DNA of 38,472 nucleotides from Methanobacteriota archaeon (GTDB lineage Archaea > JAADCQ01 > Methanopyri > Methanopyrales > Methanopyraceae). Positions 1 to 38,472 of the stretch are shown piece by piece. Positions within the stretch are counted from its first letter, which is position 1, and each line of letters starts with the position of its first letter. The stretch spans positions 1 through 38,472 of the forward strand of contig JAMOPY010000030.1 in NCBI GenBank assembly GCA_027064305.1. The letters run 5' to 3'. The position numbers were made by a program, and so were the translations under genes. Below the pieces are notes generated by a model. The model was not told where the DNA came from. It did no database searches and saw only the letters and a list, made by a program, of their open reading frames with translations.

Positions 1-1
1 T

Positions 2-355
2 GGCGGGGAGGACGCCCGACATCGCCTGGCCGAGCAGGACCGCCGCGGCCGCCCCTCCCACCGCCGAGTGCAGGGTCGAGGCGACCGGATCGTCGGAGAG
101 CTTGCGTCGGAGCGCCTCCGCCACGGTCAGCTCGCCGATGACGGCGGCAAGGGCGGCCACGTACGGGTGCCCGAGAAGCAGCGTGCCGGCCAGGATACCG
201 GAGACCATGGACGTGGCCGGGATCCCGTATCGCTCCGCGCAGACGCCGGTGACGGCGAGCAGGAACGCGGCGTGGAGGGTCCAGGTCACGGGAAGCAGCG
301 GTAGGAGGAGGGGTGGAAGGGCGGAAAAAAGGGCCCGGTGAACCGCCCTCCCCAA
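2..355 (-). CDS. Hypothetical membrane protein (5' part; runs off window start)
   Basis: Manual translation from TTG at 355: MGRAVHRALFSALPPLLLPLLPVTWTLHAAFLLAVTGVC...VSGILAGTLLLGHPYVAALAAVIG...; open to the window edge, several hydrophobic segments, starts 5 nt after the PAC2 stop. Confidence 0.6.
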   Translation of the reverse strand, partial: MGRAVHRALFSALPPLLLPLLPVTWTLHAAFLLAVTGVCAERYGIPATSMVSGILAGTLLLGHPYVAALAAVIGELTVAEALRRKLSDDPVASTLHSAVGGAAAAVLLGQAMSGVLPA

Positions 356-360
356 CGACC

Positions 361-1182
361 TCACCCGATGTACCGTAGGTCTTCCTCGGGGTGCCCTTCC
401 TCCACCTCCTGCTGCTGCGCCTGCTGCAGCTCCTCCATGGACGGCATCTCCTCCAGCTGCTGCGAGACCTCCCGCTCGAACTTCTCCGCGCGCTTCCGCA
501 GCGAGTCCGCCTCCACCTCCACGCCCAGAATGTCGGACAGCTTCTCCACCACCGCCATGGCCGCGCGCGGGTCGACCAAGTGCCCCGGCGTCACGCCCAT
601 CAGGCAGGCACCGCGCATGCCCATGAGCTTGCCGAACCCCAGCAGCAGCCCCGAGGCCCCGACGATGTTACCGCCCCCGTTCCCGGTGCGGATCTCCACC
701 CCGTGCTCCTTCAGCAGGTCGACCATCTCCTTGTGCGTGGCCGCCCCGACCACCTTGGGCTCGGAGGGGAAGGTCCCGGTCCCCAGCCCCCCGAGCGTGA
801 AGATGGTCTCCGTTCCGAACTCCTTAACGGTGCTGAGGACCTTGATGGCCACCTCGTGCTGGCCGAGCTCGCCCTGCACCTGCGCCTTGCCCACGAGGAA
901 GATGATGTCCGGCTCGTCCGACCCGTCCGACTCGTACACGTAGAACTCGTTCTTCATGACCTCCACGATCCCGTCCTGATTCACGGAGACCTGGGGCGGG
1001 AAGTAGGGCGAGTACAGCTCCCCGAACTTCTCCGCGCCCAGGTCCTCGATCATGGCCTCCGCCGCGAGCTTGCCCACGTGTCCGATGCCGGGCAGGCCCT
1101 CCACCAGCACGGGTTTCTCCACGTCCGGCTCGAACTCGAGCCGGATGACGGTGCTCCCGCGGGCGAGCTTTAAGAGGTCCAT
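361..1182 (-). CDS. PAC2-family proteasome assembly chaperone
   Basis: Motifs LVEGLPGIGHVGKLA, YSPYFPPQV, IFTLGG, GNIVGASGLLLG, GHLVDPRAA; ATG at 1182 follows the nop10 stop; usual position after nop10. Confidence 0.9.
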   Translation of the reverse strand: MDLLKLARGSTVIRLEFEPDVEKPVLVEGLPGIGHVGKLAAEAMIEDLGAEKFGELYSPYFPPQVSVNQDGIVEVMKNEFYVYESDGSDEPDIIFLVGKAQVQGELGQHEVAIKVLSTVKEFGTETIFTLGGLGTGTFPSEPKVVGAATHKEMVDLLKEHGVEIRTGNGGGNIVGASGLLLGFGKLMGMRGACLMGVTPGHLVDPRAAMAVVEKLSDILGVEVEADSLRKRAEKFEREVSQQLEEMPSMEELQQAQQQEVEEGHPEEDLRYIG

Positions 1183-1184
1183 CG

Positions 1185-1388
1185 TTACTCCCCCTCCCCC
1201 CTCGGGGGAGGCCCGAACTTCTTGATCCACACCTTCTTTTTTAATCTCCTCCGATACTTACCGTACGGATCCTCCGGGGAGAATCGGGGCGGGTGGGGAA
1301 CCTCCACCTCGCCGCCGCAGTGCGGGCATCGGTCCCGCTGCAGGGTGTACTCGCCGCACTCCTTGCACCGTCGGAGCCGCTTGGGCAC
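1185..1388 (-). CDS. nop10: H/ACA RNP protein Nop10
   Basis: CKECGEYTL...CPHCGG zinc ribbon and PHPPRFSPEDPYGKYRR signature; GTG start 1388. Confidence 0.95.
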   Translation of the reverse strand: MPKRLRRCKECGEYTLQRDRCPHCGGEVEVPHPPRFSPEDPYGKYRRRLKKKVWIKKFGPPPRGEGE

Positions 1389-1392
1389 GCGG

Positions 1393-2199
1393 TCACCCCT
1401 CTTCGATCTCCCGGTGGAACTCGCCCTCCCCACCGTGCTCCTCCACGTACTCGATCGCCTCCCGCGCGGCCTCCCGAACCACCCGCTCCGCCGTCTTGTA
1501 GTCCGGCGCGTCCACCCGGATCCGGTACCGCGGCGCGCCGACGTACTGGACCTCCATCTTCACGTCCTCGTCCTCACCGTACCCCTCGATGCGCTGCAGC
1601 GCCTCCCGGATCACCTCCACCCCGTTCGGGGCCGGGCAGCTCAGGTCCACGTACGCCTCGATCTTCACCCGGCCCGGCTCGATGTTCTCGATCGCCAGCT
1701 CCGCCAGCTTCTCCGCCCACTCCTCCGGGATCCCCGCCTTCAGCAGCGGCTCCGCGCTCTGCTCCGAGGCCGCCCGCTCCAGCGCGTCGTACAGCGACCC
1801 GTACTCCTCGATCAGCCGGTACCCGGCCTCCTCGTACGCCTCGTCCAGGTCCTTCCCCAGCTCCTCCGCCGCCATCTCCAGCAGCTTCTCCGCCCGCTGC
1901 TCCCGCTTCCACTCCTTCAGCTTCTCCTTCCGCTGGTGGTCCGTGACCCGCCGCAGGGACAGGTTCACGTACTTCTTCTTCGGGTTGACCCGGATCACCT
2001 TCGCGACGACCTTCTGCCCCTCCTTCACGTGGTCCCGGATGTTCTTGACCCAGCCGCTCGCCACCTCCGAGATGTGGATGTAGCCCTCCACCTCCGGGTA
2101 CTCGTCCAGCGTGACGAAGGCCCCGTGATCCTCCACCCGCTCCACCGTGGCCATCACGACCTCGCCTTCCTCCGGCAGCTCCGAGAGCTTCCGGGGCAT
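1393..2199 (-). CDS. eif2a: Translation initiation factor aIF-2 alpha
   Basis: S1 domain LPEEGEVV...HISEVASGWVKNIRDHVKEGQ; C-terminal YVGAPRYRI. Confidence 0.97.
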   Translation of the reverse strand: MPRKLSELPEEGEVVMATVERVEDHGAFVTLDEYPEVEGYIHISEVASGWVKNIRDHVKEGQKVVAKVIRVNPKKKYVNLSLRRVTDHQRKEKLKEWKREQRAEKLLEMAAEELGKDLDEAYEEAGYRLIEEYGSLYDALERAASEQSAEPLLKAGIPEEWAEKLAELAIENIEPGRVKIEAYVDLSCPAPNGVEVIREALQRIEGYGEDEDVKMEVQYVGAPRYRIRVDAPDYKTAERVVREAAREAIEYVEEHGGEGEFHREIEEG

Positions 2200-2438
2200 T
2201 ACTCGAGAACCTCCTTGATCTTCGTCAGCACCCGAGCCTTACCGCCCGTCGGCTTCGCCAGCACCCGACCGCACACGTGGCACCGCACGACCGTGCTCGC
2301 GTTTCCGAAGATCACCTGCTCGTTCCCGCAGTCCACGCACTCTACCCTCAGGAACCGGCTTCGCGGCTGCGGAACCAGATCCGACTCCGTGAACCGCCTC
2401 AACAGCCGCTCCTCCTCCCGCTCGGCCACGGCTCCCAC
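2199..2438 (-). CDS. rps27e: 30S ribosomal protein S27e
   Basis: [20 protein letters not shown]...[16 protein letters not shown]. Confidence 0.96.
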
Positions 2439-2441
2439 CCC

Positions 2442-2720
2442 CTACTCCTCGAACTCCAGCGTACCGGCCCGCCAACCCTTCCGCGTGTGCGCCTTACCGC
2501 ACTCCGTGCACCGGTACCGCAGGTCGACCTTCTTAGTGGGTTTCTCCCCGGACGGCTTCGGACGCGGGAAGCCGCCGTAACCCTTCAGGACCCGCTCGAA
2601 CTGCCGCTGACCCCACGCCATCTTCCGCGGCGGCCGCTTCTTGACCTTCTCGATCTCGTGCACCGTGTGCCTCCGGCAGTACGGGCAGTACGTCCGGATC
2701 TTCCGCGGCAGCTTGACCAT
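2442..2720 (-). CDS. rpl44e: 50S ribosomal protein L44e
   Basis: [12 protein letters not shown]...GYGGFPRP...[19 protein letters not shown]. Confidence 0.97.
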
Positions 2721-2735
2721 GCCCGAACGCCCCCG

Positions 2736-3581
2736 TTAACGCACCCTCCTCGCGAACGGGCCTCCCCACCGCTTCCCACGCTCCGACAGGATCCCGGCGG
2801 CCGTCTCACCCACCACCAATAAATCTCCCGCCCGAGCGTCCGGAACCACCGCCCCCGTATCCGGATCCACGAACCGCGGGAGCCGATCCCGCGCTACGCA
2901 CACCTCCAACTCCGGCTCCGGCTCCGCCCGATCCTCCCCGAACTCCAGCCACCCGTCCTCGGACTCCCCTTCCTCCTCCCCGCCCTCGTCCCCGGACTCC
3001 TCCTCCGGGACCGCGTCGAACCCCAGCCCGTCCAGGTACCGCTCCGCCCACTCCCGCACCCGCTCGTCCCACAGCAGCGGGACCAGGAACGCCGCCTCCT
3101 CCGCCAGCAGCTCCGACTCCATCAGCCGGCCCTTCCAGGAGTTCAGCCGGGCGCGCTCCCCGGAGAACCTGACGGCCAGCCAGCTCAGCACGTAGATCCG
3201 GGCGCACGCGTACTTCCCCAGCGCCTTCCGGACCCTCAGCACGTCCTCCCGCCGCTCCTCCAGCTCCTCCTCGAGCGCGCGCAGGATCGCGTCCAGCTCC
3301 CGGTAGCTCCTCACCTCCCCCTCCTCCACCCCGAGGGCGTCCCGGAGCAGGTCCGGGCTCAGCCGGTCGAAGTAGTGGTGGACCAGGCTGAGGAGGAGCT
3401 CCCGCCGGCGCCGGATCTCCCGAGCGTCGTCCTTGGCCGAGATCTCACCCATGCGCGGGTTCGCGTTCTCCCAGGCCTTGTCCACCCGCTTGGCGAAGTC
3501 CACGAGGTCCTCCAGGATGGCCTCCGGGTCCTTTCGCTCGAAGAGCTCTCGGCACGCCTCCCGGGCCTCCGGCACGGTCAA
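2736..3581 (-). CDS. Probable GINS subunit (Gins51/Gins15-like), divergent
   Basis: Helical N-domain, acidic linker, C-terminal B-domain-like LPRFVDPDTGAVV...AGDLLVVGETAAGILSERG; upstream of rpl44e-rps27e-aIF2a-nop10 where Gins15 usually lies; start uncertain. Confidence 0.65.
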   Translation of the reverse strand: MTVPEAREACRELFERKDPEAILEDLVDFAKRVDKAWENANPRMGEISAKDDAREIRRRRELLLSLVHHYFDRLSPDLLRDALGVEEGEVRSYRELDAILRALEEELEERREDVLRVRKALGKYACARIYVLSWLAVRFSGERARLNSWKGRLMESELLAEEAAFLVPLLWDERVREWAERYLDGLGFDAVPEEESGDEGGEEEGESEDGWLEFGEDRAEPEPELEVCVARDRLPRFVDPDTGAVVPDARAGDLLVVGETAAGILSERGKRWGGPFARRVR

Positions 3582-3607
3582 TCTTTTTACCCCCGCCCGA
3601 CCGGGCC

Positions 3608-4717
3608 GTGCCCAAGCCGGGGGTGCGCGCGTTGGGTCGCGGAGGACGCAGGAATCCGGGTCGACCGAGGCGCGGCTCGCTGGCGTTCAGCCCGCGCAAG
3701 CGCGCGTCCCGTCCGGTCCCCCGGATCCGCAGCTGGCCGGACGAGGACAAGGTGCGGGTCCAGGGGTTCGCGGGCTACAAGGCGGGCATGACGCACGTGA
3801 TCATGATCGACGACTGGCCGAACAGCCCGACGGAGGGCGAGGAGATCGCGGTCCCGGTCACCGTGCTGGACGCGCCGCCCCTGTACGTCGCGGCCGTGCG
3901 GGCGTACGCGGCGACGCCGGACGGGTACAAGTGCCTGACGGAGGCGTGGGCGGAGCTTCCGGAGGAGCTGGAGATGGACCGCGTCTTCACGGTGCCTAAG
4001 GACGGGACGGCGGGCGACCTGGACGAGATCGAGGAGCTGGTGGACGAGGGCGTCGTGGACGAGATCCGCGTGATCGTGGCGACCCAGCCCAAGAAGGCGG
4101 GCGTGCCGAAGAAGAAGCCGGACGTGATGGAGTACCGGATCGGCGGTCGGGACGTGCGGGAGCGGTTCGAGTACGCGGTGGAGATCCTGGGCGAGGAGAT
4201 TCGGGCCAGCGACGTGTTCGAGGAGGGCGAGATCGTCGACGTCTCCGGCATCACGAAGGGCAAGGGCTTCCAGGGCGTGGTCAAGCGCTGGGGCGTCACG
4301 ATCCAGGACCGGAAGGCCCAGCGGAAGCAGAAGGGCCGGCACGTGGGCTCGATCGGCCCGATCACGCCCTCGCGCGTGCGCTGGACGGTCCCGATGGCCG
4401 GTCAGATGGGGTACCACCAGCGGACCGAGCACAACAAGCGGATCCTGAAGATCGGGGAGAACGGCGAGGAGGTCACGCCGAAGGGCGGCTTCGTGAACTA
4501 CGGCGTCGTGCGCGGGGACTACATCCTGATCCACGGGACCGTGCCCGGCCCGAAGAAGCGCCTGATCCGGCTGCGGCCCGCGGTCCGACCGCCGAAGAAC
4601 GCGCCGAAGGGCGCGCCGGAGATCCTGTACATCAGCCGGACGTCGCAGCAGGGCGTCCGGCCGAAGGCCTCCGAGGAGGACATCCTCGAGCAGTTGGGCG
4701 GCACCGCCAGCGCGTAG
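3608..4717 (+). CDS. rpl3: 50S ribosomal protein L3
   Basis: RPRRGSLAFSPRKRA, GFAGYKAGMTH, TKGKGFQGVVKRWG, AGQMGYHQRTEHNK. Confidence 0.98.
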   Translation: MPKPGVRALGRGGRRNPGRPRRGSLAFSPRKRASRPVPRIRSWPDEDKVRVQGFAGYKAGMTHVIMIDDWPNSPTEGEEIAVPVTVLDAPPLYVAAVRAYAATPDGYKCLTEAWAELPEELEMDRVFTVPKDGTAGDLDEIEELVDEGVVDEIRVIVATQPKKAGVPKKKPDVMEYRIGGRDVRERFEYAVEILGEEIRASDVFEEGEIVDVSGITKGKGFQGVVKRWGVTIQDRKAQRKQKGRHVGSIGPITPSRVRWTVPMAGQMGYHQRTEHNKRILKIGENGEEVTPKGGFVNYGVVRGDYILIHGTVPGPKKRLIRLRPAVRPPKNAPKGAPEILYISRTSQQGVRPKASEEDILEQLGGTASA

Positions 4718-4729
4718 GGGGGTCGCACC

Positions 4730-5512
4730 GTGAAGGTCCCCGTGTTCGACCTGGAGGGCGAGCGGGTGGACGAGCTCGAGCTGCCGGCGTTCTTCGAGGA
4801 GCCCGTACGGAAGGACCTCATCCGACGCGTGGTCCTGGCGTTCCAGGCGAACCGGCGGCAGCCCTACGGCACGGACCCGCGCGCGGGCATGCGCACGAGC
4901 GCGGAGTCGTGGGGCGCGGGCCACGGCGTCGCGATGGTGCCCAGGATCAAGGGCAGCCGGCACCCCGCCGCCGGGCGCGGCGCCCGCGTCGCCCAGACCG
5001 TCGGCGGGCGCAAGGCCCACCCGCCGAAGCCGGAGAAGGACTGGAGCCAGCGGGTGAACCGGCGGGAGAAGCGCGCCGCCCTCCGCTCCGCCCTGGCGGC
5101 CACCGCCAAGCCCGAGTTCGTGGAGGCCCGGGGCCACATCATCGACGAGGTCCCGGAGCTGCCCCTAGTCGTCGTGGACGAGCTGCGGGGGCTGCGGAGG
5201 GCCCGGGAGGTGCGGGAGTTCTTCCAGAACCTGGGCCTCTGGGCCGACGTGGAGCGGGCCAAGCGGAAGCGCCGCATCCGGGCCGGTAAGGGCAAGCGGC
5301 GCGGTCGTCGGTACGTTAAGCCGAAGAGCGTCCTGATCGTCGTGGACGAGTTCGAGGGCATCGAGCTCGGCGCCCGGAACCACCCCGGCGTGGACGTGGT
5401 CCGGGCGATGGAGCTCAACGTCGAGCACCTCGCCCCCGGCACCCACCCCGGCCGGCTGACCGTGTACACGCCCTCCGCGATCGAGGTCCTGGAGGAGCGG
5501 CTGGGCGAGTAG
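4730..5512 (+). CDS. rpl4: 50S ribosomal protein L4
   Basis: [45 protein letters not shown]. Confidence 0.98.
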
Positions 5513-5525
5513 GGGGAACGTCCAC

Positions 5526-5813
5526 ATGGCCAAGCGCCGCGGCCCGCGCATCGAGGACCCGCACGACGTCCTCCTGTACCCGCTGGCGACGGAGAAGGCC
5601 ATGCGCCTGCTCGAGGCGGAGAACAAGCTCACCTTCATCGTCCGACGCGACGCGAACAAGCCGATGATCAAGCGGGCCGTCGAGGAGCTCTTCGACGTCG
5701 AGGTCGAGAAGGTGAACACCCTCATCACGCCCACCGGCGAGAAGAAGGCCTACGTCAAGCTGAAGCCCGAGTACCGGGCCGAGGACGTCGCCGTGGAGCT
5801 GGGCATCCTCTAG
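5526..5813 (+). CDS. rpl23: 50S ribosomal protein L23
   Basis: [22 protein letters not shown]...[18 protein letters not shown]. Confidence 0.98.
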
Positions 5814-5826
5814 GGGGGTGCTCCCC

Positions 5827-6558
5827 GTGGGCAAGCGCATCCGACCCCAGCGCCTCGGTCGCGGCTCCCCCACCTACCGGGCCCCCTCGCACCGCTACCG
5901 CGGTCGCGCGGGGCACCGGCCCTACGACAAGAGGGAGAAGGAGGGCAAGGTGGTCGGCAAGGTCGTCGAGCTCCTCCACGACCCCGCCCGGAACGCCCCC
6001 GTCGCCCGCGTGCGCTTCGAGGACGGCGAGGAGCGCCTGGTCCTGGTGCCCGAGGGCACCAAGGTGGGCGACACCATCGAGTGCGGCGTCTCCGCCGAGA
6101 TCAAACCGGGCAACACCCTGCCCCTGGCGGAGATCCCCGAGGGCGTCCCCATCTTCAACATCGAGGGCCGGCCCGGGGACGGCGGTAAGTTCGCCCGCGC
6201 CCCGGGCTGCTACGCGACCATCGTGGCGCACGACGTCGGCCGAACCTACGTCCAGCTGCCCTCCGGCAAGGTTCGCGCCTTCGACCCCCGCTGCCGCGCG
6301 ACCATCGGCGTGATGGCGGGCGGCGGCAAGCGCGAGAAGCCCTTCGTCAAGGCCGGCAAGAAGTACCACCACATGCGCTCGAAGGGCGGCAAGTGGCCCA
6401 AGGTGCGCGGCGTGGCGATGAACGCCGTCGACCACCCGTTCGGCGGCGGCAACCACCAGAGCCCCGGCAAGCCGACGACCGTCGCCCGCGGCGCGCCGCC
6501 CGGGCAGAAGGTCGGACACATCGCGGCCCGGAAGACGGGCCGAGGCGGCCGCCGCTAA
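5827..6558 (+). CDS. rpl2: 50S ribosomal protein L2
   Basis: GKRIRPQRLGRGS, HDPARNAP, WPKVRGVAMNAVDHPFGGG; GTG at 5827 follows a GGGGGTG SD (alternative start 5818). Confidence 0.98.
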   Translation: MGKRIRPQRLGRGSPTYRAPSHRYRGRAGHRPYDKREKEGKVVGKVVELLHDPARNAPVARVRFEDGEERLVLVPEGTKVGDTIECGVSAEIKPGNTLPLAEIPEGVPIFNIEGRPGDGGKFARAPGCYATIVAHDVGRTYVQLPSGKVRAFDPRCRATIGVMAGGGKREKPFVKAGKKYHHMRSKGGKWPKVRGVAMNAVDHPFGGGNHQSPGKPTTVARGAPPGQKVGHIAARKTGRGGRR

Positions 6559-6570
6559 CGCCCCCTCGGA

Positions 6571-6578
6571 CTTCTTTT
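6571..6578 (+). terminator. Possible oligo-pyrimidine terminator of the rpl3-rpl2 operon
   Basis: CTTCTTTT 12 nt after the rpl2 stop in otherwise GC-rich DNA. Confidence 0.4.
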
Positions 6579-6657
6579 CCCCCGCGCCCGTCGTCCCCAC
6601 CCGGCGGACGCCCCCGGCCTCCCCGACCGCGCTGTTTCTTCGAGGAGGGGAGCCCGG

Positions 6658-7194
6658 TTGATCGCGATCCTCGTCGACGACGGGTTCGAGGAGCTGGAGC
6701 TGGGCGCGGCGATCAGCGTGCTCTCCCGGGGCGGGCTGAACTGGGAGCTGGTGGGTGTGGAGGAGCGCGCGGAGGGTGCGGGCGGGCTCCGGCTCGACGT
6801 GGACGTCACCGTGTGGGAGGCGAGCGGGGAGCGCTACGAGGCCGTCATCGTCCCCGGCGGGACCTCGCCCACGACGCTCTCGGGCTACCGGCGGTGCCTG
6901 GAGCTGGTGCGGTCGGTGCGCGAGCGGGGGCTGGTCGTGGGCCTGTCCGCGGGCGCGCTGGTGCTGGCGGAGGCGGGCGTGCTGGAGGGGCGGCGGGCCA
7001 CGACCTACCCGGGCCTGGAGGCGGAGCTGCGGACGCGGGGCGCGGAGCCGGTGGAGCGGGGGCTGGTGCGGGACGGGCGGGTGATCACGACCCGCGGGCC
7101 CGCGTTCGCCGTCGACGCGTGCCTGGAGGTGGTGCGGGAGCTCGCGGGCGATCACCTGGCGAACTCGGTCGCCCGACAGCTTATTCTCAAGTGA
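6658..7194 (+). CDS. DJ-1/PfpI family protein (nucleophile Cys replaced by Ser)
   Basis: IAILVDDGFEELE, AVIVPGG, GLSAGALVL, GRRATTYP, DGRVITTRGP. Confidence 0.9.
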   Translation: MIAILVDDGFEELELGAAISVLSRGGLNWELVGVEERAEGAGGLRLDVDVTVWEASGERYEAVIVPGGTSPTTLSGYRRCLELVRSVRERGLVVGLSAGALVLAEAGVLEGRRATTYPGLEAELRTRGAEPVERGLVRDGRVITTRGPAFAVDACLEVVRELAGDHLANSVARQLILK

Positions 7195-9224
7195 GCGCGC
7201 CCTCATCCCCGACAACCCGCGCGCGGGTGCGCGGGATCGTGATCGTCGTCGGCGTGGACCTCGTTCGGAAGGACCCGCCCGAGTACGCGATCACCGTGCT
7301 CGAGGACGATGAGGTCGTGCTGCAGCGGCGCCTGTCCCGGGAGGACCTCCTGGACCTGCTTCTGTCCCTGGAGCCCGACGTGCTGGCCGTGGACGACGTG
7401 CACGAGCTCCTGGACGGGCTGGGCGAGCTGCGGGAGCTCGTGAAGGCGCACCCCACCCTGCGCGTGGTGCAGGTGACGGGGTCGCCCGGGGAGCAGCGGT
7501 CGCTCCAGCGGCTGGCCCGGGAGCACGGGCTCCCCGTCCCGGACCCGAAGAGCCCGGAGGAGGAGTCCGAGGCGTGCGCCCGGCTGGCCCGGATGGGCGT
7601 GGGCAGCGAGGTCTTCGTGCTGGAGGACGAGACCCGGATCCGGATCGGCCGGGCGCGCCGGCCCGGGCAGGGGGGCTTCAGCCAGTCCCGGTACGCCCGG
7701 AACCTGCACGCGGCGGTCAAGCGCGCGACCCGGGAGCTCCGCGCGGCGCTGGAGCGGGAGGGGATCGACTACGACCTGAACGTGCGGAGGGCGGAGGGCG
7801 GGTACGCCTCCGCCGAGTTCGTGGTGTACGAGCGCTACGACCGGGTCAAGCCCCTCGTGGACCGCGTGGACACCTCGGAGGTGAAGGTGCGGGTCGAGCC
7901 GGTCCTGAAGGATCGGATCACGTTCCGCGGGGACTCGCACCGGCGGGAGCTGCTCACGGTGGGCGTGGACCCGGGCTCGACGACCGCGGTCGCCGTGCTC
8001 AACGCCGACGGGTCGGTCATCCACCTGGAGAGCTCGCGGAACCTCTCCCCCAGCGAGATCGTGGAGCGGGTGGAGTCCCTGGGCCGTCCGGTGGTCGTGG
8101 CCACGGACGTCTCGCCGGTCCCCACCGCCGTGGAGCGGCTGGCCCGGGCGCTGGGGGCTAAGCTGTACCGGCCCAAGCGGAGCCTCTCGGTGGACGAGAA
8201 GCGGGAGCTGGTGAAGGGCCACCTGGCCAAGCTGGACGAGCGGGTGCGGCCCAAGGACACGCACCAGCGGGACGCGCTCGCGGCCGCGATCAAGGCGTAC
8301 CACACGCTGGTCAAGCCCACGATCGAGAAGGTGGAGCGGCGGGCGCCGGAGGACGCCAAGCGGCGGGACGTGATCAAGGCGGCCGGGTACGTGATCAAGG
8401 GACTCCCGGTCTCCGACGCGCTCAAGATCGTGAGCGAGGAGCGCGAGATCGAGCGCCGGCGCCGGGAGGATCGGGCCCGGGTGGACCGGTACCGGCGCCG
8501 GGTGCGCGCGCTGGAGCGGGAGCTGGAGGCGAAGGAGCGCAAGCTCGAGGAGTACGAGCGCGAGGTGAGGTACCTGGAGCGGCTCGTGAGGCGCCTCAAG
8601 CGGGAGAACCGGGAGCTGCGGGAGCGGCTGGAGTCGCTGCAGGAGCGCATCGACGAGCTCGTGGAGGAGCGCGTGGAACGGCGGCTGAAGGCGAAGGAGC
8701 GGGAGCTGCAGCGCCTCCGCCGGGAGCTCAACCGGGAGAAGTCCCGACGGCAGGAGCTGGAGCGTCGGCTGCGGCGGGCGGAGCGCCTCAACGCCATCCT
8801 CCGCTCGGGCCGGGGCGTCCCGGTGGTCGAGGTGGAGAAGGCCTCCCACGAGGCGCTCTCGGACCTGGAGACGCCCCCGGTGTTCGCCCTCTACGTGCGG
8901 GATCCCAGCGGGATGAGCGAGTCGAACGTCCGGGAGCTGCGGGAGCTCGGGCCCGAGGCCGTGATCGTGCCCGACGAGTCCACCGTGCCGGACCCCGCCC
9001 GGGACGCGTTCCGGGAGCTGGAGCTCCCGCTGCTGGAGGAGGGGAGGGACGTGACCGTCAAGCGCGCCGGCACGCTGGCCCTCGTCGAGTCGGACGAGCT
9101 CCGGCGGGCGATCGAGCGCGTGCGGGAGCGCTGGCGCGAGGAGGAGCGGGAGGAGCGCCGGGAGGAGCTCGTCCGCATCATCGAGGAGTACCAGCGCAAG
9201 CGCCGCGAGCACTTCGCCCGATGA
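7191..9224 (+). CDS. DUF460 / COG2433-like protein (predicted RNase H-fold domains plus long coiled coil)
   Basis: VVGVDL..., RRPGQGGFSQSRYAR, VGVDPGSTTAVAVL, HQRDALAAA, then E/R-rich heptads; start either GTG 7191 (GTGA overlap with the upstream stop) or GTG 7239. Confidence 0.85.
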   Translation: MSAPSSPTTRARVRGIVIVVGVDLVRKDPPEYAITVLEDDEVVLQRRLSREDLLDLLLSLEPDVLAVDDVHELLDGLGELRELVKAHPTLRVVQVTGSPGEQRSLQRLAREHGLPVPDPKSPEEESEACARLARMGVGSEVFVLEDETRIRIGRARRPGQGGFSQSRYARNLHAAVKRATRELRAALEREGIDYDLNVRRAEGGYASAEFVVYERYDRVKPLVDRVDTSEVKVRVEPVLKDRITFRGDSHRRELLTVGVDPGSTTAVAVLNADGSVIHLESSRNLSPSEIVERVESLGRPVVVATDVSPVPTAVERLARALGAKLYRPKRSLSVDEKRELVKGHLAKLDERVRPKDTHQRDALAAAIKAYHTLVKPTIEKVERRAPEDAKRRDVIKAAGYVIKGLPVSDALKIVSEEREIERRRREDRARVDRYRRRVRALERELEAKERKLEEYEREVRYLERLVRRLKRENRELRERLESLQERIDELVEERVERRLKAKERELQRLRRELNREKSRRQELERRLRRAERLNAILRSGRGVPVVEVEKASHEALSDLETPPVFALYVRDPSGMSESNVRELRELGPEAVIVPDESTVPDPARDAFRELELPLLEEGRDVTVKRAGTLALVESDELRRAIERVRERWREEEREERREELVRIIEEYQRKRREHFAR

Positions 9225-9711
9225 CCCGGCGCAGCAGGGCCCGGTACGACCGCAGATCCTCCGGGTGGTCCGCGTCCACCGCCGGAACCTCCACGCCGGT
9301 GGAGCCCAGCCGCCGCAGCAGCCCCCGCACGGACCGCGCCCGGGGCGCCCGACCGTTCGCCCTCAGGAGCATCGGGAACAGCGTGCCCCGGACGTGCCGC
9401 GGCACCGGGTCGCACCGGGCGAAGGCCTCCGGGTCGAACGCCACGTCGCAGGCGGTCACGCACACGAGCTCCCCGTCGAACGCCCGCAGCACGGCCCGCA
9501 CGCCGCCCGCGGGACCCACCCCCTCGTCCCGGATGACCGGACCGTCCCAGCGCGCGTCCCGGACGGGGGCGACCGCGTAGATCTCCTCGCACCCCACCAT
9601 CCGCAGCAACCGCACCGCCCACTCGACTAGCGGCCGCCCCTCCACCGTCACCCAGGGCTTATCACCACCGATCCGCCGACCGCGTCCCCCGATCAGCACC
9701 GCGCCGATCAT
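9178..9711 (-). CDS. MobA-like NTP transferase (molybdenum/tungsten cofactor guanylyltransferase family)
   Basis: MIGAVLIGGRGRRIGGDKP, GPAGGV, TACD, DADHPEDL; ATG at 9711 overlaps the upstream stop. Confidence 0.75.
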   Translation of the reverse strand: MIGAVLIGGRGRRIGGDKPWVTVEGRPLVEWAVRLLRMVGCEEIYAVAPVRDARWDGPVIRDEGVGPAGGVRAVLRAFDGELVCVTACDVAFDPEAFARCDPVPRHVRGTLFPMLLRANGRAPRARSVRGLLRRLGSTGVEVPAVDADHPEDLRSYRALLRRVIGRSARGACAGTPR

Positions 9712-10001
9712 TCCCCGGACTCCCTCAGCGTTCGCTCGCACTCCGGGCACAGCGGCGCGTTCCGCCGGAGCCTCCGACCGCACCGGGCGCACCTCGGGGG
9801 CCGCAGCAGGATCTCCCTGACCTCGCCCTCGGAGAGGTCGAACAGCCGCGCCAACACGCTTATACGCACGCCCGCCTCGTACAGCTCCCTCACCTGATAG
9901 TCCCGGAAGCGGCGCAGCCGCTCGAGGTAGGACCGCCGAACGGGCTCGTGCCGAGGCGCCCGGAGCCCGCACCGGCTCAGCTTGATCGTCTCACGGGACA
10001 C
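9708..10001 (-). CDS. Small HTH plus C4 zinc-ribbon protein
   Basis: VRELYEAGVRISVLARLFDLSEGEVREIL (HTH-like) then CARCG-x8-LCPEC. Confidence 0.65.
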   Translation of the reverse strand: MSRETIKLSRCGLRAPRHEPVRRSYLERLRRFRDYQVRELYEAGVRISVLARLFDLSEGEVREILLRPPRCARCGRRLRRNAPLCPECERTLRESGE

Positions 10002-10018
10002 CGGAGGGGCACCCCCGG

Positions 10019-10984
10019 TTGAGCGTGACGGTGGAGCTGATCGAGGGACTGGCGGAGATCCTCCTCGGATCCTGGGTGTTCACCAACGCCGTGGAGTGGC
10101 TCGGGTACCGGTTCAAGCTACCCTCGGGCTTCCTGGGCAGCTTCGTGGCGGCCGTGGCCACCGCCCTCCCGGAGACCCTGGTCCCCATCGTCGCCCTCCT
10201 CACGGGGTGCCGGGAGGGGGTGGCGATCGGCGCCATCCTCGGCGCCCCACTCATGCTCTCCACCCTGGCCATGGGGATGGGCGGTATCACCGTCGCGCTC
10301 GCCCACGCCCTCGGGTACCGGGACTCCCCCCACGTCCGGTGCGACCAGCTCCGGCTCGACGCGCCGCACTTCCTCGCCGCCTACTCGCTCGCCCTCCTCG
10401 CCACCGTGTTCAACCACCGAACCCTGAGGTGCGCGGTCGCGATCACCCTGCTCCTCCTGTACGCCCGATACCTCCGACGGCTGATGCGGGAGGGCGCGCC
10501 GCCGGAGGCCCCGTCCATCCCGCTGCGGGTGGCGAACCCCGTCGCGGCGGCCGCCCTGGCGGCCCTCCTCATCGTCGCCTCCGTGGCCCTGATGGTCCTC
10601 GGCGCGGAGGGGTTCGCCCGGGGCGTGGAGGCGCTGTCCCTGAGCCTCGGGCTCAGCCCGCTGCTCGTCTCCTCCCTGCTCACCCCGGTGGCCACGGAGC
10701 TGCCGGAGAAGGTGAACAGCGTGATCTGGTACGCCCGGGGCCGGGACCGCCTCGCCCTGGGGAACGTGACGGGGGCCATGGTGTTTCAGGCCACGTTCCC
10801 GGTCTCCATCGGCCTGACGCTCACGGGGTGGAGCCTCTCGACCCGGGACCTGGCGTACCTGGCGGTGCCCATGATCGCCGTGCTGGCGCTCTACGTGCGG
10901 GGTCGTCGGGGCCGGCTGGACTGGCCGAGCATGGTGGCGGTGTCCTTCCTTTACCCCGTCCCCGCGCTGGTCTCGTCGGGTTGA
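10019..10984 (+). CDS. Cation/Ca2+ (CaCA family) antiporter
   Basis: Two alpha-repeats ATALPE...GAILGA and ATELPE...GNVTGA; many hydrophobic segments. Confidence 0.9.
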   Translation: MSVTVELIEGLAEILLGSWVFTNAVEWLGYRFKLPSGFLGSFVAAVATALPETLVPIVALLTGCREGVAIGAILGAPLMLSTLAMGMGGITVALAHALGYRDSPHVRCDQLRLDAPHFLAAYSLALLATVFNHRTLRCAVAITLLLLYARYLRRLMREGAPPEAPSIPLRVANPVAAAALAALLIVASVALMVLGAEGFARGVEALSLSLGLSPLLVSSLLTPVATELPEKVNSVIWYARGRDRLALGNVTGAMVFQATFPVSIGLTLTGWSLSTRDLAYLAVPMIAVLALYVRGRRGRLDWPSMVAVSFLYPVPALVSSG

Positions 10985-10996
10985 CCCCGGGCGCCT

Positions 10997-11019
10997 ATCG
11001 TTACGATTATTATAACGAT
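10997..11019. repeat. 23-bp imperfect palindrome downstream of tRNA-Ile2 (copy 1)
   Basis: ATCGTTACGATTATTATAACGAT; near-identical to 14022-14044 when read in tRNA orientation. Confidence 0.85.
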
Positions 11020-11027
11020 CCGGGCGG

Positions 11028-11102
11028 TGGGCCCGCCGGGATTTGAACCCGGGACCACGGGGTTATGAGCCCCGCGCTCTGACCGGACTGAGCTGCGGGC
11101 CC
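11028..11102 (-). tRNA. tRNA-Ile2 (CAU anticodon), genomic C8
   Basis: Cloverleaf GGGCCCG-CA-GCTC..GAGC-G-CGGGG-CT CAT AA-CCCCG-TGGTC-CCGGG TTCAAAT CCCGG-CGGGCCC-A; GGGCCCG acceptor typical of archaeal Ile2 rather than Met; CCA not fully encoded (CCG). Confidence 0.9.
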
Positions 11103-11144
11103 GGGCCCCCGGTACGCCGGCGTTATCGCCGTCAAAAGTCTTGC

Positions 11145-11213
11145 GCGGATGGGGAGTTCAGCCTTGGGCGACCCGGGGCGCCGGGGATGAGCGGAGGCGG
11201 ACTTCCCGACCGC
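11145..11213 (+). ncRNA. Box C/D 2'-O-methylation guide sRNA
   Basis: Terminal stem GCGG/CCGC; degenerate box C ATGGGGA 11149; guide GTTCAGCCTTGG; D' GCGA; stem CCCGG/CCGGG; C' ATGAGCG; guide GAGGCGGACTTC; D CCGA. Confidence 0.7.
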
Positions 11214-11271
11214 CCCACTTTCGAACGACTTATGCGGTCGCGGCCCGGGGACGGGCGGGGGTGGGTCGACG

Positions 11272-11586
11272 GTGTCGGAGCCCGTGCGGGAGCTGCTGCC
11301 CGAGCTGATGGGTCGGGTCCGCGAGGAGCTGGAGCCCGGCGAGCTGGCCCGGGCGATCCACGAGGAGCTGGAGCGGTTCGGGGAGGACTTCCGGGACCGG
11401 TACCTGGAGCGGCTCTCCGAGGCGGGGGTGGACGTGGACGAGTACCGGTTCCTGGTCGACGCCGTGTGCCGCTCGGTGGAGCGGGCGCTGAAGGACACGC
11501 GCTGGATCCTGGGCATGGTGGCCGAGCGGAGCTCCGAGCGCCTGCTGGAGCGCCTGGAGGAGCACCTGAAACTGAAGGAGGAGTAG
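11272..11586 (+). CDS. Hypothetical acidic helical protein
   Basis: 104 aa ORF, GGGGTG SD, typical codon usage; resembles the next ORF. Confidence 0.75.
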   Translation: MSEPVRELLPELMGRVREELEPGELARAIHEELERFGEDFRDRYLERLSEAGVDVDEYRFLVDAVCRSVERALKDTRWILGMVAERSSERLLERLEEHLKLKEE

Positions 11587-11598
11587 GGGCGGGATCCG

Positions 11599-11991
11599 AT
11601 GGCCGAGCGCCGGATGGTGTCGACGGACGAGGTCCGGGAGCGGCTCCTGGACCGCCTGATGAACCTGTGGTTCGAGGTGTACCTCTCGGAGCGGCTGGAG
11701 GTGGACGAGGACGCGGTGCGCGAGGCGATCGACACCGAGCTGCGGGAGCGCTTCGTGCCCGCCCTGTCCGACCGCGCCTGCGGCCTGCTGGAGGACTACC
11801 TGGAGGAGGAGATGTCGCGGGCGAGCCTCAGCCCGCCGGCGGACCCGGACGAGCTCGAGGAGACGCTGAACCTGGTGCTGGAGGTCGCCGACGAGGTGCT
11901 GCAGGAGGACCTGGAGCGGGTGGCCGAGCGGGCCGCCAGCCGGGCCTCGTCGCTGCTGCAGGACGCGATCCGGCGCGCCCTAACCCGATGA
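11599..11991 (+). CDS. Hypothetical acidic helical protein
   Basis: 130 aa ORF 12 nt after the previous stop; typical codon usage. Confidence 0.75.
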   Translation: MAERRMVSTDEVRERLLDRLMNLWFEVYLSERLEVDEDAVREAIDTELRERFVPALSDRACGLLEDYLEEEMSRASLSPPADPDELEETLNLVLEVADEVLQEDLERVAERAASRASSLLQDAIRRALTR

Positions 11992-12792
11992 GCGCCGCTC
12001 GTACCCCTCCCGCGCCCCCTCCGCCAGCCGCTCCGCGAGCTCCCTCACGCCCTCCTTCGCCTCCTCCAGGTCCTCCGACTCGTGGATGACGTCGATGAAG
12101 GCGGAGCCCACGATCGCCCCGTCCGCGCCCGCCGCCACGACCTCCCGCACGTGCCACCGCTTCGAGATCCCGAAGCCCACGGCGATGGGCACGTCCACGT
12201 AGCCCCGGACCCAGCGCACCAGCTCGAGCGTCCCCTCGGACAGGTCCTCCCGCGCCCCCGTGACCCCGTACCGGGAGATCACGTACACGAAGCCCGAGGC
12301 CCGCTCCCCGATCCTCTCGAGGCGCTCCTCGGTCGTGGAGGGGGCGACGAGGTAGATCACGTCGAGGTCCAGGTCCCGGGCCACCCGCCACACCTCGTCG
12401 GACTCCTCCACGGGCATGTCCGCGACGAGGATCCCCGATACGCCCGCCTCCGCCGCCGCCTCCAGGTACCGCCGGATCCCGTTCGCGTGCAGCGTGTTGT
12501 AGTAGCACAGGAGCACCACGGGCGCGAAGTCGGCAACCTCCTCCGCGACCTCCAGGCAGTCCCAGGGCGTGACCCCCGCCCGCAGCGCCTCGTCCACGGC
12601 CCGCTGGATCGTCGGCCCGTCCGCGATGGGCTCGGAGAAGGGCACGCCGAGCTCCAGGATGTCCACGCCGCCCCGGCACATCGCCCGGGCCAGCTCGACC
12701 GTCTCCTCCAGCCCCGGGTACCCGCAAGTTAGGTACCCGATCAACGCCCCGCGGCCCTCCCGGTGCACCCGCCGAAAGACCCGCTCGAGCAC
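11980..12792 (-). CDS. trpA: Tryptophan synthase alpha chain
   Basis: LELGVPFSEPIADGPTIQRA, YVISRYGVTG, AVGFGIS, ADGAIVGSA; GTG 12792 preferred over TTG 12819, which lies inside a C/D sRNA. Confidence 0.96.
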   Translation of the reverse strand: MLERVFRRVHREGRGALIGYLTCGYPGLEETVELARAMCRGGVDILELGVPFSEPIADGPTIQRAVDEALRAGVTPWDCLEVAEEVADFAPVVLLCYYNTLHANGIRRYLEAAAEAGVSGILVADMPVEESDEVWRVARDLDLDVIYLVAPSTTEERLERIGERASGFVYVISRYGVTGAREDLSEGTLELVRWVRGYVDVPIAVGFGISKRWHVREVVAAGADGAIVGSAFIDVIHESEDLEEAKEGVRELAERLAEGAREGYERRSSG

Positions 12793-12802
12793 GCGCTCGT
12801 CC

Positions 12803-12869
12803 CCCGGATGATGTGTCAACCGGGTCTACGAGGCGCGACCGATGAAGAGTGGGAGCGGTGGCTGACGGG
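12803..12869 (+). ncRNA. Box C/D 2'-O-methylation guide sRNA
   Basis: Stem CCCG/CGGG; box C ATGATGT 12808; guide GTCAACCGGGTCT; D' ACGA; C' ATGAAGA 12842; guide GTGGGAGCGGTGG; D CTGA 12862. Confidence 0.8.
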
Positions 12870-12870
12870 A

Positions 12871-13833
12871 TTAATCGATCGCGGCTCCCGCCAGCACCCC
12901 GACCGCGTACGCCACGGCGTTGGCCGTCCGCATCGGCTCCGCCGTCGTCGGCCCCAGGTGCACCAGCGCGTCCGCCAGCCGCTTCGCCCGCCGGCTGAGC
13001 CCCTCCCGCTCCGAGCCCACGAGCAGGCACACCCGCTCCCCCGACCGCGCCAGCCGCACCAGCCGCTCCTCCCCCTCCGACCCCGTGGGGTGCAGCCCCA
13101 CCACCACGTCGAACCCCTCCACCGCCCGCTCCAACTCGTCCACCACCCGCAGGTCCACCAGGGACGCCGCCCCCATCTTCTCCCGCGCCCGCTCCAGACT
13201 CTCCCCCCGCGGCCGCACCAGGATCAGCCCACCCAGCCCCAGCGCCGCCGTCACCCGGATCAGGTCCGCGATCTCGTACTCCAGCTCCGGCCGCTCGCAG
13301 CAGACGTACACGTGCCGGAACGCGTCCGCCGGCAACCACCGCCGGCTCGGCTCCCGCAGCGTCGCCGGGGTCACCCCGATCAGGAACCCTTCCCCCGACA
13401 CGTGCACGTCCACGTACCGGTCCGGGTTGTCCAGGTCCACCGAGGCCCCCGTCTCCTCCCGCACCGCGTCCCCCACCGCCTGCGCGAGGTCCCGGGACGT
13501 GTAGGGCAGCGTCTTGTCCAGCCGCCGCGCGTCCACGGCGAACGTCTCGTCCGGACGGATCCGACCCCGCACCGCCTCCCGCGCCCGCTCCACCACGGTC
13601 TCCAGGTCCGGGGAGGACCCCTCCGCCCGCACGAGGATCACCCGCGAGACCTCCGGGAACTCCCGGCGCAGGGCGTCCACGTCCCCCGGTCCCTCCACCA
13701 CCACCCGCAACCGCCGCACGGGCTTCAGCGGGTCCGGGCGCGCCCGCAGCCCCAGCCGCCGCTCGATCTCCCGGGCCACGCGCTCCGTGTCCTCCGGCCG
13801 AACGTCCGGGGTCAGCGTCACCAGCGCCTCCAA
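12871..13833 (-). CDS. THUMP domain - SPOUT (SpoU/TrmH-like) RNA methyltransferase fusion
   Basis: THUMP: TFAVDARRLDKTLPYTSRDLAQAVG...VDLDNPD; SPOUT: VCCERPE..EIADLIRVTAALG, CLLVGSEREGLS, PMRTANAVAYAV; TTG 13833 follows GGGGTG. Confidence 0.8.
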   Translation of the reverse strand: MEALVTLTPDVRPEDTERVAREIERRLGLRARPDPLKPVRRLRVVVEGPGDVDALRREFPEVSRVILVRAEGSSPDLETVVERAREAVRGRIRPDETFAVDARRLDKTLPYTSRDLAQAVGDAVREETGASVDLDNPDRYVDVHVSGEGFLIGVTPATLREPSRRWLPADAFRHVYVCCERPELEYEIADLIRVTAALGLGGLILVRPRGESLERAREKMGAASLVDLRVVDELERAVEGFDVVVGLHPTGSEGEERLVRLARSGERVCLLVGSEREGLSRRAKRLADALVHLGPTTAEPMRTANAVAYAVGVLAGAAID

Positions 13834-13850
13834 CGCGGCGCACCCCACGT

Positions 13851-13862
13851 AACCTTTTTTAG
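13851..13862 (+). promoter_or_regulatory. Probable TATA region of the tRNA-Met / THUMP-SPOUT divergent promoter
   Basis: AACCTTTTTTAG about 36 nt upstream of the tRNA 5' end. Confidence 0.4.
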
Positions 13863-13897
13863 CCACCCACAAAAGGCGACCGGACGGCCCGCTGGAG

Positions 13898-14015
13898 GCC
13901 GGGGCAGCTTAGCCTGGTAGAGCGCGGGGCTCATAGGGCCCGATGACCCGGGGCGAGGGGGACTCGGGCCTGGGATACCCCGAGGTCCCGGGTTCAAATC
14001 CCGGCCCCGGCACCA
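13898..14015 (+). tRNA. Elongator tRNA-Met (CAU) with 41-nt intron (13936-13976), genomic C8, CCA encoded
   Basis: Acceptor GCCGGGG/CCCCGGC-A-CCA; anticodon CAT 13932-34; canonical 37/38 bulge-helix-bulge: CTCA/TGGG helix, bulges TAG and ATA, outer helix GGCCCGA/TCGGGCC. Confidence 0.95.
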
Positions 14016-14021
14016 CCGGGA

Positions 14022-14044
14022 ACCGTTACGAAAATCGTAACGAT
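14022..14044. repeat. 23-bp palindrome downstream of tRNA-Met (copy 2)
   Basis: ACCGTTACGA-AAA-TCGTAACGAT. Confidence 0.85.
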
Positions 14045-14059
14045 ACGGGGCTGAGGTCG

Positions 14060-15130
14060 TTGCCCCGCGCCGCCGACCTCCGACTGGTTCGCTGCCCCCC
14101 ACCCCGACACTTCCCCGAGATGGTCCGACTCTCCCGCGAGCTCTTCCGCCTCATTGTCGAGGAGCACGGGACCGAGGGCGCCCTCCGCCGCCTCGCCGAC
14201 CCCCGCTGGTTCCAATCCCTCGCCTGCCTCCTGGGCTACGAGCGGGACACCTCCGGCAGCACGACCGTCGTCACCGCCGCCCTCCGCGAGGCCCTGGACC
14301 CCGAGGAGCACGGGCTCACCCTCGTCGGCGGGAAGGGCCGGCTGGGGCTCCGAACCCCGGAGCTCATCCGCGAGCGGGCCGAGGCGCTCGACGTGGACCC
14401 CGAGCCCCTGATCGACGCCAGCCGGCTCGCGGCCAAGTCCGACACGGTCTGCCTGCAGGACGGGCACGACCTCTACCACCACACGATCGCCTTCGACGAG
14501 TCGGGCCGCTGGGTCGTGATCCAGCAGGGGATGAACCCGGAGGCGCGCACCGCCCGCCGGTACCACTGGAGCTGGCGGGAGGCGGAGCGCTTCACCGAGC
14601 GGCACCCCGTGGCCGCCAGCGCGCCCGCCGACGTGCTCTCCCTCCAGGGGGACCGACCGGCCGGGTGTCGCCGGGCGATCCTGGACCTGGTCTCCGAGGG
14701 ACCGGACCGGGTCCTGCGCGAGTGGAGGAGGGTGCGGGCCGCGATCCGCGGGCCCCTGGACCGGTTCCTCGACGCGGACCGCGGGGTGGAGGTGCCGGAG
14801 GGGATCCTGCGCCGCCTGCCGCGCCGGCTGGACCGGGGGGCGCTGGAGCGGCTGTACGAGCGGGACCCCGAGGACTTCACGGACCTCCTGCGAACGCGCG
14901 GGGTCGGACCCTCGCTCACGCGGGCCCTGGCCCTGATCGCGGAGGTGGTGCACGGGGAGGGGCCCGACTACCGGGACCCGGCGGAGTACACGCTCGCGTT
15001 CGGGTGCAAGTCCGGGGACCCGTTCCCCGTGGACCGGGAGCTCATGTCGCTGGCCGCCGAGCTCCTGGAGCGGGTGGACTCGCGCCGGCTGCGCCGGTTC
15101 CTCCGGGCGCGCGGGCCCTCCCAGTCTTAA
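14060..15130 (+). CDS. DUF763 family protein
   Basis: ADLRL, LRRLADPRWFQSL, SGSTT, SRLAAKSD..CLQDGHDLYHH, VIQQGMN..ARRYHW, GCKSGDPFPVD; TTG 14060 follows GAGGT. Confidence 0.85.
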   Translation: MPRAADLRLVRCPPPRHFPEMVRLSRELFRLIVEEHGTEGALRRLADPRWFQSLACLLGYERDTSGSTTVVTAALREALDPEEHGLTLVGGKGRLGLRTPELIRERAEALDVDPEPLIDASRLAAKSDTVCLQDGHDLYHHTIAFDESGRWVVIQQGMNPEARTARRYHWSWREAERFTERHPVAASAPADVLSLQGDRPAGCRRAILDLVSEGPDRVLREWRRVRAAIRGPLDRFLDADRGVEVPEGILRRLPRRLDRGALERLYERDPEDFTDLLRTRGVGPSLTRALALIAEVVHGEGPDYRDPAEYTLAFGCKSGDPFPVDRELMSLAAELLERVDSRRLRRFLRARGPSQS

Positions 15131-15171
15131 AATACGGGATTCCGGCGAGGAAAGCCCGGGGGGTGAGCGGG

Positions 15172-15765
15172 ATGCTGATCTGCGTGGTCGGCATGCCCGG
15201 GGCCGGGAAGGGTGAGTTCGTGCGGGTGGCGCGCGAGGAGGGCGTCCCGGTGGTTGTGATGGGGGACGCGGTGCGCCGGGAGGCGCGGCGCCGGGGCCTG
15301 GACGTGGGTGAGACCGCGCGGCGGCTGCGGGAGGAGCGCGGCATGGACGCGGTGGCCCGCCTGGTGGCGGACGAGGTGGAGCGGGAGCTGCGCCGGGTGG
15401 GCGTGGTCGTGGTGGACGGGGTGCGGAACCCGGAGGAGATCGAGTACTTCAAGAGCCGGTTCGGGGAGGAGTCCGTAGTCATCGTGGCCATCCACGCGTC
15501 CCCGGACACGCGGTTCGAGCGGCTGCGGGAGCGGGGTCGCGAGGACGACCCGGAGACGCGGCGGGAGTTCGAGGAGCGGGACGAGCGGGAGCTGGGGTTC
15601 GGCATCGGCGAGGTGATCTCCCGGGCGGACGTGATGATTGTGAACGAGCGGATCAGCCTGGGAGAGTTCCGAGAGAAGTGCCGGTCCGTGCTGCGCTCCC
15701 TGCTGAGGGGTGAGAACCCGCATGATCTCCCGGGTGGTCCTGACAACGTACGTGTACCCCACTGA
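15172..15765 (+). CDS. P-loop kinase, CoaE-like / UPF0200 family
   Basis: VVGMPGAGKG Walker A, MGDAVR, VDGVRNPEE, RGREDD, RDERELGFG. Confidence 0.85.
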   Translation: MLICVVGMPGAGKGEFVRVAREEGVPVVVMGDAVRREARRRGLDVGETARRLREERGMDAVARLVADEVERELRRVGVVVVDGVRNPEEIEYFKSRFGEESVVIVAIHASPDTRFERLRERGREDDPETRREFEERDERELGFGIGEVISRADVMIVNERISLGEFREKCRSVLRSLLRGENPHDLPGGPDNVRVPH

Positions 15766-16216
15766 GGACGAGGAGAAGGTCCTGAAGGCGCTGGGGAACC
15801 TCTTCGACCTGGACCTGTTCGAGAAGGTGGGAGAGGAGCGGCTGGGCGACGTCAAGCGGATCGAGTTCGAGTGCCGGGGCCCGCAGGCCCGGCTCTCCCT
15901 GGGCCGGCTCTACGAGCGGCTGCGGGAGCAGGAGATCCTGGACGCGGCCCGGCGCGTGCTGCGGGAGGGCGTGACCGCGGAGGGCTCCATCCTCTTCCAC
16001 CTCAACAAGCAGGCCGCGTTCGCCAACGCGGTGAGCTTCTCGGAGGGCGGGGAGTCCCCCCTGGGCCCGATCGTCGTGGAGATCTTCCCGAAGGACCCGG
16101 ACGACGTCGACAAGGTGATCGACTGGCTGGCGCCGGAGACGATCGACGGCAAGCCGATCTACGAGGTGAGGAAGCCGCGCGTGCCCAAGCGGGAGGAGGG
16201 CGGGGAGCCGGGCTGA
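15722..16216 (+). CDS. UPF0201 / DUF54 RNA-binding protein
   Basis: VYPTEDEEKVLKALGNLF, LREQEILDAAR, LNKQAAF, ESPLGPI, WLAPET. Confidence 0.85.
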   Translation: MISRVVLTTYVYPTEDEEKVLKALGNLFDLDLFEKVGEERLGDVKRIEFECRGPQARLSLGRLYERLREQEILDAARRVLREGVTAEGSILFHLNKQAAFANAVSFSEGGESPLGPIVVEIFPKDPDDVDKVIDWLAPETIDGKPIYEVRKPRVPKREEGGEPG

Positions 16217-16428
16217 GGGCGCCCGTCGGCGGCCTGAGGCTCGACCAGTTCCTCGTCGCGTCGGGCGTCGCGGAGAGTCGCCGGCGCGCCCGCGAGCTGA
16301 TCAGGCGGGGCCGGGTCCGGGTCAACGGGCGCCGGGTGACCCGGCCCTGGTGGCTCGTGTTCGAGGGGGACGAGGTGCGGGTGGGGGACACGGTCCTGCG
16401 GGTGGTGCTCGATGACGGTAACCGGTGA
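16213..16428 (+). CDS. Stand-alone S4 RNA-binding domain protein (start uncertain, possibly CTG)
   Basis: RLDQFLVASGVAESRRRARELIRRGRVRVNGRRVTRP...GDEVRV; no ATG/GTG/TTG in frame near the domain start. Confidence 0.75.
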   Translation: MRAPVGGLRLDQFLVASGVAESRRRARELIRRGRVRVNGRRVTRPWWLVFEGDEVRVGDTVLRVVLDDGNR

Positions 16429-16918
16429 GCTGCGAGAGGGGAAGGTCCTGGTCCGGAACAAGCGCCAGGCGAACCGGCTCTACTCCTCCATGTACGGCAA
16501 GCCGTCCCGGGAGGGACTCTGGCTCTGGCCCGAGGAGGCGACGTTCCTCTGCGAGGTGGGCCGCTTGGAGGTCAAAAGGGAGGGAGAGAGGCTCACGCTG
16601 GACCGGCTGATCGAGGCGTTCCTGCGAGAGGACCCGCGGTTCCCGGTCCGCTACGCCGTCTACGCGGACCTGCGGCAGCGCGGCTGGAAGCCCAAGCCGG
16701 GTCGTCGGTTCGGCACCGACTTCCGCGCCTTCCGGGGCGAGGACGAGCGGATCGCGGTGAAGGTGCTGCACGAGGAGACCGACGACTTCACGCCCGAGGA
16801 CGTCCTGCGGTGGGTGCGGTCCCTCCGGGGCACCGAGTTCGACCTCGTCGTCGCCGTCGTGGACAACGACTTCGACGTCAACTACTACGAGTTCGAGGAG
16901 CTCACCGGCTCACTCTGA
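16412..16918 (+). CDS. tRNA splicing endonuclease, structural (beta, non-catalytic) subunit
   Basis: EndA fold: LWPEEATFL, YAVYADLRQRGW, GRRFGTDFRAF; the catalytic Tyr/His/Lys positions appear absent. Confidence 0.8.
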   Translation: MTVTGELREGKVLVRNKRQANRLYSSMYGKPSREGLWLWPEEATFLCEVGRLEVKREGERLTLDRLIEAFLREDPRFPVRYAVYADLRQRGWKPKPGRRFGTDFRAFRGEDERIAVKVLHEETDDFTPEDVLRWVRSLRGTEFDLVVAVVDNDFDVNYYEFEELTGSL

Positions 16919-17407
16919 CGCCCACAGGCGCGGCGTCAGGAACACGCCCACGGGCTCGCCGGCGGACTCCGCCGTCCGCCACGCGCCCTCGATCACGTCC
17001 AGGTCCTCGGGCCGCTCCACCACGTACGTGTGCAGGTTGAGCGCCTCCAGGATCCGGGGCGCGGCCTTCCCCATCCCCACCTGCGCCGGGATGTCCTCGT
17101 GCAGGTAGCCCCGGTGACTCATGAGCATCAGCAGCGGGAGCCGGTAGGTGAGGGTGAGGGAGCAGAGGGCGTTGACCGCGTTCCCGAGCCCCGAGTTCTG
17201 CATGACCAGCGCGGGCCTCTCCCCGGCCAGCGCCGCCCCCGCGCAGATCCCGACGCCCTCCTCCTCCCGGGAGACGCGCACGGTTCTGATGTCCGGGTGC
17301 TCCTCCAGCAGCTCGATCACGCCGCCCAGCAGGGAGCAGGGGAGCCAGCAGGCGAAGGTGATGCCGGCCCGCTCCAGCGCCTCCACGATCCGCTCGTCCA
17401 CGCTCAA
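16910..17407 (-). CDS. comD: Sulfopyruvate decarboxylase alpha subunit
   Basis: LPCSLL, SREEEGVGICAGAALAG, MQNSGLGNAVNAL, SHRG; lies in the com cluster. Confidence 0.93.
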   Translation of the reverse strand: MSVDERIVEALERAGITFACWLPCSLLGGVIELLEEHPDIRTVRVSREEEGVGICAGAALAGERPALVMQNSGLGNAVNALCSLTLTYRLPLLMLMSHRGYLHEDIPAQVGMGKAAPRILEALNLHTYVVERPEDLDVIEGAWRTAESAGEPVGVFLTPRLWASE

Positions 17408-17409
17408 GG

Positions 17410-18180
17410 CTACTCACCGTCCAGCGCCACGCGACCCATCGTCTCGGCCCGCAGCCCGGCCCGCAGCGTCGCGAGCGGGATGACCTCATCCGGCGGCACG
17501 TTCGCGATGTTCACCTCCGGGCCGAACTTCACGATCAGCTCGAACTGCTGCTCCTTCTCCGGCGCCTCGAACATCACGCGCCGGATCCCGACACCCTTCA
17601 CGATCTCCGACAGGATCCGCACCCGCTCCCGCTTCTCCGCCCCCATCGGCCCGTGCTCCCCGCTCTCCCGCGCCTCCACGATCACGTACTCCGCGCCCGC
17701 CTCCACGCACCGCACCATCCGACCCACCATGTCCGACGGGGACAGGACCGAGTACTCCTCGTCCCGCTTCTTCCCCTCCTCCGCGTACACCGTGAACCCG
17801 TGCTCCCGCGCGAGCTCGATCAGCTCGCACTTCCGCTCGATGGACATCGGGATCATACCGTCCGAGATCTCGACCGCGTTGAACCCCAGCTCGTCCAGCT
17901 CGCTCAGGAAGTCCTCGAACGTGCCCTGGGACACGGCGATCTCCGCCAGCGTGCCGCCCGGGAACACGTCCAGCCCCGCGTCCGCGTACAGCTCCACCTT
18001 CTCCTTCACGATCTCCCGATCGATCAGCCGGGCCGTGCCCCAACCCATCTTCACGCCGGTCACGTACTCACCCGCCACCCTCAAGAACGAGCGCACGAAC
18101 TCCGGGGTCAACCCCTTGTCCAGCATGACCGTGGCACCGTCCACCCTCGGCACCCGGATCGACCGCTCAAACGCCTTCAT
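17410..18180 (-). CDS. comA: Phosphosulfolactate synthase
   Basis: TVMLDKG, KMGWGT, PGGTLAE, VEISDG, EEGKK, IVEARESG, FEAP..QQ, GPEVNIANV, LRAGLRAET. Confidence 0.95.
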   Translation of the reverse strand: MKAFERSIRVPRVDGATVMLDKGLTPEFVRSFLRVAGEYVTGVKMGWGTARLIDREIVKEKVELYADAGLDVFPGGTLAEIAVSQGTFEDFLSELDELGFNAVEISDGMIPMSIERKCELIELAREHGFTVYAEEGKKRDEEYSVLSPSDMVGRMVRCVEAGAEYVIVEARESGEHGPMGAEKRERVRILSEIVKGVGIRRVMFEAPEKEQQFELIVKFGPEVNIANVPPDEVIPLATLRAGLRAETMGRVALDGE

Positions 18181-18241
18181 ACGCGCCCCGCCCGGCGCCG
18201 CCGGCCTCCCATCTTTAGTATGTTCCTCCGGGGGTCGTCGA

Positions 18242-18808
18242 ATGCGCCGCATCGAGGCCCTGAGGGTCGTGGGGCGGGTCGCGGACCGGCACGACGCGAT
18301 CGTCACCGTCCACCTCGGCTTCCCGGCCCGGGAGCTGTACCACGCGCACGATCGGCCGCTCAACTTCTACCTGCTCGGCGCGATGGGGCAGTCCTGCTCC
18401 GTCGGCCTCGGCCTCGCGCTGACCACGGAGCGCGAGGTGCTCGCCGTCGAGGGCGACGGCGGCCTCATGATGAACATGGGCATCCTGCCCACGATCGCGC
18501 AGGAGTCCCCGGAGAACTACACGCTCGTCCTCGTCGACAACTCCACGTACGCGACCACCGGCGACCAGCCCACCCCCTCCCACCTCATCGACTGGGAGGG
18601 GGTCGCCCGGGCGCACGGGCTGCGGTACTACGAGGCGGACGACCCGGAGGGGGCCCGGACCGCGCTGGAGCGGGCCCTCGACGCCCGCGGTCCCCGGATG
18701 GTCCGGCTGGAGGTGGAGCCCGGCAACGCGGACGTGCCGCTGATCGACCTCACCCCGGAGGAGATCAAGGTCCGCTTCACCCGGGCGCTCCGGGAGGATG
18801 AGCGTTGA
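18242..18808 (+). CDS. comE: Sulfopyruvate decarboxylase beta subunit
   Basis: GFPARELY..DRPLNFYLLGAMG, TPP motif EGDGGLMMNMG...DN..YATTGDQ. Confidence 0.93.
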   Translation: MRRIEALRVVGRVADRHDAIVTVHLGFPARELYHAHDRPLNFYLLGAMGQSCSVGLGLALTTEREVLAVEGDGGLMMNMGILPTIAQESPENYTLVLVDNSTYATTGDQPTPSHLIDWEGVARAHGLRYYEADDPEGARTALERALDARGPRMVRLEVEPGNADVPLIDLTPEEIKVRFTRALREDER

Positions 18809-19827
18809 GGGTCGACCCGCGCGAGCTCCGGGCCTTCGTGGCCGAGGCCCTCTCGAGCGTGGGCGTCCCCCGGCGGGACGCCGAGGTCGCGGCCGAGGCG
18901 ATCGTGGAGGGGGATCTCCGCGGCTTCCACTCGCACGGCGTCCTGCGGCTCCCCGGGTACGTGGAGGGCCTCGAGCGGGGCGCCATCCGCGCCGAGGCCA
19001 CCCTCAGGCGGGTCTCGCGGCGCGGGGCCGTCCTCGTGTACGACGCCGCCCACTCGCTGGGGCACGTGGTGGGGCGTCGGGCCGCCCTGAAGGCCGTGGA
19101 GCTGGCCCGGGAGCATGGGGTGGGGGTGGTGGCGGTCCGGAACGCCTCCCACTACGGGATCGCCGGGTACTACACGACGCTGATCGCCGAGCGGGGGATG
19201 GTGGGGTTCGCCACCTGCGGGACCGAGCCGGCGGTCGCCCCGTACGGGGGCTCTCGGGCCGTGCTGGGGACGAACCCGATCTCCATCGCGCTCCCGCGCC
19301 GGGACGGTCCTCCCATCGTCGTGGACATGGCCACCAGCCGCGTCTCCCGGGGGAAGATCCTGCAGGCGCGGAAGGAGGGGCGCGAGATCCCGGAGGGCTG
19401 GGCCGTGGGCCCGGACGGTGAGCCCACCACGGACCCGGAGCGGGCGCTGGAGGGGGCCCTGCTCCCGTTCGGCGGTCACAAGGGGTACGCGCTCGGGCTG
19501 GCGCTGGAGGTGCTCGCGGGCCCGGCCGTGGGGGCGGCGGCCGGTCGGGAGGTGCGGGGCACGACGGATCCCACGGTCCCGTGCAACAAGGGCGACCTGT
19601 TCGCGGCGTTGGACCTCTCCGCGCTGGTCGACGAGCACGAGTACTTCGAGCGGCTGGAGCGGCTGGTGGCGGAGGTGAAGGAGTCGGGGGAGGAGGTGCT
19701 GCTGCCGGGTGAGCCGGAGTTCCGGCGCCGGGAGCGGGCGCTCCGGGAGGGTCTGCGGCTGCCGGAGGGGTCGGTGCGGGCGGTCCGGGAGGTCGCGGAG
19801 CGGTTGGGGCTGGAGTCCCCGGTCTAG
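18805..19827 (+). CDS. comC: L-sulfolactate/malate dehydrogenase (Ldh_2 family)
   Basis: [41 protein letters not shown]; coupled to comE. Confidence 0.88.
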
Positions 19828-21326
19828 CCCTCCTCCCGCCGCTGGACCAGCCGGTTCACGCCGCTGACGAAGGCCCGGACGCTGGCCATCACGATGTCCT
19901 CGGAGGCCCCGCGGGCCGTGACCACGTTCCCCTCCTCGTCCTCCAGCTTCACGACCACCTCCGCCAGCGCGTCGGTGCCCCCGGTGACCGCCTCCAGCCG
20001 GTACTCCCGGAGCTCCACGTCCAGGCCCAGCTCCTCGATCGCCTCCCGCAGGGCCCGGAGGGCCGCGTCCACGGGCCCCACGCCCGTCGCGGCCGCGCTC
20101 CGCTCCTCGCCCTTCAGGCGCACGCGCACGGAGGAGGTGGGCGTGACCCGATTCCCCGTCATGACGGCCAACTCCTCCAGCCGGACCGCCGCCTCGGACT
20201 CGGGCACCTCGCCCACCACGTCCCGGGCGATCGCCTCCAGGTCCTCCTCGGTCACCCGCTTGCCCTTGTCGCCCAGCTCCTTCACCCGGCGCACGATCTC
20301 CCGCAGCTGCTCCTCGTCCACCTCGATCCCCAGCTCCTCCAGCTTCTTCTTGATCGCGTGCCGGCCCGCGTGCTTGCCGAGCACGATCCGGCGCCGGTGC
20401 CCCACGTCCTCCGGCCGGATCGGCTCGTACGTCTCCGCGCACTTGATCACGCCGTGCGAGTGGATCCCGGACTCGTGCGCGAACGCGTTCTCGCCCACGA
20501 TCGGCGCGTTGGGCGGGACGACCACGCCCGTGAGCCGCTCGACGAGCCGGGACAGCTCGACCAGCATCTCCGTCCTCACGTCCAGGTCGAGCCCGTAGAG
20601 GGCCTTCAGGGCCATGACGAACTGCTCGAGCGACGCGTTCCCCGCCCGCTCCCCGATCCCGTTCACGGTCACGTGCGCCTGCTCCGCGCCCGCCTCCACG
20701 GCGGCCAGCGAGTTCGCCACGGCCAGCCCGAAGTCGTCGTGACAGTGCACGCTCACGGGCACGTCGAGCGCGTCCACGATCCGGCGGACCAGCCGGTACA
20801 TGCGCGGCGGGGTCATCACGCCCACCGTGTCCGGCACGTTGATCCGGTCCGCGCCCGCCTCCACGGTAGCTTTATAAACCTCCAGCAGGAAATCCGGGTC
20901 GGTTCGCGTCGCGTCCTCCGCCGAGAACTCCACCGTCACCCCGTGCTCCTTCGCGTACTCGACCCCCTCCACCGCCCGCTCCAGCGCCTCCTCCCGGCTC
21001 ATCTCCAGCTTGTGCTTCAGGTGGATGTCCGACGTGGCGATGAACACGTGCACGCAGTCCACGCCCGCCTCGACCGCCGCGTCGATGTCCCTCCGGACGC
21101 AGCGCGCCAGCCCGCACACCTCCGCGTCCAGACCCTCGCCGGCGATCGCCTTGACCGCCTCGAACTCGCCCTCGCTCGCCACCGGGAACCCGGCCTCGAT
21201 CGTGTCCACGCCGAACTCGTCCAGCTTCCGCGCGATCGTCAGCTTCTCCTCCTTCGTCAGGCTGACCCCGGGCGTCTGCTCCCCGTCCCGCAGCGTCGTG
21301 TCGAAGATGCGGACCCGCTCCGGCAC
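19824..21326 (-). CDS. leuA: 2-isopropylmalate synthase
   Basis: [14 protein letters not shown] (LeuA-type; CimA typically EAGSA), [16 protein letters not shown]-terminal regulatory domain GVGPVDA. Confidence 0.8.
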
Positions 21327-21390
21327 CCTACTCTCCCAGCAGAAAGGAACGCCCCTCGACCACCGTCAGAACCCCCGAGGGGAGCCGGCG

Positions 21391-22122
21391 TTGGCCCGGG
21401 AGGACCTGAGGAAGGAGCTGGAGCGGCTGATCGACCGCATCGAGGACGCCGAGCTCCGCGACCTCGTTAAGAAGCTTTTGGAGGAGGGCCTCTCGCACGA
21501 GGAGGCGCCCGAACCCATGGACCTCGAGGAGGCCCCCGCCAGCCGCAAGGGGCACCACTCCTACCCGGGCGGCCTCCTGGAGCACACCGTCGCCACCGCC
21601 AAGCTCGCCCTCGCCATGGCGGAGGTCTTCGAGGAGGTCTACGGCGTGCGGGTTGACCGGGACCTCATCCTCGCCGCCGCCCTCCTCCACGACCTCGGCA
21701 AGGCCACCTCCTACGAGGAGGGCGAGGCCGGGTACAAGTACTCCGACTTCGCCCGCCGGCTCGACCACCTCACCGCCGTGACCGCCGAGCTCTACGCGCG
21801 CGGCGCCCCCCTGGAGCTGATCCACGCGGTCGCCGCCCACCACGGCCGGGGCAGCCCCGTCCCCCCGAACACCCCGGAGGCCCTCATCGTGCACCTCGCC
21901 GACAACGCCGACGCCCAGTTCGCGGAGGAGGTCATCCGGGCGGCGCGCGGGATCGTCCGGGCCCGACTGCAGGAGCTGGGTGAGGAGCCCACGGACGAGC
22001 TCGTGGACGCCATCCTCGACCGCCTCACGCCCACCGAGGTGTTCCTGACCCGGGTGCGCGAGGGCCGGGACGCGGTGCGGAGGCTCATCGCCGAGGCGCT
22101 GGAGGAGGTGCGGGAGGAGTGA
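21391..22122 (+). CDS. HD-domain phosphohydrolase, probable 7,8-dihydroneopterin 2',3'-cyclic phosphate phosphodiesterase (MptB-like)
   Basis: PASRKGHHSYPGGLLEHT, ALLHDLGK, HAVAAHHG, VHLAD; no N-terminal OB fold of YhaM. Confidence 0.65.
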   Translation: MAREDLRKELERLIDRIEDAELRDLVKKLLEEGLSHEEAPEPMDLEEAPASRKGHHSYPGGLLEHTVATAKLALAMAEVFEEVYGVRVDRDLILAAALLHDLGKATSYEEGEAGYKYSDFARRLDHLTAVTAELYARGAPLELIHAVAAHHGRGSPVPPNTPEALIVHLADNADAQFAEEVIRAARGIVRARLQELGEEPTDELVDAILDRLTPTEVFLTRVREGRDAVRRLIAEALEEVREE

Positions 22123-22130
22123 GCCTCGGG

Positions 22131-22143
22131 TAAACACTTAAGC
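22131..22143 (+). promoter_or_regulatory. Probable promoter (TATA-like) of the rpl15e-exosome superoperon
   Basis: TAAACACTTAAGC AT-rich island about 40 nt before the rpl15e ATG. Confidence 0.4.
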
Positions 22144-22180
22144 CCGGGCCGGCGCGGGCGCGGGGAGGGGAGCGGGAACC

Positions 22181-22765
22181 ATGTCCATGTACAAGTACCA
22201 GCGCGAGGCGTGGAAGCGGCCCAAGGACTCGTACGTGGGCGAGCTGCTGAAGAAGCGGCTGCCCAAGTGGCGGAAGGGACCCGCCGTCCAGCGCGTCAAG
22301 CGCCCGACCCGGATCGAGCGGGCCCGCCGGCTCGGGTACCGCGCCAAGCCGGGCTACGTGGTCGTCCGCGTCCGCGTGCCCAAGGGCGGTCGGCGCAAGT
22401 CCCGGCCGAAGAAGGGCCGCCGACCCAAGCGCATGGGTAAGAACAAGTTCTCCCCGGGCAAGAGCAAGCGGTGGATCGCGGAGGAGCGGGCCCAGCGGAA
22501 GTACCCGAACCTGGAGGTGCTGAACTCGTACTGGGTGGGCGAGGACGGCCAGTACAAGTACTACGAGGTGATCATGGTCGACCCGCACCACCCGCAGATC
22601 AAGAGCGACCACCGGATCAACTGGATCTGCCAGAAGTCCCAGAAGGGTCGGGTGTTCCGGGGCAAGACGGGCGCGGGCAAGAAGGCGCGCGGTCTAAGGC
22701 GGCGCGGTAAGGGCGCGGAGAAGGTGCGACCGAGCCTCCGCGCGCACCGGAGGCGCGGTAAGTAA
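22181..22765 (+). CDS. rpl15e: 50S ribosomal protein L15e
   Basis: [38 protein letters not shown]. Confidence 0.98.
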
Positions 22766-22781
22766 CGGGGCCCACCGGCGC

Positions 22782-23243
22782 TTGTCCCTCCCCGTCAACA
22801 GCCTCTCCGCCCGGGTGATCGCGCACGCGACGGAGGACGAGGAGAAGGTGCTCGAGGCGCTGTCAAACGTTCTCGGAGGCGTAACGGAGGAGGACGACGT
22901 CGAGATCGAGACCTTCTACGCGGAGGGCCACCACGGGAACCCGATCACGATCTTCCAGGTGCGGCTGACCCGGCGCCCCCACATCGAGCGCGTGCTCGAG
23001 CACTGGCGCAGGCACCTGCCGGAGGAGGAGAAGCGGCGGGTCTGGGAGGAGATCGAGCGCCGCGTGGACGAGCACGGGAACTTCTACATCAGGTTCGACA
23101 AGCAGAGCGCGTACCAGGGGGAGCTCCGGGTATCGGACGCGGACGACGTGGTCCGGGTGAAGCTGAACCTCGAGGCGTACCCGGCGAGCCGGGAGGGCGG
23201 GATCGAGGCCCTGAAACGGCTCGGTATCTTCTCGACCGACTGA
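22782..23243 (+). CDS. RNA-binding protein, COG1325-like (exosome-locus associated)
   Basis: AHATEDEEKVLEAL, AEGHHGNPI, FYIRFDKQSAY, EAYPA. Confidence 0.85.
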   Translation: MSLPVNSLSARVIAHATEDEEKVLEALSNVLGGVTEEDDVEIETFYAEGHHGNPITIFQVRLTRRPHIERVLEHWRRHLPEEEKRRVWEEIERRVDEHGNFYIRFDKQSAYQGELRVSDADDVVRVKLNLEAYPASREGGIEALKRLGIFSTD

Positions 23244-23977
23244 GGCGGGCCGAGCGCTTCGCCCTCCGCGTCCACGTGGACGAGGTCGACCCCCTCCGCA
23301 TGGCCCTCGCCACCGACCGGCTCGGCTACGAGGTCGTCATCCTCACCCTCCGTCTCCGCGCCGAGGATCCCGACCTGGACGAGCTCGAGTGGCTGGCCGA
23401 GGAGACGGCCGAGCTCCGGGACCGCGTCGACGCGCTGGTTCTCCCCGGGTGCCAGCTCGAGGCCGAGGACCCGGGCGCGCTTCGCCGGGCCATCCCCCGC
23501 GTGCGCCCGCTCGTGTACTACCTCGCCGTGGGGGGCGGGCGGCCCGGGATCAACCGGGCCGCGCTCGGCGACACGCGCGTGGACGCGCTCTCCCACCCGG
23601 AGCGGGGCAACCCGCACGCGGGCCTTGGCAAGCACGAGCTCGAGCTCGCCCGGGAGAAGCGCACGTACGTGGAGATCGACCTCGCCCGGCTGCTCCGGCG
23701 GAGCGGGGAGCGCCTCGCCTGGCAGGTCTCGCGACTCCGGGACCTGCTCCGCATGCGCCGGAGGAAGCGCTTCCCGCTGACCGTCGCCCTCGGCGCCCGC
23801 GACCCGCTGGAGCTGCTCCCCGCCCGGCAGCTGGAGGACGTGCTCGACCTGCTGGGCCTGAGCGAGGGGGAGGCCCGGGAGGCGCTGGTGGAGGCCCCGA
23901 GGGAGCTCCTGCGCTGGAACGTGGCCTGCAAGCACGTGTTCGTGGTTCCGGGCGTGGCGGTGGTGGGCCATGGTTAG
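23240..23977 (+). CDS. rnp3: RNase P protein component 3 (Rpp30)
   Basis: AVGGG...NRAALGDTRVDALSHP, ELAREKRTYVEIDL, GARDPLEL; superoperon position; start CTG 23240 or GTG 23276. Confidence 0.85.
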   Translation: MRRAERFALRVHVDEVDPLRMALATDRLGYEVVILTLRLRAEDPDLDELEWLAEETAELRDRVDALVLPGCQLEAEDPGALRRAIPRVRPLVYYLAVGGGRPGINRAALGDTRVDALSHPERGNPHAGLGKHELELAREKRTYVEIDLARLLRRSGERLAWQVSRLRDLLRMRRRKRFPLTVALGARDPLELLPARQLEDVLDLLGLSEGEAREALVEAPRELLRWNVACKHVFVVPGVAVVGHG

Positions 23978-24443
23978 GCTCACGTCCACCCTGCGTCCCC
24001 GGTGGCGCTACATCGCGTTCAAGGTCTGGTCCGAGCGGCTCGAGCGGCTGGACTTCGACGGGGCGCGGGACCTCGTCCTCCGGGCCCTGCGCGACGTGCT
24101 CGGGCCCGTGGGGATGGGCAAGGTCCGGCCCTGGCTGATGCGGTGGGACGAGGGGCTCCGCGCGGGGATCCTCCGGGTCGAGCGCGGGCGGGAGTCCCGG
24201 GCGCGGGCGGCCCTGTCCCTGTACCGGCGGGATCCCGAGCTGGGGCGGGTGTTTCTGGAGGTCCTGGGCACCTCCGGAACGGTTAAAGGGGCGGAGCGGT
24301 TTCTCTCCCGGGTTCCGCGGTGGGACGTGGAGCGCGTGGGCGACCGGTCCTTCTGGATCTACGAGAACGGCGAGGTGGACGTGGTGGAGGAGGGCCGGGT
24401 TGTCGCGTACACGAGTTACGAGGACCCCGAGCCTGAGGGGTGA
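23970..24443 (+). CDS. rnp2: RNase P protein component 2 (Pop5/Rpp14)
   Basis: [24 protein letters not shown]. Confidence 0.9.
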
Positions 24444-24448
24444 CGGTC

Positions 24449-25201
24449 ATGCAGCCGGCGCAGACCGCGTACGACCGCGCGATCACCGTGTTCAGCCCCG
24501 ACGGCCGGCTGTTTCAGGTGGAGTACGCGCGCGAGGCGGTCAAGCGCGGCACGACCGCGCTCGGGATCAAGGTGGAGGAGGGCGTGGTCCTCGGCGTGGA
24601 CAAGCGGGTCACCTCCAAGCTCATCGAGCCCGAGTCCATCGAGAAGGTGTACCAGATCGACACGCACATCGGGGCCGCGACCGCGGGCCTCGTGGCGGAC
24701 GCCCGGGTGCTGGTGGAGCGCGCCCGGGTCGAGGCGCAGACCTACCGGTACACGTACGGCGAGCCCATCGACGTGGACGTGCTGGTCAAGTCCATCTGCG
24801 ACCTCAAGCAGGTGTACACGCAGCACGGCGGCGTCCGACCCTTCGGCACCGCGCTGCTGGTCGCGGGCGTGGACACGAAGGGCTGCCGGCTCTTCGAGAC
24901 GGACCCGAGCGGGGCGCTGACCGAGCACAAGGCGACGGCGATCGGGGAGGGCCGCCAGGAGGCGCTGGACGTGTTCGAGGAGGAGTACCGGGAGGACATG
25001 TCCCTGGACGAGGCGGTCGAGCTCGCCGTGCGGGCCCTCTACGAGGCCTCCCGGGAGGAGACGACGGTGGAGAACCTGGAGATCGCCGTGGTGGACGAGG
25101 AGGGGTTCCGCAAGCTCGAGCGGGAGCGGATCGAGGAGGTGTTCCAGCGGGTCGTGGGCGAGGCGGAGTCGGAGGAGTCTGAGGGCGAGGGGGAGGAGTA
25201 A
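24449..25201 (+). CDS. psmA: Proteasome subunit alpha
   Basis: [37 protein letters not shown] (alternative GTG 24440). Confidence 0.98.
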
Positions 25202-25202
25202 G

Positions 25203-25925
25203 ATGGCGCGCGTCAGCCTCGATGAGGCCGTCGTGGCCCGGCTGGAGAAGGGCGGGGAGCGGTTCGAGGTCCTCGTGGACCCGGAGGGCGCGCGGAAGCT
25301 CCGGGAGGGCGAGGACGTCGACGTGGAGGAGATCCTGGCCGTCGAGCAGGTGTTTCGGGACGCGCGGAAGGGGGAGCGGGCCTCCGAGCAGGCGATGGAG
25401 GAGGTCTTCGGCACGACCGAGCCGGTGAAGGTCGCGGAGATCATCATCAAGGAGGGTCAGATCCAGCTCACGGCGGAGCAGCGCCGGAAGATGCAGGAGG
25501 AGGTTAAGCGGCAGATCATCCACATGATCGCCCGACGGGCCGTGGACCCGCGCACGGGCGCCCCGCACCCGCCGGAGCGGATCGAGCGGGCGATGGAGGA
25601 GGCGGGCGTGCACATCGACCCCATGAAGAGCGCGGAGGAGCAGGTGAAGGAGGTGATCAAGCAGCTGCGCCCGCACCTGCCGCTGAAGTTCGAGGAGGTG
25701 AAGGTTGCCATCCGCATCCCCGCGAAGTACACGGGCCAGGCCATGGGCGTCGTCCGGGAGTACGGGGACATCGAGCAGGAGGAGTGGCAGCAGGACGGGT
25801 CCTGGATCGCCGTGGTCCGGCTCCCGGCCGGCGTGCAGGACGACTTCTTCGAGCGATTGAACGAGATCACGAAGGGCGACTACGAGAGCAAGATCCTGGA
25901 GCGGGAGAAGGTGGAGGGTCCGTAG
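25203..25925 (+). CDS. Ribosome maturation factor SBDS/Sdo1
   Basis: [36 protein letters not shown]. Confidence 0.95.
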
Positions 25926-25928
25926 GCC

Positions 25929-26990
25929 TTGCGTCGGATCGAGGAGCACCTGCGCGAGCTGGTCGAGCGGCCCGCGCCCCCGGGCCGCGAGGACGAGGTG
26001 CGCGAGTACGTGCGCGAGGTCCTCGAGGAGCACTGCGACGACGTGCACGTGGACGTGATGGGCAACGTGATCGGCACGCTCGAGGGCTCCGACTACGAGG
26101 TCATGGTCGCCGCCCACATGGACGAGGTCGGCCTCATCGTCAAGTCCATCACCAAGCAGGGCTTCCTCCGGTTCGCCAAGCTGGGCGGCGTGGACGACAA
26201 GATCCTGCCCGGCAGCCGCGTCGTGATCCTCAACGCGGAGGGCGAGAAGGTCCCCGGGGTCATCGGGACCAAGCCCCCGCACGTGCAGCGGAAGAAGGAG
26301 CGGCGCAAGGTTCCCGAGCACCGGGAGATGTTCATCGACATCGGGGCGTCGGACCGGGAGGAGGCCGAGGAGCTCGTCGGCGTCGGCGACGTGGGCGTCC
26401 TCCAGGGCGAGTTCACCCGGCTGGCCTCCACCCGCGTGAACGGGCGCGGGCTGGACGACAAGATCGGCGTGGCGCTCCTCCTGACGCTCGCCGAGCGGCT
26501 GTCGGAGGAGTGGGACGAGGGGCACCCCACCGTCCACCTCGTCGGGACCGTGCAGGAGGAGGTCGGGCTGAAGGGCGCCCGGACGTCGGCCTTCGAGCTC
26601 TACCCGGACGCGGCCCTCGTGCTCGAGACCGCGGTCGCCGGGGACGTGCCCGGGGTCAAGGAGGCGGAGCTGAAGCTGGGGAAGGGGCCCGCCATCACCG
26701 TCGTGGACGCGAGCGGGCGCGGGCTGATCGCGCACCCGCGGGTCCGCGAGCTCCTCATCGAGACCGCCCGGGAGCTGGACCTCCCGTACCAGCTCGAGGT
26801 GGGTGAGGGCGGGACGACCGACGCGACCGCGATCCACGTCACCCGGGGCGGCGTCCCGGCCGGCGTGATCGGCGTGCCCACCCGGTACCTCCACTCGCCC
26901 GCCGAGGTCCTCGACCTGAAGGACGCCGAGCGCGCGCTCGAGCTCGCCGCGAACGCGATCCCAAGGCTACCGGACCGCGTGCCGAGGTGA
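25929..26990 (+). CDS. M42 family (TET-like) metallo-aminopeptidase
   Basis: AAHMDEVG, GLDDKIG, TVQEEVGLKGA, GGTTDA, RYLHSP. Confidence 0.92.
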   Translation: MRRIEEHLRELVERPAPPGREDEVREYVREVLEEHCDDVHVDVMGNVIGTLEGSDYEVMVAAHMDEVGLIVKSITKQGFLRFAKLGGVDDKILPGSRVVILNAEGEKVPGVIGTKPPHVQRKKERRKVPEHREMFIDIGASDREEAEELVGVGDVGVLQGEFTRLASTRVNGRGLDDKIGVALLLTLAERLSEEWDEGHPTVHLVGTVQEEVGLKGARTSAFELYPDAALVLETAVAGDVPGVKEAELKLGKGPAITVVDASGRGLIAHPRVRELLIETARELDLPYQLEVGEGGTTDATAIHVTRGGVPAGVIGVPTRYLHSPAEVLDLKDAERALELAANAIPRLPDRVPR

Positions 26991-27715
26991 GCGCGTTGCC
27001 GGAGTACGAGCTGCACGTGGAGGACCGGGAGGTCGTCACCCCGGGCGAGCTGCTGGCCGAGGGGCAGGTCGTGGCCAGCGACGGGACCTACACGGAGGGG
27101 GACCGGGTGTACTCCAAGGTGACCGGCCTCGCCGACATCCAGGGGCGCACGATCCGGGTCATCCCGCTCGCGGGCCCCTACCGGCCCACGCCGGGCGACC
27201 TCGTCGTCGGCGTCGTGCGGGAGGTCCGATTCTCCACCTGGCTCGTCGACATCCGGGCCCCGCTGCCGGCCACCCTGCACGTCTCCAACGCGCTGGAGGA
27301 GGAGGTGGACCTGATCGAGACGGACCTGTCGCGGTACCTCCGGGAGGGGGACGTGATCGCGGCGGTCGTCAAGGAGGTCAACCCGGTCCAGCAGACCGAG
27401 CTCTCCATCCTGGAGGAGGACGCCCCGGTGCGGCTGGGCCGCCTGGAGGGGGGCCGCGTGGTCGACATCGACCCGGTGAAGGTGCCCCGGGTGATCGGGC
27501 GCGAGGGCTCCATGATCCGCATGCTCAAGCGGGAGCTGGAGTGCGACATCATCGTGGGGGCCAACGGGCGGATCTACGTGAGGGCCCGGAAGGAGCCGAA
27601 GAGCCGGCGGGAGGCGCTGGCGGCCCGCGCCCTGCGCGAGATCGAGCGCCGCTCCCACCTGAAGGGCCTGACCGAGTGGTTAAGGTCCAACCTCAGGAGG
27701 CTCGCGCGGTGGTGA
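26987..27715 (+). CDS. rrp4: Exosome RNA-binding protein Rrp4
   Basis: VVTPGELL, S1 domain, KH motif KVPRVIGREGSMI...GANGRI. Confidence 0.95.
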   Translation: MSALPEYELHVEDREVVTPGELLAEGQVVASDGTYTEGDRVYSKVTGLADIQGRTIRVIPLAGPYRPTPGDLVVGVVREVRFSTWLVDIRAPLPATLHVSNALEEEVDLIETDLSRYLREGDVIAAVVKEVNPVQQTELSILEEDAPVRLGRLEGGRVVDIDPVKVPRVIGREGSMIRMLKRELECDIIVGANGRIYVRARKEPKSRREALAARALREIERRSHLKGLTEWLRSNLRRLARW

Positions 27716-27721
27716 GCGCGC

Positions 27722-28447
27722 ATGCCGGAGGAGGAGCCGGAGCGGTTGATCTCGGAGGACGGGCTCCGGCTGGACGGTCGGAAGCCCGACGAGATGCGAC
27801 CGATCAAGATCCGCGCCGGCGTGCTCAAGCGCGCGGACGGGTCCGCGTACGTGGAGGTGGGCGCGAACCGGATCGTCGCGGCCGTGTACGGGCCCCGGGA
27901 GCTGCACCCACGGCACAAGCAGAAGCCGGACCGGGCCGTGGTGCGGTTCCGCTACAACATGGCCCCCTTCTCCGTGGACGAGCGAAAGCGCCCGGGCCCC
28001 GACCGGCGCTCCATCGAGATCTCCAAGCTGTCCAAGGAGGCGCTGGAGCCGGCGATCTTCACGGAGTACTACCCGCGCACGGCCATCGACATCTTCGTCG
28101 AGGTCCTGCAGGCGGACGCGGGCACCCGGTGCGCCGGGATCACGGCCGCCTCGGTCGCCCTCGCCGACGCGGGGATCGAGATGCGGGACCTCGTCGCCGC
28201 CTGCGCCGCGGGCAAGGTGGACGGTCACATCGTGCTCGACCCCATGTACTACGAGGATGGGCACGGGGAGGCGGACGTGCCCCTCGCCATGATGCCCAAG
28301 GAGGGCGAGATCACCCTCCTCCAGATGGACGGGGACATGACCCCGGAGGAGCTCAAGAAGGCCATCCGGCTGGCCAAGAAGGGCTGCAAGATCATCTACA
28401 AGGAGCAGCGCCGGGCGCTCAAGCGGAAGTACGGGGAGGAGGAGTGA
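27722..28447 (+). CDS. rrp41: Exosome catalytic subunit Rrp41
   Basis: [41 protein letters not shown]. Confidence 0.97.
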
Positions 28448-28460
28448 GGGGACCCGACGC

Positions 28461-29270
28461 TTGCCCCTGGACCAGGACCTGCTCGCCCGGCTCAAGCGGC
28501 ACGAGGTCCTGGAGGCCCTCCGGGCCGGCGAGCGCGTGGACGGCCGCGACTTCGAGGAGTTCCGACCCATCGAGCTCCGCACGGACGTGATCTCCAAGGC
28601 CAACGGCTCCGCCCTCATCCACCTGGGCAACACCCAGCTCGTCGTCGGCGTCAAGCTGGAGGTCGGCACGCCCTACCCCGACACCCCCGACGAGGGCGCC
28701 CTCGCCGTGAACGCCGAGCTCGTCCCCCTCGCCGACCCCACCTTCGAGCCCGGACCCCCCGACGAGAACGCCATCGAGCTCTCCCGCGTCGTGGACCGGG
28801 GCATCCGCGAGTCCGAGATGATCGACCTCAAGTCCCTCTGCATCCAGGAGGGCGAGCACTGCTGGGTCACCTTCGTCGACATCCACGTGCTGGACCACGA
28901 CGGGAACCTCTTCGACGCCTCCCTCCTCGCCTCCGTCGCCGCCCTCCACCGCACCAGAGTCCCCCGGGCCGAGGTCGTGGACGACGAGGTCGAGGTCGAC
29001 GAGACCGAGACGACCCCCCTCGAGGTCCGCGACTTCCCCGTCTCCGTGACCCTCGCCCTCGTGGACGAGCACCTCCTCGTCGACCCCTGCCTGGACGAGG
29101 AGGTCGTCATGGACGCCCGCGTCACCGTCACCGTGACCGAGGAGGGCCGCATCTGCGCGGTCCAAAAGGGCGAGCGCGGCTCCCTCCCCGAGCACCTCCT
29201 CGACGACGCCATCGACCTCGCCGTGAAGAAGGCGGAAGAAATTAGGAGAGTCGTCAAGGCGCAGCTCTGA
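28461..29270 (+). CDS. rrp42: Exosome subunit Rrp42
   Basis: RVDGRDFEEFRP, FEPGPPDENAIELSRVVDRGIRES, DHDGNLFDA. Confidence 0.97.
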   Translation: MPLDQDLLARLKRHEVLEALRAGERVDGRDFEEFRPIELRTDVISKANGSALIHLGNTQLVVGVKLEVGTPYPDTPDEGALAVNAELVPLADPTFEPGPPDENAIELSRVVDRGIRESEMIDLKSLCIQEGEHCWVTFVDIHVLDHDGNLFDASLLASVAALHRTRVPRAEVVDDEVEVDETETTPLEVRDFPVSVTLALVDEHLLVDPCLDEEVVMDARVTVTVTEEGRICAVQKGERGSLPEHLLDDAIDLAVKKAEEIRRVVKAQL

Positions 29271-29294
29271 GCGCGCCCAAGGGGGTGAACCGCG

Positions 29295-29573
29295 TTGGGC
29301 CGCACCCAGAAGGTCGGGCCCGCCGGCCGGTTCGGCCCCCGGTACGGAATGCGCATCCGACGCCGCGTCGCCGAGATCGAGTCCGTCCAGCGCCAGAAGC
29401 ACGAGTGCCCCGTGTGCCACCGACGGGCCGTCAAGCGCGTGGGCACCGGCATCTGGCGGTGCACCAAGTGCGGCGCGGAGTTCGCCGGCGGCGCGTACTA
29501 CCCGGAGACCGAGGCCCAGCGCATGGTGAAGCGCGCCATCCGCAAGGCCCTCGAGGAAGAGGAGGGCCGGTAG
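29295..29573 (+). CDS. rpl37ae: 50S ribosomal protein L37Ae
   Basis: [12 protein letters not shown]...[17 protein letters not shown]. Confidence 0.97.
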
Positions 29574-29574
29574 C

Positions 29575-29745
29575 ATGCCCGTCTACGGGGAGGAAGAGGA
29601 GGAGAAGTACGAGTACGTCTGCATGCGCTGCGGCAAGCGGGTGCGGCTGAACATCAACGAGGACCCCATCCGGTGCACCCACTGCGGGTTCCGCATCGTC
29701 ATGAAGCCGCGGCACCCGGTACCCAGGAGGTACAAGGCCCGTTGA
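29575..29745 (+). CDS. rpoP: RNA polymerase subunit P (Rpo12)
   Basis: Manual translation MPVYGEEEEEKYEYVCMRCGKRV...IRCTHCGFRIVMKPR; not in the ORF track (56 aa). Confidence 0.93.
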   Translation: MPVYGEEEEEKYEYVCMRCGKRVRLNINEDPIRCTHCGFRIVMKPRHPVPRRYKAR

Positions 29746-30326
29746 GACCCGCCGCCATCACCACCTCCCAGCGACCCGCCCGCCGCACCCGATCCCTCTG
29801 CCGCGACCTCGAGTGCGCCCTCCCCGACGCCGTCTACATCCAACGGGGCACCAAGAACCTCCGGGACACCGTCCTCGAGGCCCTCGAGAACGACGCGGAG
29901 GTCCTCCTGTACGTCTCCGAGGCCAAGGGCAACCCCGCCCGCCTCACCCTCGTGGACCTCTCCGAGCTCCCCCCGCGCGAGCGCCTTCACTTCACCCTCG
30001 GCGGCGTCAAGCTCCAGCGCGAGTTCCCCCACGACGAGAAGCGCGTCAACGTCGAGGGCACCCTCGCGATCACCACGTCCAAGCGCCCCGTCTCCGGCCA
30101 CGTGAAGGTGGCCGAGGCCCTCGCCGACCTCCTCGGCGTCGAGTTCGTCCCGCGCACGGGCCCCCTTGAGCGCGTGCTCGAGGACGCGCTCGCCGACGCC
30201 CTCCTCGTGATCGAGAGCCACCCCACCCACCTCGGCACGCTCACCTTCTACCGGGGGGACCGGAAGGTCGGCCCCTCCCTCTTCTACCGCCGGTTCGAGC
30301 TCCGAGACCGACGGTTCAGGCTCTGA
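29742..30326 (+). CDS. Brix/Imp4-domain ribosome biogenesis protein
   Basis: ITTSQRPARRTRSLCRDL, RGTKNL, KGNPARL; TTGA overlap with the rpoP stop. Confidence 0.9.
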   Translation: MRPAAITTSQRPARRTRSLCRDLECALPDAVYIQRGTKNLRDTVLEALENDAEVLLYVSEAKGNPARLTLVDLSELPPRERLHFTLGGVKLQREFPHDEKRVNVEGTLAITTSKRPVSGHVKVAEALADLLGVEFVPRTGPLERVLEDALADALLVIESHPTHLGTLTFYRGDRKVGPSLFYRRFELRDRRFRL

Positions 30327-30345
30327 ACGCGCGGCGGGTCGCCCC

Positions 30346-30618
30346 TTGCACGAGTTCGAGTGCGAGGCGGAGCTCGCGTCGGAGCGGGCCGCCCGCATCG
30401 TCCACGGGGCCGTCCTCCCCGACCTCCGGGCGATGCCGACCCGACGGAGCGAGATCCGGGTCGAGCGCCGGGGTAACAACATACAAATACTCATCAAGGC
30501 CGAGGACGTCCCGGCGCTGAGGGCCTCCGTCACCGGAACGCTCCGCCTCCTGACCGTGTCCGAACGCGTACTGGAGGTCGTGAGGGGGTCGACCGAGGAT
30601 GGCGCAACAGGACGTTGA
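30346..30618 (+). CDS. pcc1: KEOPS subunit Pcc1
   Basis: VLPD...RSEI...IKAEDVPALRASVTGTLRLL; superoperon position. Confidence 0.85.
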   Translation: MHEFECEAELASERAARIVHGAVLPDLRAMPTRRSEIRVERRGNNIQILIKAEDVPALRASVTGTLRLLTVSERVLEVVRGSTEDGATGR

Positions 30619-30961
30619 GCAGCAGGTGGCCCAGCTCCAGCAGCTCCAGCAGCAGCTGAGCTCGATCGTGGCCCAGAAGCAGCAGCTCGAGATGCAGCTG
30701 CGCGAGATCGAGCGCGCGCTGGAGGAGCTGGAGGAGATCGACGAGGACACGAAGATCTACAAGACCGTGGGCGGCCTCCTCATCGAGGCGGACCGGGACG
30801 AGGTGAAGGAGGAGCTGGAGGATCGGAAGGAGACCCTGGAGCTCCGCGTCAAGACGCTGGAGAAGCAGGAGAAGCGGGTGCAGGAGCAGATCGAGAGCCT
30901 GCAGAAGCGCCTCCAGAAGGTCCTGCAGCAGCAACAACAGGCGGGAGGAGGGGCCGCCTAA
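30599..30961 (+). CDS. pfdB: Prefoldin beta subunit
   Basis: QLQQLQQQL...IYKTVGGLLI...KETLELRVKTLEKQE. Confidence 0.95.
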   Translation: MAQQDVEQQVAQLQQLQQQLSSIVAQKQQLEMQLREIERALEELEEIDEDTKIYKTVGGLLIEADRDEVKEELEDRKETLELRVKTLEKQEKRVQEQIESLQKRLQKVLQQQQQAGGGAA

Positions 30962-30968
30962 CGCGCCA

Positions 30969-31229
30969 TTGCCCCGTCGGCTCGATCCCCGGAGCGTGGA
31001 AAAAATCCAGGAGGCGGCGTTGCGCGAGCTCTACCGGCTGATTCCCAAGCGGGACCTGGAGGACGTGGACGTACGCGTGGTGATCGACGGCGACGACGTG
31101 GACGTGCGCGTGGAGGTCACCGTGCACCCGCTGAGCGAGCTGTCCGACGGGGAAATCCAGGAGGCGGTGGAAAAAGCCGCGGAGGCCGCGATCCGGGCCG
31201 CGGACGAGCTGATGAAGGGCACCGATTAG
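30969..31229 (+). CDS. DUF3194-like protein
   Basis: IPKRDLEDVDVRV...VEVTVHPLS...AVEKA; follows pfdB as in other Euryarchaeota. Confidence 0.7.
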   Translation: MPRRLDPRSVEKIQEAALRELYRLIPKRDLEDVDVRVVIDGDDVDVRVEVTVHPLSELSDGEIQEAVEKAAEAAIRAADELMKGTD

Positions 31230-31708
31230 GCGGCCGGGATCTTCGACGCGCCCCTCCTGCCGTTTTTCCCGATGCTGTAGAGGCCCACCAGGGCCGCGAT
31301 CAGCGCGCCCACCAACAGCTGAGCGTTCACGGTGCTACGCTCCGCCGTGTCCGGCTGGCGCAGCCGCTCCTTCAGCCCGCCCGCGGTCTTTTCACCCGTC
31401 TCCTCCCGCGGCTTCGATTCTCGCTTCTCCTCGGTCGTCCGGGTCGATCCCGCCCCCGCCTCGGACCGCACGCTCTCCTCCGACCGCTCGCTCACCTCCT
31501 CCGGACCGCTGGACCGCACCTCGACCCTCTTAACCTCACGCTTGGGCTCGGGGACCGTCGGCTTCACCGCCTCGCTGGGCGGGGTGTTAACCTCCGGCTG
31601 GGACGCGGGCGCGCCCTTACCGGCCTCCGTCGCGGCCGAGGTCACGTCCGCGCCCGCGGCCGGGCCGATGAGCCCGGCGAGCAGGCACAGGATGAGGGCC
31701 GGAACCAC
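31226..31708 (-). CDS. Secreted, C-terminally anchored low-complexity surface protein
   Basis: GTG 31708 follows GGGGGTG; signal peptide VPALILCLLAGLIGPAAGA, P/S/E/T-rich middle, TM LLVGALIAALVGLYSI plus basic tail. Confidence 0.7.
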   Translation of the reverse strand: MVPALILCLLAGLIGPAAGADVTSAATEAGKGAPASQPEVNTPPSEAVKPTVPEPKREVKRVEVRSSGPEEVSERSEESVRSEAGAGSTRTTEEKRESKPREETGEKTAGGLKERLRQPDTAERSTVNAQLLVGALIAALVGLYSIGKNGRRGASKIPAA

Positions 31709-31730
31709 CAGCGGGGCCCACCCCCGAGGC

Positions 31731-32939
31731 TCACGAGGTCTGGATCTTGACCACGTCCCCGTGCTCGAGCTCGTAGTCCTCACCCACCACCTCTCGCGAT
31801 CCGTCCGGCCTCAGCACCACCGCCCTATTAAAACTCTGCCCGAGATCGGTGTGGATCTTGTAGGCCAGCTCGCGGACCGTGGTCCCCTTCCGCACCAGGA
31901 ACGCGTCCGGCAGCACCCGACCCTCCGAGTCCGAGAGCTTGCTCTCGTTCTCCACCGGGTAAACCAGGATCATCCCGGCCACGTCGAACACGGCCGTGTT
32001 GAGCGCCTCTTGGACGCCCGTCGATCCCCACCGCTCCAGCACCCGCTCCCGGATGAACTCCAGCGCCTCCCGCTGCCGGTCGCTGAGCTCGTCCTCCTTC
32101 AGGACCTCGAAGTCCCCCTCCCCGGGCAGGTACCGGATGAGCCCCCGCTCCGCCGCCCGACGGAGGGCCAGCTCGGCCTCCGCGCACGTGGGCACGACCG
32201 GGTACTCCACCTCGCGCTTCAACCGCTCGATGTACTCCTCCGCGCAGTCCACGTCCGCCTTGTTCGCCGCGATGACCATCGGCTTGTTCACCCGCCGGAT
32301 CTCCCGGGCGAACCGGCGCAGATCCTCCTCCGACCACTCCTCGAGGTTGTCCGGCACCCCCGACTCGTCCAGCGCCCGCTCCACGTCCTCCAGCGAGACC
32401 CCGATCCCCGCCAGCCGCTCCCGCAGCACCTCCGACACCGGCTTCTTCTCCAGGCTCGCCCGCTTCACCGTCCGGTCCCAGTCCCGCGACAGGATGCCCG
32501 CGATCCACTCGTCCAGCTCCCGCTCCAGGAACCGCACGTCCTCGACCGGGTCCCGCGAGCACGGCTCGCACGGGCGCCCCTCCTCGTCCGTCGCCCCCGC
32601 CGCGTCCACCACGTGAATCAGCACCGTCGCCTGCCGGAGATCGTCCAGGAACTGGTTCCCCAGCCCCCGACCCTCGTGCGCCCCCGGCACGAGGCCCGCC
32701 ACGTCGATCAGCTCCACCGGGACGAACCGGCGCCCGTCCACGCACTCGGAGTTGCGCGGGTCGCACTCGACCCCGAACCGCCGGCACGGGCACTCGTCCA
32801 CCACGTGCGCCACGCCCTTATTGGGGTCGACCGTGGTGAACGGGTAGTTACCCGTCTCCACCGGGGACAGCGTCGCGGCCGCGAAGAACGTGCTCTTGCC
32901 CACGTTCGGCTTCCCGACGATGCCCACCTGCACGCCCAA
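31731..32939 (-). CDS. ychF: Obg-family YchF-like GTPase/ATPase with TGS domain
   Basis: GKPNVGKST, YPFTTVDPN, DVAGLVPGAHEGRGLGNQFL, ANKAD, AYKIHTDL, HGDVVKI. Confidence 0.92.
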   Translation of the reverse strand: MGVQVGIVGKPNVGKSTFFAAATLSPVETGNYPFTTVDPNKGVAHVVDECPCRRFGVECDPRNSECVDGRRFVPVELIDVAGLVPGAHEGRGLGNQFLDDLRQATVLIHVVDAAGATDEEGRPCEPCSRDPVEDVRFLERELDEWIAGILSRDWDRTVKRASLEKKPVSEVLRERLAGIGVSLEDVERALDESGVPDNLEEWSEEDLRRFAREIRRVNKPMVIAANKADVDCAEEYIERLKREVEYPVVPTCAEAELALRRAAERGLIRYLPGEGDFEVLKEDELSDRQREALEFIRERVLERWGSTGVQEALNTAVFDVAGMILVYPVENESKLSDSEGRVLPDAFLVRKGTTVRELAYKIHTDLGQSFNRAVVLRPDGSREVVGEDYELEHGDVVKIQTS

Positions 32940-32964
32940 GACCGCTACCCTGGGGGCGTCGACG

Positions 32965-34032
32965 GTGCGCGTGCTAATAGCTTCAGGGGACGGTGGTCAC
33001 CTCACCCGGGCCGTGGCCCTCGCCGAGGAGCTCGAGGACCGGGGCCACGAGGTGGTCTTCGCCGTGAACGAGGACTCCGAGCAGGCCCGGGAGCGGCTGG
33101 ACCGGGCCGGCTTCCGGGAGCGCATCGGCCTACCGCGACCGCGCCGCGTCGGGGACCCCGCCTGGCGCGCCGCCCTCGGGGGCCTGCGCAACCTCCTGCG
33201 CGCCCGACGCGCGCTGGACCGGGTGAACCCGGACCTCGTGCTCTCCACCGGGGCCGGCGTGGCGATCGGACCCATGGTCGCCGGCAAGCTCCGCGGCCTG
33301 CCCGTCGCCCACTACGAGCCCACGGACGTCGTGTCCGTCTCCGGCCGCGTCGCCAAGTACTGCGCGGACCTCATCGGCGTGTGGGACCGGGACCTGAAGG
33401 AGTACTACGGGGACCGGGCCGTGGCCGTCGGCATCGTGCTCCCCAGGGCCTTCGACGAGGCGGACCCGGAGGAGGCCCGGGAGCGGTACGGCCTGGGCGA
33501 GCGGGTGCTGGTGTGGACGACCGGCTCCGGCGGGTACGAGCCCGCGCTGCGCGCGCTGATCACCTGCGCCGAGCAGGGGCTCCTCGAGGACTGGGACGTG
33601 GTGGTGAACACGGGGCGGGCCATGGACCCGGAGCGGCTGAGCCGGAAGCTGGAGGGCCGCTGCCGCCGGGCGGTCGTGCGCCGGTTCTTCCACGACTTCC
33701 CCGCCCTGCTCAAGGCGGCCCGGCTGGTCGTGTGCCTGGGCGGTGCCACCCCCGTCGAGGCGGCCGCGCTCGGGAAGCCGATCGTCGTCCTACCCCGCCG
33801 GGACGTCCTTCGGGACCACCAGTACGTGACGGCCAAGAAGCTCGAGCGGCTGGGCGTCGCCTTCGCGGCGGAGGACGCCGCGGACGAGGAGAGCGTCCTG
33901 CGGGCGGTTCGAAAGGCCCTGGAGGCGGGGGAGGAGCGGTGGCGGGAGATGGGCGAGCGGGGCCGGGAGCTGTTCGGGGGGAACGCCCGCGAAAGGTTCG
34001 TTAGCCTCTGCGAGAGGCTCGCGGCCGGATGA
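32965..34032 (+). CDS. MurG-like GT28 glycosyltransferase
   Basis: VLIASGDGGH, PDLVLSTGAG, TTGSGG, GGATPVEAAALGKP, DHQ. Confidence 0.85.
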   Translation: MRVLIASGDGGHLTRAVALAEELEDRGHEVVFAVNEDSEQARERLDRAGFRERIGLPRPRRVGDPAWRAALGGLRNLLRARRALDRVNPDLVLSTGAGVAIGPMVAGKLRGLPVAHYEPTDVVSVSGRVAKYCADLIGVWDRDLKEYYGDRAVAVGIVLPRAFDEADPEEARERYGLGERVLVWTTGSGGYEPALRALITCAEQGLLEDWDVVVNTGRAMDPERLSRKLEGRCRRAVVRRFFHDFPALLKAARLVVCLGGATPVEAAALGKPIVVLPRRDVLRDHQYVTAKKLERLGVAFAAEDAADEESVLRAVRKALEAGEERWREMGERGRELFGGNARERFVSLCERLAAG

Positions 34033-34086
34033 GGAGGTCTCCGCACGGCCGAGCCCGGGATGAGGAGCTCCCCCTTTGCCGACGCC
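34023..34086 (+). ncRNA. Box C/D 2'-O-methylation guide sRNA
   Basis: Box C ATGAGGA 34029 (contains the upstream TGA stop); guide GGTCTCCGCACGG; D' CCGA; C' ATGAGGA 34060; guide GCTCCCCCTTTG; D CCGA 34079; terminal GGC(C)G/CGCC. Confidence 0.82.
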
Positions 34087-34527
34087 TCAGACCTCGACGA
34101 CGCGCAGCCCCCGCTCCCTCAGCCGGTCCAGCAGCTCCCGACCCCGCTCACCGCCCACGACCTCGACCTGCACGTACCCCACGTCGAACCGGCCCTGGAC
34201 CCGCAGCCCCTCCCCCTGAAGGTCGAAGGAGAACGAGCGCACCCCGGTCTCGGCCGCGCAGGCGAGCACCTCCTCCGGAATGCTCGGGTCGTCGACGGTG
34301 GCGGAGAGCCGGGGCCGGTCGGAACCGAGCTCGACGATCACGCTAACCCTGGCGTCCTCGGCCTCGATCACGGCCCGGGCCTCGCGACGGTGCCGGGCGG
34401 TGACGCGCGCCTCGGCGCCCTCGAGGGCGTTGAGCGCGCACCTCAGGAGCCCGACCGCGTCCTGTCGCACGGGCCCGGGCACGTCCAGCTCGGTGAGGGT
34501 GAGCTCGAACTCGAGGGTCGCGTCCAC
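34087..34527 (-). CDS. Hypothetical protein
   Basis: 146 aa ORF with typical codon usage and a beta-rich pattern; flanked by two C/D sRNAs. Confidence 0.7.
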   Translation of the reverse strand: MDATLEFELTLTELDVPGPVRQDAVGLLRCALNALEGAEARVTARHRREARAVIEAEDARVSVIVELGSDRPRLSATVDDPSIPEEVLACAAETGVRSFSFDLQGEGLRVQGRFDVGYVQVEVVGGERGRELLDRLRERGLRVVEV

Positions 34528-34530
34528 GGG

Positions 34531-34594
34531 GCCCCGATGACGAGGGAATCCCTTGGTGACCTTGTAATGATCGGTGGGGCCTTAGCCGAGGGGC
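34531..34594 (+). ncRNA. Box C/D 2'-O-methylation guide sRNA
   Basis: Stem GCCCC/GGGGC; box C ATGACGA 34537; guide GGGAATCCCTTG; D' GTGA; C' ATGATCG 34567; guide GTGGGGCCTTAG; D CCGA 34586. Confidence 0.85.
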
Positions 34595-35559
34595 TTGCGG
34601 AGCCGGGCGACGAAGAAGAGCTCCGTGCCGTGCCGGTGGGGGTAGAACCGGGCGCAGGCCTCCCGCACCTCCCGGTCCACGCCGGGTACCCGAAGCCCGG
34701 GCTCGGCCCAGTCGATGTCCACGGGCTCGGGCTCCAGGCCCAGCTCCTCGACCGCGTACTGCACGTTGAGCTCGTTCTCCTCCGGGGAGAACGTGCAGGT
34801 GGAGTAGACGAGGACGCCGCCCGGCTTGAGCACCTCGACGGCGGCCCGGAGGAGGCGCCGCTGCAGGCGGGCGCAGTGCTCGATGTCCTCGGGGTCCCGG
34901 CTGCGCCGCCGGCTGGGGTCCTTGTGGATGACGCCCTCGCCCGTGCACGGCACGTCCAGGAGCACGCGGTCGAACTCCCAGTCGGTTCGGGGCAGGTCGA
35001 GGGCGTTCATGCGCAGGGCGAGGCAGTTCGCCACGCGGCAGCGGTGCAGGTTGCTCTTCAGCTTGCGGACTCGGTCCGGGTCGACGTCGATGGCGATCAG
35101 CGTGCCCTCGTTGCGCATGAGCTGGGCGAGGTGCGTGGTCTTCCCGCCCGGGGCCGCGCACGCGTCGAGCACGCGCTCGCCGGGCCGCGGGTCGAGGACC
35201 ACGGGCGGGACCATCGAGGCCGCGTCCTGCGGCACGTAGTACCCGAGCATGTACTCGAGGGTGGCGCCCAGGGAGATGGGAGGCTCCTCCACCACCCAGA
35301 AGCCCTCGTCGATGGGCTCGGGACAGCGCTCCAGCCTGAAGCCGCGCTTCCCCTCGAGCTGCCTCCGCAGGTCCTCCGGGGTGACGAGGAGGGTGTTGGT
35401 GCGGAGGGCGGGGCGGACGTCGTCAAGGTGCTCCAGGAGCTCTCGGGTCTCCCGGCGCCCCAGGAACCGGAGGTACCGGGCGACCATGTAGGGGCGCAGG
35501 CCGTGCTCCTCGGCGAGGCGGCGGGCCCGCTCGTCCGGTTCGGGCAGGAACACGCGCAT
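34582..35559 (-). CDS. RsmB/NOL1/NOP2 family RNA m5C methyltransferase
   Basis: QDAASM, LDACAAPGGKT, LLDVPCTGEG, YSTCTFSPEENE. Confidence 0.95.
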   Translation of the reverse strand: MRVFLPEPDERARRLAEEHGLRPYMVARYLRFLGRRETRELLEHLDDVRPALRTNTLLVTPEDLRRQLEGKRGFRLERCPEPIDEGFWVVEEPPISLGATLEYMLGYYVPQDAASMVPPVVLDPRPGERVLDACAAPGGKTTHLAQLMRNEGTLIAIDVDPDRVRKLKSNLHRCRVANCLALRMNALDLPRTDWEFDRVLLDVPCTGEGVIHKDPSRRRSRDPEDIEHCARLQRRLLRAAVEVLKPGGVLVYSTCTFSPEENELNVQYAVEELGLEPEPVDIDWAEPGLRVPGVDREVREACARFYPHRHGTELFFVARLRKPLG

Positions 35560-35566
35560 GGTCGGA

Positions 35567-36841
35567 TCACGTGCCCTCCTTCCAGCTCCTCAGGTACTCC
35601 CGCTGCTCCGGCGTGAGCTCCTCGAGCTCGACGCCCATCGACTCGAGCTTCAGCTCGGCGACCCGCCGGTCGATCTCGGACGGGACCTCGTACACGCCCG
35701 GCTCCATCGACTCGCCCTCCCGCGCCAGCCGCTCGACGGAGAGGGCCTGCAGGGCGAAGCTGATGTCCATGATCTCGATCGGGTGCCCCTCGCCCGCCGC
35801 GAGGTTCACGAGCCGGCCCTCCGCCACGAGGTAGATCCGGCGCCCGTCCGGCATGCGGTACTCCGTGACCAGCCCCCCGCGCCGCTCGACCTTCTCCTCG
35901 CAATGCTCCTCCAGGTACTCCTTGTCGATCTCCACGTCGAAGTGGCCGGCGTTGGCGAGGATGGCCCCGTCCTTCATCCGCTCGATGTGCTCGCCGCGGA
36001 TCACGTCCCGGTTGCCGGTCGCCGTGATGAAGATGTCCCCCTCCTCCGCCGCCCGGTCCATCGGCATGACCCGGAACCCGTCGAACACGGCCTCCATCGC
36101 CCGGATCGGGTCCACCTCCACCACGATCACGTCCGCGCCCAGACCCCGCGCCCGCCGCGCGATGCCCCGACCGCACCAGCCGTACCCGGCGACCACGACC
36201 GTCTTCCCCGCGATCAGCACGTTCGTCGCCCGCATCAGCCCGTCCAGCGCGCTCTGCCCCGTCCCGTACCGGTTGTCCATGAGGTACTTCGTCCGCGCGT
36301 CGTTCACCGCGATCACCGGGAACCTGAGCTTCCCGTCCCGGTGCATGGCCCGGAGCCGCTGCACGCCGGTCGTCGTCTCCTCCGTCGCCCCGATGATCCG
36401 ATCGGCCAGCTCCGGGTGCTCCAGGTGCACCCGGGTGATGCAGTCCGCCCCGTCGTCCACGAGGATATCCGGCTCGTGGCTCAGCACCCGGTCGATGTTC
36501 TCGTAGTACTCCTCCCGCGTCTCCCCGCGCCACGCGTACACGTGCACCCCCTCCTCCACCAGCGCCGCCGCCACCTCGTCCTTCGTCGACAGCGGGTTGC
36601 ACCCCGTGATCGCCACCTCCGCGCCGCCCGCCATCAGCGTCTCCACGAGAACCGCCGTCTTCGCCTCCAGGTGCAGGGTCATCCCCACCGTGAGCCCCTC
36701 CAGCGGCCGCTCCTCCTCGAAGCGCTCCCGGATGATCCGCAGCACGGGCATGTGCTCGCGGGCCCACTCGATCATGTCCCGACCCTTCGGCGCCAGGGAC
36801 GGGTCCCGGATCGCGTACTCACCCTCCTTCACCACGACCAC
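35567..36841 (-). CDS. ahcY: Adenosylhomocysteinase (S-adenosyl/S-inosylhomocysteine hydrolase)
   Basis: [56 protein letters not shown]. Confidence 0.96.
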
Positions 36842-36853
36842 GCGCTCCCGCCC

Positions 36854-36867
36854 CCGAGAAATTATAG
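36854..36867 (+). promoter_or_regulatory. BRE plus TATA box for the H/ACA RNA
   Basis: CCGAGAA-ATTATAG; the TATA starts 25 nt upstream of G36886, the first base of hairpin 1. Confidence 0.6.
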
Positions 36868-36885
36868 CCGGGACCGGGCCCGGCC

Positions 36886-37028
36886 GACCGGGGCCCCCGG
36901 CGGGGCGAGGCGGTATTCACCGCGCGATGAACCCCGCCGTCACGATCCCGGTACACCCCGCCCCGTCACGCCCGGGAGCAGGCCGCGACGCCGTCCGTGA
37001 CCGGGCGACCTGGCCGCCGGGTACATAT
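36886..37028 (+). ncRNA. Two-hairpin box H/ACA pseudouridylation guide RNA with K-turns
   Basis: HP1: ACCGGG/CCCGGT lower stem, pocket, GGCGGGG/CCCCGCC upper stem, GA/GAT-GA K-turn, ACA 36953. HP2: CCCG/CGGG, pocket, CGCCCGG/CCGGGCG, GA/CGT-GA K-turn, ACA 37023, then a T-rich tail. Confidence 0.85.
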
Positions 37029-37055
37029 TTCCTTGCGCACGACGGGGGACGCGGG

Positions 37056-38423
37056 ATGTCCCCTCGACCCACGACCCTCCTCGTCCCACTACTGACCGGA
37101 CTCCTCCTGGGAACGACCGGGGCGACCGCGCTGGAACAGGGCCACCTGAGGGAGACCTACACCGTCACGCTCAACGGCGTCACCTACCGGGTACCCGTCG
37201 ACTACTACGTCTGGAAGAACGGGGACGGACACTTCGTCTGGCTCTCCCTGGGCGTCCATCCGCTCGAGCATCAGGCCCACGAGTGCATGTTCCACGCCGC
37301 CCAGTGGTTCGTGCGGTACTCCGGCGAGTTCCGGGGCACGCTCATCGTCTCCTGGATCCGAATCCCCAAGGAGTACTACACGACCGGCGACCGACAGCGG
37401 GACTACCAGGTCTCCCGCGACCTGGGACAGCTGACGTTCTACCACCACGTGCTGCGCTACGTCCTGCACCCCGAGGAGCTGGGCCGGAAGGTGGGCGTGA
37501 GGCTCACCGGGCGCCCGGAACTCTTCCTCGACGTGCACGCCCACCGACCCTGGTGGGGCGCCTCGGAGTTCATCCTCATCCCGGCCGGCCCCGTCCACGG
37601 GAACGACAACCCGACCTCCTACCGCAAGGCCCTGCAGATCTGCGAGGCGCTGGCCGGCGTGATCGGCGCCAGCGTGGACCCGAACCAGAAGGGTACCTCA
37701 CCTCCCTGGGTCACCGCGCCCGTGGCCCGGGCCGGCATCCCGGCCGCCACCTTCGAGAACGGGTACTACTACCTCGAGCGCGAGATGCCGGCCAACTACG
37801 ACAACTACCGCACGGAGCTCGACAAGGCCCTGCTCGAGGCCCTGTACCTGTACGCGCTCGAGGGCGGCCGCGTGTCGCCCACGCCCGAGGGCTACCGGAA
37901 GCTCGCCCACTGGTACGAGGTCGCGGCCGGGGTCTGGGACCGAACGGCCCGATACCTGGAGCTCGCGGCCGACCAACACCCGGACTACGCGGACGTCCTC
38001 CGGCACCTGTCCGAGCTGGCGCGCCGCATCTCCTCCCTGCTCCGACGGATGTCGGACGAGTGCCGGCAGGTGGCGGCGCTGCTGGAGGCCGGTAACCGCC
38101 GGGAGGCGGCCCGGCTGGTCGACGACCGACTGCTCCCGGAGTACAACGAGGTCAGGCGGCTCTATGCCGAGTACATCGAAGGGTACCGGCGGATCCCGGT
38201 CCGCATCGTCGACGTCGTCCAGCCCCCGAGTAAAACCGAGCGTCCGTGGTGGGAGTGGGTCCTGGAGCAACCGTGGTTCCCGGTGGCGGCCACCGTGGGG
38301 GTGGGCGTGGGCGCCCTCGCGGTCGTGAAACTCGTAAAGACCGGCCCGATACCGATCCTGGGGCTGATAGCTTGCGCGGTGCCGCCGCTGCGGCGATCGT
38401 TGCGCTCCTGCTCGCGGCGCTGA
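37056..38423 (+). CDS. Secreted M14/AstE-like zinc-hydrolase domain protein with PIP-CTERM-like anchor
   Basis: Signal peptide; GVHPLE (HxxE), LDVH, ATFE; helical region; C-terminal hydrophobic segments and GPIPILGLIACAV followed by an Arg-rich tail. Confidence 0.7.
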   Translation: MSPRPTTLLVPLLTGLLLGTTGATALEQGHLRETYTVTLNGVTYRVPVDYYVWKNGDGHFVWLSLGVHPLEHQAHECMFHAAQWFVRYSGEFRGTLIVSWIRIPKEYYTTGDRQRDYQVSRDLGQLTFYHHVLRYVLHPEELGRKVGVRLTGRPELFLDVHAHRPWWGASEFILIPAGPVHGNDNPTSYRKALQICEALAGVIGASVDPNQKGTSPPWVTAPVARAGIPAATFENGYYYLEREMPANYDNYRTELDKALLEALYLYALEGGRVSPTPEGYRKLAHWYEVAAGVWDRTARYLELAADQHPDYADVLRHLSELARRISSLLRRMSDECRQVAALLEAGNRREAARLVDDRLLPEYNEVRRLYAEYIEGYRRIPVRIVDVVQPPSKTERPWWEWVLEQPWFPVAATVGVGVGALAVVKLVKTGPIPILGLIACAVPPLRRSLRSCSRR

Positions 38424-38472
38424 TCCCGGCCGAATCGCAGGTGCTGCCCCCGCCCCCTCCCGCACCGCCGGC
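38372..38472 (+). CDS. Start of a secreted Pro-rich protein (runs off window end)
   Basis: TTG 38372: [33 protein letters not shown]; signal-peptide-like; overlaps the upstream stop. Confidence 0.45.
   Translation, partial: MRGAAAAAIVALLLAALIPAESQVLPPPPPAPP

Follow-up and report, generated by a model that had tools for sequence, protein, structure and literature searches.

A symmetric AT-rich DNA element behind tRNA and other genes of a heat-loving methanogen lineage and its possible role as a roadblock terminator

The window, a 38,472-nt stretch of DNA from a Methanobacteriota archaeon (GCA_027064305.1), contains two AT-rich palindromes downstream of tRNA genes, which are members of a genus-wide family with about 80 copies per genome in a heat-loving methanogen lineage. 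The element most likely marks the points at which transcription units end. It is tentatively read, at somewhat less than even confidence, as a symmetric DNA site for a putative dimeric protein that halts RNA polymerase from either side and thereby serves as a leaky roadblock terminator.

The dyad family and its two copies in the window

The consensus of the dyad is ATCGTTAYGA-N3-TCRTAACGAT, or (A)ATCGTTAYGA-N3-TCRTAACGAT(T) in a wider form of 23–25 bp, and about 80 copies occur in the 1.2-Mb genome with its GC content of 70%. With at most five mismatches in the 20 specified positions, the consensus matched 75 sequence windows, compared with 0 in a Markov-1 simulated genome, and a PWM threshold of at least 14 bits yielded 80 sites genome-wide and 0 in the simulation. 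The PWM positions 3–7 (CGTTA) and 17–21 (TAACG) have frequencies of 0.85–0.99, and both window copies contain CGTTA-N9-TAACG. Searched with at most two mismatches, the pattern was found in all six genomes of the genus (13–58 sites each), a sample of 25 other archaeal genomes contained no match, and a reversed-pattern control was empty in every genome searched. The local duplication considered as an alternative in an earlier note on this DNA does not agree with about 80 copies genome-wide and the presence in 6/6 genomes of the genus. The two copies and their neighbours in the window are as follows.

10025..10984, + strand: CDS, Na/Ca exchanger family (PF01699), stop 12 nt from copy 1
10997..11019, no strand: dyad copy 1, from sequence, PWM score 41.5
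11026..11102, − strand: tRNA with anticodon CAT, 3′ end discriminator-CCG, not CCA
13898..14015, + strand: tRNA-Met (CAT), 41-nt intron, encoded CCA
14022..14044, no strand: dyad copy 2, from sequence, PWM score 40.2
14120..15130, + strand: CDS, DUF763, 3′ of copy 2 and in the same direction as tRNA-Met

Copy 1 reads ATCGTTACGATTATTATAACGAT on the + strand and ATCGTTATAATAATCGTAACGAT in tRNA orientation, and copy 2 reads ACCGTTACGAAAATCGTAACGAT; in tRNA orientation they differ at positions 2, 8, 9, and 11. The earlier note had described palindromes at these coordinates, 19/23 identical, with a 10-3-10 dyad and at 8 and 9 nt from the discriminator, and all of this was confirmed, the spacers being ccgcccgg (8 nt) and ccaccggga (9 nt). 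It had also seen no third full copy in the window, and the PWM search of the window likewise returned copies 1 and 2 only. The pattern given in that note, with at most three mismatches, hit only the same two loci in the window against 0.01 expected from 100 shuffles. Copy 1 is common to two convergent 3′ ends, lying 12 nt past the stop of the exchanger CDS (+), which is the genome-wide minimum for stop-to-dyad spacing, and 6 nt past the 3′ end of tRNA(CAT) (−). This tRNA gene has a canonical A/T-rich promoter-like box upstream, separate from the dyad. Copy 2 is located 6 nt 3′ of the encoded CCA of tRNA-Met (+), and the next CDS starts 75 nt further. Among the genes previously listed for the ~3-kb block between the copies, trpA, a THUMP-SPOUT methylase, and two ORFs without a Pfam match were recovered, and the proposed C/D sRNAs gained no confirmation from an Rfam search of the window.

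Placement of the dyad relative to gene ends

CDSs were called with a crude purpose-made gene caller, and the start codons are therefore unreliable. Of the intergenic regions of at least 30 nt, those between convergent genes have a dyad in 20/53 cases, those between tandem genes in 39/265, and those between divergent genes in 2/139 (convergent versus divergent, Fisher p = 5e-11). A called 3′ end is found no more than 45 nt upstream of 60 of the 81 sites with a PWM score of at least 12. All 23 assessable tRNA genes from Rfam carry the dyad 5–10 nt past their 3′ end, and tRNA-Trp and a tRNA-SeC-like gene also have it downstream, bringing the count to 25/25; a dyad upstream was found for none of the assessable tRNA genes of the genome. 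The element also lies 12 nt past the SRP RNA, 12 nt past the 5S rRNA, 78 nt past the 16S rRNA, and 3′ of the RNase P RNA gene, as well as 12–45 nt downstream of 46 CDS stops with a sharp minimum at 12 nt, a range of genes that speaks against the tRNA-specific role once proposed for it.

In the congener G002, the dyad was found at 30/30 tRNA loci, 6–9 nt past the encoded CCA or 7–8 nt past the discriminator, and the minimum CCA-to-dyad spacing is 6 nt in both genomes. Within 131 kb sampled from G002, 35/37 sites are located at the end of a tRNA or a long ORF, compared with 119/428 random positions. Among the 30 G002 loci, the lowest dyad score (19.6) belongs to the tRNA directly 5′ of the 23S rRNA, and a strong dyad (39.0) is found 3′ of the 23S rRNA; both were counted in favor of a roadblock.

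Symmetry, RNA ends, and explanations of the element

At 41 sites whose orientation is set by a single gene upstream, one arm has an information content of 16.1 bits and the other of 15.6 bits. Covariation between the arms was looked for in these oriented sites and none was seen, as pairing equals the independence expectation at every variable pair (e.g., 29 observed versus 29.3 expected at positions 8/16), and C·A mismatches are as frequent as G·U pairs (7 versus 9 at 8/16; 5 versus 5 at 10/14). Folding predictions leave the 23-mer RNA as an open chain for 63/71 sites at 85 °C and for 71/71 at 98 °C. The equal arms without covariation and the predicted instability of the hairpin suggest that the symmetry of the dyad belongs to the DNA and does not reflect an RNA helix.

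The RNA evidence comes from four runs (X1–X4) of one study, whose assembled contigs were aligned to the G002 locus L047. A loose end with an A-run at position 4590 (4/4 runs) is the RNase P RNA end, with the dyad at 4597–4619, and a loose end with a T-run at 1150 marks a pre-tRNA with a 2-nt trailer, with the dyad edge at 1143. One contig end with 24 unaligned letters at 1114 lies 31 nt past an ORF stop, the dyad starting at 1121, and contig ends with ~22 unaligned letters at 1435 (3 runs) lie 15 nt past an ORF stop, with the dyad edge at 1427. In these assembled contigs of a single study, 4/4 ends are located 6–7 nt upstream of the dyad, positions that agreed with the locus sequence, and the tail letters of the RNA were seen for two of the four. 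At another position of the locus, L047:15831, two RNA contigs begin at the centre of a dyad, which counts against the roadblock.

The equal and non-covarying arms, the unstable predicted hairpin, the link to 3′ ends with sharing by convergent genes, and the RNA ends 6–7 nt upstream make a dimeric-protein terminator or roadblock the best fit among the three options of the earlier note, apart from its restriction to tRNA genes. We infer that a protein binds the dyad and acts at the DNA level, and that termination, not cleavage, produces the RNA ends. A sequence-specific DNA-binding protein, either a homodimer or of some other two-fold symmetry, would occupy the dyad, RNA polymerase would be halted from both directions with the RNA 3′ end 6–7 nt short of the nearer edge of the site, and the transcript would be released after the halt. 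As the polymerase would be halted from either side, one site could serve both genes of a convergent pair, and the sites at tRNA genes would be placed for the transcript to end at the CCA or within 0–4 nt of it. The block would be leaky; copies in operons (mcrB/mcrD) and right before ribosome-binding sites have to be read through.

The mcrBDCGA operon contains a strong dyad copy (score 37), placed 28 nt behind the stop of mcrB and 12 nt ahead of the start of mcrD, with an SD-like G-run immediately 3′ of it, and this copy is kept at that spot in 5/5 congeners while the flanks diverge. This conserved copy inside the operon speaks against a strict stop. At 11 tandem sites, the next start codon follows within 20 nt, leaving no space for a promoter, as in the case of an ORF beginning MEVHKFGGTS, 15 nt behind tRNA-Ser and its dyad, and a C/D-like sRNA starts 7 nt past the dyad behind tRNA-Asn. 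The mcr copy, the tight tandem starts, and this sRNA imply frequent read-through at some copies, and these read-through sites score only slightly lower than the convergent sites (median 33 versus 40). Known roadblocks leave a gap of 10–15 nt to the RNA end, larger than the 6–7 nt at the dyad, and this difference counts against a roadblock.

Myb (PF00249) and mTERF (PF02536) domains had no match in the three genomes G000, G001, and G002. A search for the TFS Zn ribbon (PF01096) gave no match in 6/6 genomes of the genus and a match in 12/15 other archaea sampled, and M. kandleri has been described as the sole archaeon without TFS (PMC7289017, accessible part). Cleavage factors are reported to aid polymerases past roadblocks (PMC10310618, accessible part), and the absence of TFS is a context consistent with roadblocks. 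A more far-reaching proposal, possible though on balance doubtful, is that a single DNA-binding dimer serves as the main terminator of the genus for all stable RNA genes and a sizeable share of mRNAs in both directions, with tRNA trailers almost nil, and that this is linked to the loss of TFS unique to this lineage, because polymerases unable to rescue backtracked complexes would yield more readily to roadblocks. If true, it would be the first archaeal system with a terminator protein that is both dedicated and sequence-specific.

The main rival to the roadblock, the pre-tRNA 3′-trailer processing hairpin offered by the earlier note, appears unlikely. Equally unlikely is the broader form that extends a speculation in the accessible part of Tong et al. 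(2017) beyond tRNAs, in which the dyad would form part of the transcript and fold into a hairpin that, with a protein bound, guides endonucleolytic 3′-end formation of tRNAs and further RNAs or else serves intercistronic processing or RNA stability. Tong et al. suggested a 3′ maturation signal (PMC5217627), and the pre-tRNA classes listed in the accessible part of Su et al. (PMC3695527) have 5′ leaders and introns, none of them 3′ trailers, with 3′ processing coming first. An RNA signal would also account for the copy in the mcrB/mcrD operon, the copies before SD sequences, and the sRNA start behind tRNA-Asn, and the RNA contigs beginning at the dyad centre could mean loop cleavage. However, compensatory changes are absent, G·U is not favored over C·A on the sense strand, the hairpin is predicted to be open at 85–98 °C, and the arms are equally conserved even at sites transcribed from one direction only. 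As the hairpin lies 3′ of the observed RNA ends, the stable product does not contain it, and an RNase Z-like gene is present (full-length match of 173–187 bits, under the curated cut-off), so that a special tRNA 3′ pathway is not required. Further from the evidence is a REP-like or nucleoid element, i.e., an extragenic palindrome or a chromatin- or topology-protein site in 3′ intergenic DNA that affects mRNA stability or topology, not transcript ends, which is judged quite improbable. The copies are extragenic, at 3′ ends, between convergent genes, and inside an operon, as for bacterial REP, and a synteny break in G004 falls at a tRNA/dyad boundary. In opposition to this, the spacing to the CCA is fixed (5–10 nt in 25/25 tRNA genes; 6–9 nt, or 7–8 nt from the discriminator, at the 30/30 G002 loci), no stop codon lies less than 12 nt from the dyad, the four RNA ends show a constant 6–7 nt, and the mcrB/mcrD copy holds its orthologous position despite diverged flanks; the hairpin is unstable, and the Y1/RAYT transposase (PF01797) had no match in 5/5 genomes searched, with a positive control in six reference genomes.

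A promoter, in which the AT-rich centre would bind TBP/TFB and drive the downstream gene, possibly in both directions, is very improbable. Six tandem genes start 12–16 nt past the dyad, which places the dyad centre ~24–28 nt before the start codon and close to the usual TATA-to-start distance, and an sRNA starts 7 nt past a copy. Yet the element is present in 2/139 divergent versus 20/53 convergent regions, the SD-like leaders of downstream genes begin immediately past the dyad, and tRNA genes have no dyad upstream but A/T-only boxes of their own (e.g., TTTTTATA, TTTAAA, and TTATTAA) ~30–40 nt upstream. G/C is ~90% conserved at positions 3, 4, 9, 15, 20, and 21, and the dyad therefore holds no unbroken 8-bp A/T box; the box A of M. 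kandleri also differs, being TTTAAA (PMC3695527, accessible part). An archaeal BRE/TATA promoter was rejected on the rarity in divergent regions, the conserved internal G/C, and the separate tRNA promoter boxes. Least credible is that the copies around the 3-kb block are sites of recombination or inversion or stem from a local duplication. The two copies are indeed inverted around a block, and in G004 the DUF763 gene lies behind tRNA(CAT) and its dyad, not behind tRNA-Met and its dyad. This explanation is largely refuted by the genome-wide distribution, with ~80 copies at gene ends, and the block was collinear with the window in four of five congeners (G001, G002, G003, and G005). The dyad is self-symmetric, which makes its orientation meaningless, and the G004 arrangement is no simple inversion, trpA being on another contig. 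The bracketing of the block has no special meaning either, as every tRNA gene carries a copy and outward-pointing tRNAs therefore necessarily bracket a block.

Comparison with known systems

The earlier note did not recognise the element as a described one; however, CGTTA(N)9TAACG is reported ~10 bp downstream of the tRNA genes of M. kandleri AV19 (Tong, Schliekelman, and Mrazek, 2017, BMC Genomics 18:27, PMC5217627). The accessible part of that paper calls the motif tRNA-related, places it at about half of the tRNA genes, and gives its function as unknown, with a 3′-maturation signal as speculation. Judged from this part, the palindrome and the dyad share the core, the position ~10 bp past tRNA genes, and the lineage restriction. 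In contrast to about half, the dyad follows all assessable tRNA genes here (25/25, and 30/30 in G002), and it is also found behind rRNA, SRP RNA, and RNase P RNA genes and 46 CDSs, although the supplementary tables of the earlier paper may list non-tRNA copies. The sharing of a dyad by convergent genes and the RNA ends upstream of it go beyond the accessible part of that account.

Bacterial intrinsic bidirectional terminators resemble the dyad in being palindromes that serve both strands and lie behind stable RNA genes or where two genes converge. In contrast, the dyad has an AT-rich stem predicted to be unfolded at growth temperature, no U-tract, and arms without covariation, and the RNA ends lie upstream, not downstream, of the palindrome. 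A hairpin plus U-tract intrinsic terminator was rejected, since there is no stable covarying stem and no U-tract, and the RNA ends are upstream. Archaeal transcript 3′ ends are formed by oligo-T intrinsic termination and FttA/aCPSF1-assisted termination. Beta-CASP proteins of 660–700 aa are present (weak matches), and T5+ tracts occur behind some genes of this genome, in 27/314 downstream regions without a dyad versus 0/42 dyad-bearing ones. As the spacer preceding the dyad is 56% C and 10% T and T5+ runs are absent from those 42 regions, an archaeal oligo-T terminator at the dyad was rejected.

Bacterial REP elements are short extragenic palindromes with many copies at gene 3′ ends and also inside operons, and the dyad shares these traits. 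Unlike in REP/RAYT systems, the five dyad genomes searched lack a Y1 transposase, the hairpin is unstable, the spacing to the CCA and to stops is fixed, and the mcrB/mcrD dyad has stayed in its orthologous place.

Reb1/Nsi1, TTF-I at the Sal box, and mTERF1 are protein roadblock terminators of eukaryotes and mitochondria, of which mTERF1 is bidirectional and located at an rRNA/tRNA boundary. The general mechanism of roadblocks is described in PMC10310618. The likeness to these roadblocks consists in a double-stranded DNA site just past transcription units and in RNA ends a short fixed distance upstream, seen here in contigs of one study. The differences are that the three dyad genomes searched have no Myb or mTERF homologue, and that the dyad is perfect, serves both directions, and is used whether the gene encodes tRNA, rRNA, or mRNA, in an archaeon that has only one RNA polymerase.

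The two window copies and their relatives in the genus

The two AT-rich 23-bp palindromes behind the tRNA genes of the window (hereafter the dyad) lie at 10997–11019 and 14022–14044. Their positions, their 10-3-10 dyad shape, their 19/23 identity in tRNA orientation, and their spacing of 8 and 9 nt past the discriminators of tRNA(CAT) and tRNA-Met, all claimed in an earlier note made from the sequence alone, were confirmed. The same holds for the claim that the window contains no further full copy, as the pattern of that note, with up to three mismatches, matches two loci only (0.01 expected by chance). The first copy is common to two gene ends, lying 12 nt past a CDS stop and 6 nt past the tRNA 3′ end.

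Window features at the two dyad copies
11026–11102, minus strand: tRNA(CAT), dyad 8 nt past the discriminator
13898–14015, plus strand: intron-bearing tRNA-Met, dyad 9 nt past the discriminator
14120–15130: DUF763 CDS, whose ortholog is displaced in congener G004

The block between the copies contains trpA, a THUMP-SPOUT methylase gene, and two ORFs without a Pfam match, small neighbors of 104 and 130 aa (11272–11991) located between tRNA(CAT) and trpA. Over 5.3 kb around this block, the gene order of the window is kept in the congeners G001, G002, G003, and G005. In G004 (locus L099, contig C16, 1784–5012), the DUF763 gene is preceded by tRNA(CAT) and its dyad in place of tRNA-Met and its dyad, and trpA is located on a different contig; this arrangement is a rearrangement that breaks at the tRNA/dyad boundary. 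The earlier note had considered a recombination site, with block orientation to be compared between strains. The block is collinear in four congeners, the exception, G004, shows no simple inversion, and a recombination or inversion bracket was rejected in view of the genome-wide copies together with the collinearity outside G004.

The window is one entire contig of a 1.21-Mb assembly (G000; 50 contigs, 69.8% GC, 89% complete). The consensus ATCGTTACGA-NNN-TCGTAACGAT matches 75 stretches of this assembly with at most five mismatches over the 20 specified positions and none of a Markov-1 simulated genome, while six mismatches yield only noise (15 real vs. 15 simulated). A symmetric position weight matrix (PWM), built on the 64 sites with at most four mismatches, detected 80 sites of at least 14 bits, compared with none in the simulated genome; conservation is strongest at CGTTA (positions 3–7) and TAACG (positions 17–21). 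With at most two mismatches, the pattern is present in all six genomes of the genus (42 sites in G000; 13, 18, 58, 58, and 50 in G001–G005) and in 0 of 25 other archaeal genomes sampled, the nearest of which are labeled only as belonging to the domain of G000, and a reversed-pattern control gave no match in any genome searched. The genome scan proposed in the earlier note thus found the motif genome-wide, with tRNA association, and in all five congeners.

Position of the dyad at gene 3′ ends

In G000, the dyad begins 5–10 nt past the 3′ end of all 23 assessable tRNA genes among 25 Rfam matches; the other two reach contig ends, and one of them still shows the first dyad half. A downstream dyad likewise accompanies tRNA-Trp and a SeC-like tRNA, both called by ARAGORN only, and no dyad occurs upstream of any G000 tRNA gene. 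Seven more ARAGORN calls, with neither CCA nor Rfam support, were dropped and have no dyad either. All credible tRNA genes encode the 3′ CCA except the window tRNA(CAT), whose 3′ end (11026–11030) reads discriminator-CCG. In G002, all 30 tRNA loci carry the dyad, 6–9 nt past the CCA encoded in 25 of them and 7–8 nt past the discriminator in the five without CCA. Within 131 kb of G002, a sample biased to tRNA loci, 35 of 37 sites fall at a tRNA or long-ORF end, compared with 119 of 428 random positions.

Other stable RNA genes of G000 are also followed by the dyad, at 12 nt past SRP RNA, 12 nt past 5S rRNA, and 78 nt past 16S rRNA, and RNase P RNA has one as well. The 23S rRNA gene was not found in the 89% complete G000 assembly, and its 3′ end was therefore checkable only in G002. 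The 16S rRNA gene of G000 is solitary on its contig (locus L008, C40:11209–12985), and its dyad at +78 is followed by strings resembling C, D′, C′, and D boxes and then by a second dyad.

Protein-coding genes were called with our own crude codon-bias caller (1304 CDS covering 93% of G000), in which stops are reliable and starts are not. The dyad lies 12–45 nt downstream of 46 CDS stops. Among distances of zero or more, there is a sharp minimum of 12 nt, the precise spacing in seven cases; four negative distances probably come from miscalled genes. The spacer between stop and dyad is rich in C (56%, with 26% G). A cACGCCCCC-like string recurs in these spacers (e.g., C4:8432–8454 and C25:6134–6161), and the 20 nt beyond CDS-end dyads are G-rich (45% G). 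Among intergenic regions of at least 30 nt, the dyad is present in 20 of 53 convergent, 39 of 265 tandem, and 2 of 139 divergent ones (Fisher p = 5e-11 for convergent vs. divergent and 6e-6 for tandem vs. divergent), and a single copy in convergent regions is common to both gene ends. Of 81 sites scoring at least 12, 60 have a called 3′ end no more than 45 nt upstream, and the remaining 21 include low-scoring intragenic sites, sites behind stable RNA genes, and contig-edge cases. Restriction to highly expressed genes was unsupported, since the 20 of 46 CDS scanned against Pfam have mixed functions, with PdxS, an ABC ATPase, DHQS-II, L32e, ArgRS, TruD, McrB, and PurM-like and radical SAM proteins among the matches, and five without a match.

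The tRNA-specific role suggested in the earlier note does not hold, given the copies behind 5S, 16S, SRP, and RNase P RNA genes and 46 CDS. Very probably, the dyad is a symmetric element that marks gene 3′ ends generally and is specific to the genus. A role as a general promoter was rejected on account of its rarity in divergent regions and of the separate A/T boxes (TTTTTATA, TTTAAA, TTATTAA) located about 30–40 nt upstream of tRNA genes, often preceded by an A-run. TTTAAA is the box A promoter reported by Su, Tripp, and Randau (2013; PMC3695527, partial text). While these boxes consist of A/T, the G/C positions of the dyad are about 90% conserved. No Y1 transposase homolog was found in the genomes searched, and a REP/RAYT system was accordingly discarded.

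RNA 3′ ends and passage through the dyad

RNA contigs from four size-fractionated runs that contain a G002 locus (X1–X4; 2013, one study, at most two samples) were aligned to 20 kb of G002 (locus L047) with seven dyads. Loose A or T homopolymer ends occur at mature tRNA CCA ends (e.g., 15812 and 19222), and we interpret them as tails put on RNA 3′ ends during library construction; the unaligned letters on two mRNA contig ends are presumably tails as well. Four RNA ends, none beside a genomic A-run that could cause internal priming, all lie 6–7 nt ahead of the proximal edge of a dyad; the underlying sequences and ORFs were verified.

RNA ends ahead of dyads in G002 (positions in L047)
4590: RNase P RNA (Rfam 4217–4574); A-run, all four runs; dyad 4597–4619
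1150: pre-tRNA with a 2-nt trailer; T-run, X4; dyad proximal edge 1143
1114: mRNA of ORF 79–1083; X2 contig that ends in 24 unaligned letters, 31 nt past the stop; dyad start 1121
1435: mRNA of ORF 1451–2404, minus strand; in three runs, contigs that end in about 22 unaligned letters, 15 nt past the stop; dyad edge 1427

In both genomes, the shortest distance from CCA to dyad matches this 6-nt gap: 14 of 24 tRNA genes of G000 are at exactly 6 nt, with none closer, and the range in G002 is 6–9 nt. Given this spacing, a transcript that stopped 6–7 nt ahead of the dyad would have a tRNA trailer of only 0–4 nt, and the 12-nt minimum past stops would leave a 3′ UTR of at least about 6 nt. Two RNA contigs (X2 and X4; one sample) begin at 15831, the center of the dyad at 15819–15841 behind a tRNA gene. 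The dyad at 17684 has no RNA cover; uncovered stretches, and the lack of a dyad-bridging contig among the matches listed, were rejected as evidence.

Some copies stand where transcription has to continue. In the mcrBDCGA operon of G000, which is followed by mtrE (locus L088, C25:4799–11066), a strong dyad (score 37) lies 28 nt past the mcrB stop and 12 nt ahead of the mcrD start, with a Shine-Dalgarno (SD)-like G-run directly 3′ of it. Its position is kept in all five congeners (scores 30–41) despite divergent flanks, as are the mcrD start codon and the G-run. The gap between mcrA and mtrE contains a weak dyad (score 15) in addition to an A/T box, TTTTTAAA. At eleven tandem sites, several of them behind tRNA genes, the next start is at most 20 nt away, and a C/D-like sRNA begins 7 nt beyond the dyad behind tRNA-Asn. 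Together with the operon-internal mcr copy, these cases imply that polymerases must often pass some copies. A weakening of the dyad at operon-internal sites is a slight trend only, with median scores of 33 at close-start tandem, 36 at other tandem, and 40 at convergent sites and overlapping ranges. In G002, the lowest dyad score among the 30 tRNA genes (19.6) is that of the tRNA gene 195 nt upstream of the 23S rRNA (locus L046, 580001–600000, 4970–8538), and a strong one (39.0) lies 145 nt past the 23S rRNA; this single case fits a terminator attenuated where read-through is needed.

Mode of action and published precedent

Arm conservation was analyzed in the 41 sites that face one upstream gene only, oriented by that gene. 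Conservation is equal in the two arms (16.1 and 15.6 bits), and pairable combinations are as frequent as expected for independent arms (observed vs. expected: 30 vs. 31.4 at positions 1/23, 29 vs. 28 at 2/22, 29 vs. 29 at 7/17, 29 vs. 29.3 at 8/16, and 24 vs. 25 at 10/14). C·A mismatches on the sense strand are about as common as G·U pairs (7 vs. 9 at 8/16; 5 vs. 5 at 10/14). The 23-mer RNA is predicted to be an open chain for 63 of 71 sites at 85°C and for all 71 at 98°C, under standard nearest-neighbor parameters that leave the high salt of the organisms outside the model; intracellular salt is very high in these organisms. In a hyperthermophile of 70% GC, such an AT-rich palindrome, with arms conserved in sequence and not in pairing, looks like two half-sites that a symmetric protein reads on double-stranded DNA.

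Archaeal termination is understood chiefly via oligo-T tracts and general factors, and we know of no established sequence-specific, protein-mediated terminator in Archaea; a sequence-specific archaeal roadblock terminator was not found among the literature matches listed. A dimer bound to DNA at the dyad could act as a leaky bidirectional roadblock terminator, a mechanism that we put forward tentatively. Such leakiness is compatible with known roadblocks, at which trailing polymerases or ribosomes raise read-through, as do transcript-cleavage factors (PMC10310618, partial text). Alternatively, the dyad may be a protein-bound RNA processing signal, a reading that takes in the trailer hairpin considered in the earlier note. 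Tong et al. (2017; PMC5217627, partial text) speculated that their M. kandleri motif serves a tRNA 3′ maturation enzyme as its target signal, and Su et al. (2013), in the text available, describe 5′-leader and intron-containing pre-tRNAs, no 3′-trailer class, and 3′ processing as the first step. All five genomes searched contain a full-length RNase Z-like match, which at 173–187 bits falls short of the curated cut-off, and the idea that termination replaces trailer removal for want of RNase Z is thus unsupported. With arms that vary independently, the processing signal appears less likely, and the roadblock terminator is favored over it.

T5+ runs occur in 0 of 42 dyad-bearing and 27 of 314 dyad-free downstream regions (p = 0.057), so that mutual exclusion of dyads and T5+ tracts is suggestive at most. 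Neither Myb nor mTERF homologs were found in the genomes searched, and the idea of a putative factor related to these proteins was dropped. None of the six genomes of the genus, two of which are single-contig and 99% complete, gave a match to the TFS zinc ribbon (PF01096); matches were obtained for 12 of the 15 other archaea sampled and for 4 of 4 archaeal controls. M. kandleri has been stated to be the sole archaeon without TFS (PMC7289017, partial text). As cleavage factors aid polymerases past roadblocks, the loss of TFS could be connected with the dyad, as a correlation from one event in one lineage.

The dyad is a compact, testable case, a 23-bp element that, genus-wide, follows the genes for tRNA, rRNA, RNase P RNA, and SRP RNA as well as many protein genes, and RNA ends at a fixed upstream distance add to its testability. 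The hypothesis addresses two oddities of Methanopyrus, the CCA-encoding tRNA genes and the missing TFS. The dyad, which the earlier note did not recognize as a described element, has a published core: Tong, Schliekelman, and Mrazek (2017) reported that roughly half of the tRNA genes of Methanopyrus kandleri AV19 are followed, at a distance of about 10 bp, by CGTTA(N)9TAACG, and described this motif as organism-specific; the available text of Su et al. (2013) contains no mention of it. The dyad agrees with that motif in its identical core, its position, and its lineage restriction, from which G000 probably belongs to the Methanopyrus lineage. Beyond the published motif, an orphan that now becomes assayable, the analysis adds that the element is general and is symmetric without pairing, that RNA ends lie upstream of it, that one copy sits within the mcr operon, and that its occurrence parallels the absence of TFS.

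Follow-up and report, generated by a model that had tools for sequence, protein, structure and literature searches.

A probable two-hairpin box H/ACA guide RNA gene beside ahcY in a Methanopyraceae genome, with predicted target uridines in 16S and 23S rRNA

Positions 36887-37025 (plus strand) of a 38,472-nt contig from a Methanopyraceae archaeon very probably encode a two-hairpin guide sRNA of the archaeal box H/ACA class, about 140 nt long. This reading rests on the anatomy of the two hairpins, on their complementarity to rRNA, on conservation with compensatory change within the genus, and on the presence of the genes for the proteins of the ribonucleoprotein (RNP). The second hairpin (HP2) is predicted to guide modification of U993 in 16S rRNA, and the first (HP1) that of the U of GUGAC-U-A-GGGGG in 23S rRNA.

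The locus and the two hairpins

The whole stretch of DNA analysed (the window, 38,472 nt) is contig C30 of an assembly of 1.21 Mb in 50 contigs, with 70% G+C and a completeness of 89%. It was compared with five other genomes of the genus (G001-G005), of which G002 is a single contig of 1,694,969 bp. The original prediction had placed two tandem hairpins in a gap of about 215 nt. The gap measures 214 nt (36842-37055), from the start of the minus-strand ahcY gene (36841) to an ATG at 37056, and the hairpins are found in it. The features are listed below as read from the sequence; further evidence is given in brackets.

1233-1400, minus strand: nop10, H/ACA RNP core protein, about 35 kb from the sRNA and in the same window (PF04135, 84.5 bits)
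35567-36841, minus strand: ahcY, S-adenosylhomocysteine hydrolase, the divergent upstream neighbour (Pfam AdoHcyase 9e-66, AdoHcyase_NAD 6e-54)
36856-36867, plus strand: AT-rich BRE/TATA-like box GAGAAATTATAG, 20-31 nt before 36887, the sole AT-rich stretch upstream
36887-36955, plus strand: HP1 as a whole, comprising lower stem, pocket CCCCC / GUCAC(GA), upper stem, K-turn and ACA (constraint folds, descriptor match)
36887-93/36946-52, plus strand: HP1 lower stem, 7 pairs including one G.U, with ACA directly 3'
36894-36898, plus strand: HP1 5' guide element CCCCC (5' pocket), which pairs with the GGGGG that lies 3' of the target U-A in 23S rRNA (invariant in six of six genomes)
36899-905/36932-38, plus strand: HP1 upper stem, 7 G-C pairs
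36906-36931, plus strand: HP1 K-turn-like module and apical stem-loop
36939-45, plus strand: HP1 3' pocket GUCACGA
36939-36943, plus strand: HP1 3' guide element GUCAC, starting 14 nt before ACA, which pairs with the GUGAC that lies 5' of the target U in 23S rRNA
36953-55, plus strand: HP1 ACA box (invariant across the six genomes)
36955-37025, plus strand: HP2 as a whole, its first base being the last A of the HP1 ACA box (constraint folds, descriptor match)
36955-61/37016-22, plus strand: HP2 lower stem, 6 pairs and one C.C mismatch, with ACA directly 3'
36962-68, plus strand: HP2 5' pocket
36964-36967, plus strand: HP2 5' guide element CGUC, which pairs with GACG (16S 995-998; kept in five of six genomes, GGUC in G004)
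36969-75/37001-07, plus strand: HP2 upper stem CGCCCGG/CCGGGCG
37008-15, plus strand: HP2 3' pocket ACCUGGCC
37009-37015, plus strand: HP2 3' guide element CCUGGCC, starting 14 nt before ACA, which pairs with GGCCAGG (16S 986-992; invariant in six of six genomes)
37023-25, plus strand: HP2 ACA box (invariant across the six genomes)
37026-37034, plus strand: U-rich tail UAUUUCCUU after the HP2 ACA box (sequence only)
37056-38423, plus strand: downstream open reading frame of 455 aa with a hydrophobic N-terminus (similar to the syntenic neighbour in G004)

The 455-aa downstream protein matched no family in a Pfam search. Its hydrophobic N-terminus starts at ATG 37056, and that of the G004 protein at the equivalent ATG. 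Long open frames cross the gap, which was also considered as coding sequence; this reading was set aside because orthologs differ by indels whose lengths are not divisible by three, and because of this position of the protein's N-terminus.

The predicted hairpin anatomy was largely borne out. Lower stems, pockets, tandem GA/GA with a 3-nt bulge and ACA boxes are all present; the lower stem of HP2 is imperfect, and the stems above the K-turns are irregular. In the K-turn-like module of HP1 the 5' side carries C (3n) and GA (36907-08), and the 3' side the bulge GAU (36926-28), GA (36929-30) and A (3b). The apical C-stem of this hairpin, GGCGG/CCGC(G)C, closes a 6-nt loop (UAUUCA) and needs a bulged G at 36924. 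In HP2, GA at 36976-77 lies opposite GA at 36999-37000 next to the 3-nt bulge CGU (36996-98), and the irregular apical stem needs a bulged U and a bulged A. Both modules are candidate K-turns by this signature. Upper stems of 7 bp had been proposed for both hairpins, which is correct for HP1 (seven Watson-Crick pairs plus a C.A level at 3n-3b) and needs qualification for HP2, where six pairs and a paired 3n-3b level are counted, above an A/A level that is unpaired.

The spacing is the same in the two hairpins: the first base of the 3' guide element lies 14 nt before ACA and 10 nt after the G of the GA on the bulged strand. The 14-nt distance, which had been predicted for the window, holds for all six genomes; counted from the base of the upper stem (H2), the distance in HP2 is 15 nt. 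The pocket strands measure 5 and 7 nt in HP1 and 7 and 8 nt in HP2, inside the range of 5-11 nt for the class.

Complementarity to ribosomal RNA

The 16S rRNA gene of the window genome is located at C40:11209-12725. The target proposed for HP2, GGCCAGG-U-N-GACG, was found in it once, as GGCCAGG-U-U-GACG (GGCCAGGUUGACG), with the target U at position 993. The HP2 pocket forms 7+4 Watson-Crick pairs at this site; the next-best site in 16S and 23S rRNA scored 8.5. The 23S rRNA gene is absent from the assembly of the window genome, and the target of HP1 was therefore read in congeneric 23S sequences, of which four were found in the five congeners. The proposed GUGAC-U-N-GGGGG occurs once in each of these four, as GUGAC-U-A-GGGGG (GUGACUAGGGGG); the target is U1973 in the numbering of the nearest relative's 23S rRNA. 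The HP1 pocket forms 5+5 pairs with the G005 sequence, where the next-best site scored 6.5.

Chance complementarity was assessed with 3000 pairs of genomic segments from the same genome, matched in length and spacing. The score was reached by 12 of the 3000 random pairs for HP2 and by 46 (about 1.5%) for HP1. Within the genus the target sequences are identical in all four 16S and all four 23S sequences found. Alignment to the rRNAs of E. coli K-12 placed the 16S site at approximately E. coli position 1020, in the variable helix-33 region, and the 23S site at approximately 1761 in domain IV, about 10 nt 5' of the conserved GACUGUUUA. The two other archaeal 16S sequences compared (G081 and G034) have a C where U993 stands, and the site is thus lineage-specific. 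A 16S site predicted at position 995 in P. abyssi, which may lie in the same region as U993, is reported as unmodified (PMC2377435).

The apical loop of HP1 was considered separately as an antisense element; exact matches of 16-18 nt to it, at query positions 54-71, occur in seven archaeal genomes outside the genus. An Rfam scan of seven loci, five of them from this set and two unrelated, placed all five matches inside 16S rRNA. The loop shares 13 nt with the 16S rRNA of its own genome, differs in G005 and G003, and is replaced in G001, G002 and G004. The matches are probably due to chance, and the idea was dropped.

Conservation and compensatory change in the genus

In each of the five congeners the element has an ortholog, flanked as in the window by ahcY and the downstream gene. 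Four were found by DNA search, with identities of 96, 91, 79 and 79%; the same search of 35 other archaeal genomes gave nothing credible. The G002 ortholog (C1:356809-356953, minus strand) is 79% identical to the window over 134 nt. The fifth congener, G004, holds a strongly diverged copy at the same place beside ahcY, which was found by synteny; it had escaped two BLAST-type searches of G004, one that used the window sequence as query and one that used the G001 copy. A scan of metagenomes with the invariant 17-mer of HP2 returned at least 117 loci. Among the matches listed, none had the rest of the element and two carried a chance GTCACG, so that no further orthologs were gained.

Within the region, conservation is highest in the guide elements and the ACA boxes. 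The 3' guide element of HP1, GUCAC, is kept in five of the six genomes and reads GUCUC in G004. This guide makes a U.U mismatch with the 23S site, and its best fit is at 23S U1301 (6+5 pairs, including two G.U).

Stem covariation in related genomes, the lack of which would have counted against the original prediction by its own terms, was observed, and its source is G004. In the five closer sequences the named structure pairs in 87.9% of the cells, compared with 39-51% when the partners were slid, and no pair changes on both sides. When G004 is included, 85.1% of the cells pair (36-52% slid), and eight pairs change on both sides; the mean in shuffled data was 3.0, and eight or more were obtained in none of 500 shuffles. 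Four of the eight compensatory pairs are in the HP1 upper stem, which is GGCGGGG/CCCCGCC in the window and GAGCCGG/CCGGCUC in G004. As all eight changes come from G004, they amount to one lineage's worth of evidence.

The two hairpins vary in different ways. In constraint folds each of the five closer copies took up the HP1 architecture; the lower stem (5-7 pairs in the orthologs) is re-registered in G001 and G002. The base of the HP1 upper stem is mismatched in G001 (G.G and G.U) and in G002 (G.G and A.C), which leaves 5-6 pairs; the effective upper stem of HP1 may accordingly be shorter (5-6 bp). The GA/GA of HP1 is kept in all six genomes; in G001, G002 and G004 different complementary stems stand in place of the HP1 apical stem. 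The K-turn signature of HP2 is kept in five of the six; in G004 the second sheared pair is changed from A.G to C.A (2b-2n). The lower stem of HP2 is weak: its 3' strand is invariant and its 5' strand drifts, the inner two pairs are formed in 36% of the cells, and in G003 only three pairs are left.

Folding and descriptor searches

Folding had been suggested as a check of the hairpins, and it did not single out the region: in this 70% G+C DNA the minimum free energy (MFE) relative to shuffles gave z = -0.41 for the plus strand and +0.22 for the minus strand. Unconstrained RNAalifold recovered the HP1 upper stem only. Since thermodynamic folding is uninformative in G+C-rich DNA, a descriptor was built from the published rules for Pyrococcus motifs (PMC2377435). 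It specified a lower stem (H1) directly before ACA, pocket strands of 4-11 nt, an upper stem (H2) of 5-7 pairs, GA/GA with a 3-nt bulge, and a distance of 14-15 nt from H2 to ACA.

The descriptor matched nine sites on both strands of the whole 1.2 Mb genome, as compared with one site in the reversed genome and 1-6 (mean 2.6) in ten dinucleotide shuffles. Two of the nine are the adjacent HP1 and HP2. Four of the other seven reached 9.5-11 pair-equivalents (G.U counted as half) to the genome's own 16S rRNA, at U8, U12, U572 and U930. These four look like further H/ACA guides of the genome with the same geometry, and the upper stems of the other candidate guides have the same lengths as those of HP1 and HP2. 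For Pyrococcus, 16S sites 27 (15 in P. furiosus numbering) and 922 (910) have been listed (PMC2377435). Judged by position and sequence context, the sites near the 5' end of 16S and near 930 would resemble these two.

Machinery and known relatives

The interpretation as a two-hairpin H/ACA guide RNA is supported by the targets, by conservation at the same locus and by four RNP protein genes. The nop10 gene is located in the window, as had been stated, with its Pfam match at 1233-1379; Gar1 (C35), TruB_N/Cbf5 (C8) and L7Ae (C9) are encoded elsewhere in the genome, and all four are above the Pfam cut-offs. The comparison with Rfam, which had been proposed as a further check, gave no H/ACA family at gathering score: the whole window contains two tRNA matches only. 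In 36700-37200 the only match at E<=10 was RF02807 (Pyrobaculum sRNA 209, H/ACA-like; E 7.8), which aligns with the upper stem, the GA...UGA K-turn and the apical stem of HP2 (36969-37007). Its score of 13.9 bits falls short of the family's gathering score of 42 and points to an architectural resemblance, not to membership of the family.

A covariance model built from the six copies was used to look for relatives. Beyond the training set it detected a second two-hairpin RNA in G002 (C1:1500956-1501102, 32 bits). Among 115 other archaeal genomes it gave weak matches in three (G081, G034 and G027; E 0.04-0.36), which have ACA boxes, GA...UGA K-turn signatures, AT-rich flanks and other guide sequences. 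These were considered as distant orthologs of HP2 and rejected, as the guides differ and the resemblance is one of architecture, not orthology. The G027 assembly contains no 16S rRNA.

Known counterparts are Pab35 and Pab105 of Pyrococcus (Pf6 and Pf3; Muller et al. 2008, PMC2377435), which likewise carry tandem H/ACA motifs in one sRNA. As here, each motif has a pocket between its lower and upper stems, a K-turn or K-loop, and an ANA box. By the Pyrococcus rules 14-15 nt separate the target U from the ANA box, and the Pyrococcus descriptor asks for a lower stem of at least 7 bp (PMC2377435); the 14-15 nt distance and the 3' guide as the stronger element are shared with the present RNA. Upper stems of 5-6 bp were functional in Pyrococcus and 7 bp was inactive (PMC2377435), and the upper stems described here would be one level longer than the functional length, depending on how the 3b-3n level is counted. 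There is no detectable sequence similarity to Pab35 or Pab105 (no Rfam family at gathering score), and none of the 15 P. abyssi sites shown to be active in vitro (Table 1 of PMC2377435) is among the predicted targets. The Haloferax volcanii RNA sR-h45, to which the element is likened by description only, is also a two-stem-loop archaeal H/ACA guide that acts on rRNA (PMC7075261); it guides 23S positions 1940, 1942 and 2605 (PMC5029457) and not the sites predicted here.

The original prediction had called the RNA unannotated. This agrees with the lack of an Rfam family match, and it has to be set against the six H/ACA box sRNAs that were reported from RNA-seq of Methanopyrus kandleri (Su, Tripp and Randau 2013, PMC3695527). 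Those RNAs are of the same genus and RNA class as the element, and its M. kandleri ortholog may already be among them; no pseudouridine target is named for any H/ACA sRNA in main-text passages of PMC3695527. Full-text literature searches found no other description of Methanopyrus H/ACA guides.

The comparison with Pyrococcus bears on the question whether both hairpins act as guides. In the window genome the HP1 upper stem has the 7-bp length that was inactive in Pyrococcus (PMC2377435), yet the same upper-stem lengths recur in the other candidate guides of this genome. Complementarity of HP1 amounts to just 5+5 pairs, and in G004 its 3' guide is off the 23S site and fits U1301 better; across the genus, however, both pockets and both ACA boxes are kept, each pocket with a unique best match in rRNA. 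HP2 in turn has an irregular lower stem that is nearly lost in G003, but its spacing is identical to that of HP1. A real H/ACA sRNA with one active guide hairpin, in which the other serves as a structural or assembly partner or as a guide for a different site, is on these grounds improbable, and it is the alternative that survives best next to a sRNA with two guide hairpins.

Flanking signals and transcription

Both flanking signals of the original prediction, a BRE/TATA-like box upstream and a T-rich tail, are present (GAGAAATTATAG at 36856-67 and UAUUUCCUU after the HP2 ACA box). A related CCCCCGA(G)AAA motif is kept in the orthologs. We infer that the box is the promoter of the sRNA and that transcription begins near 36887. 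On the plus strand, the purine-rich sequence 5' of the box is presumably BRE-like and would favour the direction of the sRNA. The same box is also located about 23 nt upstream of the start codon of the divergent ahcY and may for that reason serve ahcY as well, or instead. That the sRNA has a promoter of its own is a matter of interpretation, as the box could serve the sRNA, ahcY or both. The 3' end of the sRNA is expected after 37025. The U-rich tail may be a weak terminator; alternatively, lying about 27 nt before ATG 37056, it may act as a TATA-like box for the downstream gene. A scan for sigma-70 promoters and terminators, a model that is not applicable to archaea, was discarded; its lone terminator-like match is on the minus strand at 36885-36866.

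For the G002 organism, four size-fractionated RNA runs of a single 2013 study contain contigs in which the ortholog of the element is fully covered (L006:1496-1639). They extend to 1189/1240 on one side and to 1792-1800 on the other, which adds about 250 and 155 nt of flanking sequence, and they also cover the neighbouring genes. As the contigs come without ends, strand or level, they indicate presence in an RNA library only.

A divergent promoter or leader region (such as a structured 5' leader belonging to the downstream gene) whose G+C-rich hairpins are H/ACA-like by chance, would be compatible with RNA contigs that do not delimit a small RNA and with an AT-rich box that could be the ahcY promoter. 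Stems form easily at 70% G+C, and the MFE z-scores are not significant; conservation is nevertheless highest in the guides and ACA boxes, and the stems covary. About 2.6 chance descriptor matches are expected per genome, but two adjacent matches on the same strand are very unlikely when 2.6 are expected in 2.4 Mb, and both pockets in addition fit rRNA in the U-N format (chance 12 and 46 in 3000). We regard the region as a mere promoter or leader, with no guide RNA, as very unlikely. Identity as a box C/D (2'-O-methylation) guide or as some other RNA bound by L7Ae, suggested by the GAUGA-like K-turn sequences, the C-box-like CGAUGAA (36924-30) and the use of L7Ae K-turns by both guide classes (PMC7991803), can practically be dismissed, because 36880-37030 contains no CUGA D box, the GA pairs are within hairpins above open pockets with ACA at 14 nt, which is the H/ACA arrangement, and no C/D family in Rfam was matched.

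Proposed mode of action

As a two-hairpin H/ACA guide, the RNA would bind L7Ae at the K-turn of each hairpin, and Cbf5 with Nop10 and Gar1 at the lower stem, the ACA box and the pocket. The two strands of each pocket would pair with the rRNA on either side of an unpaired U-N, by which the target U would be placed in the active site of Cbf5 and isomerised to pseudouridine. This mechanism is established for archaeal H/ACA RNPs (PMC7991803, PMC2377435); by analogy, protein binding and the formation of two pseudouridines are expected for the RNA described here.

A more speculative combination may be added, which we consider rather doubtful as a whole: that the two uridines are Methanopyrus-specific pseudouridines with no description elsewhere, that the guide of G004 is drifting, possibly onto 23S U1301, with the HP1 architecture kept by four compensatory changes, and that the AT-rich box drives both the sRNA and ahcY.

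Significance

The element belongs to a well-understood RNA class and is otherwise ordinary, so that its description is a useful annotation rather than a surprising one; it is new, or possibly already listed in the 2013 study of M. kandleri (PMC3695527). Because no Rfam model detects it, the alignment and structure from the six genomes could seed one. In the window genome the descriptor picked out no fewer than four additional likely guides. Overall, the analysis adds a missing non-coding gene to the annotation of the window genome and of its five congeners, and it names two modification sites that can be tested, U993 in 16S rRNA and the U of GUGAC-U-AGGGGG in 23S rRNA.

Diverged and additional two-hairpin RNAs in the genus

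In the congeneric genome G004, a strongly diverged ortholog of the predicted H/ACA guide RNA adjoins ahcY. The upper stem of its first hairpin (HP1) is re-paired throughout; the HP1 3' guide reads GUCUC, which leaves a U.U mismatch with the predicted 23S rRNA site, and the best alternative fit for this guide is 23S U1301. The K-turn of its second hairpin (HP2) has C.A in place of the second sheared pair (A.G), and in both hairpins the lower stem stops 2 nt short of the ACA at the 14-nt distance. The covariance model, built from six genus copies, also gave a 32-bit match in the single-contig congener G002. This is a second two-hairpin H/ACA-like RNA, with pockets that differ from those of the modelled RNA.

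Two-hairpin RNAs in congeners
L157:2822-2976 (G004:C3), diverged ortholog
L167:1501-1647 (G002:C1:1500956-1501102), + strand, second H/ACA-like RNA

Flanking elements and ribosomal RNA

The single AT-rich box 5' of the guide RNA (window 36856-36867) is also close to divergent ahcY, which starts at 36841, ~23 nt away, and ACAUAUUU on the 3' side of the guide RNA (37023-37034) lies ~27 nt upstream of the ATG at 37056. Both neighbouring genes may be leaderless, and their promoter elements may be common to the ends of the guide RNA.

The source assembly (G000) contains the 16S rRNA gene (C40:11209-12725) and lacks 23S rRNA. The two genes are far apart in single-contig G001 (784718 vs 850137) and G002 (516776 vs 585271). 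Around positions 1346-1360 of the organism's own 16S, 13 nt (GCGCGGUGAAUAC) are antisense to the HP1 apical stem-loop (window 36909-36925), which several other archaea match exactly over 16-18 nt of their 16S. The loop varies among the genomes of the genus, so the match is probably coincidental.

tRNA genes in the window
11028-11102, - strand
13898-14012, + strand (115-nt span, room enough for an intron)

Other candidate hairpins

H/ACA descriptor matches in G000
C9:11967-12037, - strand, single hairpin
C23:37256-37326, - strand, single hairpin
C24:17730-17800, - strand, single hairpin
C31:8668-8732, + strand, single hairpin
C39:5265-5335, weaker match
C45:4222-4302, weaker match
C50:23607-23675, weaker match

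The three weaker matches may have arisen by chance. The hairpins on C9, C23, C24 and C31 carry K-turn GAUGAG-type motifs and, with the organism's own 16S, form 9.5-11 pair-equivalents (G.U counted as half) at U12, U8, U930 and U572; these four are probably the remaining pseudouridylation guides of this genome.
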